Shown: piece by piece, positions 1 to 64,000 of the stretch
Position numbering within the stretch: the first letter of the stretch is position 1
Layout of the letters: each line of letters starts with the position of its first letter
Virus record (IMG/VR): IMGVR_UViG_3300025713_000650
Coordinates: 83,640 to 147,639 of that record
Strand: one strand, 5' to 3'
Length of the DNA stretch: 64,000 nucleotides
Source: a virus
Taxonomy: Duplodnaviria; Caudoviricetes
The notes under the pieces: model-generated
The model's database searches: none
What the model was told of the DNA's origin: nothing
What the model saw: only the letters and a program-made list of their open reading frames with translations
Position numbers and translations under genes: made by a program

Positions 1-92
1 AAAGTAAGACCATCCACAATATCATATTCAAATAAATCAGTATAACCCATAAAATTTTGCATTATAACTTTTTTGAATTTAATTTTTTTCAA
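1..92 (-). CDS. SbcC/Rad50/gp46-like ATPase, N-terminal part (runs off window)
   Basis: TTG start just after the SbcD-like gene; translates MKKIKFKKVIMQNFMGYTDLFEYDIVDGLT, a typical SMC/SbcC N-terminus preceding Walker A. Confidence 0.7.
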   Translation of the reverse strand, partial: MKKIKFKKVIMQNFMGYTDLFEYDIVDGLT

Positions 93-94
93 AT

Positions 95-1108
95 CTATTC
101 TCCTCTTACTAACTCCATTCCTATAGTTTTAATATATTCAAAATCTTCTTTTTGAACATTTTTAATTTCCAAATATTTAGTTAATTTGCTTTCAATATCC
201 ATTGAAGAATTAATTCCACGATTTGTTATATCTTTTTCAGATCTATCAACTATAGGTACATCTAAATCTTCTGTTAAATTAATATCATCTTTTTTAATAA
301 CTTTAATATAATCACCAGATTCTTTTATTTTCTGAATTTCTTTGCTAATATCTTTATAATTATCTTTATTTAACTCTAATTTAATATATTTTTTATAACC
401 TTCAAATAAAATACTTTCAACATCTAAAGTTTCTGTATCTAAAATTAAAAATCTTTTTTCTTCTCCAGATTCACCCCAATTTAATTGAATAGGTGAACCT
501 GTATAATAAAATTTTATATTATCATTTATTATTTCTTGTGGTTTATGATAATGACCTAAAATAACAACTTTATATTTATTGGTTAAATCTCTTAGAGAAA
601 TATCAGCTATAATTGATGTTCCGTTATTTAATATACCTTCATTTAAGCCAAAATGTGAAATTAAAATATTTGCAGAATTTTCTTTAATTGAATTTATCAT
701 ATTTGAATTATATGGGGCATAAAAAATACTATTTTTCTCATCATAATAAGGTGATGAAAAATATGTTAGATTTGGATGATATGATAATGCTAATAATGAG
801 GATTCTCCATCTTCAGTTTTTGAGGAAAGATCATGATTTCCCGTTACTAATTTAACACAGACTTTATCTTTATAATCATTTAAAATCTTAATAAACATAT
901 TTTGAGAAACTGTATAAATTAAACCTTTATTATGAAATAAATCACCTGCAATAATTATCTTATTTATTTCATGAGAAATACAATAATCAAACATATATCT
1001 CAATGAATTATTTAGACTTGATAGTCTTTCTCTTAAACCACTTTCTTTATCAATTGGATCTTGATTAAAATTTGATAAATGTATATCCGCGGTTATCGCT
1101 ATTTTCAA
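95..1108 (-). CDS. SbcD/Mre11/gp47-like metallophosphoesterase nuclease
   Basis: Motifs ADIH, GDLFH, GNHD, SHF, GHYH, YTGS. Confidence 0.9.
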   Translation of the reverse strand: MKIAITADIHLSNFNQDPIDKESGLRERLSSLNNSLRYMFDYCISHEINKIIIAGDLFHNKGLIYTVSQNMFIKILNDYKDKVCVKLVTGNHDLSSKTEDGESSLLALSYHPNLTYFSSPYYDEKNSIFYAPYNSNMINSIKENSANILISHFGLNEGILNNGTSIIADISLRDLTNKYKVVILGHYHKPQEIINDNIKFYYTGSPIQLNWGESGEEKRFLILDTETLDVESILFEGYKKYIKLELNKDNYKDISKEIQKIKESGDYIKVIKKDDINLTEDLDVPIVDRSEKDITNRGINSSMDIESKLTKYLEIKNVQKEDFEYIKTIGMELVRGE

Positions 1109-1118
1109 ATTATTCTCC

Positions 1119-2513
1119 TTAAATAATTTTTCTCATCGCTTCTTCATATGTTAAAATATGTTTTTCTAAATTATCATCAATATATAAAAAATTAATATTC
1201 CATTTTTTATTTTTATAATAATCTAAACGAGAAAACAATGTTCTTGATATATGCCTAACATCAATATCTACCATATCAACAACAATAGGGATCGCTTTAC
1301 CTTCCTTGATCCTTAAAATTCTTCCAGTCATTTGCTCTATATTTGAAATAGGACTTGTTAATATCAAACAATCTTTAGATGCCGCATCTACACCATCTCT
1401 TATTTTTCCAGGTGTGGCAAATGTTACTTGTTTTTCCAAGGCTTCGTTTCCTGTATTTGAAATAAACTTAGACTTATCATCTGATAGAATAGAATCATAT
1501 AACTGGTTTATAAAATTTATTCTTTCAGAAACAAAAATTATCTTGCGGTCATCTTTAATAAATTTTTCAAGAAGGTTTTTAGATAATATTTCTAAAGGTT
1601 TAGATTTTCTTAACATATTAAGATATCTTGCTCTCTGAAAACTACCACCCCAAAATAAATATCTTTTTCGATCTTTAAGAATTTTAAAACTAAACATTAT
1701 AACTGTAACATTTGCTTTCATCACAGATGCTTCTTCATTTGGAACAAAAATATCTCCTAAATGATAATTTATAATATCAGATGTTCCATCATTTCTATAT
1801 GGTGTTGCACTCAACCCATATGTTTCTTTACAAGGAATATGTATTGAACATAAAGAAAATGTTGGAGCACCAACTGTTGTATGAATTTCATCTGCAATCA
1901 AAACTCCAAAATCAGATTCATTAATTAATTTTAATAGTCTTATTCTATCCTTATTCAAAAGGGATACAAAAGTTTGATTGGTTGTTACCACTATATCACT
2001 TTTAAAATTATCTTCAACTGTAGACGATTTCAGGCGACTTATTGATGATTTTTGAATATCTGTAAATTGTAAAAATCTTTCAATCCATTGTTCGACTAAA
2101 GAATCTCTATGAACAAGAATAAGAGTTTTCTTTTTCTTATCACATATTGCTTTAATTGACATTACAGTTTTACCACTACCTGGAGGGGCTTGAATAATTC
2201 CTTTATTATTTGAATTAATAAAATCAACAACTGATTTTTGTAAATTATCTCTTAATTCAATCTTCGTTGAAATATTTATATCTTTACCCGGTGGTAGTTT
2301 ATCAGTTATTTTTAAATCACAATAATCTTCTAAGGGAAAATATCTAGGAATTAATAAATAATTATCATCTTCAATATAAAATTTAAGTTCGACAACTGGA
2401 GAATTTTGATATGATTTTGTAAGTCTAGTAAGATTATTTTTTATGTTATCATAAAATTTTTCATTCTCATATTTTCTAGGAATAAAGATACCAGTATTTC
2501 TATAAATCATCAA
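1119..2513 (-). CDS. SF2 DNA helicase (UvsW/XPB-like)
   Basis: Walker A APPGSGKT, DEIH, SATP, QMTGRILR. Confidence 0.85.
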   Translation of the reverse strand: MMIYRNTGIFIPRKYENEKFYDNIKNNLTRLTKSYQNSPVVELKFYIEDDNYLLIPRYFPLEDYCDLKITDKLPPGKDINISTKIELRDNLQKSVVDFINSNNKGIIQAPPGSGKTVMSIKAICDKKKKTLILVHRDSLVEQWIERFLQFTDIQKSSISRLKSSTVEDNFKSDIVVTTNQTFVSLLNKDRIRLLKLINESDFGVLIADEIHTTVGAPTFSLCSIHIPCKETYGLSATPYRNDGTSDIINYHLGDIFVPNEEASVMKANVTVIMFSFKILKDRKRYLFWGGSFQRARYLNMLRKSKPLEILSKNLLEKFIKDDRKIIFVSERINFINQLYDSILSDDKSKFISNTGNEALEKQVTFATPGKIRDGVDAASKDCLILTSPISNIEQMTGRILRIKEGKAIPIVVDMVDIDVRHISRTLFSRLDYYKNKKWNINFLYIDDNLEKHILTYEEAMRKII

Positions 2514-2872
2514 TAAATACTTACCCTTTCAAAATATGAATCTGATGTTTCCCATAATCTCAATCTATATATATTCAAACCTTTTTCTTCTAATTTATCC
2601 CAAATCCAATTACCTATATTTTCAGCTGTAGGTAAATCAAACATATCATTTAAAAAATTATGATCTAATTTTTCAATTATTTCTTCATTCACAATTTTCT
2701 TTAAATCACTAAAATCCATTATCATTCCCGTATATCCATTAATAACACCTCTAACAGTAATTTCTAATTTACCTGTATGACCATGAAGGTTAATACATTT
2801 TCCTGGATGATTTGGAATATAATGACCATATTCAAATTCAAATCTTTTGGTTATCGTATCAATATAGTTCAT
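2510..2872 (-). CDS. queD: 6-carboxy-5,6,7,8-tetrahydropterin synthase QueD
   Basis: C-x-x-LHGHT, MDFSDLK, LDHNFLN, PTAENI, WETS motifs. Confidence 0.9.
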   Translation of the reverse strand: MNYIDTITKRFEFEYGHYIPNHPGKCINLHGHTGKLEITVRGVINGYTGMIMDFSDLKKIVNEEIIEKLDHNFLNDMFDLPTAENIGNWIWDKLEEKGLNIYRLRLWETSDSYFERVSIY

Positions 2873-2940
2873 GTTTTCTCCTTTCTTTACTTAATTTAAT
2901 TTTCTAATAATTGACTCGATATCATTTTTATCCCTTTCTA

Positions 2941-4242
2941 TTAATTTTGATATTGTAAATTAACATATTCATCAATATTTTTCAGGTTATTTTTAAATTC
3001 ATTTATTTTATCTTTTAATTTTTGATTATCTAATTTTACAGATAATAATTTATTGATTTTATGTTTATTAAATAGCGAGTTTATAATATCTTTCTCAATC
3101 TTTAAATTTTTACTTATTTTTTCAATAATTTCAGATGGATCTTTATAATTTGTTTTTAAATAATTTATTAATAATGGTTTTATTTTTTCAATGAGTATAT
3201 TTTCATCAATATGTTTATTTAAAATATTGATTTCATGATTTAATCTAATTTCATTAACATTCTTAAACATTTTATATGTATTTAAAAGTAATTCATCCAC
3301 TGAAATTGTTCTAATATTTCTCATTCTATCTGTAACAATAATATCAAAAGAAATAGAACCAGTTAATGCTTCTTCTAATTTTTTAACAACTCTATTTAAA
3401 ATATCAGCTTTATTCCTTTGTTTAATAACCTCAATAACAATATTAGTTTCTGTTGTTGATAAATCTGTAAAACCAACATCTTGATTTTCTAATTCTTTTG
3501 TAATCTTCTTTAAAATGGATTCAAATTTCTTTATACCTGGCCATGATTTTATAATTACTCTTGAATGAATATTATCAACTTTCATTATTCCTTTAAATTC
3601 AATATTCGCCTTACCTGTTGTTAATAATTTCTTTAAATCTGAATCTTTAGAAATAATTTTACAATCAGATATTGGTTTAATTATAGGTTCTTTTTTAATT
3701 TTTCCCAATAAAAACATTAATCTTTTAGTTAAATCTTCTAAAGTATAACACGGAATAATTGTTCTATATCCAAAACCTATTCCCTGTATATAATTATTCC
3801 CTAATAAACATAAAGGAAACATTGTTGGAAGATGAATAGGTTCTTTTTCTTGTAATTCATTTATTTCCCATAAAACAAAATCAAGATATTTAAATGCCAT
3901 ATCTTTTATATATTTAGATAATTTAACCTCTGTATATCTAGCTGCCGCGGCACCAACATCTTCAATACCAACATTAACTCCAAAATTTCCTTGTCCTTCT
4001 AAAAATCCTTGGTGAACTAATTGAACAATTGTACCGTATGCTGAAGAGTGAGGATGAAAATTACCAAGACAAATGCCATCAACTTTAACACTTTTTACAA
4101 ATTTATCTCTTGCAATTATATATGCAGATAATAAAATTTTTCTTTCAACTGGCTTTAAACCATCAATATCTAATGGAAAAGCTCTTGAAGAATTTACATA
4201 TTTTCCATATTCTTTATAAAGACTTGGAATATGTTCGTCCAT
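2941..4242 (-). CDS. Type IIA topoisomerase subunit A (GyrA/ParC/gp52-like, no C-terminal pinwheel)
   Basis: DGLKPVERKIL, HPHS, GQGNFG, AAARYTE catalytic Tyr; only 433 aa. Confidence 0.9.
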   Translation of the reverse strand: MDEHIPSLYKEYGKYVNSSRAFPLDIDGLKPVERKILLSAYIIARDKFVKSVKVDGICLGNFHPHSSAYGTIVQLVHQGFLEGQGNFGVNVGIEDVGAAAARYTEVKLSKYIKDMAFKYLDFVLWEINELQEKEPIHLPTMFPLCLLGNNYIQGIGFGYRTIIPCYTLEDLTKRLMFLLGKIKKEPIIKPISDCKIISKDSDLKKLLTTGKANIEFKGIMKVDNIHSRVIIKSWPGIKKFESILKKITKELENQDVGFTDLSTTETNIVIEVIKQRNKADILNRVVKKLEEALTGSISFDIIVTDRMRNIRTISVDELLLNTYKMFKNVNEIRLNHEINILNKHIDENILIEKIKPLLINYLKTNYKDPSEIIEKISKNLKIEKDIINSLFNKHKINKLLSVKLDNQKLKDKINEFKNNLKNIDEYVNLQYQN

Positions 4243-4244
4243 TT

Positions 4245-6029
4245 TTATCCTTTCCCTTTTAATAAATCTCTTTTAGCTTCAACATCTGTAAATATCTTTA
4301 TTAATTCATTTTGATTATTTGTATATTCCAATTTTATTAATCTTCTTGTTTTTTCATCCATAAGACAAATTTTTAATTGTTGTGGTGACATTTCACCCAA
4401 ACCTTTAAAATATGTAATATGCCTATTTTTATCCCTAGATTCTTTTAATTCTTCTTCTGTCCATAATGGTATAAATGTTTTTCCTTCATTTACTGCATAT
4501 AGAGGTCCACTTGCTAGATAAAATTTTCCACTTTTAATAATTTCAGGAAATAAAATTAAATAAACCATTGCTATTAAAGAAGAAATATGGTAGCCATCAT
4601 AATCATTATCAGAACTTGCAATTACTTTACTATATTTTAATTTTGATAAATCAAAATTTGGTCCGATTCCACAACCCATTGCCTGAGTCAATTCTGCAAT
4701 TTCTTTATTTTTTAAAATATCTTTTGCATTCAAAACATTGGGGATTTTACCTCTTAACGGAAAAATAGCATGTATCCTAGGATCTCTACATTGAATTAAT
4801 GTTCCTGCCGCACTGTCACCCTCAACAATATATAATTCTCCATTCACACCAGTACAATCTCTAAGTTTTGTAAATTTTGTTGAAACTCTTTTATTGTGTG
4901 ATGAACTTTTTAATTTTTTAGAATCAAGTTTCTTTCTGTATATATCAAATCCTTCTAATAAAACTTGTAAATCTTCTTTATTATCATTAAAATAAGATGA
5001 AATTTGTTTTGATATATCATCAAATAATTTCTTTAATGCATCTTTTCTATTGATCAATTTATCTTTTGTCTGACCTGAAAGTTCAGGTCTTTCTAATTCT
5101 AAACTTATATATGCTCTTAACCCAACAAGAACATCATTTTGTTGAAATTTATATTCATTTTTATTAGATTTATTTAGAATATCTTTTAAAACATCAAAAA
5201 ATAGATTAATATGTGTCCCACCACTTTCAACTGGTAATAAATTAACTGAAGATAATATTCTTGGTGTCATTATAGATTCAAATGAATAACAAAAAATAAC
5301 TCTTAAAGATTCAATTTTATGTTTTATACCGAAACTTAATATCTTTGTAACATTTTCATCATTAATACATTCTTTTTCAAAAAACTTTATTTTATCTGAA
5401 TTATTAATAATTTCTTTTTTATCATCAATTTGTAAAATAAAATAAGAATTAGATAATTCAACTGACGCAACGGCTAATCTTTTTCTTATTCTATCCATAT
5501 TTACTATTGTTTTTTCAAAATATTTTTTTGAAGGTACAAAAGAAATTGCTGTTGAGAAAGGTTTTTCTTCTTTATTATAATCTTCTATTAATTCATTTTT
5601 AATTTTTGCATTTTCAAATGTAAATTTACCATGTTTTTTATTTTTAAAAATTTCAATTTCATAAAAATTACTTAATGCATTTACTGCTGTTAATCCCACA
5701 CCATGAATACCAACTGATATATTATATGCAGTTTTCATATTCTTAAATTTCCCACCACTAAACATCTTTGTTGAAACGGTAATGGGGACACCGTCTTCAA
5801 TAGGCATTCCTCTACCATTATCACATACCGTATATTTACTATTTTTTGTATCAATATAAATTCCAACAATATTTGCATATCCAGCTAAACATTCATCAAG
5901 AGCATTATCTAATAATTCTTCTAATAAATGTGTCGGTGTTTCTGTTGATCCAATATACATTCCTGGCGCATTTCTAATATGTGATATTTCATCTAATACT
6001 TTTATATCTTTTGATGTGTAATCGCTCAT
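4245..6029 (-). CDS. Type IIA topoisomerase subunit B (GyrB/ParE-like)
   Basis: PGMYIG, ELLDNALDE, DNGRGMP, VEGDSA, PLRGK, DNDYDG, FKGLGEM. Confidence 0.92.
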   Translation of the reverse strand: MSDYTSKDIKVLDEISHIRNAPGMYIGSTETPTHLLEELLDNALDECLAGYANIVGIYIDTKNSKYTVCDNGRGMPIEDGVPITVSTKMFSGGKFKNMKTAYNISVGIHGVGLTAVNALSNFYEIEIFKNKKHGKFTFENAKIKNELIEDYNKEEKPFSTAISFVPSKKYFEKTIVNMDRIRKRLAVASVELSNSYFILQIDDKKEIINNSDKIKFFEKECINDENVTKILSFGIKHKIESLRVIFCYSFESIMTPRILSSVNLLPVESGGTHINLFFDVLKDILNKSNKNEYKFQQNDVLVGLRAYISLELERPELSGQTKDKLINRKDALKKLFDDISKQISSYFNDNKEDLQVLLEGFDIYRKKLDSKKLKSSSHNKRVSTKFTKLRDCTGVNGELYIVEGDSAAGTLIQCRDPRIHAIFPLRGKIPNVLNAKDILKNKEIAELTQAMGCGIGPNFDLSKLKYSKVIASSDNDYDGYHISSLIAMVYLILFPEIIKSGKFYLASGPLYAVNEGKTFIPLWTEEELKESRDKNRHITYFKGLGEMSPQQLKICLMDEKTRRLIKLEYTNNQNELIKIFTDVEAKRDLLKGKG

Positions 6030-6054
6030 TTATTCTCCTTAATTTTTTTAAATT

Positions 6055-7128
6055 TTAATCAGTATTTCTTAGTAAATATTTATTGTTTATTACCTTAAAA
6101 GAAATTCTTTCTTTACTTTCATTCACTGATTTACAAACAATTCCTTCTCTTCTATTGTTAGGATTTAAAGAAGGTCCATCCGCATATTCTAATAACTTAT
6201 CTATTGTATCATATTTTTTAAAAATTCTTTCATTTTTAGATAAAATTGGAACATGTTTAATTTTAACATTATACTTGGATGCTAAACAATTTAACATTTC
6301 TAAATAATCATATCTTTTACTTGGTTCCATATACATTCCTCTGTCAATATCATAAATATTAAAAATATATAATTCATTCTCTGCTAATCTTTCTCTATTT
6401 TTTTGAATTTTACGACCAATGATTTCACCTTGTAATGCAATATTATTTTTAAATTCTGATAATATCTCTTTTAAATATAATTCTTTAGAAATTTTAATGT
6501 AAATATTGTATTCATTATCTTCACTTAAATCATCTAAATATAATTCACTACTACAACATCCAAATTCACCATCTCTATAAAAATATGTTGAACTCGTACC
6601 ATCTAATTTTATTGTCACTTCAAAAAATTCATTTTTATATTTTTCAAAATAATGGGGTAAATTTTGAATTCTTTCTTGATCTGTTTTACTTATAAACCCT
6701 GGAAAATAACCTTTTATTTTTCCACTCATAAAGATAGGAATGGGTTTTACATATTTTTCAACACTTAATAAATCAGTTAAATCATCACCAACATTAAAAT
6801 CATTTTCATTCAAATTTAATTTTGAAAATGATAAAGCTAAACCTTGAGAAATTCTATCTTTAAATTTCATTGTTCTTAATCTGAAACCTTCTTTATCTAA
6901 TTCTTCAATTCTTTTAAACGATGATTTTCTTAGAAATTCAAATTCTGGTCGTATTGGTAGAAATGAATCAATTTCAAAATAAATTACTTTATCCCCTTTT
7001 TTTAACTCACCTTTTCTGACAACACATTGCCAACCATCAACTATAGCTAATTCAATAAAATCAGCATCTTCAATAGGTAAAATATCTTTAATAATTCTCA
7101 CCGAAGCTAATTTTCTTTTTATCTCCAT
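6055..7128 (-). CDS. RNA ligase, DRB0094-type
   Basis: N-terminal RKLASVRII..IEDADFIE, YFEIDS, KTDQERIQN, KLDGTS adenylation motif, QGEIIG, REGIV, SFKVIN. Confidence 0.88.
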   Translation of the reverse strand: MEIKRKLASVRIIKDILPIEDADFIELAIVDGWQCVVRKGELKKGDKVIYFEIDSFLPIRPEFEFLRKSSFKRIEELDKEGFRLRTMKFKDRISQGLALSFSKLNLNENDFNVGDDLTDLLSVEKYVKPIPIFMSGKIKGYFPGFISKTDQERIQNLPHYFEKYKNEFFEVTIKLDGTSSTYFYRDGEFGCCSSELYLDDLSEDNEYNIYIKISKELYLKEILSEFKNNIALQGEIIGRKIQKNRERLAENELYIFNIYDIDRGMYMEPSKRYDYLEMLNCLASKYNVKIKHVPILSKNERIFKKYDTIDKLLEYADGPSLNPNNRREGIVCKSVNESKERISFKVINNKYLLRNTD

Positions 7129-7153
7129 TTTTTACCTCTTTTATTTTTTAAGG

Positions 7154-7188
7154 AAAAAAGAAGACCAAATTAATAGGTCTTCTTTTTT
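7154..7188. terminator. Intrinsic terminator hairpin (potentially bidirectional)
   Basis: AAAAAAGAAGACC-loop-GGTCTTCTTTTTT just downstream of 7195..7560. Confidence 0.7.
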
Positions 7189-7194
7189 TCTCAC

Positions 7195-7560
7195 CTAACA
7201 ATTTTCACTAAATAAACCGTTAATAAAACGAATCGTTATGTCATTTAATTTAGGAATCAACTCAATTGTTGACTCCCTAAATTTAGTTCCAATGGGGGAT
7301 TTCATGAATAGAAGAATTTCTTCCAGATCATCCTGTGAATAATACTGCTGAAATGTTTGAGAAAATAATGCAACATAATCCATTTCGTCTATGCTGCCTA
7401 TTTTTTCTTTTATTAATTCAGTTTCCTCTTTACTAATCTCCCCACTTGTAACTTGCCATTTAATTATAGAATCCAAACTTGAGTGTGTTGACTCCATTAA
7501 TCCAATAACATCTAAAAACTCCAAAAGTGTTTCGTTAAATGTTCTTGATGTTTTTTCCAT
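7195..7560 (-). CDS. DUF2059-like protein
   Basis: YYSQDDLEEILLFMKSPIGTKF resembles the DUF2059 core; preceded by the conserved promoter-like motif. Confidence 0.6.
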   Translation of the reverse strand: MEKTSRTFNETLLEFLDVIGLMESTHSSLDSIIKWQVTSGEISKEETELIKEKIGSIDEMDYVALFSQTFQQYYSQDDLEEILLFMKSPIGTKFRESTIELIPKLNDITIRFINGLFSENC

Positions 7561-7588
7561 AAAAGCTCCCCTTTCATTTTATTTTTAT

Positions 7589-7608
7589 TCACTAATTAAT
7601 ATATATAG
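7589..7608 (-). promoter_or_regulatory. Conserved phage promoter-like motif CTATATATATTAATTAGTGA
   Basis: 19/20 identical to copies at 12133, 52901, 53439; intergenic, upstream of a gene start. Confidence 0.75.
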
Positions 7609-7632
7609 AAAAAAATTAATTCAAAAAAATTA

Positions 7633-7670
7633 AAAAAAATGTAAGAAAATTTAAAATTCTTACATTTTTT
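7633..7670. terminator. AT-rich terminator-like hairpin
   Basis: AAAAAAATGTAAGAA-loop-TTCTTACATTTTTTT downstream of the VWA gene. Confidence 0.55.
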
Positions 7671-7680
7671 AAAAAAATTT

Positions 7681-9087
7681 TTAATAATCAGCTCTTACAA
7701 TATAACCAGTTTTATTTATCAAATGATCTGAATTATTTTTAGGAATGACGTAAACTGTTTTTTTAGGTAATAAATTTCTATCAAATTCATTTAAATTTTC
7801 ACATTCTGCATCCGTAAAAACTAAGGTTATATCTGATCTTAATTCTAGACTTCTTTTTAATCCGGGTGATAAAAATGTTCCACCTCTTCCTTTAATATTG
7901 AATTGAATATCGCTTAATCTTTTTATTGTATATTCTTTCTGGATTTTAACATCTTCTTCAATAACTGTAATCTTACAATATTTATCATTTTCAATAAAAT
8001 TCTTAATACCAGATAATCCTTCTAAAACTCTATCCCTGTTCATACTAGCCGATGTATCAAGAATTATTACAATTGAAAATGATTTACTTGGTTGTCTTCC
8101 AGGAAAAGGAAGAAATAACATAGGTTTATAATAAAAGGCATAACTTCTTTTCTTATTAATTTTTGAATAAGCAAATGTTTCTTTTGCTTTAATGTTACCT
8201 TTTACTATTTTTCTAATAATATAATAATAAGGTATCTTGGGTGGTTTAAGAATATCATCTATTAATTCTTTAACATCTGCAGATAAATTTCCTTTATCTC
8301 TAACCTGTTTATATGCGTTATAAACTATATTATTTATTTTTGTCTCAATAAATCTTGGACTAACTTTCATTTTATTATTAATCCATATATCACCAGCTTT
8401 AGTAATATCTGTTTCTTTTAAATCTATATATTGATGTTCATTATTTTCATTATCTGAATTATTATCTTTTATGTTTTCATTATCTTTATTCTCATTATTA
8501 TCGGATTTTACATTCTCTTCATTCTCAGAATTAATATCGCTATTACAAGAAACATTATCAGAAATTCCATTTTTTCCTCCCTTACCATTTAAATTATCTT
8601 TATCTGAATTATTTTTATTATATAATTCATAAAAATATTCTTCAGAAGATAATTTATCTGGAAGTTTATATAAATCTGCAAATAAAGGATAAAAATGTTT
8701 ATTATTTATTTTTACAACTCTAGGCATTTTACATAAATAATTAGCACAAAAGTCAGAAGCTTTTTGCCAACAATCAATTACTTTTTCTCTTTCATTTTCA
8801 GAATATTCTTCTATTAAGGTTTTCAATCTTAATAGATGTTTATTTAAAATATGATAACCTTCATGTTGAAGAACTTTTTCAATTACTTTAATATCTGTAT
8901 TTTCTAAATCATCTTCATCATAAAGAAGAAAAATTTCTCCATCTTCATCTAAATACACTGCAAATAATCCAGCGGGTATATTTTTTAAAGAAATTTTTCT
9001 TCTATCAATATTTGAAAATAAATATCCCCAATAACTATCTTTTAAAATAAGAGATGCTATTGCCTCATTTATTTTATTATCATGCAT
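7681..9087 (-). CDS. Metallopeptidase (HExxH) plus VWA domain protein, DUF2201-like
   Basis: HEGYH, ASDFCAN, low-complexity N/D linker, MIDAS DTSASM, GRGGT, FTD. Confidence 0.85.
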   Translation of the reverse strand: MHDNKINEAIASLILKDSYWGYLFSNIDRRKISLKNIPAGLFAVYLDEDGEIFLLYDEDDLENTDIKVIEKVLQHEGYHILNKHLLRLKTLIEEYSENEREKVIDCWQKASDFCANYLCKMPRVVKINNKHFYPLFADLYKLPDKLSSEEYFYELYNKNNSDKDNLNGKGGKNGISDNVSCNSDINSENEENVKSDNNENKDNENIKDNNSDNENNEHQYIDLKETDITKAGDIWINNKMKVSPRFIETKINNIVYNAYKQVRDKGNLSADVKELIDDILKPPKIPYYYIIRKIVKGNIKAKETFAYSKINKKRSYAFYYKPMLFLPFPGRQPSKSFSIVIILDTSASMNRDRVLEGLSGIKNFIENDKYCKITVIEEDVKIQKEYTIKRLSDIQFNIKGRGGTFLSPGLKRSLELRSDITLVFTDAECENLNEFDRNLLPKKTVYVIPKNNSDHLINKTGYIVRADY

Positions 9088-9093
9088 TTTTAA

Positions 9094-10296
9094 TCACTCA
9101 TTAAATGTTTTTTTACTTAAATTATGCATTTTTTCAAAGAATTTATTTTTATATTCACTAACATCGTTAATAAATACACTTTGTAAACGAATCAAATATA
9201 AATATATATCTCTATCCTTTGTTGCCATTTGTGCTATAAATGTAAAAAACATTACACCTATATCTGAAGGAATATCACATAAAAATAAGGCAATATTTCT
9301 TTTTTGTTGATCATTTAATTCTGGTTTTTCTTCTAAATGATTCATTATAGATTCAAAAAGTCTATTTAAACTAAGATTATCTAATTTATTTATTATTGAT
9401 TTATTGGATTCAAAATTATTTATGATTTCTTCATAATTTATTTTATTACTAGAATCCTTTACAAAATCAATAAAAATTCTAGACAATGACATATTTAATA
9501 ATCCTGGAAAAATTATATTAAGATTTTTTAAATTACTTTCAATACCACCATTCATTTCATATCCCCATAAAATATCTGAACATTTCTCCCAAGATGCTGG
9601 ATTTGAATATACTCTTCCTTTTCTTTGGGATTCAAAATCATATAAAAATTTGGGGTTATGTTTAATAAAATCAATTACAAACTTATGAAACTTTTGATTT
9701 TCAGCATATTTTAAAAATGTATCAACTGATAAATCACAATAAATATGAACACTTCTTCTTAAACCAGCGGCATCTTCCAATGTATTCATTGAATATTCTT
9801 GATCATCTGGATTATCTAATGTGATAATAAACCAACCTTTTGGAAAATCATGTGTATGTAATCTATGTTCATTTTGAATTTGCCACATTAATTGCTGTAA
9901 ATCATGATCACCTCTACCCATTTCATCAATAACAAATAAACCAAAGGAATTTTCATCTTTTGGAATAAAATCACTAAATAACATACTAAATTGTTTATTT
10001 TCTGGATCTGGAAAAGGACATAACATATCATCTCTTCTTAGGACAGAACTATTTAATTTAACAATATCAAATTTAATATTTAATTCTTTTGATAATTCTT
10101 CAGCTATTTGAAAACATGATTGTGTTTTACCTATTCCGGCGGGACCGATAATGTGAAAATTATTTTTACCTATATATTTTCCATTATTCCAACATTTTAT
10201 TACATTTTTAATATTATTTTTTATAATTGTTTTAAGATGTTCAATATTTGAACTAGCTATATTTAGTTTATCAACATATGCAATTTCTTTACTCAT
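9094..10296 (-). CDS. MoxR-like AAA+ ATPase
   Basis: GPAGIGKT, FVIDEMGR, NPASWEKCS; adjacent to VWA partner. Confidence 0.8.
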   Translation of the reverse strand: MSKEIAYVDKLNIASSNIEHLKTIIKNNIKNVIKCWNNGKYIGKNNFHIIGPAGIGKTQSCFQIAEELSKELNIKFDIVKLNSSVLRRDDMLCPFPDPENKQFSMLFSDFIPKDENSFGLFVIDEMGRGDHDLQQLMWQIQNEHRLHTHDFPKGWFIITLDNPDDQEYSMNTLEDAAGLRRSVHIYCDLSVDTFLKYAENQKFHKFVIDFIKHNPKFLYDFESQRKGRVYSNPASWEKCSDILWGYEMNGGIESNLKNLNIIFPGLLNMSLSRIFIDFVKDSSNKINYEEIINNFESNKSIINKLDNLSLNRLFESIMNHLEEKPELNDQQKRNIALFLCDIPSDIGVMFFTFIAQMATKDRDIYLYLIRLQSVFINDVSEYKNKFFEKMHNLSKKTFNE

Positions 10297-10330
10297 TCAC
10301 TATTCTCCTATTCACACATTTTTCTCGAAA

Positions 10331-10375
10331 AAAATCCGGGTTGGATAAAAATATAATTCATCCAACCCGGATTTT
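10331..10375 (-). terminator. Intrinsic terminator, 16-bp perfect stem
   Basis: AAAATCCGGGTTGGAT/ATCCAACCCGGATTTT inverted repeat ending in a T-run on the minus strand. Confidence 0.75.
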
Positions 10376-10490
10376 AACTTATTTCTTCTTGGTGAACTGT
10401 CTCCCGCTTTGAGAAGCGGGAGCTTCCTAGTCAATATCTCTACTGAGACAAGTTTACCTAGGCTTACAAGGCCGTTCCGGCCTCTTTTAA
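10376..10490 (-). ncRNA. Orphan TnpB-type omegaRNA (IS200/IS605 right end) with 16-nt 3' segment
   Basis: Minus strand AGGCCGGAACGGCCT...GAAGCTCCCGCTTCTCAAAGCGGGAGACAGTTCAC has the same layout as the TnpB right end at 41667-41780 (GGAAC loop hairpin, terminal hairpin, GTTCA end). Confidence 0.7.
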
Positions 10491-10509
10491 TCTTTTTACA
10501 GAGCTAAAC

Positions 10510-11385
10510 TTAAAAAACAATATCATCTAAAGAAAATGATTCACCTGTCACTTCTTCCATTGTTTTTTCTTCTTCTTTTGGTTTATTATCTTCGAATTTA
10601 ATTTGATCTGTTGCTTCTTGTTCTTTTCCTAAAGTTTGAGACCAATCAAATTTTTCATTAAATTGTGGTAAAATTTCTTTTGCCTTTTTGACAATTTGTT
10701 TCACATAATCATCTGGTATTTGTATTCCCATTGCAAGATCAAAGACTGATTTATCACCATATCTTGAAGGTTTCCAACCGATTGTAATCTTTGTTACAAA
10801 TCTCTTATGATTAATAATACTCTTTTCTAACTTCATTGTTTCTTCTGTTGATGGTAAAATAAGAGGTTCGAGATCCAATCTAAATAATGATGTTAAATAT
10901 TCGGAAATATTAGAATACTTAATTCCCTTTCCTCTAATAAATCCAAATACAGCTTTATTATTTTCATCTATTAATGGTTTACCATTTGGAGAACAAATCA
11001 TACCCGAAACTATAAGATTGCTTTTACAATCTTTACAAAATGGAGATGCTGCTCTTTCTGCTGAATTTCTACCACAAATATTACCACTTGTACCTTTCCA
11101 AACCTTACCTGTTTTATAACTAAAACACCCTACTCTATCTTGACCATTTTCTTTAACTGTTTTAACTAGAACTTCTTTAATGTGAGTAATAATCATATTA
11201 ACTTCATCAAGATTATATTTAAATCCTCTTATTTGAAGTTTATTTGCTTCTTCGGAAACTCCAATATGATTTGTTCTTGTCTTGCCTGCAATGTAAATTG
11301 AATGGAAAAACTCATCTTCAGGCTTTTTTGTTTCTTTTACGGAGAACCCAGTATTACTTAAATCAGAAAAATCTTCATACTTCAT
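10510..11385 (-). CDS. Probable single-stranded DNA-binding protein
   Basis: Cys cluster, acidic C-tail ending SLDDIVF typical of SSBs, replication context. Confidence 0.45.
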   Translation of the reverse strand: MKYEDFSDLSNTGFSVKETKKPEDEFFHSIYIAGKTRTNHIGVSEEANKLQIRGFKYNLDEVNMIITHIKEVLVKTVKENGQDRVGCFSYKTGKVWKGTSGNICGRNSAERAASPFCKDCKSNLIVSGMICSPNGKPLIDENNKAVFGFIRGKGIKYSNISEYLTSLFRLDLEPLILPSTEETMKLEKSIINHKRFVTKITIGWKPSRYGDKSVFDLAMGIQIPDDYVKQIVKKAKEILPQFNEKFDWSQTLGKEQEATDQIKFEDNKPKEEEKTMEEVTGESFSLDDIVF

Positions 11386-12058
11386 TAATTGTCTCCTTCT
11401 TTGTCTTTTTTACAATATTGGGAATTAGGTACCACTCGGCCTTATATTTTTTATTATTTTCTGAATTTATAACATTATAAGGATTAATTACAATAGAAAA
11501 TTCTTCATTAAACCAACAACAAAATCTTTTATTTATAAATGTATTTGAATCTATTTCTGTTTTCTTTAAAATTCTTGGAAAAATAACGGATGAATCGGGA
11601 TTATAAACGGTTATTGGTAATAATCTCTTTACTTTTTCCTCGGTTATCTCATCTTTTATTAATTTCGTATGAGAACAATAAATTATAATAAGCTTATCAT
11701 TTAATGTTTTGAAAATTTCATTTTTATAAAGATAACAATCCATATCTGAAATATATAATACTGAATTTGCATTCATTACACGTTTTATAGATCTATGTTG
11801 TCTACAAACATTATTTGTCTTTTTACATACATCACAATCATAATTATCAATTTTAAATTTTAATTTATTTTCTTTTGTGAAACAATTTTTAATCCATTCT
11901 TTACAAATTAATAATTTAACTAATGTAATAGGATAGACATCGACATTTAACTCGGTAATTAAATTTTCCAATGAAATAGAATTATTAATAATAGTTCTAA
12001 AATTCGATTCTACTATTCTTACCATGTTTCCTCCATTTTGTCTTAATAATTTAGACAT
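11375..12058 (-). CDS. Hypothetical protein with CxxC-x5-C-x2-H zinc motif (likely start at MVRIVES)
   Basis: Long ORF in gene direction, GGAGG before the second Met. Confidence 0.6.
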   Translation of the reverse strand: MSKLLRQNGGNMVRIVESNFRTIINNSISLENLITELNVDVYPITLVKLLICKEWIKNCFTKENKLKFKIDNYDCDVCKKTNNVCRQHRSIKRVMNANSVLYISDMDCYLYKNEIFKTLNDKLIIIYCSHTKLIKDEITEEKVKRLLPITVYNPDSSVIFPRILKKTEIDSNTFINKRFCCWFNEEFSIVINPYNVINSENNKKYKAEWYLIPNIVKKTKKETINEV

Positions 12059-12132
12059 TTAAAAAAATAAAAATTTTTCCTATAGACAAAACTTCTTAAT
12101 TTTCACAAAAACACCTCCCTTGTATTTATTTT

Positions 12133-12152
12133 TCATTAATTAATATATATAG
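12133..12152 (-). promoter_or_regulatory. Conserved phage promoter-like motif CTATATATATTAATTAATGA
   Basis: Exact copy of the motif at 52901 and 53439; intergenic, followed by a GGAGGTG SD. Confidence 0.75.
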
Positions 12153-12153
12153 A

Positions 12154-12411
12154 CTATTCCATGTTAATTCTAATGGGTGTTGTCCTACTTGAAAAATCGA
12201 TATCTATATTTGCTTTTATTGGCTTTTTTAAAGTAGATGAAATTAATTCTTTAATTTCTATAGGTAAATAATTATCTTGATAATTTAGAAAAAAACCTTC
12301 CTTAAAATTAAAAACAATACCATCGTGGGTAGGTAAAGCTTCAATTAATAATTCTCTGGGAATTCTAAATAAAACAATCTTACCTTTTCTAATTGTTAAT
12401 TCATTACTCAT
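12154..12411 (-). CDS. Hypothetical protein
   Basis: ORF overlapping the upstream stop in the RNAP operon. Confidence 0.6.
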   Translation of the reverse strand: MSNELTIRKGKIVLFRIPRELLIEALPTHDGIVFNFKEGFFLNYQDNYLPIEIKELISSTLKKPIKANIDIDFSSRTTPIRINME

Positions 12412-13004
12412 AATTTCTCTCCCTTCTTAATAATTTCTTCAATAATTAATGTTTTATTTTTTTGCATGTTTTTAAAACAAAAATCAATAATATTTTCTTT
12501 ATTGTTTTCTTGAAGAAATTTTCTCTGAAAATAATTATTATATTTATATTTTTCAAAAATAAATATTTCAATTTTATTCCATATATTTAAAAAAAATTCT
12601 TTAACAAATTTAGTTTTAAAATCAATATTTAAATTAATTAAAAGATCAGTAAAAAATTCTACATTATCATATTCTAACCATTCTAAAAATTGTAAAAGTT
12701 TATCAAAATCTGATTCAGATGTACAATCAATCAAATTAACAAAATTAAAATTATAAACTTCTTGAACTTTTTGAATTATCTTTCTACTTAATTCTAATTT
12801 ATCTTCTAATTTATATTGTTTTATAAATATAAAACAATTTGAATAAACTTCCTTAAAGTTCTCTTTGCCTATACTATCCAATAAATTATTATTATCATAT
12901 TCATTACTAGACATTTCAACTAAATTTTTATCATCATCTTCTTCAATTTCTAATGTTGGAGATGATTGTTTTATTAATGTTTTAATATTTTCTTCACCTA
13001 TCAT
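12408..13004 (-). CDS. Hypothetical protein
   Basis: ORF coupled to the RNAP beta stop. Confidence 0.65.
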   Translation of the reverse strand: MIGEENIKTLIKQSSPTLEIEEDDDKNLVEMSSNEYDNNNLLDSIGKENFKEVYSNCFIFIKQYKLEDKLELSRKIIQKVQEVYNFNFVNLIDCTSESDFDKLLQFLEWLEYDNVEFFTDLLINLNIDFKTKFVKEFFLNIWNKIEIFIFEKYKYNNYFQRKFLQENNKENIIDFCFKNMQKNKTLIIEEIIKKGEKL

Positions 13005-16000
13005 AATAATTTCCTTTCATCTAACATTAGAGCATTAAAATATGCATCTAATTGTTCCCTAGCTAAAGATTGTTTTGTATATTTAAATGATGTATTCCCT
13101 TGTTGTATAATTTCAGATATCATTTCATTTTGAGATGATCTATCATCAGATAAAGGACCCATCATTTCAGATAATAAATGTACTGCATTATAAGATAATG
13201 TTGCTATAGTATCGGCCTCTCCAAACCTTTGACCACCTTCTAATTTTTTACCACCAGTGGGTTGTTCTAATCTTGTTAATTTACCCGTTGATCTTGCATG
13301 AATTTTTAATTCAGCAATATGTTCCAACTTACTAATATAAGAATATCCCACCGGAACTTTATGGTGTGTTTTTATATTGTATTCTGGAAGATATAAATTA
13401 TATCCAGATTGTAAATTTAAAACTTTCATTACAGATTTTATCTGATTTAAATTTGGTGATTGAAAAGGAATAAAAACAAGAGGGAAAAATCCTCTTTCAA
13501 CAATAGATTTAATAAATATTTTATATTGATTATCACTTAGATTTGAAATATTATTAATAAATCTTGTAGAAAATTCTTTATTTTTACTATTGTCAAATAA
13601 TGTCAATACTTTTTTCAATAAAGAAATAACATTAGTTCTAGAATTATTTTTAGTAATTCTTAAAGCTAAATCCTTAGATATTAATCCTGAATATAATTCA
13701 AATAACTGACCAATGTTCATTCTTCCAATAATACCAACGGGATTAAGTACAATATCTAATTTTTCTCCCCATGGTGTTCTTGGCATATTTTCGTCTTTTT
13801 CAACTAAAGAAATAATACCTTTATTTCCATATCTACCTGTTAATTTATCACCTAAACCTATTTTAAATTCCTGTTGAACTTTAAATTTAATCAAGATACC
13901 TTTAATTAATTTACCTTTTACATAAAATTTATCTTTTGGTAATAATCCATATCTTTCTCTTGTTCGATCAATCAAATATTTAATTTTTGGAAATTTATTA
14001 TCTCCAATATTAGTATATATTTCAATATCTACAACAACACCACCGGGACTCTTCTTTATTATATCTTGTCCTATTCTACTTATAGTTTCATCTTCTTCAT
14101 AACCTAATAATTCTTCAATTGTACCTACTGTTTTTTTTATTAAAGGTTCTCCTTTTTTTGTACTTGAACCAATGTCAATTATTTCTAAAATTCTATCTTT
14201 TTCCTCAACTAAAACTTCTTCAATAATAGCATGTAAAGATGTTAATTTATCTTCCTTTATTAATTTTTCGTTTATAACAATACCATCTTCAAAATTATAT
14301 CCTTTATATGGCATATATCCAATAAGAAAAGATCTACCTAAACAAAGACTTCCATCCTTAATACCACTACCTTCTGCTAATATTTGACCTTTTTGTACAA
14401 CCTGATTAGTTTTTACAACCGGTATAAATACGCTTAATGTGTCTCTTCCAAATCCAGATTTTAAATGAATTGGTTTAATATCTATATTGTGTTTTTTTCC
14501 TTTTTCATCAGAAACTAAAATAAAATCTCGATTAATCTCTAAAATTCTACATTTAAATGGAGCTTTTTTAATAAAACTATTAGATAAATATTCAGAAACA
14601 ATAGATTCATAACCAGATAAAACAATAGGTGGTTCTGGATTTTTTAGTGGTAAAGCCTGTTTCATCTGTGCACAAGACATCATTATCCTAGCACCATCAT
14701 TATTTTCAACAAATGGAATCATAGAAGAAGATACTGATAAAATTCCAGATCCCTCAGTATCACTTATTTTTTTATCTTTAAATAATCCTCTTGCACTTGT
14801 TATAAGAGCATTTACAGCTAATTGTTGATTTACACCTATATTTTCACCTTCGGGTGTATCAATTGGATCAATATTACCATAATAAGAAGGGTGAACATTT
14901 CTCATTTCAACTTGAATTGATTCTTTACTTGGTACACCACCTAAATTTTTACCTACGGGTGTAATTTTAGTTATAGCTGCTAATTCCTCAATTGGATTTG
15001 CAAATTCTAATGTTGAGACAATTTCTGAATTAATAAATGCTGATAATGTTGCAGTTGGATTAATTTCAAATTTTGCTTTTTTATTTCCAGATAAAACTTG
15101 TTCTTTATATTTTGTATATTCTGCTAGTATTTGTTTTTGAATTAAATGAATTAAAACCTCAGAACCTCTTATTCTTTGATTTTTTAAATCATTCCTATCA
15201 TCAACCTTTCCTTCAATAACCTTCAAAGACATATATTTCATTATTTTATCTAATTCATATGGTAAATTTTGATTGATTAAAACTTGCTTAACTACAGGAT
15301 CAACAATATTTTCAAGATTTAATGAGATCATATATGTTGAATGTCGTATCCCTGTTATAAAGATTATAAGATCATTAAAATATTCATTTTCTCCAAAATT
15401 TTTATCTGATTCAAATTCTTCAAATTTAACAGTAAGAAGAGAATTAAATAATTGTTTTTTTAATTCAGAATTAATATTTGTAAAATATAAATACTTATCT
15501 TTATTTATTTGAATTACTTTATCTTGATCTTTTGGATTTTCCTCCGATATATTATATTTAAGATCAAATAATGTCATTGTTTTATCAAATCCAAAAGTAA
15601 ACCACATTAATATGATTAAAGGTATTTTGTAATTACCCATAAAAATTCTAAGATATCTTTCGTTTTTATACTTTAAACTTTCTATATGAAATGCTGAATA
15701 TGAACTGGTAAATCTTGAATCATATGGTTTTGGAAAACTTATTGGACATAATATTATTTGATTAACAAGATATTTTGTTTCACCATTTAATTTAAATGTT
15801 CCGGTTTCGGGATTTATTTTAGGAACCTCAATAGAAACAGTATGGTTATTATTAAACATATCTTTTAATTCAACTTTAACAACATTTAAATCCGATCTAT
15901 TTATTTCTCCAGGTCTTTCTTTTTTATCTTCAATTACAATGTCTTGAATTTTAAGCTTAATATCTTTTTTCTCTAAAGTTTTAAACGAATTTGTTAAATC

Positions 16001-17131
16001 TTTTTTAAAGTTATAGCTAAAATCAACAATTCTTTTTTGATATAATTGAGATGGATTTTTATCGCCTATTTGTTTTTCAATATCCATTGTTTCTATCACT
16101 TTATCTGATGATAGTGATTTCGTTTTTTCTTTTACTAATAACTCGTCAACATATTCTTTTTCAACTTTTTTCAAAACTTTGTTTGTTTTGTTATCTGGTA
16201 TTGTTTTAGTAACATTTTTTGAAATTTTTAAATTATTTGTATTTTTATATATAACAGACTGTATTGCTGTCTTTTTAATAATTGGATCATTTTTATCAGC
16301 TTTAATTATTTTCTTTGCTAATGTTTTTTCTTTATTTAATAAATCATTTACGCTAGTCTTTACCTTTTCTACATTTTTAGATAATAAATCTTTTTTTGTA
16401 TTATCTATAACTTTTTTTGTAGCATGTTTAATAATTTCTTCATCTTCTCGATCATCAACATCAACTCCATCTTCTTCATCTTCTTCATAACTACCTTTAT
16501 ATTTTAAGCTTTTTAAAATTGGAAATATTCTTTCAAAATTTACTTGCTTATTTTTTACTAATAATCTATACTTCACACCTTTTTCAGTTATTAATGTTAA
16601 TAAAAGATGGTCAAAATCAAAATCTTGCTTTTTAAGATCTCTTATAAATAAATAAAATTTTCTATTTACCCAATTCTTATTAAATGGTTTTGTTAAATCA
16701 ATACAATACATCAAAACTTTTTCATAATCTGCAAATTGATAAAAAGCATTTTCAACATTTCTTTTTATCAAAACACCAGATCTTGTTCTATAATTACTTG
16801 GTTTATATAATTCATCAATAGTAGAAGTATAGATAGATGTATCATAAAGAAGACTTCTTTTGGCTGGTGGTTTTTGATTATGTTGAAATGGATATATTTT
16901 TAATGATCTGTATGCTGTTTTTAATTTTGTCGTTAGGAATGTAACCGGTATTTTTGTTCTTGGAATAATAACATTTCTAACATCAATTTTTAAAATATTT
17001 AATTTTTCATAACACTCTAAAAGTGTAGTATTTTCAGAGAAAAATACTAAAATATAAGGATTTTTCTTAAATAACCATCTAATTGCATTTACTACATGAG
17101 TATATTGTCTTAAATTTTTAAATTGTATCAT
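13001..17131 (-). CDS. rpoB: Phage DNA-directed RNA polymerase beta-like subunit with long N-terminal extension
   Basis: RNVHPSYYGNIDPIDTPEGENIG, IPFVENNDGAR, GYNFED, GDKLTGRYGNKG, RMNIGQ, KLEH, GGQRFGE. Confidence 0.93.
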   Translation of the reverse strand: MIQFKNLRQYTHVVNAIRWLFKKNPYILVFFSENTTLLECYEKLNILKIDVRNVIIPRTKIPVTFLTTKLKTAYRSLKIYPFQHNQKPPAKRSLLYDTSIYTSTIDELYKPSNYRTRSGVLIKRNVENAFYQFADYEKVLMYCIDLTKPFNKNWVNRKFYLFIRDLKKQDFDFDHLLLTLITEKGVKYRLLVKNKQVNFERIFPILKSLKYKGSYEEDEEDGVDVDDREDEEIIKHATKKVIDNTKKDLLSKNVEKVKTSVNDLLNKEKTLAKKIIKADKNDPIIKKTAIQSVIYKNTNNLKISKNVTKTIPDNKTNKVLKKVEKEYVDELLVKEKTKSLSSDKVIETMDIEKQIGDKNPSQLYQKRIVDFSYNFKKDLTNSFKTLEKKDIKLKIQDIVIEDKKERPGEINRSDLNVVKVELKDMFNNNHTVSIEVPKINPETGTFKLNGETKYLVNQIILCPISFPKPYDSRFTSSYSAFHIESLKYKNERYLRIFMGNYKIPLIILMWFTFGFDKTMTLFDLKYNISEENPKDQDKVIQINKDKYLYFTNINSELKKQLFNSLLTVKFEEFESDKNFGENEYFNDLIIFITGIRHSTYMISLNLENIVDPVVKQVLINQNLPYELDKIMKYMSLKVIEGKVDDRNDLKNQRIRGSEVLIHLIQKQILAEYTKYKEQVLSGNKKAKFEINPTATLSAFINSEIVSTLEFANPIEELAAITKITPVGKNLGGVPSKESIQVEMRNVHPSYYGNIDPIDTPEGENIGVNQQLAVNALITSARGLFKDKKISDTEGSGILSVSSSMIPFVENNDGARIMMSCAQMKQALPLKNPEPPIVLSGYESIVSEYLSNSFIKKAPFKCRILEINRDFILVSDEKGKKHNIDIKPIHLKSGFGRDTLSVFIPVVKTNQVVQKGQILAEGSGIKDGSLCLGRSFLIGYMPYKGYNFEDGIVINEKLIKEDKLTSLHAIIEEVLVEEKDRILEIIDIGSSTKKGEPLIKKTVGTIEELLGYEEDETISRIGQDIIKKSPGGVVVDIEIYTNIGDNKFPKIKYLIDRTRERYGLLPKDKFYVKGKLIKGILIKFKVQQEFKIGLGDKLTGRYGNKGIISLVEKDENMPRTPWGEKLDIVLNPVGIIGRMNIGQLFELYSGLISKDLALRITKNNSRTNVISLLKKVLTLFDNSKNKEFSTRFINNISNLSDNQYKIFIKSIVERGFFPLVFIPFQSPNLNQIKSVMKVLNLQSGYNLYLPEYNIKTHHKVPVGYSYISKLEHIAELKIHARSTGKLTRLEQPTGGKKLEGGQRFGEADTIATLSYNAVHLLSEMMGPLSDDRSSQNEMISEIIQQGNTSFKYTKQSLAREQLDAYFNALMLDERKLL

Positions 17132-20100
17132 TATCGTCTCTCTACTATTTTTCCAGTTAGTATTTTTTCTATCATAGAAGGTGGTAATTCTTGATCTGAA
17201 GTCAACCCAACCTTTATTGCTTCACCTATATTTTCAAATGCTAAACCTTGTAAGAAACTTGTAGAAAAAACATTCTTCTTGATGTTTAATAATGTTGGAT
17301 CAAATGGATTAGAACCTAATCTTGCTGGTATCATTACATTTTTTTTATCTCTCATACATTGAGATAATAAAACTTCAAGATGAACAAGATCGAAGTTACT
17401 TAAATTTTCATAAACTTTATATAATTTTAAAAATAAATGATTATTATCTTTAAAAATTTCTTTACCAGATAATATTCTTTTAAGATAAAGAATACTTTCT
17501 TTTATTTCTTGATATTCAATAGGAACATCTAAAATTAAATCACCTTTTTTATATTCAATTATTATCTTTTTATCTGTTTTGGTTAATTCATTATAAAATA
17601 TTTTTACAGAATAATCCAAAATCACATCAAATTCAATATTATCTGCAGTAACAATACATAACAAACCTTTAAGATATATATTTCTTTCATTTTCATTAAT
17701 AAATAAATTTGAATTTTCAGTATAATCTGATAAATCTAATTTTAATTTAAATTCTATATTACAATACAATTTCTGATCTGTTTGTTTAAAATATTTATTT
17801 ACAATATTAGACTTTAAATTAACATTATTATTAATTATTTCTTTTAAAATATCTCGTTTAATTAGACTAATTGCTCCACCTTTATGAAAGGTTCTCATAA
17901 TATTCTGAGTTCCACTTTCACCAACTACTTGAGCTGCATACATTCCAACAAATGGTGTACCATGTCTTTCTAACAATCTTCCATAACACGTATGACATAT
18001 TTTAGGACTTTCACAATAAATTGGAGATCTTAATTGAATTATATCTCCAGGTTTAAATTTAGACTTATTAAATTCAACAACTTCATCATTTATCTTTATA
18101 TATCTACCAGTTAAACGAGAAATTATATCTTTTGTTAATTTAACTTCTAAACAATTTTTAGTTCCACAATCTTTTAAAAATAAATCTAATTCCACAGAAT
18201 TTAATAAATAAATTAATTGTCTTGTAGTATAACCTGTTTCAGCTGTATTTAAAACTCTATCAATAATTCCTTTTCTTGCACCATAAGAAACATTAAAATA
18301 TTCAGTTGGTTTTAGACCCTCAGAAAGTGAACTTTTAATTGTTGGTAAAATATTTCCTTGTGTATCTGCAATAATACCTTTGGCTATTAATATTTGTGTT
18401 GGTTGATCCCATCCTTTTGTTGAACCAGATTCTACTAAATCATATAACCCCGTATCTTTTAAATGATCAATCATCATTAATTTCATTTCATTTAAAAGTT
18501 TTGATGCTTCTTCGGTTGATGCATTTTGTAGTTTCTTTTTTAATCTATAAATTTTTTCAGGAATTTCTAAATCATCAAGAGTTATTGAGGGTGAAAAAAG
18601 CGTAGCAAATTTAAAAGCATATTTCTGCAGGTTAAAAGATGTCTTTAAAATAGTTTCTCTATCATATTTATTAGTTAATTTTAAAAATAATTCATTAATT
18701 TCTTTTTTAGTTATTAATTTATCAACAAAAGTAAAGTTTGAAGGGAAACAACTATTAAAAATTGCTTTTCCTAATGTTGTTCTTTTATTTTTATAGATTG
18801 TAGGTATTGTTGGATCACTATATTTATCTCTTTCACTAAGATTAAATGTTATTGGTGATTTTCTTGATGAATAATCTTTTGTTAAAATATATAAACCGGC
18901 ACAGGCTTCTTTTGATAATGCAAATCCTAAAGAATATGAAGATGTTGATGAAACTAATTTTGTCATCTTTTTAGCGTCTTCTTGTGCTTCATTTGATAAA
19001 GGATGAAAAATAGCCATTTGGTCTCCATCAAAATCGGCATTAAAACCACCAACATCTAAATTTGAAATTCTTACTGTATTTCCTTCTATAAGAATTGGAG
19101 TAAAAGCTCTTACTGATTCTGGGTGTAATACGGGATCTCTCTTTGCTAAAACTAAACGATCTTTCATAGATGTTTCTGTTATGTCATAAAAAATTTTATA
19201 TAATTTAGGTGGTATATAATCACCATTCTTAATTGATGTCATTATTTTTTTAATTGTATCAATTGATACTTCTTGTTTTGTAAAATTTTCAATTTCTTTT
19301 CTAATTATTTCTTTTCTTTCAATAGGTGAATATAAAATTAAATGTAAAATAAATGGCTCAAAAAGTGAAATAGCCATTTTAAAAGGTATTCCTATTTCAT
19401 CACCTCTTAATTCTGGTCCGCAAGAAATAACAGCTCTACCTGAATAATCAACACGCTTACCTAAAATACTAGATCTTATTAAACCATATTTATGAGAAAT
19501 TTTTTCTCTAGTAAATTCATCTAAATCATTTACAGATTTTTGAATATTAAAATTTAAAATATCAAAAAATGGTGATTTTACATCTATTGGTTTAATTGAT
19601 ATACTTCTAGTAATTAGAGAAGTATAAAAATTATTCATTTTATCCTGAATCCATCTTCCTTCATTATCTTTATATATTGGTCTAAAATCAGGAGGAACAA
19701 CTGGAATTTTATCTACAAATAAGGTTCCTTGTTTAAATGCACCTTTAATCATATCTGATAGTTTTTTTCTTTCTGGTGTGTGTTCTCTAAAATTAATATT
19801 AGGAAAAATCTTTATAAAATTATTAATTCCGTTTATACCCTTTTCATCCTCTTGTAAAATACCATTTGTATCTAAATTAAAAGTTTTTTCAACAGATATA
19901 AAATCAATTATTTTTCTATCCAATTGCTTCAAAATCTTAAATGCAGTAGGATGAATAATTTTACAATTTAATTCTATATATGAATAAGTATTTGTTCTTA
20001 AAGAGCTACCTAAAGGACCAAATATAATCTCTGAGAAAATTCCGCCTTCATGAAATTCATCAGATTTTGTAACTGTTGTTGACGTTTTAACTGGCTTTAA

Positions 20101-20142
20101 ATTCTTACAAAAATTATTTACATCCATTAATTTAATTAACAT
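17131..20142 (-). CDS. rpoC: Phage DNA-directed RNA polymerase beta'-like subunit
   Basis: PVVPPDFRP, LGKRVDYSGRAVI, RDPVLH, catalytic NADFDGD, TAETGY, MRTFHKGG. Confidence 0.95.
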   Translation of the reverse strand: MLIKLMDVNNFCKNLKPVKTSTTVTKSDEFHEGGIFSEIIFGPLGSSLRTNTYSYIELNCKIIHPTAFKILKQLDRKIIDFISVEKTFNLDTNGILQEDEKGINGINNFIKIFPNINFREHTPERKKLSDMIKGAFKQGTLFVDKIPVVPPDFRPIYKDNEGRWIQDKMNNFYTSLITRSISIKPIDVKSPFFDILNFNIQKSVNDLDEFTREKISHKYGLIRSSILGKRVDYSGRAVISCGPELRGDEIGIPFKMAISLFEPFILHLILYSPIERKEIIRKEIENFTKQEVSIDTIKKIMTSIKNGDYIPPKLYKIFYDITETSMKDRLVLAKRDPVLHPESVRAFTPILIEGNTVRISNLDVGGFNADFDGDQMAIFHPLSNEAQEDAKKMTKLVSSTSSYSLGFALSKEACAGLYILTKDYSSRKSPITFNLSERDKYSDPTIPTIYKNKRTTLGKAIFNSCFPSNFTFVDKLITKKEINELFLKLTNKYDRETILKTSFNLQKYAFKFATLFSPSITLDDLEIPEKIYRLKKKLQNASTEEASKLLNEMKLMMIDHLKDTGLYDLVESGSTKGWDQPTQILIAKGIIADTQGNILPTIKSSLSEGLKPTEYFNVSYGARKGIIDRVLNTAETGYTTRQLIYLLNSVELDLFLKDCGTKNCLEVKLTKDIISRLTGRYIKINDEVVEFNKSKFKPGDIIQLRSPIYCESPKICHTCYGRLLERHGTPFVGMYAAQVVGESGTQNIMRTFHKGGAISLIKRDILKEIINNNVNLKSNIVNKYFKQTDQKLYCNIEFKLKLDLSDYTENSNLFINENERNIYLKGLLCIVTADNIEFDVILDYSVKIFYNELTKTDKKIIIEYKKGDLILDVPIEYQEIKESILYLKRILSGKEIFKDNNHLFLKLYKVYENLSNFDLVHLEVLLSQCMRDKKNVMIPARLGSNPFDPTLLNIKKNVFSTSFLQGLAFENIGEAIKVGLTSDQELPPSMIEKILTGKIVERR

Positions 20143-20165
20143 TCAATAGCCTCTTTTAAGAAATT

Positions 20166-20513
20166 TTATGGAAGAGCTTTTTTTCCTAATACACTTGAGA
20201 GTTTAGAAATAGCATCATAAACACTTTGTTTATTAATATCATTTCTCCTTAATAACATTTTAGCAGCAGTTAATCCCATTCTAACAAATTTTCTATCTTG
20301 AAGTGCTGTTCTATTACAAATGGGAAAAAAAGGAACATTATTATCACCAATTCGTACCGTAATAAAACATTCTGGATTCTTTTCAAAATGTTGAGTTCTA
20401 AAATCTTTATCTAATAACCACCTTAATCTATAATCAATATCATAATTTAATTCAATATCAATATGTTCTAAAATTTTTTCTAATTTTTTAAATATATTTT
20501 TACTTTTTTTCAT
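20166..20513 (-). CDS. Hypothetical protein
   Basis: ORF with SD immediately upstream of beta'. Confidence 0.6.
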   Translation of the reverse strand: MKKSKNIFKKLEKILEHIDIELNYDIDYRLRWLLDKDFRTQHFEKNPECFITVRIGDNNVPFFPICNRTALQDRKFVRMGLTAAKMLLRRNDINKQSVYDAISKLSSVLGKKALP

Positions 20514-20551
20514 GAGATATCTCCATTATTTTACTTATTTTAATTTTGTTC

Positions 20552-22000
20552 TTAAAATTCATTTTCAATCAACTTTTTCATTTTTTCAAAATAATGATCT
20601 AATTTACCTGAAAAGAATAAAACAAAAAATTCAATTATATCTACTTCAATTTTACTTAAAGGTATACCATCTAATTTTTTTCCATTTAATATATCTGTAA
20701 ATTTTATTCTTGTGGTCTTACCTATAAAATTAGCTAACATATTTGCTAACAGAATTTTAGAATTAAACCCAAGAAAATTTTTATATTGATCTGATAAATT
20801 AATAAAAAATTCTAAATTTTTTAATTTATAAGAAGTGGATACTTGGTGTACTTTTTCTCTAGGATAATATGATAAAATATTAAAAATAGAATGATACTTA
20901 TCACCAAATATTTTAAATAATAATTTTTGAATATATAATGATAAAATAATAGCATGATCCGGTGGTAATGTCTTCATGTGATTATAAGGAATACCTGTTA
21001 CCTTTGATAAAATAGGATATACTAAAAAATTACAAAATGGTGAAATGTGTTTTACTTTTTCAAGTCTTTGTTGTAATTGAACTACAAATTTTTCAGAATC
21101 ATTTTTATTTTCATCTTCTTCAAATGTAATAGGAATGGGTTCTAGTTGTGTATGAATTTTATCATATGCTATACCTTTTAATCTTCCTAATGTATCATTA
21201 TAACAATAAGTTCTTAGATTATCAACATTTACACTTTGAATATCTTCTGTTGAAACAGAATCATCATATATAACAGAACTTTTATAAATTGATCTAAGAA
21301 ACCATCTAACAGATTCATCAATAACTGTAACAAAATAAATAATAGGATTTCTATCTTCATTACATAAAACTATTATATTATTCATTATAAAATTAAAAAT
21401 ATGAATTACATGTAGATCAATAGTTTTACATTGAACCATTTTAATATAATCCCACATATATTTATCAGTCTGATTATATCTATATGTTTTAGTTTTAACA
21501 ATATTAAATATTTTATATGTTAAATCTTTTGTGATATCTGATGCAATTAGATTATATATTATTTTATTACTTCTTTTATCTAACATAAAATCTTCACAAT
21601 TTGAAATAAACGAATAAATTTTTAGATAAGAAGAAAATCTAATAATTTTTTCAATTTCATCTTCTAAAAATAAAATACTATTCTTTTTAGCTTTAGTTTC
21701 ATCAACAAATTTAGAAAGATCAATATTAATAAAATCAATATATTTATCTGCAAATTTTTTAATATTTTCTATATTATCTTCTAATATTTTAAATCTATTA
21801 TCTGATCTTGAATATTCACTTAAAAATGAAATAAACCATTCATCAAAGCCTTCAATATTTTTAGATATATTTTCAATAAATTCAGTAATAATATTAAATT
21901 TATTTGTAACTGTTGATGTTATCAAATTAATATTCATAAACAATTCATTATTATTATATATCCCAACATTCTTTTTGTTCTCTATTGTAAATGTAATCAA
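20552..22000 (-). CDS. Hypothetical helical protein, candidate RNAP specificity factor
   Basis: 482-aa ORF with GGAGG SD near the RNAP genes; function inferred only from position and size. Confidence 0.55.
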   Translation of the reverse strand: MITFTIENKKNVGIYNNNELFMNINLITSTVTNKFNIITEFIENISKNIEGFDEWFISFLSEYSRSDNRFKILEDNIENIKKFADKYIDFINIDLSKFVDETKAKKNSILFLEDEIEKIIRFSSYLKIYSFISNCEDFMLDKRSNKIIYNLIASDITKDLTYKIFNIVKTKTYRYNQTDKYMWDYIKMVQCKTIDLHVIHIFNFIMNNIIVLCNEDRNPIIYFVTVIDESVRWFLRSIYKSSVIYDDSVSTEDIQSVNVDNLRTYCYNDTLGRLKGIAYDKIHTQLEPIPITFEEDENKNDSEKFVVQLQQRLEKVKHISPFCNFLVYPILSKVTGIPYNHMKTLPPDHAIILSLYIQKLLFKIFGDKYHSIFNILSYYPREKVHQVSTSYKLKNLEFFINLSDQYKNFLGFNSKILLANMLANFIGKTTRIKFTDILNGKKLDGIPLSKIEVDIIEFFVLFFSGKLDHYFEKMKKLIENEF

Positions 22001-22077
22001 AGTAAACCTCCATGTGTCTTTTTAATTACATATATATAATAATAAGGCTGATATAATGGAATTTTTCTAAATGATTT

Positions 22078-22788
22078 TTAAAATTGAAGATTAGATTTGA
22101 ATGAATCAACAACAGAAGAAAGATTAGAATCTATATTATCAAATACATTATTAGTTTCAAGAATTAAATTTGTAAAATTATCAATTTTTGATTGATCTGA
22201 AATACCAACATCACCCAATATATTTGATATTGAAAGATTTCCTTCACTATCCATTTTACATTCTGTTAAAATAGATTGAAATATATTTATTTTTTCTTGA
22301 ATATTTTGATCACAAAGTGTATTTATACAAGTAATTATTTTACTTGTACCATCTATTAATTCTTTAAAACCTTGTGTCTTTATTTTTGACACAATTTCGT
22401 TATACATTTTAACACCGTCAAATTCAGGAAGGTTATCACAAATATTAGACATAAAATCAACAGCTTTTTGTTTTATAGGATCTGATAAATTTTTGACTAA
22501 AGCTATAGGTGATTGATATATAGTCTCTGATAAAAAATTACATTCATTTATCATATCTATGATTTCATCAGTTTCATCGGATTCAGGAATCATTTCCGAA
22601 TAATTATTATTTATAGATGATATTGCATTATTAACATCATTATCTGCTGACCATTGTATATTTGCTAATTTATCAACTAATTTATCGTTTAAATTTATAA
22701 TAGAAGATTTAGCTCTATTTAAACTTGAAATATTTGAATCTAATAAAGTGCCCAATTTTGAACATATTCCTATTTTATATAATCCCAT
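22078..22788 (-). CDS. Hypothetical protein, possibly baseplate-associated
   Basis: ORF directly downstream of the gp5-like gene. Confidence 0.55.
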   Translation of the reverse strand: MGLYKIGICSKLGTLLDSNISSLNRAKSSIINLNDKLVDKLANIQWSADNDVNNAISSINNNYSEMIPESDETDEIIDMINECNFLSETIYQSPIALVKNLSDPIKQKAVDFMSNICDNLPEFDGVKMYNEIVSKIKTQGFKELIDGTSKIITCINTLCDQNIQEKINIFQSILTECKMDSEGNLSISNILGDVGISDQSKIDNFTNLILETNNVFDNIDSNLSSVVDSFKSNLQF

Positions 22789-22790
22789 AA

Positions 22791-23741
22791 TTAATCTCTT
22801 TCACCAATTGGATTTACTGAATCTGCATCAGTTGCTTCATTAGCATCATTTGCTTGACCCATCATATCGTTTATTATAGAACCATCTGAATTTAGAGGAC
22901 CACCCGCTTTATAATTACTCATCCCATCCGATTTACAATTTAAATTTGAAGAAGATTTGATATTTATATCATTAGCCGATTGAATATTAACATTACTCAT
23001 AGATTTAACATTTATATCATCTGATGATTGAATATTAATACTTTCTTTACTTTTTAATGAAATTCCATTTTCAGATTCAAATAAAATTTTTCCTTTAGAA
23101 GAGATTTCAATATCGCTTTCCATTTTGATGAATAGTTTTTGATTTTCTATATCAAAATTTATATAATCTCCCTTATGTGTACGTATTAAAATCTTTTCTT
23201 TTCCTTGTCTTTCATCTAATAAAATAGTTGTTTGGTTCCCATCAATTTCATATACAGATTCTAAATCTCCACTTGGGGGTTCTTTTAATTTTCTTTTTTT
23301 ACCAGTTATTTCAACTCTACAATCAAAAGGATCATCTGATACTACAATACAGCGTCCTTCAGATGATTTAAACAAAACCCATTTATCTTCATAATTTTCT
23401 CCAATTTGACATTCTGGTAAAACTTTCTCTTTTTGAAGATTTAATGCTGCAAAATAATATGGTTTATTAGGATTGCCATTTTCAAAAAAAATTAAAACAA
23501 ATGAATTTTTCCTTGGGATTAAACAAGAACCATAATAAGATGATTCATTATTTCCACTTTCTTTATTTAATCCACCTATAGCATTATTTGCAGGAGCTGC
23601 CCATAAACCCTCTTGTCTACTTATTTTTGGCATTATATCTGGAATCCATACTTTAATTCTTCCAAATTTTTTAGGATCTTTATTATCAACAACCTCTGCT
23701 CTAAAAAATCCATATAAATTCAAAGATTTATCTTCAAACAT
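22791..23741 (-). CDS. Baseplate hub/spike protein (gp5/VgrG OB-fold plus beta-helix repeats)
   Basis: RAEVVDNKDPKKFGRIKVWIP, IPRKNSFVLIFFENGNPNKPYY, INIQS/INVKS repeats. Confidence 0.85.
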   Translation of the reverse strand: MFEDKSLNLYGFFRAEVVDNKDPKKFGRIKVWIPDIMPKISRQEGLWAAPANNAIGGLNKESGNNESSYYGSCLIPRKNSFVLIFFENGNPNKPYYFAALNLQKEKVLPECQIGENYEDKWVLFKSSEGRCIVVSDDPFDCRVEITGKKRKLKEPPSGDLESVYEIDGNQTTILLDERQGKEKILIRTHKGDYINFDIENQKLFIKMESDIEISSKGKILFESENGISLKSKESINIQSSDDINVKSMSNVNIQSANDINIKSSSNLNCKSDGMSNYKAGGPLNSDGSIINDMMGQANDANEATDADSVNPIGERD

Positions 23742-23744
23742 TCT

Positions 23745-24695
23745 TTATTTAGCCTTTAATATTATTTTTGAGATTTCTAATATTATATTATATTCTTCTT
23801 CATTATATTCTGAAATTCTTTTAGTAATCATGTTTGAACCCGGAATATTTGAGGCTAAAAAAATAGAAACAAATCTTGCTAGATCTTCAAACATTGGAAA
23901 AATATTTACATTTGGAAAATATTTATATATACTTCTTAAAAATAAATATTTATTCATTCCAGGCATTACTTGTATTTCTGATAAACAATCTAATAAATCA
24001 TCAAATTTTTTAAAATTATATCTTTGAATTATATCTTTATCTTCATTATAATCAAATGGAGCAAATGATAAAGATAATCTTTTAGCAGTATTAAAACTTA
24101 AACCAAAAAATGAAATATAAATATATACTCCTATTAAAAATTTCATCTTGATAATTTGATGGGAATACCTTCCGATCAACCCATATTGTCTACCAAATAA
24201 TCTAAGAAACATACTTGTTAAAAAATTTATAATTGGCGATGCAAATGAAGATTTAACATTAATTCTTTTAGTTACAGCATTTTTTAAAATAAGAGAACCA
24301 GCTAAACACGCATATATATTTAAAGGATTTGGTTTAGTTGGGCTTACAGTTTCAACACCAAAAGGAAATAAATTAATTAAAAGTTGATTAGTTTTTTTAT
24401 TAAATGAATAATTTAATGGATAACTTGGTAAATAGACAACACAAAATAAATTTATATTTTTTAAAATTTTTGAAATATAATTATATGAAAAATGGTTAAT
24501 AGAATGTTCAAGCATTAAAATAGTATTCTTTACAATAACATTACCATTTTTAACTTTTCTTTTTTCAATTTCTGATTTATTCAAATATAAAATATTATCA
24601 ACATCTTTAATTAAAACAAATTTATCATTAATCTGCATATTACCATTCAACCTCATCTGTTGTTGAATTTGAATATTTATCTCTACATATTTCAA
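23745..24695 (-). CDS. Hypothetical protein (true start probably 24638, MQINDK)
   Basis: Long ORF in operon. Confidence 0.6.
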   Translation of the reverse strand: MKYVEINIQIQQQMRLNGNMQINDKFVLIKDVDNILYLNKSEIEKRKVKNGNVIVKNTILMLEHSINHFSYNYISKILKNINLFCVVYLPSYPLNYSFNKKTNQLLINLFPFGVETVSPTKPNPLNIYACLAGSLILKNAVTKRINVKSSFASPIINFLTSMFLRLFGRQYGLIGRYSHQIIKMKFLIGVYIYISFFGLSFNTAKRLSLSFAPFDYNEDKDIIQRYNFKKFDDLLDCLSEIQVMPGMNKYLFLRSIYKYFPNVNIFPMFEDLARFVSIFLASNIPGSNMITKRISEYNEEEYNIILEISKIILKAK

Positions 24696-25020
24696 TTATT
24701 GCACTCATTGATGGAATTATAATTGTATTTAAATCAAAATCTTCTGCACAAGCTATATTATTAACTCTCATTAAAAGAAAATCTAAATTTGTTACTTTAT
24801 ATTTATCATATGATAAGTATGATGGTTTATATCTATATTTTATATCAAAATTTTCAATTTTTGAATTTTTAAGTAAGAAAAATAGATTTTTTTCGATTAC
24901 CCACAAAGATGGAGATGTAAATTTAAATAAATTATTTTTTGTTTTAAATCTCTCGCTAAAATTATCAATATCAAATGGATATCTTGATTGAATTCTAGCT
25001 TCATCTTCAATTGTTATCAT
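24640..25020 (-). CDS. Baseplate wedge protein, gp53/LysM-like
   Basis: YRYKPSYLSYDKY...LDFLLMRVNNI...IIIP resembles the T4 gp53-like RPDxxSxxxYG...xxxNNI pattern. Confidence 0.6.
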   Translation of the reverse strand: MITIEDEARIQSRYPFDIDNFSERFKTKNNLFKFTSPSLWVIEKNLFFLLKNSKIENFDIKYRYKPSYLSYDKYKVTNLDFLLMRVNNIACAEDFDLNTIIIPSMSAIIEICRDKYSNSTTDEVEW

Positions 25021-25033
25021 ATTATTATATCCC

Positions 25034-25648
25034 CTAACCTACAGCTAAACCTGGATAATTGTCTTTATTCCAAGAATAATTGGGATTATCTTCTAATTTT
25101 ATAGATATCTTTTGCATAATATTATTAATATCATCTTCATCTAAATATTTCATATAATGTTGCATAAAATAGTTATAATCACCCCTAATATATTCAATAG
25201 GAATATTTAAAAAACCATTATGAAATTTTTCATGTAATGAATCTATAAGAGGTGTATAACCAATTTTATCCATATAATGAAGTTCAATTACTTCTTGACA
25301 AATTTCAAATGTTGTAAATTTTTCTTCGGTATCCATTCTTTTATTAATTATAGATTTAACAAGTGTAAATAAATCAGGTATGTGATGATGGATAGATACT
25401 GAAGTTTCACCTATTATTTCTTCTGTTAAAACACATTTAGTAACACCAAGAACATCTCTAAGATATTCTCTCCAATGTTTATATTCAATAGAACCTCTTA
25501 CCAATTTTTCACAATTTCTAATAAAAGATACGTAATCTTTCTCATTTTCAAATGAATTACACTTTAAAGATAAAGAAAAAGGATATTCATCAGAATGTAA
25601 TATTTTTTCTTCTGTATTACTTTTTATAATATTTAGATCAATATCCAT
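25034..25648 (-). CDS. Hypothetical protein, possible HNH-like fold
   Basis: EYKHWREY..CVLT..IHHH..HEKFH arrangement. Confidence 0.45.
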   Translation of the reverse strand: MDIDLNIIKSNTEEKILHSDEYPFSLSLKCNSFENEKDYVSFIRNCEKLVRGSIEYKHWREYLRDVLGVTKCVLTEEIIGETSVSIHHHIPDLFTLVKSIINKRMDTEEKFTTFEICQEVIELHYMDKIGYTPLIDSLHEKFHNGFLNIPIEYIRGDYNYFMQHYMKYLDEDDINNIMQKISIKLEDNPNYSWNKDNYPGLAVG

Positions 25649-25650
25649 TT

Positions 25651-26898
25651 TTAGTCACATTCTCCTTTAAGACAAGGAAAATTTAAAGATCCATATTTTT
25701 CAACTAACTCTTTTATATAGGATTCAGAAAAGAACTTTTTAGAACTTTGTTTTGAAGAAAAATACGGTGCTGTTGATTTTCTTAATTCTTCTAAATCTTT
25801 ATAAACATTCATTGCATCTCTACCAAGTCCCGAATAAATAAAAGAATAAGGTATTACATTACATAAACCATTAAATTCTCTCATACAGAATATAGCTCTT
25901 TTTCCAACATCATCAGCAGCAACAATAGATTTCCACCCCATAGCAAATAACTGGTCTATTCCTCCAGCATCAGCAAAAAATGAATCATCTTTAATTTCAT
26001 TATAATTTAATAATAAAAATGGTGTTTCATTAAAAACAGATTTTCCTTTTAAAATATCATGTACAGGATCACCTTTTAAAGAAGACATTGTAATACCAAA
26101 GAATCTTAAAAGTGGAGATATTCTTGATATAACATTATAAAAAAGTGATCTCTGAAAATTTCTACTTGTTGCTTTAATAACTTTTTTAACGCCTTTCATA
26201 TCTTTATCTTTTAACATTTGATGGACAAATATTTTAGCATTTGTTACAGGATATGCGGCTACTTTAATACCAATAACATGAGTTCCATGTTCCCCAGAGA
26301 TTGTTGTCCATGTTGGTTCTAACGATGTTGATACGTTTAAAGTTGGTGATTTAATTTCTGGAGGTTTCACATATTTCTTTTTATCATTATCATCCTTTGT
26401 CAATTCATTTATTGTTATTCTTTCGTATTCTTTTTCTGATTTTTCTGATTTTCCTGTAATTCCTGTAATACTATCAATTAAGTCTTGATCAACATTTCCA
26501 CTCGAAAACTCTTTTTTAAAATGTTCCAAATCTTTAAAACCTTTTTGTAATATTTCATCTTCAAATTTTTCTGAAAACTCATCCAAAGTCACGACATGTT
26601 TATTGTCTGCCTCAGATAATAATATTTTAGATTTATCATAATTATTTTTATTCGCTCTGACTAGAGCTTTTACAATTTTTTTATTGCCAAATTTTGAAGA
26701 CAGATAATTTGTAATCATAATCTCTGTAGCGCCAGCAACCATTCTAACTACTTTTCCAGATGGTGCATATCCTCCAATTTTCGTTAATTTATCAAGTCTA
26801 TATATCATTAAATATTTTTCAATTGTTTTACACACACCTGAAATAATTGTAGGTGATAATGAATTATCTGCAATTAAAGGAAATATCAATATACTCAT
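25651..26898 (-). CDS. Hypothetical protein, possible virion protein
   Basis: 415-aa ORF; LSE/FSE motifs like head-protease sites. Confidence 0.55.
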   Translation of the reverse strand: MSILIFPLIADNSLSPTIISGVCKTIEKYLMIYRLDKLTKIGGYAPSGKVVRMVAGATEIMITNYLSSKFGNKKIVKALVRANKNNYDKSKILLSEADNKHVVTLDEFSEKFEDEILQKGFKDLEHFKKEFSSGNVDQDLIDSITGITGKSEKSEKEYERITINELTKDDNDKKKYVKPPEIKSPTLNVSTSLEPTWTTISGEHGTHVIGIKVAAYPVTNAKIFVHQMLKDKDMKGVKKVIKATSRNFQRSLFYNVISRISPLLRFFGITMSSLKGDPVHDILKGKSVFNETPFLLLNYNEIKDDSFFADAGGIDQLFAMGWKSIVAADDVGKRAIFCMREFNGLCNVIPYSFIYSGLGRDAMNVYKDLEELRKSTAPYFSSKQSSKKFFSESYIKELVEKYGSLNFPCLKGECD

Positions 26899-26928
26899 TT
26901 TAAATGTTTCTCCATTATATTTAATTTT

Positions 26929-27783
26929 TTATAACAAAAATATCACTTCTTCTTTATTCTCTAATTTATTTATACTTTTCTTTTCATCACTTAAACAATA
27001 ATTTTTATATAAACAATATTCACAATCATTTTTATTATTTGATTTTTCAGGTAATTTGTTATTTTCAAGACATTTATGTAAATCTAATGCCTTTTCTAAA
27101 AATGATATACCTATTTTTTCATCATATTTATAATCAAATGAAATAGGATCTTTTCTAAAATTATCTCTTATATAATAAATAATAGTTATTGTATCAATCC
27201 TATAATTGTATTCATTATTTAAAATATATGCTCCAATACTACATTGTTGTAAATGTTTTATATTAAATGCATTTTTAATATTTTTTTGATCTACTGGTTT
27301 AATTTCATATAAAAAATTATTTTTTATTGCATCAACACGTCCTTTTGTTTTATAATTTTCGCTTATAATAGTCTTTTCAATTTCAGTAAAATCATAATTA
27401 TCTTGAATAAATTTATGATTTGTATTACCTATTTCTGCCGCTAATCCTAAATAAACAAAATTAAAAGAATTCCTTAAATCTATATCATATTTTTTTCGTT
27501 CATAATAAATTCTTCTTGGACATTCTAATAATTCTGTTATAGATATATTAGGTCTATCATAATTTTGTTTTCTAATATGTTCATTTATCAATTCTTGTTT
27601 TAATCTACTTTTGAATTGTTTTACATCAAAACCATTGGTAGTATTTAATTCTTTATATTTAGTAGAATATTCTTCTAATTGATTAATGTCATTTAATAAA
27701 TCATTAGTATCTTTTTTATTATCATCAATAAATTTAATTAATTGATCAAACTCATTTGATTTTTGAGTCAAATTATTCTCCAA
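26929..27783 (-). CDS. Cas4-like PD-(D/E)XK exonuclease
   Basis: SITELLECPR, GRVDAI, YEIK, QxxxxAY, C-terminal CEYCLYKNYC Fe-S ligands. Confidence 0.8.
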   Translation of the reverse strand: MENNLTQKSNEFDQLIKFIDDNKKDTNDLLNDINQLEEYSTKYKELNTTNGFDVKQFKSRLKQELINEHIRKQNYDRPNISITELLECPRRIYYERKKYDIDLRNSFNFVYLGLAAEIGNTNHKFIQDNYDFTEIEKTIISENYKTKGRVDAIKNNFLYEIKPVDQKNIKNAFNIKHLQQCSIGAYILNNEYNYRIDTITIIYYIRDNFRKDPISFDYKYDEKIGISFLEKALDLHKCLENNKLPEKSNNKNDCEYCLYKNYCLSDEKKSINKLENKEEVIFLL

Positions 27784-28330
27784 TAATTATACTTGTTTCT
27801 ATAAGATTATCTCTTATAGTTTTATATGCCTCTTCTAATACTCCACCTTTCCATGAATTAAGATTTTTATAATCTTTAGTTTCACGAATAGCTTTTGCAA
27901 TAATAATATTATCAATAGCTACTGAAAATGCCTTCCTTTTAATTTCTTCTTGAATAACATCATTTAAATCTTGCTTTTCATCATTTTTTAATGATCTACT
28001 TACTTCTTCTGTTAATGATTTCTTACCATTTTTTGTATTTAAAATCTTTTTAGTATTTTCAATTGCTATTTTTGCAGATATTTTTGAAGATTCAACTAAA
28101 TCAGAAATTTCATTAATGTCTACATCTTCTGGATTATGGTTTATAAAATCATACATCTCAATTACTATTGAAAAAAGCATACCTTTTGTACTTAAATAAT
28201 CTTCCTTTAAAAATGGACAACATGTTTCAACTTCATCAATTGGTTTACCAAAGAAAATATAATCTAAAGCCTTGAAGTTTTCAAGAATTCTTTTCTTAGA
28301 ACTATTTTTTAACATCGGAATAATCTCCAT
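27773..28330 (-). CDS. Hypothetical protein
   Basis: ORF in operon. Confidence 0.6.
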   Translation of the reverse strand: MEIIPMLKNSSKKRILENFKALDYIFFGKPIDEVETCCPFLKEDYLSTKGMLFSIVIEMYDFINHNPEDVDINEISDLVESSKISAKIAIENTKKILNTKNGKKSLTEEVSRSLKNDEKQDLNDVIQEEIKRKAFSVAIDNIIIAKAIRETKDYKNLNSWKGGVLEEAYKTIRDNLIETSIIIGE

Positions 28331-28619
28331 GTATTTTTTTATTGATTATTACATTATCACTCTCTATAATTTCTACAGAAATATTTTTAGAATCCTGTGG
28401 AAACTGAGTATTTTTAAATGCTAAAGTTAAAACTTTAATTGATTCGATTGTTCTTCCCTTTCTTCCAATGACCTTACCACAATCTTCTTTTGCAGTTTTA
28501 ATTTGAACTAGAATAGTCTTTGTAGAAATTGAAACTTCAATATTAACATCATTCTTTTTATCAACAAGATTTTCAACTAGGTCTCCCACAAATGTTTTTA
28601 CTTTTTCCTGTATGCTCAT
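28302..28619 (-). CDS. khpA: KH-domain RNA-binding protein, KhpA/YlqC-like
   Basis: LVD..DV.I, EDCGKVIGRKGRTI GxxG loop. Confidence 0.8.
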   Translation of the reverse strand: MSIQEKVKTFVGDLVENLVDKKNDVNIEVSISTKTILVQIKTAKEDCGKVIGRKGRTIESIKVLTLAFKNTQFPQDSKNISVEIIESDNVIINKKIHGDYSDVKK

Positions 28620-28685
28620 TAAAATTCTCCTGTTTTATACTATTTTATAATAGAAATTTAATTTTAAATTTGTTCCAAATAAAAA

Positions 28686-30056
28686 CTAAAATCCAAGATC
28701 AGGATTATATTTTTCTTTTATTTCTACTTTAATACAATCTTCAATCTCTCTATCAAAAGCTTCTTTAAATGATTCATCTGTATTATATAAATTTTCAGCT
28801 TCAACAGTTCTAAATTTTTTACTAGTATATGATGCTAAACTATTCCACGCACCTGTATTTATTCTTTTGTTCTCAGCTAAGAAAACATAATTTGTCCAAA
28901 AATTACTAAAACCAGTAACAAAATTTCCTACGATAATTGTTTTAATATTTGGTGTAAATAACTTATTCTTTACTAATTTTATTTCACACATAATTCCATC
29001 AAAACCATATTTTGTTTTATCTAAAGTTGATTTAACTTTCATATCAACTAATTGAAATGTATTAAATCTTGCTGTATTTCCACCAGGAATTGTCTTTCCT
29101 TGTCTCATAAAATTCAATTCTTTTGCTTCTTGAAAAGGACCAATTTTAATCGAATCTCTTAACTGATTAACAACAAGAAATAAAATATTATAATGACTTA
29201 ATTTACTAATATATTTAGGTATCAAAATTGATAACAAACGACTTTTATATCCAATAACTGAATTAATGTCTGTTGCTTCTCTTTCTTTTTCACTTAATGT
29301 ATTTGCAAGAGAATCAAGAACAACAATAGAAGGTTGATCAATAATTTCCTTTAATTCTTTAAATGAACATAAACCTTCTATAAATTTAAATGTTTTTTCA
29401 ATCGTTATATTTGTATATGGCCTTATTTTCGGATACCTTACACCAAGATTTGATAATCTTATTGTCGTTGTTGCCTCTTCTGAATCCAAATATGCTGCTA
29501 TAAGATTTCCTTTGTATTTCAATTGACCTGATCCGACTGTTTGCATTGATAACATTGATTTACCGCATCCAGGAAAACCAACAACCATACCCATTGTTCC
29601 AATTGCAAAACCACCCCCAAGAACTGCATCTAATAAATCAATGCCTGTTGAGATTGTATTTTTTATACCCGCATCTTCAATTATACCTGTCTTATTTTGT
29701 ACAAATGATGAAAATTCAGAATAAAGTTCTTTTATTTCAGAAGAAGACTTCTCAATTATTTCTTTATCACTCATCTCATTAACTTCATCTGGTGTCGGTA
29801 AATCTTTTTTAGGTTTACTTTTTTTATATTTCTTAATATCATCTTCTGTAATATTAACTTTTAAATCAGATAAAGTTTTATTTACTTCTTCCTTAATTAC
29901 ATCTGAATCAATAATTGATTCAAATTCTTCTTCTAAACTCTCATCAATAACATCTTCTTCTAAACTCTCATCAATAACATCTTCTTCTAAACTCTCATCA
30001 ATAACATCTTCTTCATTCTTAATAATAATTTCTTCATTCATTAATTCATCCGACAT
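28686..30056 (-). CDS. RecA/UvsX-like recombinase with acidic N-terminal extension
   Basis: STGIDLLDAVLGGG, GFPGCGKS, YLDSE, VLDSLA, VNQLR, PGG, KNKL. Confidence 0.88.
   Translation of the reverse strand: MSDELMNEEIIIKNEEDVIDESLEEDVIDESLEEDVIDESLEEEFESIIDSDVIKEEVNKTLSDLKVNITEDDIKKYKKSKPKKDLPTPDEVNEMSDKEIIEKSSSEIKELYSEFSSFVQNKTGIIEDAGIKNTISTGIDLLDAVLGGGFAIGTMGMVVGFPGCGKSMLSMQTVGSGQLKYKGNLIAAYLDSEEATTTIRLSNLGVRYPKIRPYTNITIEKTFKFIEGLCSFKELKEIIDQPSIVVLDSLANTLSEKEREATDINSVIGYKSRLLSILIPKYISKLSHYNILFLVVNQLRDSIKIGPFQEAKELNFMRQGKTIPGGNTARFNTFQLVDMKVKSTLDKTKYGFDGIMCEIKLVKNKLFTPNIKTIIVGNFVTGFSNFWTNYVFLAENKRINTGAWNSLASYTSKKFRTVEAENLYNTDESFKEAFDREIEDCIKVEIKEKYNPDLGF
29926..30014. repeat. 27-bp tandem repeat x3.3 (EEDVIDESL)
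   Basis: TCTTCTTCTAAACTCTCATCAATAACA at 29926, 29953, 29980 plus a partial copy. Confidence 0.95.
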
Positions 30057-30426
30057 TATTAATTATCTCCTGTGATTTTATTTTTTTATATTGTTCTACT
30101 ACTTGTACCATTTTTCTAATGTCATTCATATCATCATCTTCACTATTTTTTGGAGATATCTTTCTTCTAAATTCCATTTCATCTTTAATGTTCTTACTTA
30201 TTTCTTTTCTAATATCTAAAATTGCTTTATATAATTCAGTTACTGCTTTAACTTTTTCTTCAAAATATCTCACATATCTATTATCTAAACTATCTGGAAA
30301 TATTTTACCTATTTTATCTTGAAACTTTTTTAATTCTATAATCATTGTTTTAAGCTCTTCACGTTGTTCTTTATATTCTATTAATAAATTTTCAAAATAT
30401 TCTTCATTATATTTTTCATTTTCCAT
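30046..30426 (-). CDS. Hypothetical coiled-coil protein
   Basis: ORF overlapping its neighbours. Confidence 0.6.
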   Translation of the reverse strand: MENEKYNEEYFENLLIEYKEQREELKTMIIELKKFQDKIGKIFPDSLDNRYVRYFEEKVKAVTELYKAILDIRKEISKNIKDEMEFRRKISPKNSEDDDMNDIRKMVQVVEQYKKIKSQEIINNVG

Positions 30427-31126
30427 CTTTTTTTCCCTTAATCATTTCCGTAAATTTTTTTGTTTCAATCATATTTCTCCAACCTTTAACTAACCATTTA
30501 ACAAAAGAATATTTATCTTCATGTTCCCCATAAAATCCACAAGCAAATGGATGTTGTGCCTCAATAAGTGTAAAATCACCTTTATCAGTCATTCCGTAAT
30601 CAATTGCTCCACAATAATTTTTAGGTATTTTAATTTTTAAATCTGGTGCTTTTGGTTCTTCTTCATATTCTTTTATTCCATCATACCACCCAGAAAACAA
30701 AACCTCACCATTAGCAATATAATATCTCCACTCATCAATAAAATTAACAATATCTGAACACCAGAAAGGACCATTCTTCTTTTTTCTTTCTGTTCCATCT
30801 GTAGTAAAACCCGTAAACCTTTTATATCTATCAGCGGGTTTAATAAATACTTTTTGATTAATAGGCCATTCTTCAGTGTACCAAATTTTTCTATTTAAAT
30901 TACAAAATAAAGGATAATAATTAGGAGTAATTATTTTACCGTATATTTTTTGACAAAACTCTAGAGAACCACAAGGAATATAATCTTTATATTTTTCTGC
31001 ATTTTCTAAACCAGATCTAAGGTATGGAATCTTTTCTAAAATACATACTAGAATTACTGATAAAACTTCTCTAGAATTATCATTTACTTCAAAAACAAAA
31101 CCTTTAAATTCACCTAAATCAATCAT
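30416..31126 (-). CDS. ATP-grasp fold protein (DUF4343/R2K-like)
   Basis: VFIKPA..KRFTG, EWRYYI, AIDYG, LIEAQ..ACGFYG. Confidence 0.7.
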   Translation of the reverse strand: MIDLGEFKGFVFEVNDNSREVLSVILVCILEKIPYLRSGLENAEKYKDYIPCGSLEFCQKIYGKIITPNYYPLFCNLNRKIWYTEEWPINQKVFIKPADRYKRFTGFTTDGTERKKKNGPFWCSDIVNFIDEWRYYIANGEVLFSGWYDGIKEYEEEPKAPDLKIKIPKNYCGAIDYGMTDKGDFTLIEAQHPFACGFYGEHEDKYSFVKWLVKGWRNMIETKKFTEMIKGKKDGK

Positions 31127-31341
31127 CTATTTTCTTCCTCTAAAATTATTTCCATTTTACCTGTAGTATCGTGTTTACTTCTAAATCTATCTTCTCTAAA
31201 TGATCCATTTTCATTTACAAAATCACATACAAATTCATTAGTTCGATTTGGGTTTGCACCTTGACATATAAAAGTACCTTTATTATGAGGACATATATTA
31301 CTATAAGGACATACTTCATTCTTTTTTAAAATCAATGACAT
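31123..31341 (-). CDS. Small Cys-rich hypothetical protein
   Basis: CPYSNICPH..C..C; AGGAG SD. Confidence 0.6.
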   Translation of the reverse strand: MSLILKKNEVCPYSNICPHNKGTFICQGANPNRTNEFVCDFVNENGSFREDRFRSKHDTTGKMEIILEEENR

Positions 31342-31369
31342 ATTTTTTCTCCTTATTTAAAAAATTATT

Positions 31370-31768
31370 CTATTTTCTTTCTTTCAATTTTTTAGCTGGA
31401 TTACCTGCCCATATTTCATATTCACCCATCGGATTCTTTGTCAAGACAGCACCAGCGGCAATTACACAACCTTTTGGTATGTTGGTCACACTTTCTAAAA
31501 CAATACTATTTGCTCCAAAATAGACATCATCACCTATAACTAATGAAGATATTTTTACACCTCTTTCTTTTGTTTGATGTAAAATAGTTTTACTTTTATC
31601 AATATAATGTGAATGAGTGTAAATTCTACAACCAGAACTAAAGATAACAAAATCACCAATTATTATATCACCACTATTATCAATAATAACACTTTTATCC
31701 TCAATTCCAGAACAATCTTTACCTATAGATATTTTCTGTTTTCTTTTTCCATGAGGGTATCTAATCAT
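31370..31768 (-). CDS. Left-handed beta-helix acyltransferase (sugar O-acetyltransferase-like)
   Basis: IGDFVIFS, THSH, IGDDVYFGANSIVL, AAGAVLTK, WAGNPAK. Confidence 0.85.
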   Translation of the reverse strand: MIRYPHGKRKQKISIGKDCSGIEDKSVIIDNSGDIIIGDFVIFSSGCRIYTHSHYIDKSKTILHQTKERGVKISSLVIGDDVYFGANSIVLESVTNIPKGCVIAAGAVLTKNPMGEYEIWAGNPAKKLKERK

Positions 31769-31775
31769 TTAAATT

Positions 31776-33602
31776 TTAACCTTCTTTAGTCATTAAAAAT
31801 TTTAAATTTCCACAATCAAAAATTCTTGTGTAACCTTCTTTTAATCTCAAAATATGTTCAGGTATTTCTTTTGGATCATCTTTAGTTTTTCTAAGATTAA
31901 ATCGGTGAATTCTTTCAAAATTTTTAATATACCAATAATTAACTTTTGTTTTATGTGATAATTTAAAATTTAATTTAAAGTAAACATCTCCATTACTCCA
32001 TCGTCTATCAGCATAAGAAAATATTTCTTTCCATTCAAAATTCTTTTTAAAATATGATAATAATTTACTAGTTATACCAGTAATTATACAATTTGTTTTA
32101 GTACAAAAACGATTTAATTCCCATATATCATCTATTTTACTTGATCCTTTTGAAATATTTCCATGAGAAAATGTCATAACTGCAATTAACTCATTATCGT
32201 AAAAAGCTCCTAATTTAACTTTACAAATATCTCTTCCCTGAATGTGATATTTTTCTAAAAAATCATTTTTCTCTTTTGTTGAGATTTCTTTAATTATACA
32301 TTTTCTAGCATGTATTCTTGCACTATTTTTTTGTAAGATATGGCATAATCTATTTTTAACAATTTCTTTTTTAAAAATCCATTCGTCTTCAAAAATAGTA
32401 ATCAATCTAATATTTTTTTCTAAACATTTTTCTAATTTATCTAAATGGTAATTCTTTTCTAAAAATTGTTCACTATGCCAATATATACCACAATATTCAA
32501 TAGCAATATTTTTTTCTGGAATATAAATATCTAATTCTTTTGGGGAAATAATTTCTCTAGTATTACGAATTGTTGCAAAACCTAATTGATTAATGAAATT
32601 ATTTATTTCTTCTTCTGCTTTAGATTTTCCATTATTTCTAGGATAACAATCGGGACATGTATAACCTTGTTGAATAGCATTCCAATTTGTTATAAATTTT
32701 TTACCACATTTTTTACATTGCCATTGATGATTATAATGAGCATTAATATATTCGCTATCTAATAATATTAAATTTAATTCATTTAAAATAATATTTATTT
32801 TATTGATAAATTCATCGTAAAATTTTTTCATTCCTTTTCTTTTAATTTCAATATTTTGATAAGGACACTCTACACCATATTTTAATAATAAAGTATTTTT
32901 TTGTTTCTTCTTAATTTCTTTATTTTTAGAAATATTTTCAACACCATATTTTTCTAAATTTGTTTTTCTAATTTTTTCTTTAATAGATTCACTTGCAAAT
33001 GGATTTATAACTCCAAATTTATCTATACATGTTTGTTTGAATTTATCTTTAATAATATCAGATTGTAAAGGATTAATAACTCCATATTTTTTTATCATCG
33101 TTTCATTTTTCTTTTTTAAAATTTCAGGATTTTGCATACAATACGAAACATTATTATTTCTAAGAGATGTCTCAATTTTCTTTTTCTTAATTTCTTCAGA
33201 CTGACTTACATTATCTACATTATACTTTTTTCTAATAGAATCTTTAATTTTTTCTTTAACATCTTCAGATTGAAATACATACTCTGTTCCATATTTTTTT
33301 AAATTAGTTTTCTTTGTTTTTTGTTTAGCAATTTCACTTTTTGATGGACAATCCACTCCATATCTTTTTAATAATGTTTGTTTCTTTTTTTCTTGAACTG
33401 ATTTTAATGAATTTGTACTTTCAACCCCATAACGATTAAGACAAGTTTGTTTTCTTTTATTAACAACATAATCGCTACATAATTTAGCATCTGGAAAATC
33501 TTTTTTTAAATCTTCAAAATTTTTTCCGTGTTTTTTTAAATGAATCAAAGTTATCTGTTTAAATTTTTGATTACAATATGGACATATAACAAAATTATCC
33601 AT
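31776..33602 (-). CDS. Free-standing homing endonuclease-like protein (KYGV repeats, zinc ribbon, Vsr/PD-(D/E)XK domain)
   Basis: About 8 K(Y/F)GVx(N/C) repeats, CKKC..CPDC, ELDIYIPEKNIAIEYCGIYWH, C-terminal WELNRFC/SYADRRWS/RIFDCG domain. Confidence 0.75.
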   Translation of the reverse strand: MDNFVICPYCNQKFKQITLIHLKKHGKNFEDLKKDFPDAKLCSDYVVNKRKQTCLNRYGVESTNSLKSVQEKKKQTLLKRYGVDCPSKSEIAKQKTKKTNLKKYGTEYVFQSEDVKEKIKDSIRKKYNVDNVSQSEEIKKKKIETSLRNNNVSYCMQNPEILKKKNETMIKKYGVINPLQSDIIKDKFKQTCIDKFGVINPFASESIKEKIRKTNLEKYGVENISKNKEIKKKQKNTLLLKYGVECPYQNIEIKRKGMKKFYDEFINKINIILNELNLILLDSEYINAHYNHQWQCKKCGKKFITNWNAIQQGYTCPDCYPRNNGKSKAEEEINNFINQLGFATIRNTREIISPKELDIYIPEKNIAIEYCGIYWHSEQFLEKNYHLDKLEKCLEKNIRLITIFEDEWIFKKEIVKNRLCHILQKNSARIHARKCIIKEISTKEKNDFLEKYHIQGRDICKVKLGAFYDNELIAVMTFSHGNISKGSSKIDDIWELNRFCTKTNCIITGITSKLLSYFKKNFEWKEIFSYADRRWSNGDVYFKLNFKLSHKTKVNYWYIKNFERIHRFNLRKTKDDPKEIPEHILRLKEGYTRIFDCGNLKFLMTKEG

Positions 33603-33604
33603 TT

Positions 33605-36600
33605 TTAACCTTCTTTTTTTATTTGACAGCTCATTGTTCCATCTAAATTTCTTTCACAAACTGTACATTTTACATCATCTTCTGACATATCATCTGTCGT
33701 TTCTTTTTCATTTTCTAATAAATAATTTCTAACTTCTTCATCCGTTAATGAATTATAGACTTGTCCTTCTCTTGATTCGTCAACATATACAGTTGCACCT
33801 TTTAAATCTCGTAAAAACTCTACTAATAATTTACTTAATTCTTTAGCTTTTATACCTTTCGGTAAATTAATTGTTTTTGAAACAGCACCATCAATATATT
33901 TTTGAATAATAGATTGTGTTTCAAAATGATCTCTTGGAGATAAATCTCTCATATCAACAAACCAATCAGGTATAGAATTTCCTGTCAATAATAATTCCTT
34001 ATATTTTGGATGAACATAAATCCTTTCACCAACACGATCATTTCTTTTATATGCTTTAAAAATCAATGGTTCAATACCACTTGTTACACCGGGTAACAAT
34101 GACGTTGTTCCAGTTGGAGCGGCAGTTAAAATTGTGCAATTTCTGATTCCTTTTTCTTTTATTTCTAAACGCAATGAAGCTGGTAGCTTTCGTACAAAAG
34201 AAGAATTACCATAAGGAACAGATTCAAATTTAGGAAATGTTCCTTTTTCAACAGCAAGTTCAACAGATGCTTGATATGCCGTATCTCTAATAAATCTCAT
34301 GAGTTTTTCAATTTCAGATAATGCTTCTTTTGAACCATATCTTATTTGCTTTGCAAATAGATAATCTGCAAGACCCATAATACCTAAGCCAATTCTTCTT
34401 GAATTATGAGATTTAATATCATTTTCTTGCAATGCATATCTATTTACATCAAGAACATTATCTAAAAATCTAACTGCTAATTTAATAGTTTTTTCTAATT
34501 TTTGCCAATTTGTATTTGTTGTTCCTGTGATAAAATTAGGAAGGACTAATGAACCCAAACAACACGATTCACCATTTGCAAGAGGGATTTCACCGCAATT
34601 ACAAGAAAGAATATAATTTCCTTGTCTCTTATTTTCATTAATTGTTTTAGAAGATGTGAAAATATAGAAATTATGATTATCTTCTACTGTTCCATTATAA
34701 ACATCTTCAAATCCATCATCTTGGATAGAAATAATCTTATAATTTAAATATTCATTTTCAACATATTGTTGAATTTCTCCAAAAGAAGAAAAATGATTCT
34801 CATCAGGATCTTTCATGATATTGAAAGATACATTATTTTCTCTGCATTCTCTAGTTAATTCAGATAAAAATGGATCTCTATTTAATTTATCTTTCAACTC
34901 AATATAAACTCTAGCTATCCTTTCTTTATTACCATTTAAAATATTCTTATAATAATTTTTATGAACAGTTTTCGCTTTATTTGATTTGTTATAACATGTT
35001 ACACCACAGAATGATTTTTCTCGATTATTCCATTTTGTTTTAAAATCTTTACCACAATGTTCACAAATTTTTATAACATAAATTGAATTATTCTCAAAAA
35101 TTACATTAAGATCCGTTGATTTTTTGATTTCTAAAAATTTCTTATAAACATTAACTTGATAATAATTTTCAAATTTTATAATATTGTTTAATCTTGAAAT
35201 TATTTCGCTAAGAAATTCTTTAATTGTTTTATTTCCATAACAAAAACTAGATGAAGTTGGATACCCTTTTTCTTTACAATAATCAATCCATTCTTTAACA
35301 GTAATTTCTCTCTTTTTGCTAATAATAAAATCAGTAGCTATTTGTTTAAGTTCTTCCTCATCATAACCTGACCAATTACCATTTTTATTACCGGATATGG
35401 ATTTACTCATATTTTCAGAATATATTCTTTTACGTTCTTCACTAATTTTATTCCACCATTTATTTCTCATTACATTATTATCACCTTTTTGGTGATGAGA
35501 TGTATGGTCTCCATGCCCCATTACTTTTAAATTATCTAATGAATTATTCTGATTATTTCCATCAATATGATGAACACTCTCGTTATTTTCTAACTTTCTA
35601 CCTAGTAAAAATTCTGAAATAATTCTATGTTCAAAACAATAACCTTTCTTATTTGGATAACCATTATATATTGAAATTGGTAATGTTAATCCATTTTTAC
35701 TAACAAAATTTTTAACCATATGATGAATTCTGTCACCTACTTTAATTTTTCTTGCTTCAATTTCAAAACCATCTTTCATAATAATTTTATGATTCTCTGT
35801 ACATCTAAATATTGAACCATCATTTAATTCAATTTTTAAAATTTTGGCATTTCTTTTTGTTAATCTTGGATTTCTCATCATTTTAACATCAACTTCTTTT
35901 GTAACTGAATTAAATGAGAAAACAGGAACATCTTTTCCTTCTTCAGCTAATTGTTTAATCGGAATGTTTCCTCTTCCATCAGCCACAGCAATTAAAGTAT
36001 CACCTGTAACACAAGGATTGGTTGATACAACAGGATCAAAATAATATGAATTATTCTTAAATAGATTTGTTGAATTTAAAAGACCCGGTTCTGCTTTCTT
36101 AATCATATTCTCTATAATAAGATTCCATATTTCTCTTGCTTGAATTTTTCCATATTCTTTATTTTTAAATTTAAAAGTCCATTGAGAATCTAATTCAACT
36201 GCTTTTAGAAAATCTTCATTTATCAAAACACTAATATTAAAATGTGATAGTCTTCCATCTTTTAATTTTGCATTAATAAAATCAATAATTTCAGGATGAG
36301 AAACATCAACACAACCTAAAGCAGCGGCTCTTCTTTGTCCACCAGATTCAATTGTTTTTGATACAGAATCGGCTGCTTCTATAAAAGAAACAAGTCCTGA
36401 ACTCTGTCCACCCTTTCCTAAAATTTCATCACCTTTTGGTCTTAATGGTGAAAAATTACAACCAACACCACCACCTTCGGACCATAGAATAAGAGCATCT
36501 TTTAGAAATTGTCCTATTTCTTCAATACTATCACCTATTTTTAAAACAAAACAATTTAACATACTTCCTTTAGGTCTTCCTGCATTTCTTATAATTCTTC

Positions 36601-36787
36601 CACCAGGTATAAAATCCATATTATAAATAATTTCAAAAAATTTATCTCTAAATGTCTTATCTTTTTCAATAGATGCAACAGATAAAGCTACTCTTCTAGC
36701 ACATGCTTCCCAATCTTCTCCATTGTGAAAATATCTTGCCTTTGCTACTTTAAAGGCATTTTCAGAAAGTTGTATTTTTTTGCTCAT
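33605..36787 (-). CDS. nrdJ: Class II (B12-dependent) ribonucleotide reductase, intein-containing
   Basis: PGGR, NCFV, GGGVG, TNPC|GEI split by intein, CCLGS, RRIGLG, APTGT; no NrdB nearby. Confidence 0.85.
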   Translation of the reverse strand: MSKKIQLSENAFKVAKARYFHNGEDWEACARRVALSVASIEKDKTFRDKFFEIIYNMDFIPGGRIIRNAGRPKGSMLNCFVLKIGDSIEEIGQFLKDALILWSEGGGVGCNFSPLRPKGDEILGKGGQSSGLVSFIEAADSVSKTIESGGQRRAAALGCVDVSHPEIIDFINAKLKDGRLSHFNISVLINEDFLKAVELDSQWTFKFKNKEYGKIQAREIWNLIIENMIKKAEPGLLNSTNLFKNNSYYFDPVVSTNPCVTGDTLIAVADGRGNIPIKQLAEEGKDVPVFSFNSVTKEVDVKMMRNPRLTKRNAKILKIELNDGSIFRCTENHKIIMKDGFEIEARKIKVGDRIHHMVKNFVSKNGLTLPISIYNGYPNKKGYCFEHRIISEFLLGRKLENNESVHHIDGNNQNNSLDNLKVMGHGDHTSHHQKGDNNVMRNKWWNKISEERKRIYSENMSKSISGNKNGNWSGYDEEELKQIATDFIISKKREITVKEWIDYCKEKGYPTSSSFCYGNKTIKEFLSEIISRLNNIIKFENYYQVNVYKKFLEIKKSTDLNVIFENNSIYVIKICEHCGKDFKTKWNNREKSFCGVTCYNKSNKAKTVHKNYYKNILNGNKERIARVYIELKDKLNRDPFLSELTRECRENNVSFNIMKDPDENHFSSFGEIQQYVENEYLNYKIISIQDDGFEDVYNGTVEDNHNFYIFTSSKTINENKRQGNYILSCNCGEIPLANGESCCLGSLVLPNFITGTTNTNWQKLEKTIKLAVRFLDNVLDVNRYALQENDIKSHNSRRIGLGIMGLADYLFAKQIRYGSKEALSEIEKLMRFIRDTAYQASVELAVEKGTFPKFESVPYGNSSFVRKLPASLRLEIKEKGIRNCTILTAAPTGTTSLLPGVTSGIEPLIFKAYKRNDRVGERIYVHPKYKELLLTGNSIPDWFVDMRDLSPRDHFETQSIIQKYIDGAVSKTINLPKGIKAKELSKLLVEFLRDLKGATVYVDESREGQVYNSLTDEEVRNYLLENEKETTDDMSEDDVKCTVCERNLDGTMSCQIKKEG
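34598..36013 (-). mobile_element. Intein (472 aa) with HNH endonuclease
   Basis: Starts CVTGDT after NP; block B CTENHK; block F DVYNGTVEDNHNF; ends SCN before Cys+1; HRII..VHHIDGNNQNN..DNL. Confidence 0.9.
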
Positions 36788-36910
36788 AATATTTTAAAAA
36801 TTCTCCTTTTATATTCTTTTATGTTTAATTTATTAAAATAAATTTAAAAAAATCTATCCAAACACACGTAGTTACCCCCCTTACATTAAAAATTTTTTAA
36901 GTTTTAAAAA

Positions 36911-37230
36911 TTAAGATTTTTTAATTTTTTGTAGGTAAATTATTTTTTTTAATTTATCAATATTCCCACTTTTCAATAAAGAAAATACTATTTTGAAAAA
37001 AGAAATTAAATTTTTTGAAGCTGTATCAATTCTATCTTTTATAGGTTGAGAGGAAGTCCATTTAGTCCATTCTTTCATTTTTTCATCACATTCTGATTCT
37101 GAAAGACCTTTACATAATTGTTGATAAATATATTTTTTATTTTTCTTAAAGCTGATAAAAATTCTTTTTTATAACCATATTTAATAGGATATTTATCAGC
37201 TTCAATTTCCATCCATTTTACACTATTATT
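36911..37230 (-). pseudogene. Truncated, frameshifted third copy of the M48-like peptidase
   Basis: Translates WMEIEADKYPIKYGYKKEFLSAL / frameshift / YIYQQLCKGLSESECDEKMKE..IKDRID..KSGNI, matching the C-termini of both upstream paralogs. Confidence 0.85.
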
Positions 37231-37249
37231 AAAAATTATCCTTTTTAAA

Positions 37250-38152
37250 TTAAAATTTAAAATAACCTTTATAGTTCCTTTGCATTTTCTTCTGCATTTT
37301 CTTCAACTTTATAATCTTTTTAATCATATTTTTTAGTTTGTTAATATTACCAGATTTAATAAGACTTAGCGAAACATTAAAAAACATAGATAATGATTTC
37401 CCAACATCTCTAATTCTTTCTTTAATTGGTGGGTGTTCATCAAAATAAAAAGTTTCTTCTACGTATCTATCACATTGTCTTTCGGTCATAGTTTCATCAC
37501 ATAATTCTTCATACATAATTTTTTTAATTTTTGTAAGAGCTGATAAAAATTCCTTTTTATAACCATATTTAACAGGATATTGATCAGCTTCTCTTTCAGT
37601 AAATCGTAATGATCTACTAGTCAAATCAGAACCCAAACCCGCTAATGTCATCAGATAATAAAAAAGTGAAAGAATAGTTTCACCCATTTTTAAATTACCA
37701 TGACATATTTTCATGTTTATAAGAATTGACCATATTACAGATGTAATCGTTGAAGAAGCACAATATCTTTTCATACTTATGGAACCATGATTTTCTTTAC
37801 AATGTCCATATTCATGAAGTAAAATTGCAATAATTTCACCTTCATTAAATTTATTTAGTTCCAACCCAGAAAAATAATAAACTTCTAAATTATTTTCTTT
37901 TGCCATTGTAAATGCATTAACTTCCTCATTCTTTACCCTCCAAACTATAATATCTTCACCAACTATTGAACTAAGTTTTTTTTCAAGATATTTATCTCGT
38001 TTTTTATTTAAGTTTTTTAAATAAATTTTATTCATAAATGGAGACATAACCATTAAAAACAATTCAAAAAAAACTGGTGAAAAAATTTTAACAATTTGTA
38101 AAGTTTGTAAACTTTCAGTTATAACAGTATTTTTTTTATTTGACTTTTCCAT
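37250..38152 (-). CDS. Membrane zinc metallopeptidase, M48/HtpX-like
   Basis: VNAFT, IIAILLHEYGH, hydrophobic helices, EREAD, HPPIKERI. Confidence 0.82.
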   Translation of the reverse strand: MEKSNKKNTVITESLQTLQIVKIFSPVFFELFLMVMSPFMNKIYLKNLNKKRDKYLEKKLSSIVGEDIIVWRVKNEEVNAFTMAKENNLEVYYFSGLELNKFNEGEIIAILLHEYGHCKENHGSISMKRYCASSTITSVIWSILINMKICHGNLKMGETILSLFYYLMTLAGLGSDLTSRSLRFTEREADQYPVKYGYKKEFLSALTKIKKIMYEELCDETMTERQCDRYVEETFYFDEHPPIKERIRDVGKSLSMFFNVSLSLIKSGNINKLKNMIKKIIKLKKMQKKMQRNYKGYFKF

Positions 38153-38180
38153 TTTATTAAAACTTCCCCCAAATAATTTT

Positions 38181-39446
38181 TTATTTTTTTAAATTTTTTT
38201 GTAATTTAACAATACCTTTTAAGAAATTAATACCACCAAGAATATTTCCTGTTTTAACAAAAGATAAAGTTAAATTAAAAATCTTTGTTAAAGATTTAGA
38301 AATAGTATCAATTCTATCTTTTAAGGAAGGATGAATATCCCAGTAAAACATTTCTTCCATTTTCTTATCACATTCACTTTCACTAATACCCTTACAAACC
38401 TCTTTATAAACATATTTTTTCATTTTTATAAGAGCTGATAAAAACTCTTTTTTATAACCATATTTAACAGGATATTGATCAGCATCTGATTCGGTCCATC
38501 TTAATGATCTATTAGTTTTACCCTTTGCATATCCTCCAAAAAATAAAAAATTTGCAAGAAGTGAATATATCATTAATAATGGATTTTCAGTAAAATGAGC
38601 TATTGGTGCATTATAAATAATACCAGAAACTATTGCCATTAACATAGAATTTATAAATAATTTTCTATTTGTTATAAGACCATGATTTTCTTTACAATGT
38701 CCAAATTCATGTAATAGAATTGCAATAATCTCTTTATCTGTAAGATTAATCATCTTTTTCAAACCGGTATAATAATAAAAAGTATAATCATCTTTTTTTG
38801 CAAGAGTAAATGCATTAACATCATTTTTATATACTTTATAAATAATAACTTCCTCACCTGTAATTTCTGAAAGTTTATTTGAAAATTTCTTATCATATTC
38901 TTTATCAAGGTTATCTATAAATTTTTTTGTAAACATATGCCTTAATGTAAAAATCAATAATTCTAATAAAATTGGACTAATAGCACCAACAGCTGTTAAA
39001 ATTTTACCTTCATTTAAATTTTCTTGTTTTTCATTTAATTGTTTAATATCTTTTGCCTTAAAAAATCCATATACTTTCTTTTTATAATTTCTTTTCTTAT
39101 CATAAGTTCCAACATTTATAAAATGATATTTACCTTTTAAAATTTTTCCTTTAAAATCAACAATAATATGAGAATTTCTATATTTTACAATTTCACAATC
39201 ACCACCATCAATTTTCTTTATTATACCTGCACCATATTCACCTTCTGGTATTTTACCTGTATATAATGCAGTTTCTCTAGAATGATCATTTGTTCTCGGA
39301 ATATAAATTCTTTTATTCGGTTGTGTTGGAGGCATTTCATTTAAACTGAAGCTTGCCCATAATTTGGAATTAGGAATCTCAAATCTTAAATCATAATGAA
39401 CTCCTCTTTTTTTAGCTTCGTGTCGAACTAATATAAATTCTGACAT
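38181..39446 (-). CDS. Fusion: LigD 3'-phosphoesterase-like domain plus M48/HtpX-like peptidase
   Basis: N-term RHEA..HYDLRFE..TNDH..GKIPEGEYGAG; C-term VNAFT, HEFGH, ESDAD, HPSLKDRI. Confidence 0.8.
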   Translation of the reverse strand: MSEFILVRHEAKKRGVHYDLRFEIPNSKLWASFSLNEMPPTQPNKRIYIPRTNDHSRETALYTGKIPEGEYGAGIIKKIDGGDCEIVKYRNSHIIVDFKGKILKGKYHFINVGTYDKKRNYKKKVYGFFKAKDIKQLNEKQENLNEGKILTAVGAISPILLELLIFTLRHMFTKKFIDNLDKEYDKKFSNKLSEITGEEVIIYKVYKNDVNAFTLAKKDDYTFYYYTGLKKMINLTDKEIIAILLHEFGHCKENHGLITNRKLFINSMLMAIVSGIIYNAPIAHFTENPLLMIYSLLANFLFFGGYAKGKTNRSLRWTESDADQYPVKYGYKKEFLSALIKMKKYVYKEVCKGISESECDKKMEEMFYWDIHPSLKDRIDTISKSLTKIFNLTLSFVKTGNILGGINFLKGIVKLQKNLKK

Positions 39447-39473
39447 AATCTTTTTTTAACTCCCTAAAAATTT

Positions 39474-40790
39474 TTAATCATATGCAACAATCAAACGAAC
39501 CATTTCTTTCCAAAAATCAGGATTTGCAACCCTAGCATCAATTGAATTTTTAAATGATCTAAAATCTAATTCAATTTCTTTTTTCTTAGATAAATCAATA
39601 ATATAATTATAAACTTCCATTTTTAAATTTAATGGAACATCTGGTTGAATAAATTTTAACATTTTTTGAATAGATTCTGACATTTCTTTTTGAGAAAATT
39701 TTACTTCAATTGCTGGTGCTCTACTTAATAAAGCTCTATTTATTTTTTCTTTTGGAATATTTGTAATAATAATTATTTTTCCAGTATGTTCAAACTTTTC
39801 AGGTGTTGAAGAAGCTACTTGTGCATCTGAACTCATTAATTTTTCTCTTGAAATTGATAAGATTCTACGATCATATGAATCAGTTATTGCTTTTAACATA
39901 TTGATTGTATCTTCATTGTTCAGTGGTGTATCAAAATCATCTAAAATTAAAATTTTGTCTTTATTTTTATATAACAAATCATAAATTGCAGCTATGCTTA
40001 ATCCACCACCTTTTATAATATTATAATCTCTTATGGGTTTTAAATTTTTGAAGTGTAAAACTCTTCTTAAGATATATGTTTTAGATGTTCCTGGAGGACC
40101 ACAAATAATTGCAGCTGGTGTCTTACCTTCGATAACTCTTATAATAAAATGTTGTAGTTTTGAATAAATATTAAAAGCTGGTTCATCTTGTTTTTGACCT
40201 TTAAATAAATTTTGATTTATTTCTTCTTCTAATTTAGAGGCTTTATATGCTTCGATTTGATTCCTAATTACTTTTATATAAAAAGATATTAAAATAAATA
40301 ATGCCATAATAGTGGCTATTCCTGAAGAAATTGTTACAAACTTCAAGAAAAACATTTCCCATTTTAAACTTTTTGTTTTAGATGAATCATATGAATCATT
40401 TTCATTCAAATATGATAAATATTTTTCTATTGTAGAGTTATTCTCTTTTATTTTTTTGAATTTTTGATTAGTGAATTTTATAGCAATTGCTGATCTAGAA
40501 ATAAATTGTAATAATTTATCTTCAGGTAATCCTGGTTTTAATTCTATAACAGCACATCTTGATTGATCTTTATTAAAAATATCAATACTGTTTAAATCTT
40601 TAAAAGATTTACTTTTTGAAGTAAAACGAATACATAAAGGAATTTTTGAAAATCTTTTATTAAAAATATAATATCTAATACCATAAACTTTATCACCAGA
40701 TTTTGTTTGTAATTGTTCAATTCCTGGAACTTTATTTATTTTATCTATATTTTTTATTGAATGTTTATTCAAATTTTTTAAAACATTCAT
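39474..40790 (-). CDS. AAA-type ATPase with a predicted transmembrane helix
   Basis: Hydrophobic FVTISSGIATIMALFILISFYI, GPPGTSKT, ILILDDFD, IIITN, ALLSR. Confidence 0.75.
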   Translation of the reverse strand: MNVLKNLNKHSIKNIDKINKVPGIEQLQTKSGDKVYGIRYYIFNKRFSKIPLCIRFTSKSKSFKDLNSIDIFNKDQSRCAVIELKPGLPEDKLLQFISRSAIAIKFTNQKFKKIKENNSTIEKYLSYLNENDSYDSSKTKSLKWEMFFLKFVTISSGIATIMALFILISFYIKVIRNQIEAYKASKLEEEINQNLFKGQKQDEPAFNIYSKLQHFIIRVIEGKTPAAIICGPPGTSKTYILRRVLHFKNLKPIRDYNIIKGGGLSIAAIYDLLYKNKDKILILDDFDTPLNNEDTINMLKAITDSYDRRILSISREKLMSSDAQVASSTPEKFEHTGKIIIITNIPKEKINRALLSRAPAIEVKFSQKEMSESIQKMLKFIQPDVPLNLKMEVYNYIIDLSKKKEIELDFRSFKNSIDARVANPDFWKEMVRLIVAYD

Positions 40791-40803
40791 TTATTAAAAA
40801 CTC

Positions 40804-41139
40804 CTATAAAAATTTTTTAAGTAATTTTTGTTTCATTTCTTTTTCTAGTTTTATTATTAATTCTTTCATTAACATTTTTGTCATTTCAATACATTTTTTA
40901 TTATTTTTACACTGTTTAGAACTATTTCTTAAAAATCTTATTCCTTCCTTTAAACCTTGTATTTTAGCTCTAGTTATACAATTTGAATATCTAATTTTGG
41001 ATTTTGACGTTTTATCAATGATCATTTTTTGATAACACTTGTTTATTCTTACTTCAGTTTCTTTTTGAATTTTGGATATAGTGTTATTAAATATCTTTTT
41101 ATATTTATCTTGAAAATTATCTAATTGTTTTTGATTCAT
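40804..41139 (-). CDS. Basic Cys-containing hypothetical protein
   Basis: ORF in operon. Confidence 0.55.
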   Translation of the reverse strand: MNQKQLDNFQDKYKKIFNNTISKIQKETEVRINKCYQKMIIDKTSKSKIRYSNCITRAKIQGLKEGIRFLRNSSKQCKNNKKCIEMTKMLMKELIIKLEKEMKQKLLKKFL

Positions 41140-50518: not shown

Positions 50519-50773
50519 TTATTCCTTATAATCATTTAGAAAATTTTTAACATTTTCAATTATTTCAATCATTAATTTATTATGATCTTTTAATGCCTTG
50601 TTTTTAATTGTTTTTAAAACTAAATTTTTTATATCTACAATACCATCGTTAATTTGTATAGTTTCGCCATATTTATCTTTATGTTCAACAAGAGGACAAA
50701 TTTGACCTGGTTTTAATGGTGGGTGAATTGTTCCACATTGAGGGCAAATCGTTGTTTTTATGTTTGGCTCCAT
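50519..50773 (-). CDS. Small zinc-ribbon protein
   Basis: CPQCGTIHPP..CP. Confidence 0.6.
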   Translation of the reverse strand: MEPNIKTTICPQCGTIHPPLKPGQICPLVEHKDKYGETIQINDGIVDIKNLVLKTIKNKALKDHNKLMIEIIENVKNFLNDYKE

Positions 50774-50786
50774 ATATTTTTACTCC

Positions 50787-51992
50787 CTATATATTTGATA
50801 GTATTAATAATTTTTGTTTTGATCTTGTTATTGCTGTATATAACCACCTTTTATATAATTCTTTATTTTTGAAATAATTTTCTTTTTGATCCAAAACAAT
50901 AACTTTTTCCCATGATGATCCTTGTGATTTATGTACAGTTATTGTATAACCAAAATCAAAATAACATACATTTTTTTTATTATTTGAATTTTTTCTATAA
51001 AGTTCAATTAAATTTATTTTATGTTCTTTATCAGAAAAAATTATCGAAGAAACATCTAGTGAAAAACTTTTATCTTCAAAATCAATAAAAATATCTAAAA
51101 TATCTTTATCTTTAAATAAAGAATAAACACATGTTCCTATTTCACCATTATATATACCTAAATTTTTATTATTTTGTAGGCAAATTAATTTTTCACCTGG
51201 ATATGGTGTTTCAATATTAAAACTTTTCTTTTCTCTAATTTTATTATTTAATTTTTTCCTACTAATATTTGTATAACATAAACATATAACTTCACTCTTA
51301 AATAAATCTACTCTATCAACTAGATAATCAAAATCATCAAAATTAAATTTAATTTTATAAACATCTTCACTGAATTTTCCATATTTTAAGTTTGTGTAAT
51401 CATTACTTCTGATAAAACTAGAAATTCTTATAATTGGATTATCCATTGCTTGTCTATGAATATCAGTCAATAAATAATCAAAATTTTTAAGAGAATTTGA
51501 ATTTTCTGAAATTGGCCCCAATTGAAAAGGATCTCCTGAAAATAAAATTAATTTTTCTTTACAAAAATATTTTAAATCATTTAATAATTTATTATCTAAC
51601 ATAGAAAATTCATCTACAATCATAATATCAAATGTATTTTCTTCTGGATTTTTTATTTCCCATCCTACTAATTCATCTTTTTTTGTAATAGGATTAAATT
51701 TTATAATAGGTTTATAGATAAAAGAATGGATTGTTCCTATAAAATCATTTTCATCAATAGATTTAAAATCTGATAATGTTTTTCTTAAAACAGATGATGC
51801 TTTTCCAGTAAATGCTAAAAAAGAAAATTTTAAATTAGAAAATTCTTGTCTTAATAATGTTGATATAGTTGTCTTACCAGTACCAGCATAACCAAAAAGA
51901 ACTTTATAAGATAAAGATTTCAATCTGTAATTATCATTAATCCATTTTTTTAAATCATCAAAAACTTGTTTTTGTTGGTTTCCTAATTCCAT
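50787..51992 (-). CDS. SF1B helicase (Dda/RecD-like)
   Basis: GYAGTGKT, AFTGKA, TIHS, VDEFSM, GDPFQL, IHRQ, TVHKSQGS, YTAITRS. Confidence 0.9.
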   Translation of the reverse strand: MELGNQQKQVFDDLKKWINDNYRLKSLSYKVLFGYAGTGKTTISTLLRQEFSNLKFSFLAFTGKASSVLRKTLSDFKSIDENDFIGTIHSFIYKPIIKFNPITKKDELVGWEIKNPEENTFDIMIVDEFSMLDNKLLNDLKYFCKEKLILFSGDPFQLGPISENSNSLKNFDYLLTDIHRQAMDNPIIRISSFIRSNDYTNLKYGKFSEDVYKIKFNFDDFDYLVDRVDLFKSEVICLCYTNISRKKLNNKIREKKSFNIETPYPGEKLICLQNNKNLGIYNGEIGTCVYSLFKDKDILDIFIDFEDKSFSLDVSSIIFSDKEHKINLIELYRKNSNNKKNVCYFDFGYTITVHKSQGSSWEKVIVLDQKENYFKNKELYKRWLYTAITRSKQKLLILSNI

Positions 51993-52015
51993 AATCTCCT
52001 TCCTTTTTAATTAAG

Positions 52016-52051
52016 AAAAAATAAAGGTACATACACACATACCTTTATTTT
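52016..52051. terminator. Terminator-like hairpin
   Basis: AAAAAATAAAGGTA-loop-TACCTTTATTTTTT downstream of 52075..52818. Confidence 0.65.
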
Positions 52052-52074
52052 TTGTTTTTTATATCAGAATATTA

Positions 52075-52818
52075 TTATTTATTAAATAATATTCTGATTT
52101 CTTTTTCTGTTATAACAATTTCGCTGATTCCCAAATGTCTTACAAATTTCGTAATAACAGAATCAACGATATTGTTTGAATCGTGTTGAAGTTCATTTTC
52201 TTTAAATCTGATGTTCTTTGTTTTCTGTTCTTTTTCAATAATCTCCATTTCATCTTTAATATCCAGAAAATGTTCGACCTTTGATGTTTTATAACATCGT
52301 TTAAGAGTTTTATAAAACTCCTTTTTGAATTCTTCAGAATTCTCAGGAATGATCAGTCTACTTTTTACTCTCTTGATTTTCATATCTTCTGAATATCGTC
52401 TGATTGGAGATGATGCTGCTTTAACTTTAAATAATTCTTCACCTATAAATTTGTTTACTCCATTAATAAATTCCTTTTGTGTAGGAGTTTTAGATGAAGA
52501 TATTACTTGATTTATCTTGGGCCAGTAATACAATGATACAACCATTTTTCCAGAAGTAGATATTTCTTTATCTTTCAGCAACAACTTAAGGTTTTCCATT
52601 GTTACCTCCTCTTTAGAGAAAATTTTTGTCTTAGTTTTCGATGTTTCAGATAAACCATTCAAACCGTTTGATTTTGGCTTATAAATCAGTGCCTTCATTT
52701 CTCCAATTTCTCCAAGGCGATTTTTGACAATTTCTATTCTTTTCTCTTTATCAAGAAATTTATCAATCCCAGCCCCCTCGTAAAAAACTCCGGATTTAAA
52801 ACCTTTGATGTTTTCCAA
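52075..52818 (-). CDS. Hypothetical protein (first gene left of the strand switch)
   Basis: TTG start with AGGAGG SD, own promoter-like motif and terminator. Confidence 0.7.
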   Translation of the reverse strand: MENIKGFKSGVFYEGAGIDKFLDKEKRIEIVKNRLGEIGEMKALIYKPKSNGLNGLSETSKTKTKIFSKEEVTMENLKLLLKDKEISTSGKMVVSLYYWPKINQVISSSKTPTQKEFINGVNKFIGEELFKVKAASSPIRRYSEDMKIKRVKSRLIIPENSEEFKKEFYKTLKRCYKTSKVEHFLDIKDEMEIIEKEQKTKNIRFKENELQHDSNNIVDSVITKFVRHLGISEIVITEKEIRILFNK

Positions 52819-52900
52819 AATTCGCCCCTCCTATTTTTGTTGGTGGTAAAAAATCCTCTCAAAGATAAACAATCTTAGTTGTCTATCTTGAGTTTATTTA

Positions 52901-52920
52901 TCATTAATTAATATATATAG
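52901..52920 (-). promoter_or_regulatory. Conserved phage promoter-like motif CTATATATATTAATTAATGA
   Basis: Exact 20-bp copy, pointing left away from the repeats. Confidence 0.75.
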
Positions 52921-52956
52921 AATTTTTTTTAAAAACTAAATATTATTTATTAGAAA

Positions 52957-53186
52957 TTGTCTCGAGTGGGAATTCGCGTTTATTTTCTCAGACTTAAAGA
53001 AAAATTTGTCTCGAGTGGGAATTCGCGTTTATTTTCTCAGACTTAAAGAAAAATTTGTCTCGAGTGGGAATTCGCGTTTATTTTCTCGGACTTAAAGAAA
53101 AATTTGTCTCGAGTGGGAATTCGCGTTTATTTTCTCGGACTTAAAGAAAAATTTGTCTCGAGTGGGAATTCGCGTTTATTTTCTCG
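52957..53186. repeat. 49-bp tandem repeat x4.7, iteron-like
   Basis: TTGTCTCGAGTGGGAATTCGCGTTTATTTTCTC(A/G)GACTTAAAGAAAAAT; CTCGAG at 52961, 53010, 53059, 53108, 53157. Confidence 0.97.
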
Positions 53187-53315
53187 CATGTATATTATAT
53201 TATATCTTAAGACTATAATTATATAAATAATCTTAATAATATATTTAATATAAATTTTTTTATAGTTTGTTTTTTTAATTTTAGAACTTTTAGATAGACT
53301 TTAAAAAAACATTTG

Positions 53316-53435
53316 AAAAAGACTTCTACCGAAACAACTGAATTTATATCTACTCAACAGCTAATTATACTTTAAAAAAGACTTCTACCGAAACAACTGA
53401 ATTTATATCTACTCAACAGCTAATTATACTTTAAA
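53316..53435. repeat. 59-bp direct repeat x2
   Basis: AAAAAGACTTCTACCGAAACAACTGAATTTATATCTACTCAACAGCTAATTATACTTTA duplicated. Confidence 0.95.
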
Positions 53436-53438
53436 GAT

Positions 53439-53458
53439 CTATATATATTAATTAATGA
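53439..53458 (+). promoter_or_regulatory. Conserved phage promoter-like motif CTATATATATTAATTAATGA
   Basis: Exact 20-bp copy, pointing right away from the repeats. Confidence 0.75.
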
Positions 53459-53759
53459 AAAAGACAACATCTATTTGTTAATTTGAATTTTAACTTTGTT
53501 TTTTAAAAGATTTGATTTGGATTTAATCATTTGAAATTAACTTTAACTTCAAATGAGATTTGTAACATAATTTATTTATTTGAAGTTAACTTAATTTTGG
53601 GATATGTTTATTTTGGATTTATAAAAATTATAACTAAAAAGATTTTTATTGGATTTATCTTAATTTTTAATCTATTTACTTCAATTTTTATTTTTAGGTT
53701 ATTTTTAATTTTTGTTTTTTTGATTTTTTAAACTTCAGAATAATTCTTATTTTTTAAGC

Positions 53760-54165
53760 AAAAAAACGTCTCAGAATGCTGAGACTATACTAGCCGTAGA
53801 TTCTATTATAATTACCTTTATAACAATCTAGGCAAACATAATCTGAGTTTCATGTATACACTTCGCTCCGATCGCTCGTTCTGGTCCCAAGGACCCCCTC
53901 CCGCGTGGGCTCTCGGGGGTCCTGAGAACCATCTCGGATATTGTAACTATAATGTACAAATTACAATATTGTTCTAAGCTAACTCGTCCTTACCGTCCGA
54001 GGTAGCTCATCACCTCTCTTCATATCCTTTACCTATGTATACTATGATATTACAAAAATATCTATATCTAGCTAGAATTATGACAAGTCTTTTAGCTAAA
54101 TTCTTTTAGCCTTATCTTTAGCAATTACTATAAAAGCTATCTGTATAAATGATCTTTTTTAAAAC
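53760..54165 (-). ncRNA. Candidate structured non-coding RNA of unknown family
   Basis: GC-rich island with at least six nested stems, G-U-compatible mismatches on the minus strand, 3' hairpin plus T-run; 5' end uncertain. Confidence 0.55.
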
Positions 54166-54430
54166 ATCAAGTTTTTGTTCTACATAAACAAAAAAAAATC
54201 TTGAAGGTAAAAATGAGGTTTAGAAAGAATCTTAAACACCTATTTAAGGCATTTACACGTTCAGATATGTTCTAAATTCTTCTAGATTTAATCTAAAGCA
54301 TATTAGATTTTTTCTAATAAAATATTTTAATTTAAAAATTTTTTAAAATTGTTTTAAGATTTAACTTTTAAAATGAGAAACAAAAATGTAAATTAAAGTA
54401 AAGAAAAAAAGCTTCAGAAAGGATGTAAAA

Positions 54431-56410
54431 ATGATAGAAGAAAAAATTTGGTTAAATCAGTCTTTGTTTAATTTTAAAGATTATGCATTTGAATCTAATG
54501 GTTCTTTAGAGTTATATTTATCATCTTATACAGAAGATTATACAAAATTTTCAAATCTTTCATTTGCAATGAGAATAATAAATAATATATCTAATTTTCA
54601 AAGTAAAACATATCGTTTTAATCATTCAGATGCAATGGATCTTATCTTAACATTCAATAATATTTTTAAAAGTATTAATAAAATTTATGATTCTATTGAT
54701 GAAACAAATGCAACAATAGTAAAGAAATATCATACAAATAAAACTTTAAAATTTATTTTTACAGTGAAAAAAAGTGAAAGAGTTTGTATAATTCAAATTT
54801 TGAATAATATTTCAGATTATACATTTGTCATAGTTCCTTTTGAAATATTAAGAACATTTGCTAACCTTTTGAAAAATTTTATTGATAATTATATTTCTCT
54901 TAATATTGAATTTGCAAATAGAAATCTTTTAGAAAGAATTTATTTAAATTCAACTCAAATTAAAGATGGAATTAGAATGTTACCATCATCAATAAATCAA
55001 AATAATGAAAAAATGAATAACTCTTATGAAATTTTAAATGAAGATACTGAATTAAAACAGACTAAAGAAATTTTAGATGAATTGGATTCTTTTCTTGGTG
55101 AAAATATGGAGAATATAATTGTTCCAGAATTAGTTGATGAAAAAATAGAAACAAAAACAGAAAAAGAAATAATTTTAAATGATAATAATATTATTAATGT
55201 TTTTGATAGTATAGAGAATATTGAAGAATTATTATCAAGCTGTGTAATATCAGATGATATGATAGAACCTATATTTTCAAGATTTATTGAAAAACTAAAT
55301 ACTGATGAATCTTTTCAATTTTTACCATCAATATCTGAAAGTGAAATAAAATCTTATAAATATCTATCTAAATTGTTATATCTGAATCAACTTAATGATT
55401 ATTTCAATGGTAAAAAAGATATACCACAAATTAGATTTTTAATTTATAAACCCAAAGAAAAATATGATATTAATATTTCTTTAGCTTTTGATTTATTTAC
55501 TGTCATGATCTATTTAAGATTATTCATTCAAAAATTATCATCAAGAGAATATAATCCAGTTAAAAATAAAACATTATTCTACATTTTATATAGATATGTT
55601 TTTGATATGTTATCAATTAGCTTTATTCAAAATATTGAGACAATTCAAATAAAGACATGTGTAATGGAAAGATTCAAGAATTTTGAAAACTCCAAATTTT
55701 TTGATAATTTTAATGAAATATTAAAAAATTATGGAATAAATAAAATTTTAATTAATGAATTTTCAAATTTAGTTGATAAGTTTTTGAAAATATTATTAGA
55801 TAATGATTCTTTAAATTCAATTGAATACACACATAATGATATTTATAAAAATGGAAAGGAAATAGATGAAATTGAAGTTAAAATTCCATTCAATAATAAT
55901 TTAAGTTTAGAACAAATGTTAAAATTAATAAATTTTGATCTTTATTTAAATAAAAATAATATTGCAATTTTATCTGAAGAACAATTAAAAGAAAAAATGA
56001 TTGAATTAGTTGGTAATGAATATATAAATGATGATATTCTTAAAATATATAAAACCAAAACAAAAATTAATGTGAAAACAAAAGATAGAATAAAAGAAAC
56101 AAATATTCTAAAAGCTTGTAAATTTTATGATCAAGGTATTCCTTCAGATAAATATGAGGAATTTATCGAATATACTTCAAATCTTGAAAATGAAGATTTT
56201 GATTGGAATAAATTTGAACTTGAAGAATTTGATGATTCCATATTTAAAGTAATATATGTTTGGAATGAAAATGAAAAGAATATTGCTTATTCAGATTTTA
56301 TGACAAAAGTTGAAAATTGTTCAATGGATAAGCAAATTTTATTAGCTAAAATTAGAATAATTGATACAACATCAATACCAAATGAAGATTGGGATTTAGA
56401 AAATTTATAA
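54431..56410 (+). CDS. Hypothetical protein (659 aa)
   Basis: Long ORF with AAAGGA SD, acidic C-terminus. Confidence 0.75.
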   Translation: MIEEKIWLNQSLFNFKDYAFESNGSLELYLSSYTEDYTKFSNLSFAMRIINNISNFQSKTYRFNHSDAMDLILTFNNIFKSINKIYDSIDETNATIVKKYHTNKTLKFIFTVKKSERVCIIQILNNISDYTFVIVPFEILRTFANLLKNFIDNYISLNIEFANRNLLERIYLNSTQIKDGIRMLPSSINQNNEKMNNSYEILNEDTELKQTKEILDELDSFLGENMENIIVPELVDEKIETKTEKEIILNDNNIINVFDSIENIEELLSSCVISDDMIEPIFSRFIEKLNTDESFQFLPSISESEIKSYKYLSKLLYLNQLNDYFNGKKDIPQIRFLIYKPKEKYDINISLAFDLFTVMIYLRLFIQKLSSREYNPVKNKTLFYILYRYVFDMLSISFIQNIETIQIKTCVMERFKNFENSKFFDNFNEILKNYGINKILINEFSNLVDKFLKILLDNDSLNSIEYTHNDIYKNGKEIDEIEVKIPFNNNLSLEQMLKLINFDLYLNKNNIAILSEEQLKEKMIELVGNEYINDDILKIYKTKTKINVKTKDRIKETNILKACKFYDQGIPSDKYEEFIEYTSNLENEDFDWNKFELEEFDDSIFKVIYVWNENEKNIAYSDFMTKVENCSMDKQILLAKIRIIDTTSIPNEDWDLENL

Positions 56411-56422
56411 GGATTATAAATT

Positions 56423-56983
56423 ATGTCATTAACTTTAGGACGATCATTTGATAGAAGTTATTCTTTACGAGTACCTCTTTTAAATTCTTTTTTTAATATT
56501 GGAATATTTTTTAATTCAAGATCACCATTTCTTTTATTTAGAGTTGATAATAATTCATCTGAAGGTAATTATGAATCTAAAATAAATTCATATAAAATAA
56601 ATACATTTAAAAATATACAATCTTCTTTATTTTGTGAAACATTTTTAGATTTGTATTCATTTAGAAATAATTCTTTGGATATTATAAATCAATTTAATAA
56701 TATTAAAGATTATTTTAAAGATGATGTTAATCTTATAATAAATGAAAATATTATTTTATCAAAAATAATATATAATAATTCTACATTCTATGATCAATTA
56801 ATCATATATGGTTTTACTTTAACACTTTATGATAACCAATATTTGTTTATTTTAACAGAAAGACAAAATATTATATCAAAATTAAAAAGAAAAGTTGTTA
56901 GAACTAGTGGTCTTCAAATTGCATCATCTGATGCATTATCAATAATTTCAGAGTATAGAAAAAATAATAGGAGAAAAAATTAA
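56423..56983 (+). CDS. Hypothetical protein
   Basis: ORF with AAGGA SD. Confidence 0.6.
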   Translation: MSLTLGRSFDRSYSLRVPLLNSFFNIGIFFNSRSPFLLFRVDNNSSEGNYESKINSYKINTFKNIQSSLFCETFLDLYSFRNNSLDIINQFNNIKDYFKDDVNLIINENIILSKIIYNNSTFYDQLIIYGFTLTLYDNQYLFILTERQNIISKLKRKVVRTSGLQIASSDALSIISEYRKNNRRKN

Positions 56984-56986
56984 ATT

Positions 56987-58231
56987 ATGGGAAATGAATC
57001 TCAAGTTGAATCAAGATACCATATTACATATGTTCATAATGCATTAATTAATTTTTATAAAAACTTATTAGATTATTTCTCCTCTTATCTATATCCTAGA
57101 TTTGAATGGAAATTAATAACAACATATCAAAAAGCAATTGAATATTTAAATAAAAAAGATCAGTTGGGTATTGAAGCTAGAATGCCCAATCTTCCAGCTA
57201 TAGTTTTAAACCCATCTGGTGATTTTGATATTGAAGAAACATATGGTAAAATGTTGTGGAGATTTCCAAATTTATATCCGGGATTTATTAAAAGGATAAT
57301 TGATCCGATTTATCAAGATGAAAACATTATCATAAATGTTGGATTTAGTAGAATTAAAGGTGAATGTGAAGTTATTTGTTTATTACCTTCTTTTTATGAA
57401 CTTATAGATTTAAAATTGTATCTTAATTTAATTTTTGGCGGTAAAGAAAGATATATTATACCAAAGTGGTTTAATGGTTATTTTATTATACCCGAAGAAA
57501 TTTATAATTATGAATATGAAAATGATATTAATGGTCAATCATATAAAATAAATATTCCAGATTCAGAAATTCACTTGATAAAAACAACAAATAAAAGTGA
57601 AGTTGTTTTTCCATTTAGAGTTTTACCTAAATTTAAAATGACATCTATGACAGATGGTTCTGTTAGGTTGGGTGGATCTGATCGACATGCTGATTGGAGA
57701 TTATCATTTTCAATTGAATATGAAGTAGAATTGCCAACCTTTTTAATTCTAGAATCGGATTATTTAGCTAAAAACATCAAATTAAATATTGGATATAATT
57801 CTTGTTTTACTAAAAATGAATTTTTTACTGTTCCTTCTAATGAAATTAATATGATTTTTGAAGTTGATCATGGATTAAAAGAAACAGAAGATAGCGATCA
57901 AATAATTCCACCTGAAGTAAAAATGACTGAATTAAAACAAAAAGAATTTGTTTATAGATTTTTTCATATTGTAAAAAATGAAGAATCTTTTATTTTAGAT
58001 ACAACATCTTCACATTCTAATATTTTAATAATGTTACCTGAAAATTTATCTTTTGATGATCCAGAAGATTATAAAGAATTAATATTAATAAATGGAAAAT
58101 ATGGACCGTTGAGTTATTATGATCATTATGAAATAATGGGAAATGTTATAAATATTAATAATACAATTACACAATTTGAAGAAAATGATATAATTGAAAT
58201 TTATATTTTTAAATATATCATAACAGATTAA
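56987..58231 (+). CDS. Hypothetical protein, possible tail terminator/neck component
   Basis: LPAIVL and WRLSFSIEYEVELP strands reminiscent of tail-completion proteins; weak. Confidence 0.45.
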   Translation: MGNESQVESRYHITYVHNALINFYKNLLDYFSSYLYPRFEWKLITTYQKAIEYLNKKDQLGIEARMPNLPAIVLNPSGDFDIEETYGKMLWRFPNLYPGFIKRIIDPIYQDENIIINVGFSRIKGECEVICLLPSFYELIDLKLYLNLIFGGKERYIIPKWFNGYFIIPEEIYNYEYENDINGQSYKINIPDSEIHLIKTTNKSEVVFPFRVLPKFKMTSMTDGSVRLGGSDRHADWRLSFSIEYEVELPTFLILESDYLAKNIKLNIGYNSCFTKNEFFTVPSNEINMIFEVDHGLKETEDSDQIIPPEVKMTELKQKEFVYRFFHIVKNEESFILDTTSSHSNILIMLPENLSFDDPEDYKELILINGKYGPLSYYDHYEIMGNVININNTITQFEENDIIEIYIFKYIITD

Positions 58232-58506
58232 TGACTTTTAAAATAGAAGACCAAGATAAGTATTGCCCCATAATTAGGGATATATGTCTTAAAGAAAAAT
58301 GTAAATGCTGGAGAAGATGTAAGAAATATTTTACATCTTCTCCAGATGATTTTTTAATTATTGAAGAATTAAAAAAGAGATTTGGAAATATACAAATAAT
58401 TAAATATGATGGAAGAGATATAGTTACATATGATTCTGGTTATTGTTTAATTTTTGATTTTGATGATAAGGATAATAAATATAAGGATAATAAATATAAT
58501 GACTAA
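58231..58506 (+). CDS. Small Cys-rich hypothetical protein
   Basis: YCPII..CLKEKCKCW..GYC. Confidence 0.6.
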   Translation: MTFKIEDQDKYCPIIRDICLKEKCKCWRRCKKYFTSSPDDFLIIEELKKRFGNIQIIKYDGRDIVTYDSGYCLIFDFDDKDNKYKDNKYND

Positions 58507-58969
58507 AATTAAGAAAATACCAGTAGCTGCAGCATTAATAGTTAAGGAAAATAATAATGGCACTAGAAAATTGTTATTAATTAGAAGATCTAAAACAGAT
58601 CATTGGGGAATGGTTTGGGAATATCCAAGAGGTAAATGTGATAAAGGTGATAAAACATTAGGTGATTGTTTAAAGAGAGAAGTTAAAGAAGAAACAGGAT
58701 TAGATGTAGATATTAAAAAATATATAGGAAAATTTAAATATGTTGCAGATAATGGCGCAAGAATAAGTACACAATATAATTTTTTATGTACACTAAAAGA
58801 TAAAAATCAGAAGGTAAAGCTTTCTTTTGAACACGATGGTTATAAATGGATTTCTACTTTAGCAGAAGCTGAATTATTAGTTCCCGATGAAATGAAAAAG
58901 ATAATTTCAAAAATTTTACCAGGATTATCAATCTACAAAAGAAAAGATAATGAAGAGATCGAAGAATAA
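58499..58969 (+). CDS. Nudix hydrolase
   Basis: WEYPRGK..CLKREVKEETGL Nudix box, EHDGYKW; ATG at 58499. Confidence 0.88.
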   Translation: MTKIKKIPVAAALIVKENNNGTRKLLLIRRSKTDHWGMVWEYPRGKCDKGDKTLGDCLKREVKEETGLDVDIKKYIGKFKYVADNGARISTQYNFLCTLKDKNQKVKLSFEHDGYKWISTLAEAELLVPDEMKKIISKILPGLSIYKRKDNEEIEE

Positions 58970-58981
58970 TATGGAGGATTT

Positions 58982-60199
58982 GTGAAGAATATTAGTAAAT
59001 ATGAAATGCAGAAAATGGGTATTGAAGGTGATCTTAAAATTGTAGAAACATTAGAAGATTTAAGAAATTCATCTTCAAGTATGGTTGTTACAGAATGTAC
59101 AAAAACTATTAAATTCAGACAAAATAATTTTAAGAAAGAAGAATCATTTATAAAGAAAAATAAATATGTAATGGCTTTAGGTGCATATTTAAAAATAATA
59201 TCATCTAGTTCAATTTCTTTTTTAAAACCATCTGACATAAAATTCAACAAAATATACAAACCATTTTCTGGACAAGATTTAAGTAATAAAACATTATTTT
59301 TATGGAGACAAGGTGGAATAGGAGATTTATTATTTATAACTCCTAATCTGCTTTATTTAAAAGAAAAATATCCAACATGTAAGATAATTTTAGCTTGTGG
59401 TCCACAATATCACTCAATGGTTGAAAAATGGAATTTTGTTGATAATGTTTATTCGGCTCCATTTAATGTTTCTTTAATGTATAAAAGTGATTATCATGTT
59501 ACATTTGATGGAGTTATTGAAAGAACAAAACAAGCAGAAAAAGAATCATCTTATGTTCTATTTTCAAAATGGATGAATTTAAATTTACCAAAAGAAAAAT
59601 TAAGACCTTATCAAAATATTGATGATGAATATGTTGAAAAAGTTAAAAACAAAATTAATGAAAAATTTAATATTAAAGAAAAAGATTTTATTTTGATGCA
59701 ACTAAGAGCATCTTCGATTTTAAGAACACCAAGACCAGAATTTTGGAAAAAGATAATAGATATTCTATCAGAAAATCATAAGATCATAATTACTGATTCA
59801 CCTTCAAACATAAAACCAATTGATAATTTTATAAGAAAATTAAAATATCCTGAAAATGTATTTAATTATTCAAGTTTATCTGAAGAAATATATGATACAA
59901 TTTCTTTATGTAAACTTGCCAAAATGGTAATTGGACCAGATAGCTCATTAATTCACATTGCAGAATCTTTAGATATTAAAAATTTTGGAATTTATGGAGC
60001 ATTTAGAGGAGATACAAGATTATCGACATATAAATATTCAGATTGGATTGATTCTAAATCAAAGTGTGCTCCTTGTTTTACACATGGAAATAAATTATGT
60101 CAAAATACTTTTAGAACTTTTCCTGGATGTTATGATTCAATTGATACTAATGAAGTAATTGAAAAGATTAATAATCTTTTAGAAAGGAATATTCTTTAA
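58982..60199 (+). CDS. Glycosyltransferase family 9-like (heptosyltransferase fold)
   Basis: RQGGIGDLLF, IGPDSSLIHIA, CAPCF. Confidence 0.85.
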   Translation: MKNISKYEMQKMGIEGDLKIVETLEDLRNSSSSMVVTECTKTIKFRQNNFKKEESFIKKNKYVMALGAYLKIISSSSISFLKPSDIKFNKIYKPFSGQDLSNKTLFLWRQGGIGDLLFITPNLLYLKEKYPTCKIILACGPQYHSMVEKWNFVDNVYSAPFNVSLMYKSDYHVTFDGVIERTKQAEKESSYVLFSKWMNLNLPKEKLRPYQNIDDEYVEKVKNKINEKFNIKEKDFILMQLRASSILRTPRPEFWKKIIDILSENHKIIITDSPSNIKPIDNFIRKLKYPENVFNYSSLSEEIYDTISLCKLAKMVIGPDSSLIHIAESLDIKNFGIYGAFRGDTRLSTYKYSDWIDSKSKCAPCFTHGNKLCQNTFRTFPGCYDSIDTNEVIEKINNLLERNIL

Positions 60200-60201
60200 A
60201 A

Positions 60202-61029
60202 ATGTATAAACTTTTTTTGACAGTTAGAAATAGATTGAGTATAACAACAAAATGTTTAACATCAATAAAAAAACATTCGTCTATTCCCCATCAAATTTAT
60301 ATTTTTGATAATTTAACAAATTATAAGATAAGAGAACATTTTTTATATTTTTCCATGTTATATGAAAATAATTTAATAGATCAGGTGTGTTTTACATCTA
60401 AGAAATCAACATTCGGTGCTTTTTCTAAAGCTGTAACTTTTAATATGTTTGGAAAACAACATGAAATGGATCCAAATAAAAATAAATTTAATTTTTTAGT
60501 TTTTTTAGATAATGATATGTTAGTTACACCTGATTGGGATAAAGTTTTAATTAATATTATGAATGATCTAAATAAGAAAAAATTAGATAATATTAAAATT
60601 ATTACTAAAAGACCAGGTGGTGCTAAAATTGTTAATAAAAAACCAATTAATTTAGGAGGAAAAGATTGTTATGAAGCTATTTTAGGAGGTTCTGGTTTTT
60701 GGGTAACTAAAAATAACTTCTTTTCTGATGTTGGTTTTTTAGATTTAAAAAATTTAGTTGGTTATAATAAAAAACATGATCAATTCTACTGGGAATTAAT
60801 AGAAAGAAAAAATATGGGTAAACCTTATACAATGGTTGTTGAATATCCATTTTGTTATCATACTGGGAAATTTTCTAATTCTATTTGTAATATCTTAACA
60901 AATAAAAAAAGGGATCCGCAATTATTAGAAAAAATAAAATTTGAAGAATCTGAAGAAATTATAGATAAAATGTCTTTTGATGAATTTTATAATCTTGTAA
61001 TAAATGATCCAGAAACAAAAAAATGGTAA
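60202..61029 (+). CDS. Glycosyltransferase family 2-like (GT-A)
   Basis: VRNRL..CLTSI..IFDN, FLDND DxD motif, VGFLD, YH. Confidence 0.75.
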   Translation: MYKLFLTVRNRLSITTKCLTSIKKHSSIPHQIYIFDNLTNYKIREHFLYFSMLYENNLIDQVCFTSKKSTFGAFSKAVTFNMFGKQHEMDPNKNKFNFLVFLDNDMLVTPDWDKVLINIMNDLNKKKLDNIKIITKRPGGAKIVNKKPINLGGKDCYEAILGGSGFWVTKNNFFSDVGFLDLKNLVGYNKKHDQFYWELIERKNMGKPYTMVVEYPFCYHTGKFSNSICNILTNKKRDPQLLEKIKFEESEEIIDKMSFDEFYNLVINDPETKKW

Positions 61030-61048
61030 CTAAAAAATAATTTTTTAG

Positions 61049-61966
61049 GTGGTATTAAAATGCATGGAAAAGGAAAAATGCATTGTAACATTTAACATCG
61101 GTGAGTTTTATTGGGAATGTGGTAATTTTGTACCATATATTATTTGGAAAAGACTTTTTCAATATAAAGATAGAAAAAATATTAAATTTATATGTATGAC
61201 AAGACATGAAAGATTTGATTTATATGGTCAATATGCAGATATTTTAATACCTTTTAAAATAGAAGGTGATGAAACAAAATTTATTCAAACTGGATTTAAA
61301 CTTCATGGATTATTACCAATTCAAGAAAATATTATTATTGAAACTTTAATAAAAGAAGTCACTAAAAAATATGATATTTTAGAATTTATTTATCCAAATA
61401 CAAGTAAAAAACATCATTGTAATAGATTTCAATTTCCTAGAGAAAAATTTTGTTATGATTATAAACCAAGAATAGAAAATAAAAAAGCAGTTGAACAATT
61501 ATTAAGTAATGATAAAAAGACAATTATTTTAGCTCCAAGATATAGACAGAAAGTAAAAAGAAATTGGAATCATTGGCAAGAATTATATGATATGATTTAT
61601 TATTCTGAATTTTTTAAGAAATATAATTTTGTTATTTGCGGAAATAAAGGCCAATATATACCTGATAATTATGATAGATTTTTAGATATGAACAAAATAC
61701 CATTCAATAATAATATATCTAATGCGGGGTTATTAATTGAGATAATAAAAAAATCATTTTTGACAATTGGGTCACAATCTGCAATTCCTAATATATCATT
61801 ATTATTAGGAGTTGAAGTTTTACAATGGGGTAATCAACCAATACAACACACAATTGATTATAATTATACAAATACTAAAGTTACATTTCTTGAAGATTAT
61901 AATTTCTCAATACATCCATTAAAAATTATACAAGAAATGCAGAAAATAATTCAAAGGGAGAGATAA
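61049..61966 (+). CDS. Glycosyltransferase-like protein (GT-B, GT9-related)
   Basis: IGEFYWE, RNWNHW, TIGSQSAIPNISLLLGV. Confidence 0.55.
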   Translation: MVLKCMEKEKCIVTFNIGEFYWECGNFVPYIIWKRLFQYKDRKNIKFICMTRHERFDLYGQYADILIPFKIEGDETKFIQTGFKLHGLLPIQENIIIETLIKEVTKKYDILEFIYPNTSKKHHCNRFQFPREKFCYDYKPRIENKKAVEQLLSNDKKTIILAPRYRQKVKRNWNHWQELYDMIYYSEFFKKYNFVICGNKGQYIPDNYDRFLDMNKIPFNNNISNAGLLIEIIKKSFLTIGSQSAIPNISLLLGVEVLQWGNQPIQHTIDYNYTNTKVTFLEDYNFSIHPLKIIQEMQKIIQRER

Positions 61967-61972
61967 TTTAAA

Positions 61973-62749
61973 ATGTCTCAAGATATTCTTCTTAAAATGA
62001 TTAAAGAAAGTGAACAAAATGCTCAGTCTTTTGAGAACAATATACCTAATATAGAAAAAAGAATTGCCAAACTTCAAGATGAAATGGATGCAATTCAAAA
62101 TAACTATTGTTCTAATATTGCAAATGAGCTTATAGATTATCTCTATAATAAATATAGTATGATAGATTATGTTTTACAAATAACTCCAAATTTTGATAAT
62201 TCAATTAATTATAATGGTATTGGAAATTTAACAGATTTTATACTTATGAATCGAAAATATGATAATAATGATTTAACTAAACCTCATTTTAGTGGAAGTG
62301 GAAATACAATTATAATTTCAGGTAATGTTGTTGATCAATTTCCTGAGATCACAACATATGAACCTATACCATTAAAGACAATAGGATTTGGAAAATATGA
62401 TACAGAATTAGGTTATTATACTAATCTTGTATTTTGTAATATTTCTGAAAAAATATATGATGTATTATTAGATCAAACAACAATTACTTTATCTGAAAGT
62501 ATTCTTAGCGATCAAAATGCTATTTTTTGGGGTGGAATAAAATATAATTCACCTTATGATTCAAATATAATAGAATTTATTGAAAAATGGGAATATGGTC
62601 ATGATTTAATTGTACATCCTTTTGATAATACAGGAACTTATGGATTAAAAGAAAATATTAATATTTTACAAAACGCAAAAAATCTTATGGAATCCAATAG
62701 TAATAAATATAGAAGTTTACCAGGAGCTTTACAATCAGTTTTAGATTAG
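61973..62749 (+). CDS. Hypothetical protein, possible structural
   Basis: Coiled-coil termini around a beta-rich core; next to the PAAR-like gene. Confidence 0.55.
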   Translation: MSQDILLKMIKESEQNAQSFENNIPNIEKRIAKLQDEMDAIQNNYCSNIANELIDYLYNKYSMIDYVLQITPNFDNSINYNGIGNLTDFILMNRKYDNNDLTKPHFSGSGNTIIISGNVVDQFPEITTYEPIPLKTIGFGKYDTELGYYTNLVFCNISEKIYDVLLDQTTITLSESILSDQNAIFWGGIKYNSPYDSNIIEFIEKWEYGHDLIVHPFDNTGTYGLKENINILQNAKNLMESNSNKYRSLPGALQSVLD

Positions 62750-62762
62750 GAGAATTTAAAAT

Positions 62763-63062
62763 ATGCCTGCAACAGCCTTAGCTTTAAAATCAATTGGTAT
62801 TGGAACATGTTATTGTCATGATAGTCCAATTAATACATGTGGAATTATTATAACTGGATCAAATCTTAAATTGGTTAACGATTTACCATCTGCAAAGATT
62901 TTTAATCTAATTATGGCAAATTGTGGTCATGTTAGTATGTTAGTAACAGGATCTCAAAATGTATTATGTGAAGGAATAGGCCAGGCAACGGTAAATTCTG
63001 TTTTCTCTGGATGTTTTAATGGAATTATTGTAACAGGATCTGACAATCATTTTTCTGGCTAA
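62763..63062 (+). CDS. PAAR-like baseplate spike tip protein
   Basis: Three I/LxTGS repeats, CxCH and CGH metal ligands, VNDLPSA, 99 aa. Confidence 0.7.
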   Translation: MPATALALKSIGIGTCYCHDSPINTCGIIITGSNLKLVNDLPSAKIFNLIMANCGHVSMLVTGSQNVLCEGIGQATVNSVFSGCFNGIIVTGSDNHFSG

Positions 63063-63077
63063 ATTAAGGAAAAAAAA

Positions 63078-64000
63078 TTGAAGATTATTTTTAATTTATT
63101 TCAGGTAGGATTAAATAATAATGGTGGGAGTCATACTCTGGTAAATTCTGCAAATACATTATCAGATTTAGGTAATGAAGTAATTATTGTCGATTCATAT
63201 AAAAATTATTATACTTGGAATGAATTAAGATGTAAACATTTAATTATTAAAGATATTAATGAATTTCCAAATGCGGATATTATTATAGCAACTGGAATGA
63301 AATCTTTAAGTTCAACAGAAAAATGTAAAATTAAGAATAAATTTGTTTATATTAGAGGATGGGAAACGTGGGTTTATCCTGAAAGAAATCTTGTTAATAT
63401 TTTAAAACAATCATCGTGTGTTAAAATAGTAAATAGCACATGCCTTCAAAATAAATTAGCTTCATTTTTAATTCCATCATATAAATGTTTTCCTGGTTAT
63501 GATCTTGATGAATTTTATCCAAATAATAAAAGAAATTATGATAAAATAACTTTAGGTGGTTTATTTAATTCTGGGGGAAAGAGAAAAACAAAGAGAACCG
63601 AATGGATTTTACAAGCATATCATGATTTAAAAAAGAAATATGATATTTCATTATATCTTTTTGGTGTTGAAGGTAAATTTCAAAAAAGTGGGGTTAATTT
63701 CATCTATAATCCATCGAAAAAGGAAAAGAATAATGTATATAATAAAATCAATATATGGCTAGCCACGAGTGAGTTAGAAGGACTTCATATCACTCCTGCT
63801 GAGGCAATGTTAACTGAATGTTGTATAATTGGAACAAACACAGAAATGGCAGGAACACAGGATTATCTTTGGAATAATTCAACCGGAATTGTAACAAATA
63901 ATGATTATGATTCATTTATAAATGGTATAGAAAAAATACTTTTTGATTTTGAAAAACAAAAAATATTAGGCAAAAATGCAAGAAATAGAATTTTAGAAAT
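63078..64000 (+). CDS. Glycosyltransferase family 4-like (GT-B), runs off window
   Basis: MKIIF..NNGGSHTLVNSANTLSDLGNEV; SELEGLHITPAEAM ExxxxxxxE motif; not in the ORF track because it has no stop in the window. Confidence 0.82.
   Translation, partial: MKIIFNLFQVGLNNNGGSHTLVNSANTLSDLGNEVIIVDSYKNYYTWNELRCKHLIIKDINEFPNADIIIATGMKSLSSTEKCKIKNKFVYIRGWETWVYPERNLVNILKQSSCVKIVNSTCLQNKLASFLIPSYKCFPGYDLDEFYPNNKRNYDKITLGGLFNSGGKRKTKRTEWILQAYHDLKKKYDISLYLFGVEGKFQKSGVNFIYNPSKKEKNNVYNKINIWLATSELEGLHITPAEAMLTECCIIGTNTEMAGTQDYLWNNSTGIVTNNDYDSFINGIEKILFDFEKQKILGKNARNRILE

What the first reader, a model, noticed from the sequence alone, without database searches (positions are those of the whole stretch)
10331..10500. 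Orphan TnpB omegaRNA with a guide-length (16-nt) segment closed by a terminator
Seen: directly after the SSB-like gene lies a compact right-end scaffold whose GGAAC loop can pair with the terminal GTTC. It is followed by exactly 16 nt (CAAGAAGAAATAAGTT) and a 16-bp-stem terminator. No tnpB ORF or left end is attached; only a possible last few codons (RLKEAGTAL*) remain. Known: TnpB guides are about 16 nt of sequence 3' of the right end. Inference: a stand-alone, co-transcribed guide RNA for a TnpB/TldR-type protein encoded elsewhere, i.e. a phage-domesticated guide cassette or a decoy for host TnpB.
Basis: partly seen in the sequence, partly recalled or inferred. Interest (0 to 1): 0.72.

Follow-up and report, generated by a model that had tools for sequence, protein, structure and literature searches.

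The report
Leftover TnpB guide-RNA scaffold in phage
This is a real TnpB guide-RNA (omegaRNA) scaffold, but it is a 118-base leftover of an IS605-type transposon recently inserted behind a phage gene. Its "guide" and terminator are the DNA that was already there, so it is a transposon remnant and not a purpose-built guide cassette.

Summary
The scaffold is real. On the minus strand, window 10392-10509 scores 102 bits against a covariance model of an omegaRNA family that normally lies directly behind tnpB genes, mostly in Clostridia. tnpB-linked copies score 84-123 bits.

It is a precise 118-nt insertion after TTTAA. That TTTAA is the family's target-adjacent motif (TAM) and overlaps the stop codon of the upstream gene. 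Five independent assemblies of the same phage (99-100% identical flanks) carry the empty site, TTTAA joined directly to CAAGAAGAAATAAGTT plus the terminator. Three assemblies carry the insert. An 82%-identical relative is also empty and keeps the 16-nt spacer and terminator.

The parent element has a left end, an intact 356-aa TnpB and a 98-99% identical scaffold. It sits at a ligase-tRNA locus in sibling genomes, but that locus is unoccupied in the window's own genome. The same scaffold also occurs as a 94-nt copy upstream of a portal gene and at a third site.

Verdict: a non-autonomous IS605 right-end/omegaRNA fragment. It could still guide a TnpB supplied in trans against the empty allele, but this is untested. 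Other first-stage notes of this scan flagged the same stretch (e1-5688054, e1-5688067).

The parts
10392..10509 (-). Inserted 118-nt fragment of an IS605-family element: tnpB 3' tail, spacer, and the omegaRNA scaffold up to the right end
   Evidence: BLAST breakpoints against five empty-site assemblies fall exactly at window 10510 and 10391. Covariance model R1 scores 102 bits. It is 98-99% identical to the 3' end of the full-length element in L148-L152.
10510..10514 (-). TTTAA target-adjacent motif (TAM). Its TAA is the stop codon of the upstream gene.
   Evidence: Ten independent left-end junctions of this IS family all read TTTAA followed directly by the left end. The parent element in L148 and the 94-nt copy in L129 do the same.
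10496..10509 (-). Remnant of the last codons of tnpB (GTTTAGCTCTGTAA, reading ...SLAL*)
   Evidence: Identical to the end of the intact 356-aa TnpB gene in L147-L152, which reads ...AACCTGTTAA GTTTAGCTCTGTAA.
10469..10483 (-). omegaRNA stem A (6 bp, GAA loop)
   Evidence: RNAalifold on 55 sequences: four of the six pairs show compensatory changes.
10426..10462 (-). omegaRNA stem B with inner hairpin, holding the invariant core GGTAAACTTGT..C..TAG..ATATTGAC
   Evidence: Covarying pairs at alignment columns 44/80, 46/78, 58/67 and 59/66. The core pattern hits 31 viral and 87 genome contigs.
10401..10422 (-). Stem C. This is the right-end subterminal hairpin, of the same type as the left-end hairpin that TnpA would bind.
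   Evidence: Covariation. It resembles the left-end hairpins TCTCCCA..TGGGAGA of the family.
10392..10400 (-). Right-end tail ACAGTTCAC, the last bases of the element
   Evidence: Same-genome copies of the family diverge immediately after GTTCAC.
10376..10391 (-). 16-mer CAAGAAGAAATAAGTT. It sits in the guide position but is the ancestral spacer between stop codon and terminator.
   Evidence: It follows TTTAA directly in empty alleles L128, L131, L133, L135, L137 and L138. L127 has a 16-nt spacer at the same place. There is no second match in the window.
10328..10375 (-). Ancestral intrinsic terminator of the upstream gene
   Evidence: About 18-19 bp hairpin plus a U-run. It is present unchanged in the empty alleles and conserved in the 82% relative L127.
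10510..11385 (-). Upstream 291-aa gene (possible gp32-like ssDNA-binding protein). The fragment lies in its 3' UTR.
   Evidence: Synteny with the downstream ATPase gene is conserved in relatives.
9094..10296 (-). Downstream 400-aa AAA-type ATPase gene
   Evidence: phrog_1297 ATPase, E 6e-39. It is 41% identical to the syntenic gene in L003 and L004.

Best explanation
Window 10392-10509 (minus strand) is a 118-nt fragment of an IS200/IS605-family tnpB element. It comprises the last 14 nt of tnpB, a short spacer, and the complete omegaRNA scaffold up to the right end (...GTTCAC).

It sits exactly 3' of a TTTAA target-adjacent motif (TAM) that overlaps the stop codon of the upstream gene. It lacks the left end and tnpB, so on its own it can neither be moved by TnpA nor cut DNA. 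The 16 nt and the terminator after it are the DNA that was there before the insertion.

Shown: identity, boundaries, TAM, the insertion polymorphism, and an intact parent element in sibling genomes.

Inferred:
- The fragment arose from a full-length copy, either by loss of the left end and tnpB in place or by an aberrant TnpA event. The break is immediately after an internal TAM-like GTTAA.
- It is transcribed as part of the upstream gene's 3' UTR.
- Like any IS605 right end, its RNA would direct a cognate TnpB supplied in trans to the empty allele (TTTAA + CAAGAAGAAATAAGTT). The filled allele would be immune because GTTCAC replaces the TAM.

Most likely it is now a passive passenger with only this latent guide capacity.
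For: Identity of the scaffold:
- Homology to regions just 3' of tnpB in Clostridium phage c-st and in plasmids.
- The core pattern occurs in 118 contigs, mostly Clostridia. Most of those with enough upstream DNA carry a full tnpB 28-70 nt before the core.
- Strong covariation: 11 of 23 pairs have double changes.
- R1 scores the window copy at 102 bits, against 84-123 bits for tnpB-linked copies.

Boundaries and TAM:
- The TAM is TTTAA at 10 independent left ends.
- The right end falls after GTTCAC.

Insertion polymorphism:
- Eight assemblies encode the identical downstream protein. Five are empty (L131, L133, L135, L137, L138) and three are filled (L132, L134, L136), with breakpoints at 10510 and 10391.
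- L128 (99% identical upstream protein) and L127 (82%) are also empty. L127 keeps the terminator and a 16-nt spacer.
- Distant relatives have 9-34 nt gaps here and no scaffold.

Parent element:
- It reads TTTAA, left-end hairpin, intact 356-aa TnpB (D/E/D residues and zinc finger), the same scaffold, GTTCAC. It is found in L148-L155 and L161-L164.
- The ligase locus that hosts it lies on the same 127-kb record as the window's filled allele (L156 and L132, both Ga0208694_1000099), but there it holds no element.

Sister copies: a 94-nt copy precisely after TTTAA upstream of a portal gene, with four empty alleles, and a third site in L130.
Against: - No full-length element was seen at this exact locus in any of the 8 assemblies, so deletion in place is not shown here.
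- The left junction is exact (TAM followed directly by internal sequence). A random deletion would rarely give this. It points to either a TnpA-type reaction or TTAA microhomology, and these cannot be told apart.
- The scaffold is fully intact, and near-identical copies lie at 3 or more sites. That would also fit an element that is still spreading.
- No expression data could be obtained.
Confidence: 0.85

Rival explanations
1. Guide-only selfish element. The fragment lacks a left end but is still actively maintained or spread. In cells co-infected with sibling phages that carry the intact TnpB, its RNA loads TnpB, which cuts the empty allele. Repair from the filled genome then copies the 118 nt across (homing in trans).
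For: - The scaffold is intact and scores within the range of functional copies.
- A cognate intact TnpB with a 98-99% identical scaffold exists in the same phage species and the same sample series.
- Filled and empty alleles co-circulate, 3 against 5 assemblies.
- The empty allele is exactly TAM + guide.
- Near-identical copies lie at 3 or more loci.
- Meers et al. note that gene-less PATEs often encode omegaRNAs that would need TnpB in trans (PMC10055086).
Against: - There is no evidence of expression or processing.
- The window's own genome lacks the TnpB element at the ligase locus, and its only tnpB is a gutted shell with a different scaffold.
- Homing explains retention at one locus but not the arrival of copies without a left end at new loci.
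Confidence: 0.25
2. One reading: a phage-domesticated stand-alone guide cassette, or a decoy that soaks up host TnpB. The 16-nt guide would have been selected for, and would be delimited by the terminator.
For: Sense orientation inside a transcription unit, and exactly 16 nt between the right end and the terminator stem.
Against: - The 16-mer and the terminator pre-exist in empty alleles and in the 82% relative.
- The insert is polymorphic among 99-100% identical genomes.
- Sister copies have 22 nt before a terminator, or no terminator.
- No TldR-like or other tnpB-derived gene is adjacent.
- The 16-mer has no other match in the window.
Confidence: 0.04
3. The fragment has been co-opted as a plain RNA structure in the 3' UTR, for example as a stabiliser or a pause/attenuation element, independent of any TnpB.
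For: Strongly folded RNA (z = -6.2) placed between the stop codon and the terminator of a replication-module gene.
Against: Most sibling genomes do without it. The structure is fully explained by descent from the omegaRNA family. There is no lineage-specific change away from the parent sequence.
Confidence: 0.03

Closest known systems
omegaRNA (reRNA) / right end of IS200/IS605-family tnpB elements, in the clade found mostly in Clostridia (for example CST045 of Clostridium phage c-st; the parent TnpB is 68.5% identical to it)
   Same: Same scaffold sequence and covarying structure. Same right-end boundary (GTTCAC). Same TTTAA target-adjacent motif. The guide position is the 3' flank.
   Different: There is no tnpB and no left end. 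Only the last 14 nt of tnpB survive.
PATEs: gene-less IS200/IS605 mini-elements that keep a left end and a right end and often encode an omegaRNA (Meers et al. 2023, PMC10055086). An example in this family is the Sarcina sp. JB2 plasmid copy, L006.
   Same: Gene-less, carries an omegaRNA scaffold, and would need TnpB in trans. L006 shows a left-end hairpin joined directly to the scaffold.
   Different: The window copy has no left-end hairpin. It is therefore not a canonical PATE and should not be a substrate for TnpA.
TldR-associated guide RNAs (nuclease-dead TnpB repressors; Wiegand et al., PMC10705468)
   Same: A TnpB-type scaffold used outside an intact transposon. Some are prophage-borne (from the paper's abstract and my own knowledge).
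   Different: No TldR or tnpB-like gene is adjacent. The guide is not a conserved match to a promoter. The locus is a recent insertion polymorphism.

Membership tests
IS200/IS605 TnpB omegaRNA (Clostridia-type clade) | Sequence and secondary structure match scaffolds that lie directly 3' of tnpB genes | tested here: met
   R1 scores 102 bits, E 2e-19. tnpB-linked copies score 84-123 bits. All four helices are present, and 11 of 23 pairs covary in the family.
IS200/IS605 TnpB omegaRNA (Clostridia-type clade) | The scaffold ends at the transposon right end, and the flank beyond it is unrelated between copies | tested here: met
   Similarity ends after GTTCAC in all comparisons.
IS200/IS605 TnpB omegaRNA (Clostridia-type clade) | The element is inserted 3' of the family's target-adjacent motif | tested here: met
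   TTTAA precedes 10 independent left ends and precedes the window insert. The empty site reads TTTAA followed directly by CAAGAAG.
IS200/IS605 TnpB omegaRNA (Clostridia-type clade) | A cognate tnpB gene overlaps or lies just upstream of the scaffold | tested here: not met
   Only 14 nt of the tnpB tail remain. tblastn finds no tnpB nearby.
IS200/IS605 TnpB omegaRNA (Clostridia-type clade) | The RNA is expressed and processed to scaffold plus about 16-nt guide, and is bound by TnpB | not testable with these tools
No whole genome or RNA data are held.
PATE (gene-less IS200/IS605 mini-element) | Both a left end and a right end with TnpA-type subterminal hairpins | tested here: not met
   The right-end hairpin (stem C) is present. 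The left-end hairpin motif scan finds nothing in the window, and the 24 nt to the left of stem A are tnpB tail plus spacer.
PATE (gene-less IS200/IS605 mini-element) | Multiple dispersed near-identical copies | tested here: inconclusive
   Three sites verified: window, L129 and L130. Two more are reported by scan note e1-5688041 but were not checked. The left breakpoints differ (118 nt against 94 nt).
TldR-type domesticated guide RNA | Adjacent nuclease-dead tnpB homologue | tested here: not met
   The flanking proteins have no OrfB/TnpB domains. The upstream protein models as an OB-like fold.
TldR-type domesticated guide RNA | The guide is conserved and complementary to a cellular or phage target other than the insertion site | tested here: not met
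   The guide-position 16-mer is the ancestral flank. There is no second match in the window within 2 mismatches.

The most novel reading that the evidence does not exclude
In this large-phage population, omegaRNA-only fragments without a left end may be generated repeatedly at TTTAA sites, with breaks at internal TAM-like motifs (GTTAA, TTAAA). They may then persist as 'guide-only' gene drives. Each would hijack the TnpB of sibling genomes during co-infection to cut its own empty allele, and would be copied in by recombination. That would be a parasite of the TnpB element itself.
Probability: 0.2. Interest if true: 0.65.

Novelty: new member of a known kind. Interest (0 to 1): 0.3.

Why it matters
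The finding itself is an ordinary decayed insertion sequence, and the apparent "designed" geometry of 16 nt plus a terminator is coincidental.

What is useful is the natural experiment around it. One phage species has co-circulating empty and filled alleles at two loci (the gp32-like gene locus and the portal locus). An intact cognate TnpB is present in only some genomes. The TAM and guide can be read directly from sequence. This makes TnpB-mediated homing between co-infecting phages, and the fate of tnpB-less omegaRNA fragments, directly testable.

Tried and rejected
- Rfam has no family for this scaffold. At gathering thresholds only the IscB HEARO RNA matches in the window, and the permissive scan of the region gave only chance hits.
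- No tRNA genes were found in the window.
- A whole-genome search was not possible for the window or for the metagenome records.
- The downstream ATPase gave no relatives in viral contigs.
- The exact-protein lookup for the gene upstream of the L129 copy found nothing. The lookup for the L130 gene returned only the same contig.
- The loop/tail pseudoknot was tested on 55 sequences and shows no covariation.
- A search for a second target of the 16-mer in the window found none.
- The simple terminator scan missed the long hairpin, which is seen only by folding.
- Contig L147/L149 joins the ligase-locus left flank to the portal right flank through the element. I do not use it as proof of a full-length copy at the portal site, because it may be a recombinant or an assembly chimera.
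- No tnpA was found in the window or in any fetched phage locus.
- Pfam and PHROGs give no family for the upstream protein.

Full report
**1. What is at the coordinates**

All nearby genes run on the minus strand. A 213-nt gap lies between ORF 10510..11385 (291 aa) and ORF 9094..10296 (400 aa, AAA-type ATPase, phrog_1297). Read on the minus strand, the gap contains:
- three hairpins;
- ACAGTTCAC;
- the 16-mer CAAGAAGAAATAAGTT (10391-10376);
- an 18-19 bp terminator hairpin with a U-run (10375-10328);
- 31 nt with a ribosome-binding site.

The fold is far more stable than shuffled sequence (z = -6.2). Rfam has no family for it. The only curated hit in the window is the IscB HEARO RNA at 48898-49139.

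**2. It is a genuine TnpB omegaRNA scaffold**

- blastn links window 10413-10498 to DNA lying immediately after, or at the very end of, tnpB genes. These are in Clostridium phage c-st (CST045) and in C. botulinum, C. sporogenes and C. novyi plasmids.
- Similarity runs through ...AGTTCAC and then stops in every comparison.
- The invariant core pattern (GGTAAACTTGT..C..TAG..ATATTGAC) occurs in 31 viral and 87 bacterial contigs, mostly Clostridia. Where enough upstream DNA is held, most carry a full tnpB ending 28-70 nt before the core.
- An alignment of 55 members gives a four-helix consensus in which 11 of 23 pairs show double compensatory changes.
- The covariance model built from it scores the window copy at 102 bits (E 2e-19). 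That is inside the 84-123 bit range of tnpB-linked copies.
- Same-genome copies with different flanks fix the right end right after GTTCAC.
- Ten independent left ends all read TTTAA followed directly by the left end, which carries a TCTCCC...GGGAGA hairpin. The family's target-adjacent motif (TAM) is therefore TTTAA.

- The GGAAC-loop/GTTC pseudoknot has no covariation support. Stem A closes to a GAA triloop that varies while GTTC never does.
- 'RLKEAGTAL*' is not the tnpB tail. The true remnant is GTTTAGCTCTGTAA (...SLAL*) at 10509-10496.

**3. The decisive comparison: filled and empty alleles**

- The upstream protein has a 99%-identical homologue on a short contig (L128) and an 82% homologue (L127).
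  - L128 reads ...GTTTTTTAA followed directly by CAAGAAGAAATA.
  - L127 reads TAA, a 16-nt spacer, then the same terminator, with a 95-nt gap in total.
- An exact-identity lookup of the downstream ATPase returned eight long contigs from independent assemblies of the same phage (99.1-100% nucleotide identity).
  - Five are empty: L131, L133, L135, L137, L138.
  - Three are filled and identical to the window: L132, L134, L136.
  - BLAST breakpoints fall exactly at window 10510 and 10391.
- Distant relatives (43-46% identity) keep the gene order, with 9-34 nt gaps and no scaffold.

So 10392-10509 is a precise 118-nt insertion after a TTTAA whose TAA is the stop codon. The 16-mer and the terminator are ancestral. 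The boundaries share no direct repeat, and the outgroup is empty, so the insert is the derived state.

**4. The parent element and sister copies**

An exact 42-nt probe from the scaffold found two more copies in metagenome contigs.
- L129 carries a 94-nt copy (stem A to GTTCAC), again precisely after TTTAA. It lies upstream of a T4-like portal gene and is followed by 22 nt and a different terminator. Four other assemblies carry the empty site there.
- L130 is a third site with no terminator.

One contig with the same portal gene (L147) led to an intact 356-aa TnpB with RuvC D/E/D residues and a zinc finger. It is 68.5% identical to c-st TnpB.
- Its element reads TTTAA, left-end hairpin, tnpB ending ...CTGTTAA GTTTAGCTCTGTAA, a scaffold 98-99% identical to the window's, then GTTCAC.
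- Its usual home is after an NAD-ligase gene cluster and before tRNA genes (L148, L150-L153, L155, L161, L163, L164).
- The ligase locus lies on the same 127-kb record as the filled allele of the window locus (L156 and L132, Ga0208694_1000099). There it carries no element.
- No tnpA was found anywhere in this material.
- The window's only tnpB is a shell. Its middle is replaced by a GIY-YIG endonuclease gene, and its scaffold is related but different (27.7 bits).

**5. How the fragment arose (inference)**

- The window insert begins immediately after the parent's internal GTTAA.
- The 94-nt copy begins after GATTAAA.
- Both left junctions are exactly at the flank's TTTAA.

This fits two routes:
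- a TnpA-type event that uses an internal TAM-like site, for example nested insertion followed by excision from the outer left end to the inner right end, or aberrant cleavage;
- deletion by TTAA microhomology after a full-length insertion.

I could not distinguish them. No full-length copy was seen at this locus. The one contig that places the full element next to the portal flank has the ligase-locus left flank, so it may be a recombinant or a chimera.

**6. How it most likely works now**

Without a left end and tnpB, the fragment is immobile and has no nuclease. It lies in the sense orientation between a stop codon and its terminator, so it should be transcribed as 3' UTR (inferred).

Established TnpB biology (Meers et al., PMC10055086) says an omegaRNA guides TnpB to the TAM-flanked empty site. 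Here that site is TTTAA + CAAGAAGAAATAAGTT, which is exactly the co-circulating empty allele. The filled allele is protected because GTTCAC replaces the TAM. This could happen only if TnpB were supplied in trans, for example by a co-infecting sibling phage.

My estimates:
- about 0.85 that this is simply an IS-derived remnant and not a domesticated cassette;
- within that, about 0.25 that trans-guided homing really operates.

**7. Comparison, novelty and score**

- By sequence, structure, boundary and TAM it belongs with IS605-family omegaRNAs. As an element it fails the tnpB-adjacency and left-end criteria.
- It is not a canonical PATE. A true PATE of this family, with a left end joined to the scaffold, exists on a Sarcina plasmid (L006).
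- It is not TldR-like.
- Truncated copies of this family are common in bacterial genomes.

I therefore rate it a new member of a known kind, interest 0.3. The value lies in the well-defined natural polymorphism, not in a new mechanism.

Noticed in passing
window 41667-43057 (-): A tnpB 'shell'. The first ~78 and last ~63 codons of a TnpB are 45-46% identical to the parent TnpB. The middle, which should hold the RuvC core, is occupied by a frameshifted GIY-YIG/NUMOD homing-endonuclease gene. Its own omegaRNA (41667-41793, ending GGTTCAA) matches model R1 only weakly (27.7 bits). Scan note e1-5688071 also flagged it.
   Followed up: partly
window 47530-49139 (-): IscB gene (RRXRR + HNH domains, 440 aa) with its HEARO omegaRNA upstream (Rfam RF02033, 134.8 bits). 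This is a second type of RNA-guided nuclease element in the same phage.
   Followed up: partly
L156:5887-6090 compared with L161: At the ligase-tRNA locus, genomes carrying the element lack about 196 nt, which includes most of a 79-aa ORF. This stretch lies between two TTTAA sites in genomes without the element. The element therefore comes with a TAM-to-TAM adjacent deletion, or results from recombination between two copies.
   Followed up: partly
L147/L149 (ENA ERZ27247346 k141_1939889): This contig joins the ligase-locus left flank, through the full tnpB element, to the portal-gene right flank. It is either an in-vivo recombinant between two copies of the element or an assembly chimera.
   Followed up: partly
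L006:1930-2090 (Sarcina sp. JB2 plasmid p1): A true gene-less mini-element of this family. TTTAA and a left-end hairpin are joined directly to the omegaRNA scaffold (R1 100 bits). It is PATE-like.
   Followed up: partly
L119:1-91 compared with window 43036-43126: A 3.2-kb contig binned as Muribaculaceae shares 92% identity over 91 nt with the left-end region of the window's tnpB shell. It also carries a scaffold of the Clostridia-type family. This may be a clue to the host, or a mis-binned phage fragment.
   Followed up: no
window 10510-11385 (-): The upstream 291-aa protein has no Pfam or PHROG family. It is widespread in metagenomic phages (86 homologues). It has four invariant Cys and an acidic ...FSLDDIVF tail. 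The AlphaFold model (pLDDT 79) gives weak Foldseek matches to T4/RB69 gp32 and RPA, so it may be a divergent zinc-containing ssDNA-binding protein.
   Followed up: partly
window 12098-12153 compared with L129: A 57-nt stretch is 82% identical between the window and the portal-locus contig. It overlaps the 17-bp intergenic motif that scan note e1-5688062 proposed as a phage promoter.
   Followed up: no
L131, L133, L135, L137, L138 compared with the window (upstream 1405 nt): All five empty-allele assemblies show 5 mismatches to the window across the upstream 1405 nt, whereas the three filled assemblies show none there. If the five are the same positions, which was not checked, the insert would mark one sub-lineage of the phage.
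   Followed up: partly

What the first reader, a model, noticed from the sequence alone, without database searches (positions are those of the whole stretch)
53760..54165. Unassigned ~400-nt structured RNA candidate pointing into the putative origin
Seen: a GC-rich non-coding island with stems at 53768-53785, 53793-53833, 53867-53938 (core AGGACCCCC/GGGGGTCCT with nested CCC-GCGT-GGG), 53938-53969, 53977-54007 and 54047-54062. The central stems are enclosed by CATGTATAC (53851) / GTATACTATG (54037). Two C-A mismatches in the long stem become G-U pairs on the minus strand, and the minus strand ends in hairpin plus TTTTTTT, so the RNA would be minus-strand. I could not match it to tRNA, tmRNA, RNase P, SRP or omegaRNA by eye. 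Inference: a new phage ncRNA, possibly a replication primer/regulator or an RNAP-binding RNA.
Basis: partly seen in the sequence, partly recalled or inferred. Interest (0 to 1): 0.8.

Follow-up and report, generated by a model that had tools for sequence, protein, structure and literature searches.

The report
Candidate lineage-specific phage non-coding RNA
A 435-bp non-coding block in a very AT-rich jumbo phage looks like a small RNA gene with two conserved GC-rich hairpins and its own terminator, but it occurs in only two closely related phage lineages, no transcript has been shown, and its function is unknown.

Summary
The GC-rich non-coding island is real: about 43% GC against about 20% background, with no conserved reading frame. 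It matches no Rfam family, tRNA or tmRNA. It is single-copy. I found it in only two phage lineages, which are about 68-70% identical across the block. More distant relatives that keep the neighbouring 659-aa gene lack it.

The conserved block is 53760-54195 and has sharp edges. Its low-coordinate edge is an intrinsic terminator that works only on the minus strand and is identical in both lineages. Comparison supports two hairpins, 53975-54009 and 53882-53931, through both-sided compensatory changes and structure-preserving substitutions.

The 5' 180 nt is conserved in sequence but unstructured. G-U pairs, folding energy and the terminator all favour the minus strand.

The best reading is a roughly 390-430-nt minus-strand ncRNA gene. 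It probably acts locally in the divergent iteron/AT-rich control region, for example as an antisense partner of a rightward transcript from a conserved promoter-like motif. Expression and function are untested. Interest is modest.

The parts
53760..54195 (-). Conserved non-coding block, the candidate ncRNA gene. It runs from the promoter/5' region to the terminator.
   Evidence: Identity to the sister lineage is 52-82% inside the block. It drops to 36-46% beyond 54195 and to 48% at 53710-53759. The block is single-copy. No conserved ORF.
53761..53785 (-). Intrinsic terminator: a 7-bp hairpin GTCTCAG/CTGAGAC with a 4-nt loop, followed by T7.
   Evidence: The hairpin and the 7 nt before it are 25/25 identical in both lineages, and the tail is T-rich in both. 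There is no minus-strand ORF upstream for it to serve.
53975..54009 (-). Hairpin H1/H2: a 7-bp outer stem, a 1x1 internal loop, an inner stem and a GGUA(A)/GGAA loop.
   Evidence: Three both-sided compensatory pairs. z is -4.6 here and -7.7 in the sister lineage. 0 of 1000 random-substitution controls fold as well as the real sister sequence.
53882..53931 (-). Hairpin H3/H4: the 9-bp core AGGACCCCC/GGGGGTCCT, an outer 7-bp stem with U-G pairs, and a conserved 16-nt apical loop.
   Evidence: One C-G to U-A compensatory pair. The outer stem is re-formed in a shifted register in the sister lineage. z is -4.3 here and -1.6 in the sister. Substitution test p=0.04.
53938..53969 (-). Lineage-specific 11-bp AT-rich hairpin in the variable spacer between the two conserved hairpins.
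   Evidence: Present here. It is replaced by unrelated sequence with indels in the sister lineage.
53822..53876 (-). Possible third hairpin (H5-H7). Unsupported.
   Evidence: One compensatory pair and invariant G-U pairs. However, z is -1.4 here and +0.5 in the sister, the substitution test gives p=0.29, and one G001 substitution breaks a modelled pair while another hits the adjacent position that pairs in the L002 fold.
54013..54195 (-). AT-rich 5' part. It is the best-conserved sequence of the block (54046-54195 is 70-82% identical) but is not significantly structured. It holds a small hairpin at 54094-54111. It presumably contains the promoter and the 5' end.
   Evidence: The edge motif TGTAGAACAAAAAC is not recurrent elsewhere.
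53439..53455 (+). Promoter-like 17-mer. It reads CTATATATATTAATTAA on the plus strand and points rightward into the block.
   Evidence: It is identical to the copies 32-86 nt upstream of three minus-strand genes. It is conserved at the same place in the sister lineage. It is strongly oriented in the 2.2-Mb bin G001: 17 forward, 3 reverse, controls 3 and 2.
52954..53198 (.). Context: a 49-bp x5 iteron-like array lying between the two divergent promoter-like motifs.
   Evidence: The core motif recurs three times with different spacing in the sister lineage. Copy number is 5 here and 2 in L005.

Best explanation
The block 53760-54195 is a single-copy, lineage-specific non-coding RNA gene on the minus strand.

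Transcription would start in the conserved AT-rich segment. This is inferred: the start would be about 54140-54190, and no promoter was identified. It would end at the intrinsic terminator at 53785-53761, giving an RNA of about 390-430 nt. The 5' half is AT-rich and largely single-stranded. The 3' half is GC-rich and carries two evolutionarily maintained hairpins with conserved loops.

The mechanism I consider most likely is inferred, with about 0.25-0.3 probability. The RNA acts in cis at the divergent control region. It is fully complementary to any transcript made rightward from the conserved promoter-like motif at 53439-53455, which has no ORF for about 970 nt. It could therefore act as an antisense or convergent-transcription regulator of the long leader of the rightward operon, whose first gene encodes a 659-aa protein with a PUR/Whirly-like domain. 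It could also regulate transcription across the AT-rich iteron region. The stable hairpin loops would serve as the first contact points.

Shown: conservation, non-coding status, two selected hairpins, the terminator, the strand cues and single-copy status.

Inferred: that the block is transcribed, its 5' end, and its function.
For: - The block has sharp conservation edges, and one edge is the terminator.
- The terminator is functional only on the minus strand, is perfectly conserved, and has no upstream minus-strand ORF to serve.
- The minus strand folds 13-31 kcal/mol better than the plus strand in both lineages.
- The consensus fold has 51 pairs at -56 kcal/mol on the minus strand, against 33 pairs at -43 on the plus strand.
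- Invariant and newly arising G-U pairs would be A-C mismatches on the plus strand or in duplex DNA.
- Five pairs have both-sided changes, against 0-2 in slid controls; 4 of 500 shuffles reach the observed value.
- Substitutions preserve H1/H2 (0 of 1000 controls) and H3/H4 (p=0.04).
- Of 14 differences between the two L002-type sequences, only 1 hits a modelled paired column.
- No reading frame is conserved.
- The rightward promoter-like motif is conserved and strongly oriented.
Against: - No expression data.
- No recognisable promoter on the minus strand. Sigma-70-like matches are at chance level, and the 5'-edge motif is not recurrent.
- Only two lineages exist, effectively two sequences, so covariation has little power.
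- An unbiased projection of each single-sequence MFE onto the other lineage shows no excess of kept pairs (13/36 against a null of 0.32, P=0.34).
- Z-scores do not separate the strands; for the L002 core the plus strand gives z -6.3 and the minus strand -4.8.
- H5-H7 and the 5' half lack structural support.
- The terminator pattern alone is not rarer than in shuffled sequence.
- A cis-antisense role would not explain why the 5' half is conserved in sequence.
- The element is dispensable in related phages.
Confidence: 0.45

Rival explanations
1. DNA-level element. The hairpins are inverted repeats that act in DNA, as binding sites for dimeric regulators or initiators, or as cruciform or single-strand hairpins at a replication origin. 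The block would belong to the origin/regulatory region together with the iterons and the AT-rich tract, and it would not encode an RNA.
For: - It lies at the strand switch, next to a 49-bp iteron-like array, an AT-only tract, and genes for a helicase, a clamp loader and a PUR/Whirly-like single-strand-binding domain.
- Both strands fold significantly.
- Coordinated change in both arms of an inverted repeat is also expected if a dimeric protein changes specificity.
- The 5' half is conserved in sequence without structure, as protein-binding DNA would be.
Against: - The arms are separated by 16-20 nt with nested stems, unlike typical operators.
- Conserved G-U pairs and G-U-creating substitutions mean mismatched arms at the DNA level.
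- The perfectly conserved hairpin plus T-run is a transcription signal.
- Nothing shows that an origin is here; the GC-skew minimum coincides with the switch in gene orientation.
Confidence: 0.2
2. Plus-strand cis element. The block is part of a leader of about 970 nt, transcribed rightward from the motif at 53439-53455 into the 659-aa gene. The hairpins would act in that leader, for example as a put-like processive antitermination, stability or processing element. The minus-strand terminator would only stop stray antisense transcription.
For: - The promoter-like motif points into the block and has no ORF before 54431.
- It is conserved in the sister lineage.
- H1/H2, the core of H3 and the 53768-53785 hairpin also form on the plus strand.
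- No plus-strand terminator lies between the motif and the gene.
Against: - The plus strand loses 18 of the 51 consensus pairs and 13 kcal/mol.
- G-U pairs become A-C mismatches.
- The plus strand places a functionless A-run before the best-conserved hairpin.
- The last 236 nt before the start codon, where an expression platform would sit, are the least conserved (36-50%).
- The motif's other copies sit 32-86 nt from their genes.
Confidence: 0.15
3. Relic without a function of its own. The GC-rich island is a decaying fragment of foreign or mobile DNA. This genome carries IscB, TnpB remnants and homing-endonuclease genes, and the island's hairpins are inherited leftovers.
For: - GC content is twice the genome background.
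- Distribution is narrow, and related phages lack the element.
- The region is a hotspot of rearrangement and repeat-number change.
- Mobile OMEGA elements lie nearby.
Against: - No similarity to HEARO/omegaRNA or to any other family, and no paralogue.
- At about 32% divergence, the substitutions keep H1/H2 and H3 far better than random ones do.
- The terminator and the loop sequences are invariant.
Confidence: 0.1

Closest known systems
Plasmid and phage antisense or counter-transcript RNAs (ColE1 RNA I, R1 CopA, lambda oop RNA). Comparison from my own knowledge.
   Same: A short to medium untranslated RNA made of stable stem-loops and ended by an intrinsic terminator. It is encoded opposite a longer transcript in a replication or regulatory region. 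Lambda oop also lies beside the origin.
   Different: Those RNAs are 60-110 nt, and their sense targets are known. Here the RNA would be about 400 nt, the sense transcript is only inferred from a promoter-like motif, and neither RNA has been observed.
ColE1 RNA II and T4 origin transcripts (RNA primers formed as R-loops). Comparison from my own knowledge.
   Same: A structured RNA of several hundred nt, transcribed toward an AT-rich, repeat-bearing region that could be an origin.
   Different: Primer RNAs must extend into the origin. This one meets a strong, perfectly conserved terminator about 300 nt before the repeats. No origin has been demonstrated.
HEARO / IscB omegaRNA (RF02033)
   Same: A structured RNA of 200-400 nt in the same phage; a genuine copy lies at 48898-49139 (134.8 bits).
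   Different: The candidate gives no HEARO hit even at E<=10. It has no adjacent IscB or TnpB gene and no sequence similarity to that copy.
HK022 put RNA, a cis-acting RNA of two stem-loops that binds RNA polymerase. Comparison from my own knowledge.
   Same: Two conserved stem-loops in an untranslated stretch downstream of a phage promoter, if the plus strand is the functional one.
   Different: put is about 70 nt and lies directly after its promoter. Here the strand cues favour the opposite strand, and no termination sites to override are known.
Large phage-associated structured RNAs (GOLLD, ROOL)
   Same: An unexplained structured RNA encoded by a phage.
   Different: No Rfam match. Those RNAs are larger, widespread, and supported by extensive covariation. 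This element is confined to two close lineages.

Membership tests
Any Rfam 15 family (4227 models, including HEARO, GOLLD, ROOL, 6S, RNase P, SRP, tmRNA, group I/II introns and ribozymes) | Score at or above the family's gathering threshold | tested here: not met
   The whole window gives only HEARO, at 48898-49139. At E<=10, 53300-54500 gives three chance-level hits of 10-19 bits against cut-offs of 50-66. The sister-lineage copy gives eight different chance-level hits, and no family is shared between the two.
tRNA / tmRNA | Cloverleaf or tRNA-like domain detected by ARAGORN | tested here: not met
   0 genes in the whole window.
IscB/TnpB omegaRNA | Adjacent nuclease gene and the family's RNA scaffold | tested here: not met
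   There is no ORF in or beside the block. No HEARO match. No similarity to the window's own omegaRNA.
Independent bacterial/phage sRNA gene | Intrinsic terminator at the 3' end on the RNA strand | tested here: met
   A 7-bp hairpin with 4 G-C pairs followed by T7, on the minus strand only. It is invariant in the sister lineage.
Independent bacterial/phage sRNA gene | Own promoter and a defined 5' end | tested here: inconclusive
   Sigma-70-like matches are at chance level (14 found, 16.1 expected). The phage's recurrent 17-mer is absent on this strand. The 5'-edge motif is not recurrent.
Independent bacterial/phage sRNA gene | A detectable transcript | not testable with these tools
Conserved structured RNA | Statistically supported covariation across many homologues | tested here: inconclusive
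   Only two lineages exist. Five both-sided changes against 0-2 in slid controls. H1/H2 and H3/H4 pass a substitution test. The whole-fold projection test is not significant.
Cis-antisense RNA | An overlapping transcript from the opposite strand | tested here: inconclusive
   A conserved, oriented promoter-like motif points into the block, with no terminator or ORF in between. No transcript data.
Replication primer RNA (ColE1 RNA II type) | The transcript continues into the origin and forms a hybrid there | tested here: not met
   A strong conserved terminator ends the unit at 53761, about 300 nt before the promoter motif and the repeats. The origin itself is unproven.

The most novel reading that the evidence does not exclude
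The RNA is a dedicated partner of the phage replication or regulatory module. In this reading it is a structured RNA whose purine-rich hairpin strand (GGGAGGGGG, or GGAAGGAGG in the sister lineage) or loops are bound by the divergently encoded PUR/Whirly-domain protein. It would control or prime initiation at the adjacent iteron/AT-rich region. That would be an RNA-dependent origin-control system in a jumbo phage.
Probability: 0.08. Interest if true: 0.7.

Novelty: new member of a known kind. Interest (0 to 1): 0.35.

Why it matters
If the block is transcribed, it would be an unclassified ncRNA of about 400 nt. It sits at the only strand-switch/control region of this part of a jumbo phage that encodes its own RNA polymerases, beside iteron-like repeats and a gene for a PUR/Whirly-like nucleic-acid-binding protein. 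Very little is known about how such phages control replication or the early-to-late switch, so a local RNA regulator would give a way in.

Against that, the element is confined to two close lineages and is absent from related phages. Any role is therefore accessory, and the present evidence does not go beyond a good candidate.

Tried and rejected
- **Rfam:** searched at gathering score and at E<=10, on both lineages. No family.
- **ARAGORN:** no genes.
- **blastn against 50,697 phage records:** no match.
- **IMG/VR:** four DNA patterns and two protein-based scans found no relatives. The three hits were high-GC chance matches.
- **Metagenome pattern scan:** only the two known lineages, plus high-GC chance hits.
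- **GTDB genome scans:** one found nothing. The other found a 136-kb contig of the L002-type phage binned into a MAG.
- **More distant relatives** of the 659-aa neighbour (34-37% identity; L023-L026) lack the element:
  - nhmmer and the covariance model R1 found nothing.
  - The upstream region of L024 is unstructured (z +0.5).
  - The GC island of L023 is a 57-codon ORF unrelated to this block.
- **Paralogues:** none in the window or in the 2.2-Mb bin.
- **Small-ORF or type I toxin reading:** no conserved frame.
- **Trans targets:** no GC-containing complementarity of 12 nt or more elsewhere in the window.
- **GGA-motif (CsrA-sponge) idea:** I counted seven GGA by eye, which is about what the base composition predicts, so I dropped it.
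- **Type III toxin-antitoxin or TIGR-like reading of the 49-bp array and the 247-aa ORF:** no PADLOC, Pfam or PHROG hit. The units are identical, with no variable spacers, and the promoter motif lies between the array and the ORF.
- **247-aa protein:** the AlphaFold model is too poor to use (pLDDT 43), and the Atlas gives only weak winged-helix-like neighbours.
- **5'-edge motif as a recurrent promoter:** not enriched.

Full report
**Context.** The window comes from a phage with about 20% GC. Left of the site all genes are on the minus strand. They include primase, an IscB with a bona fide HEARO/omegaRNA at 48898-49139, a clamp loader, a Dda-like helicase and an unassigned 247-aa ORF at 52075-52818. 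Right of the site all genes are on the plus strand, starting with a 659-aa gene at 54431. The finding lies in the 1612-bp gap between these two blocks. From left to right the gap holds:
- a promoter-like 17-mer facing left (52904-52920);
- a 49-bp x5 tandem array (52954-53198);
- an AT-only tract;
- a 59-bp duplication;
- the same 17-mer facing right (53439-53455);
- about 300 bp of AT-rich DNA;
- the GC-rich island.

**The observation.** GC reaches 0.435 at 53800-53999, against 0.16-0.23 around it. The stretch 53750-54180 folds to -125 kcal/mol on the minus strand (z -6.4) and -97.9 on the plus strand (z -5.1). The hairpin at 53768-53785 followed by seven T is the only terminator-like site in the gap, and it is on the minus strand. 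There is no tRNA or tmRNA. No Rfam family matches at gathering score or at E<=10. Every reading frame carries 7-13 stops.

**Homologues.** The phage database and IMG/VR contain nothing similar. The 659-aa neighbour led to two groups of contigs:
- near-identical strains, 99.9-100% identical across the block;
- a second lineage with 82% protein identity (L001-L003).

A pattern scan of metagenomes found only these two lineages. A scan of GTDB genomes found a 136-kb contig of the second lineage inside a MAG, handle G001. Its copy of the block is 96.7% identical to L002.

Across the block the two lineages are 68% identical. Conservation has sharp edges. It is 52-82% inside 53760-54195, 36-46% beyond 54195, and 48% just below 53760. 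The best-conserved parts are the terminator, with 25 of 25 positions identical, and the AT-rich 5' segment 54046-54195.

Relatives whose 659-aa homologue is only 34-37% identical lack the element. nhmmer and a covariance model built from H1-H3 find nothing. The upstream region of L024 is unstructured (z +0.5) and has no terminator. In L023 a GC-rich patch at the same place is a 57-codon ORF with no similarity to the block. The model also shows that the element is single-copy in the window and in the 2.2-Mb bin.

**How much structure is supported.** Each lineage folded on its own gives the same hairpins at homologous positions.
- **H1/H2 (53975-54009).** The outer stem changes from GAGCUA/UAGCUU to UUUCUA/UAGAAA, which is three both-sided changes. 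A tandem G-A/A-G in the window becomes two U-A pairs. The loop is GGUAA, GGUA or GGAA.
- **H3 (53890-53923).** One C-G pair becomes U-A. The apical loop is nearly invariant.
- **H4, the outer stem of H3.** It keeps its 5' strand and re-pairs with a changed 3' strand in a shifted register, using U-G pairs.
- **Tally.** On a curated 59-pair model, 93.6% of cells pair. Five pairs show both-sided changes, against 0-2 when partners are slid. Only 4 of 500 shuffles reach the observed values.
- **Substitution test.** I asked whether the sister lineage's real substitutions keep folding energy better than the same number of random substitutions. The result was 0 of 1000 for H1/H2, p=0.04 for H3/H4, p=0.29 for the putative H5-H7, and no conservation for the 53938-53969 hairpin.
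- **Per-hairpin z-scores agree.** H1/H2 gives -4.6 and -7.7. H3/H4 gives -4.3 and -1.6. H5-H7 gives -1.4 and +0.5.
- **The 5' part.** 54013-54195 is not significantly structured in either lineage.
- **Unbiased projection.** Projecting each single-sequence MFE onto the other lineage shows no overall excess of kept pairs (13 of 36, null 0.32).
- **The outer clamp.** The CATGTATAC/GTATACTATG clamp has no counterpart in the sister lineage.
- **Differences within the second lineage.** Of the 14 differences between L002 and G001, only one hits a modelled paired column, and that is in the doubtful H6.

The supported picture is therefore two selected hairpins, a terminator hairpin and one weak small hairpin (54094-54111). 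They sit in a block whose remaining parts are either conserved in sequence or free to vary.

**Strand.** Four lines favour the minus strand.
- The terminator works only there, and no minus-strand ORF lies upstream of it, so it can only end a non-coding unit.
- Minus-strand folds are 31 kcal/mol more stable in the window and 13 kcal/mol more stable in L002.
- The two-lineage consensus has 51 pairs on the minus strand and 33 on the plus strand.
- Several pairs are invariant G-U or become G-U by one-sided changes. All of these would be A-C mismatches on the other strand or in DNA.

Z-scores do not separate the strands. A promoter on the minus strand could not be recognised.

**What it most likely is.** A conserved block with sharp edges, no coding frame, a terminator at one edge and selected hairpins inside is most simply a small transcription unit. 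That would be a minus-strand ncRNA of about 390-430 nt. I give this about 0.45-0.55.

**Likely function.** For function I lean toward local antisense or convergent control. The 17-mer CTATATATATTAATTAA sits 32-86 nt upstream of three minus-strand genes. It is strongly oriented in the sister genome: 17 forward, 3 reverse, controls 3 and 2. In both lineages one copy points rightward into the block, with no ORF or terminator before the 659-aa gene. If it fires, its transcript is fully complementary to the candidate RNA. This is inference, at about 0.25-0.3.

**Rival readings.**
- DNA-level hairpins or binding sites of an origin or regulatory region (0.2).
- A plus-strand leader element (0.15).
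- A functionless GC-rich relic (0.1).

The replication-primer idea is weakened by the terminator, which ends the unit about 300 nt before the repeats. Nothing specific supports RNA polymerase binding.

**Neighbouring proteins.** The 659-aa neighbour belongs to a family of at least 184 representative clusters. Its AlphaFold model (pLDDT 81) has an N-terminal domain, residues 6-159, with the PUR-alpha/Whirly fold of single-strand nucleic-acid binders:
- Foldseek: probability 1.0, E 4e-4.
- VIA against PUR-alpha: Z 11.7, rmsd 3.7 over 138 residues.
- VIA against Whirly: Z 11.5.
- VIA against the trypanosome guide-RNA-binding MRP1/2: Z 9.3-9.7.

The 247-aa ORF remains unassigned. It evolves fast, at 53% identity between lineages. 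Together with the helicase, clamp loader and primase, this makes the neighbourhood a replication or nucleic-acid-handling module. That fits the idea that the gap is a control or origin region, but does not prove it.

**Verdict.** This is a real, non-coding, selected element and a reasonable new ncRNA candidate of no known family. It has a narrow distribution, modest comparative support and no expression evidence. This scan had not noted it before on other DNA.

Noticed in passing
window 54431-56410 (+): The 659-aa protein has no Pfam hit. Residues 6-159 of its model have a PUR-alpha/Whirly/MRP1-2 fold, that of ssDNA/RNA binders (VIA Z 11.7, 11.5 and 9.7). The rest is a large helical domain. 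The family has at least 184 representative clusters. In related jumbo-phage contigs it is followed by conserved genes of about 190 aa and about 410 aa and a NUDIX gene.
   Followed up: partly
window 52954-53198; L002 1590-1760: The 49-bp x5 tandem array has a core motif, GGGAATTCGCGTTTATTTTCTC, that recurs three times with different spacing in the sister lineage. Copy number is 5 here and 2 in strain L005. Several assemblies break inside or next to the array. It lies between two divergent copies of the promoter-like 17-mer, so it looks like an array of protein-binding sites (iterons or operators).
   Followed up: partly
window 7592-7608, 12136-12152, 52904-52920, 53439-53455; G001:C5: The 17-mer CTATATATATTAATTAA (gene sense) sits 32-86 nt upstream of start codons. 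It is strongly oriented in the sister genome (17 forward, 3 reverse, controls 3 and 2). Divergent pairs occur here and at G001:C5:110803/110894. It is a likely phage promoter class.
   Followed up: partly
window 52075-52818 (-): The 247-aa ORF has about 30% GC in a 20% GC genome. It has no Pfam, PHROG or PADLOC family and is found only in the two lineages that carry the RNA candidate. It is only 53% identical between them, against 82% for the 659-aa gene. The Atlas structure neighbours are weak winged-helix/HTH proteins. It could be the protein that binds the adjacent repeats.
   Followed up: partly
window 53312-53429: A 59-bp exact tandem duplication is present here but is single-copy in strains L005 and L007. 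The sister lineage has a two-copy repeat of related sequence at L002 1918-2010 and a different 48-bp x2 repeat at L002 2100-2199.
   Followed up: no
L027/L029 (G001:C5, GenBank CAYYIP010000005.1): A 136-kb contig of the sister phage lineage (about 22% GC) is binned in a MAG labelled as an uncultured Hyphomicrobiales bacterium. This is probably a binning artefact. Other low-GC contigs of that bin also carry the phage promoter-like motif.
   Followed up: no
L023 70-275 (-): In a 37%-identity relative, the same position upstream of the 659-aa homologue holds a GC-rich 57-codon ORF instead of the RNA candidate. The 93-kb contig ends there.
   Followed up: partly
window 53527-53598: AT-rich inverted repeats (TCATTTGAAATTAA/TTAACTTCAAATGA and a 21-nt pair) lie in the stretch between the rightward promoter motif and the candidate RNA. 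The segment 53521-53570 is 80% conserved in the sister lineage, where the motif is part of a 48-bp x2 repeat.
   Followed up: no
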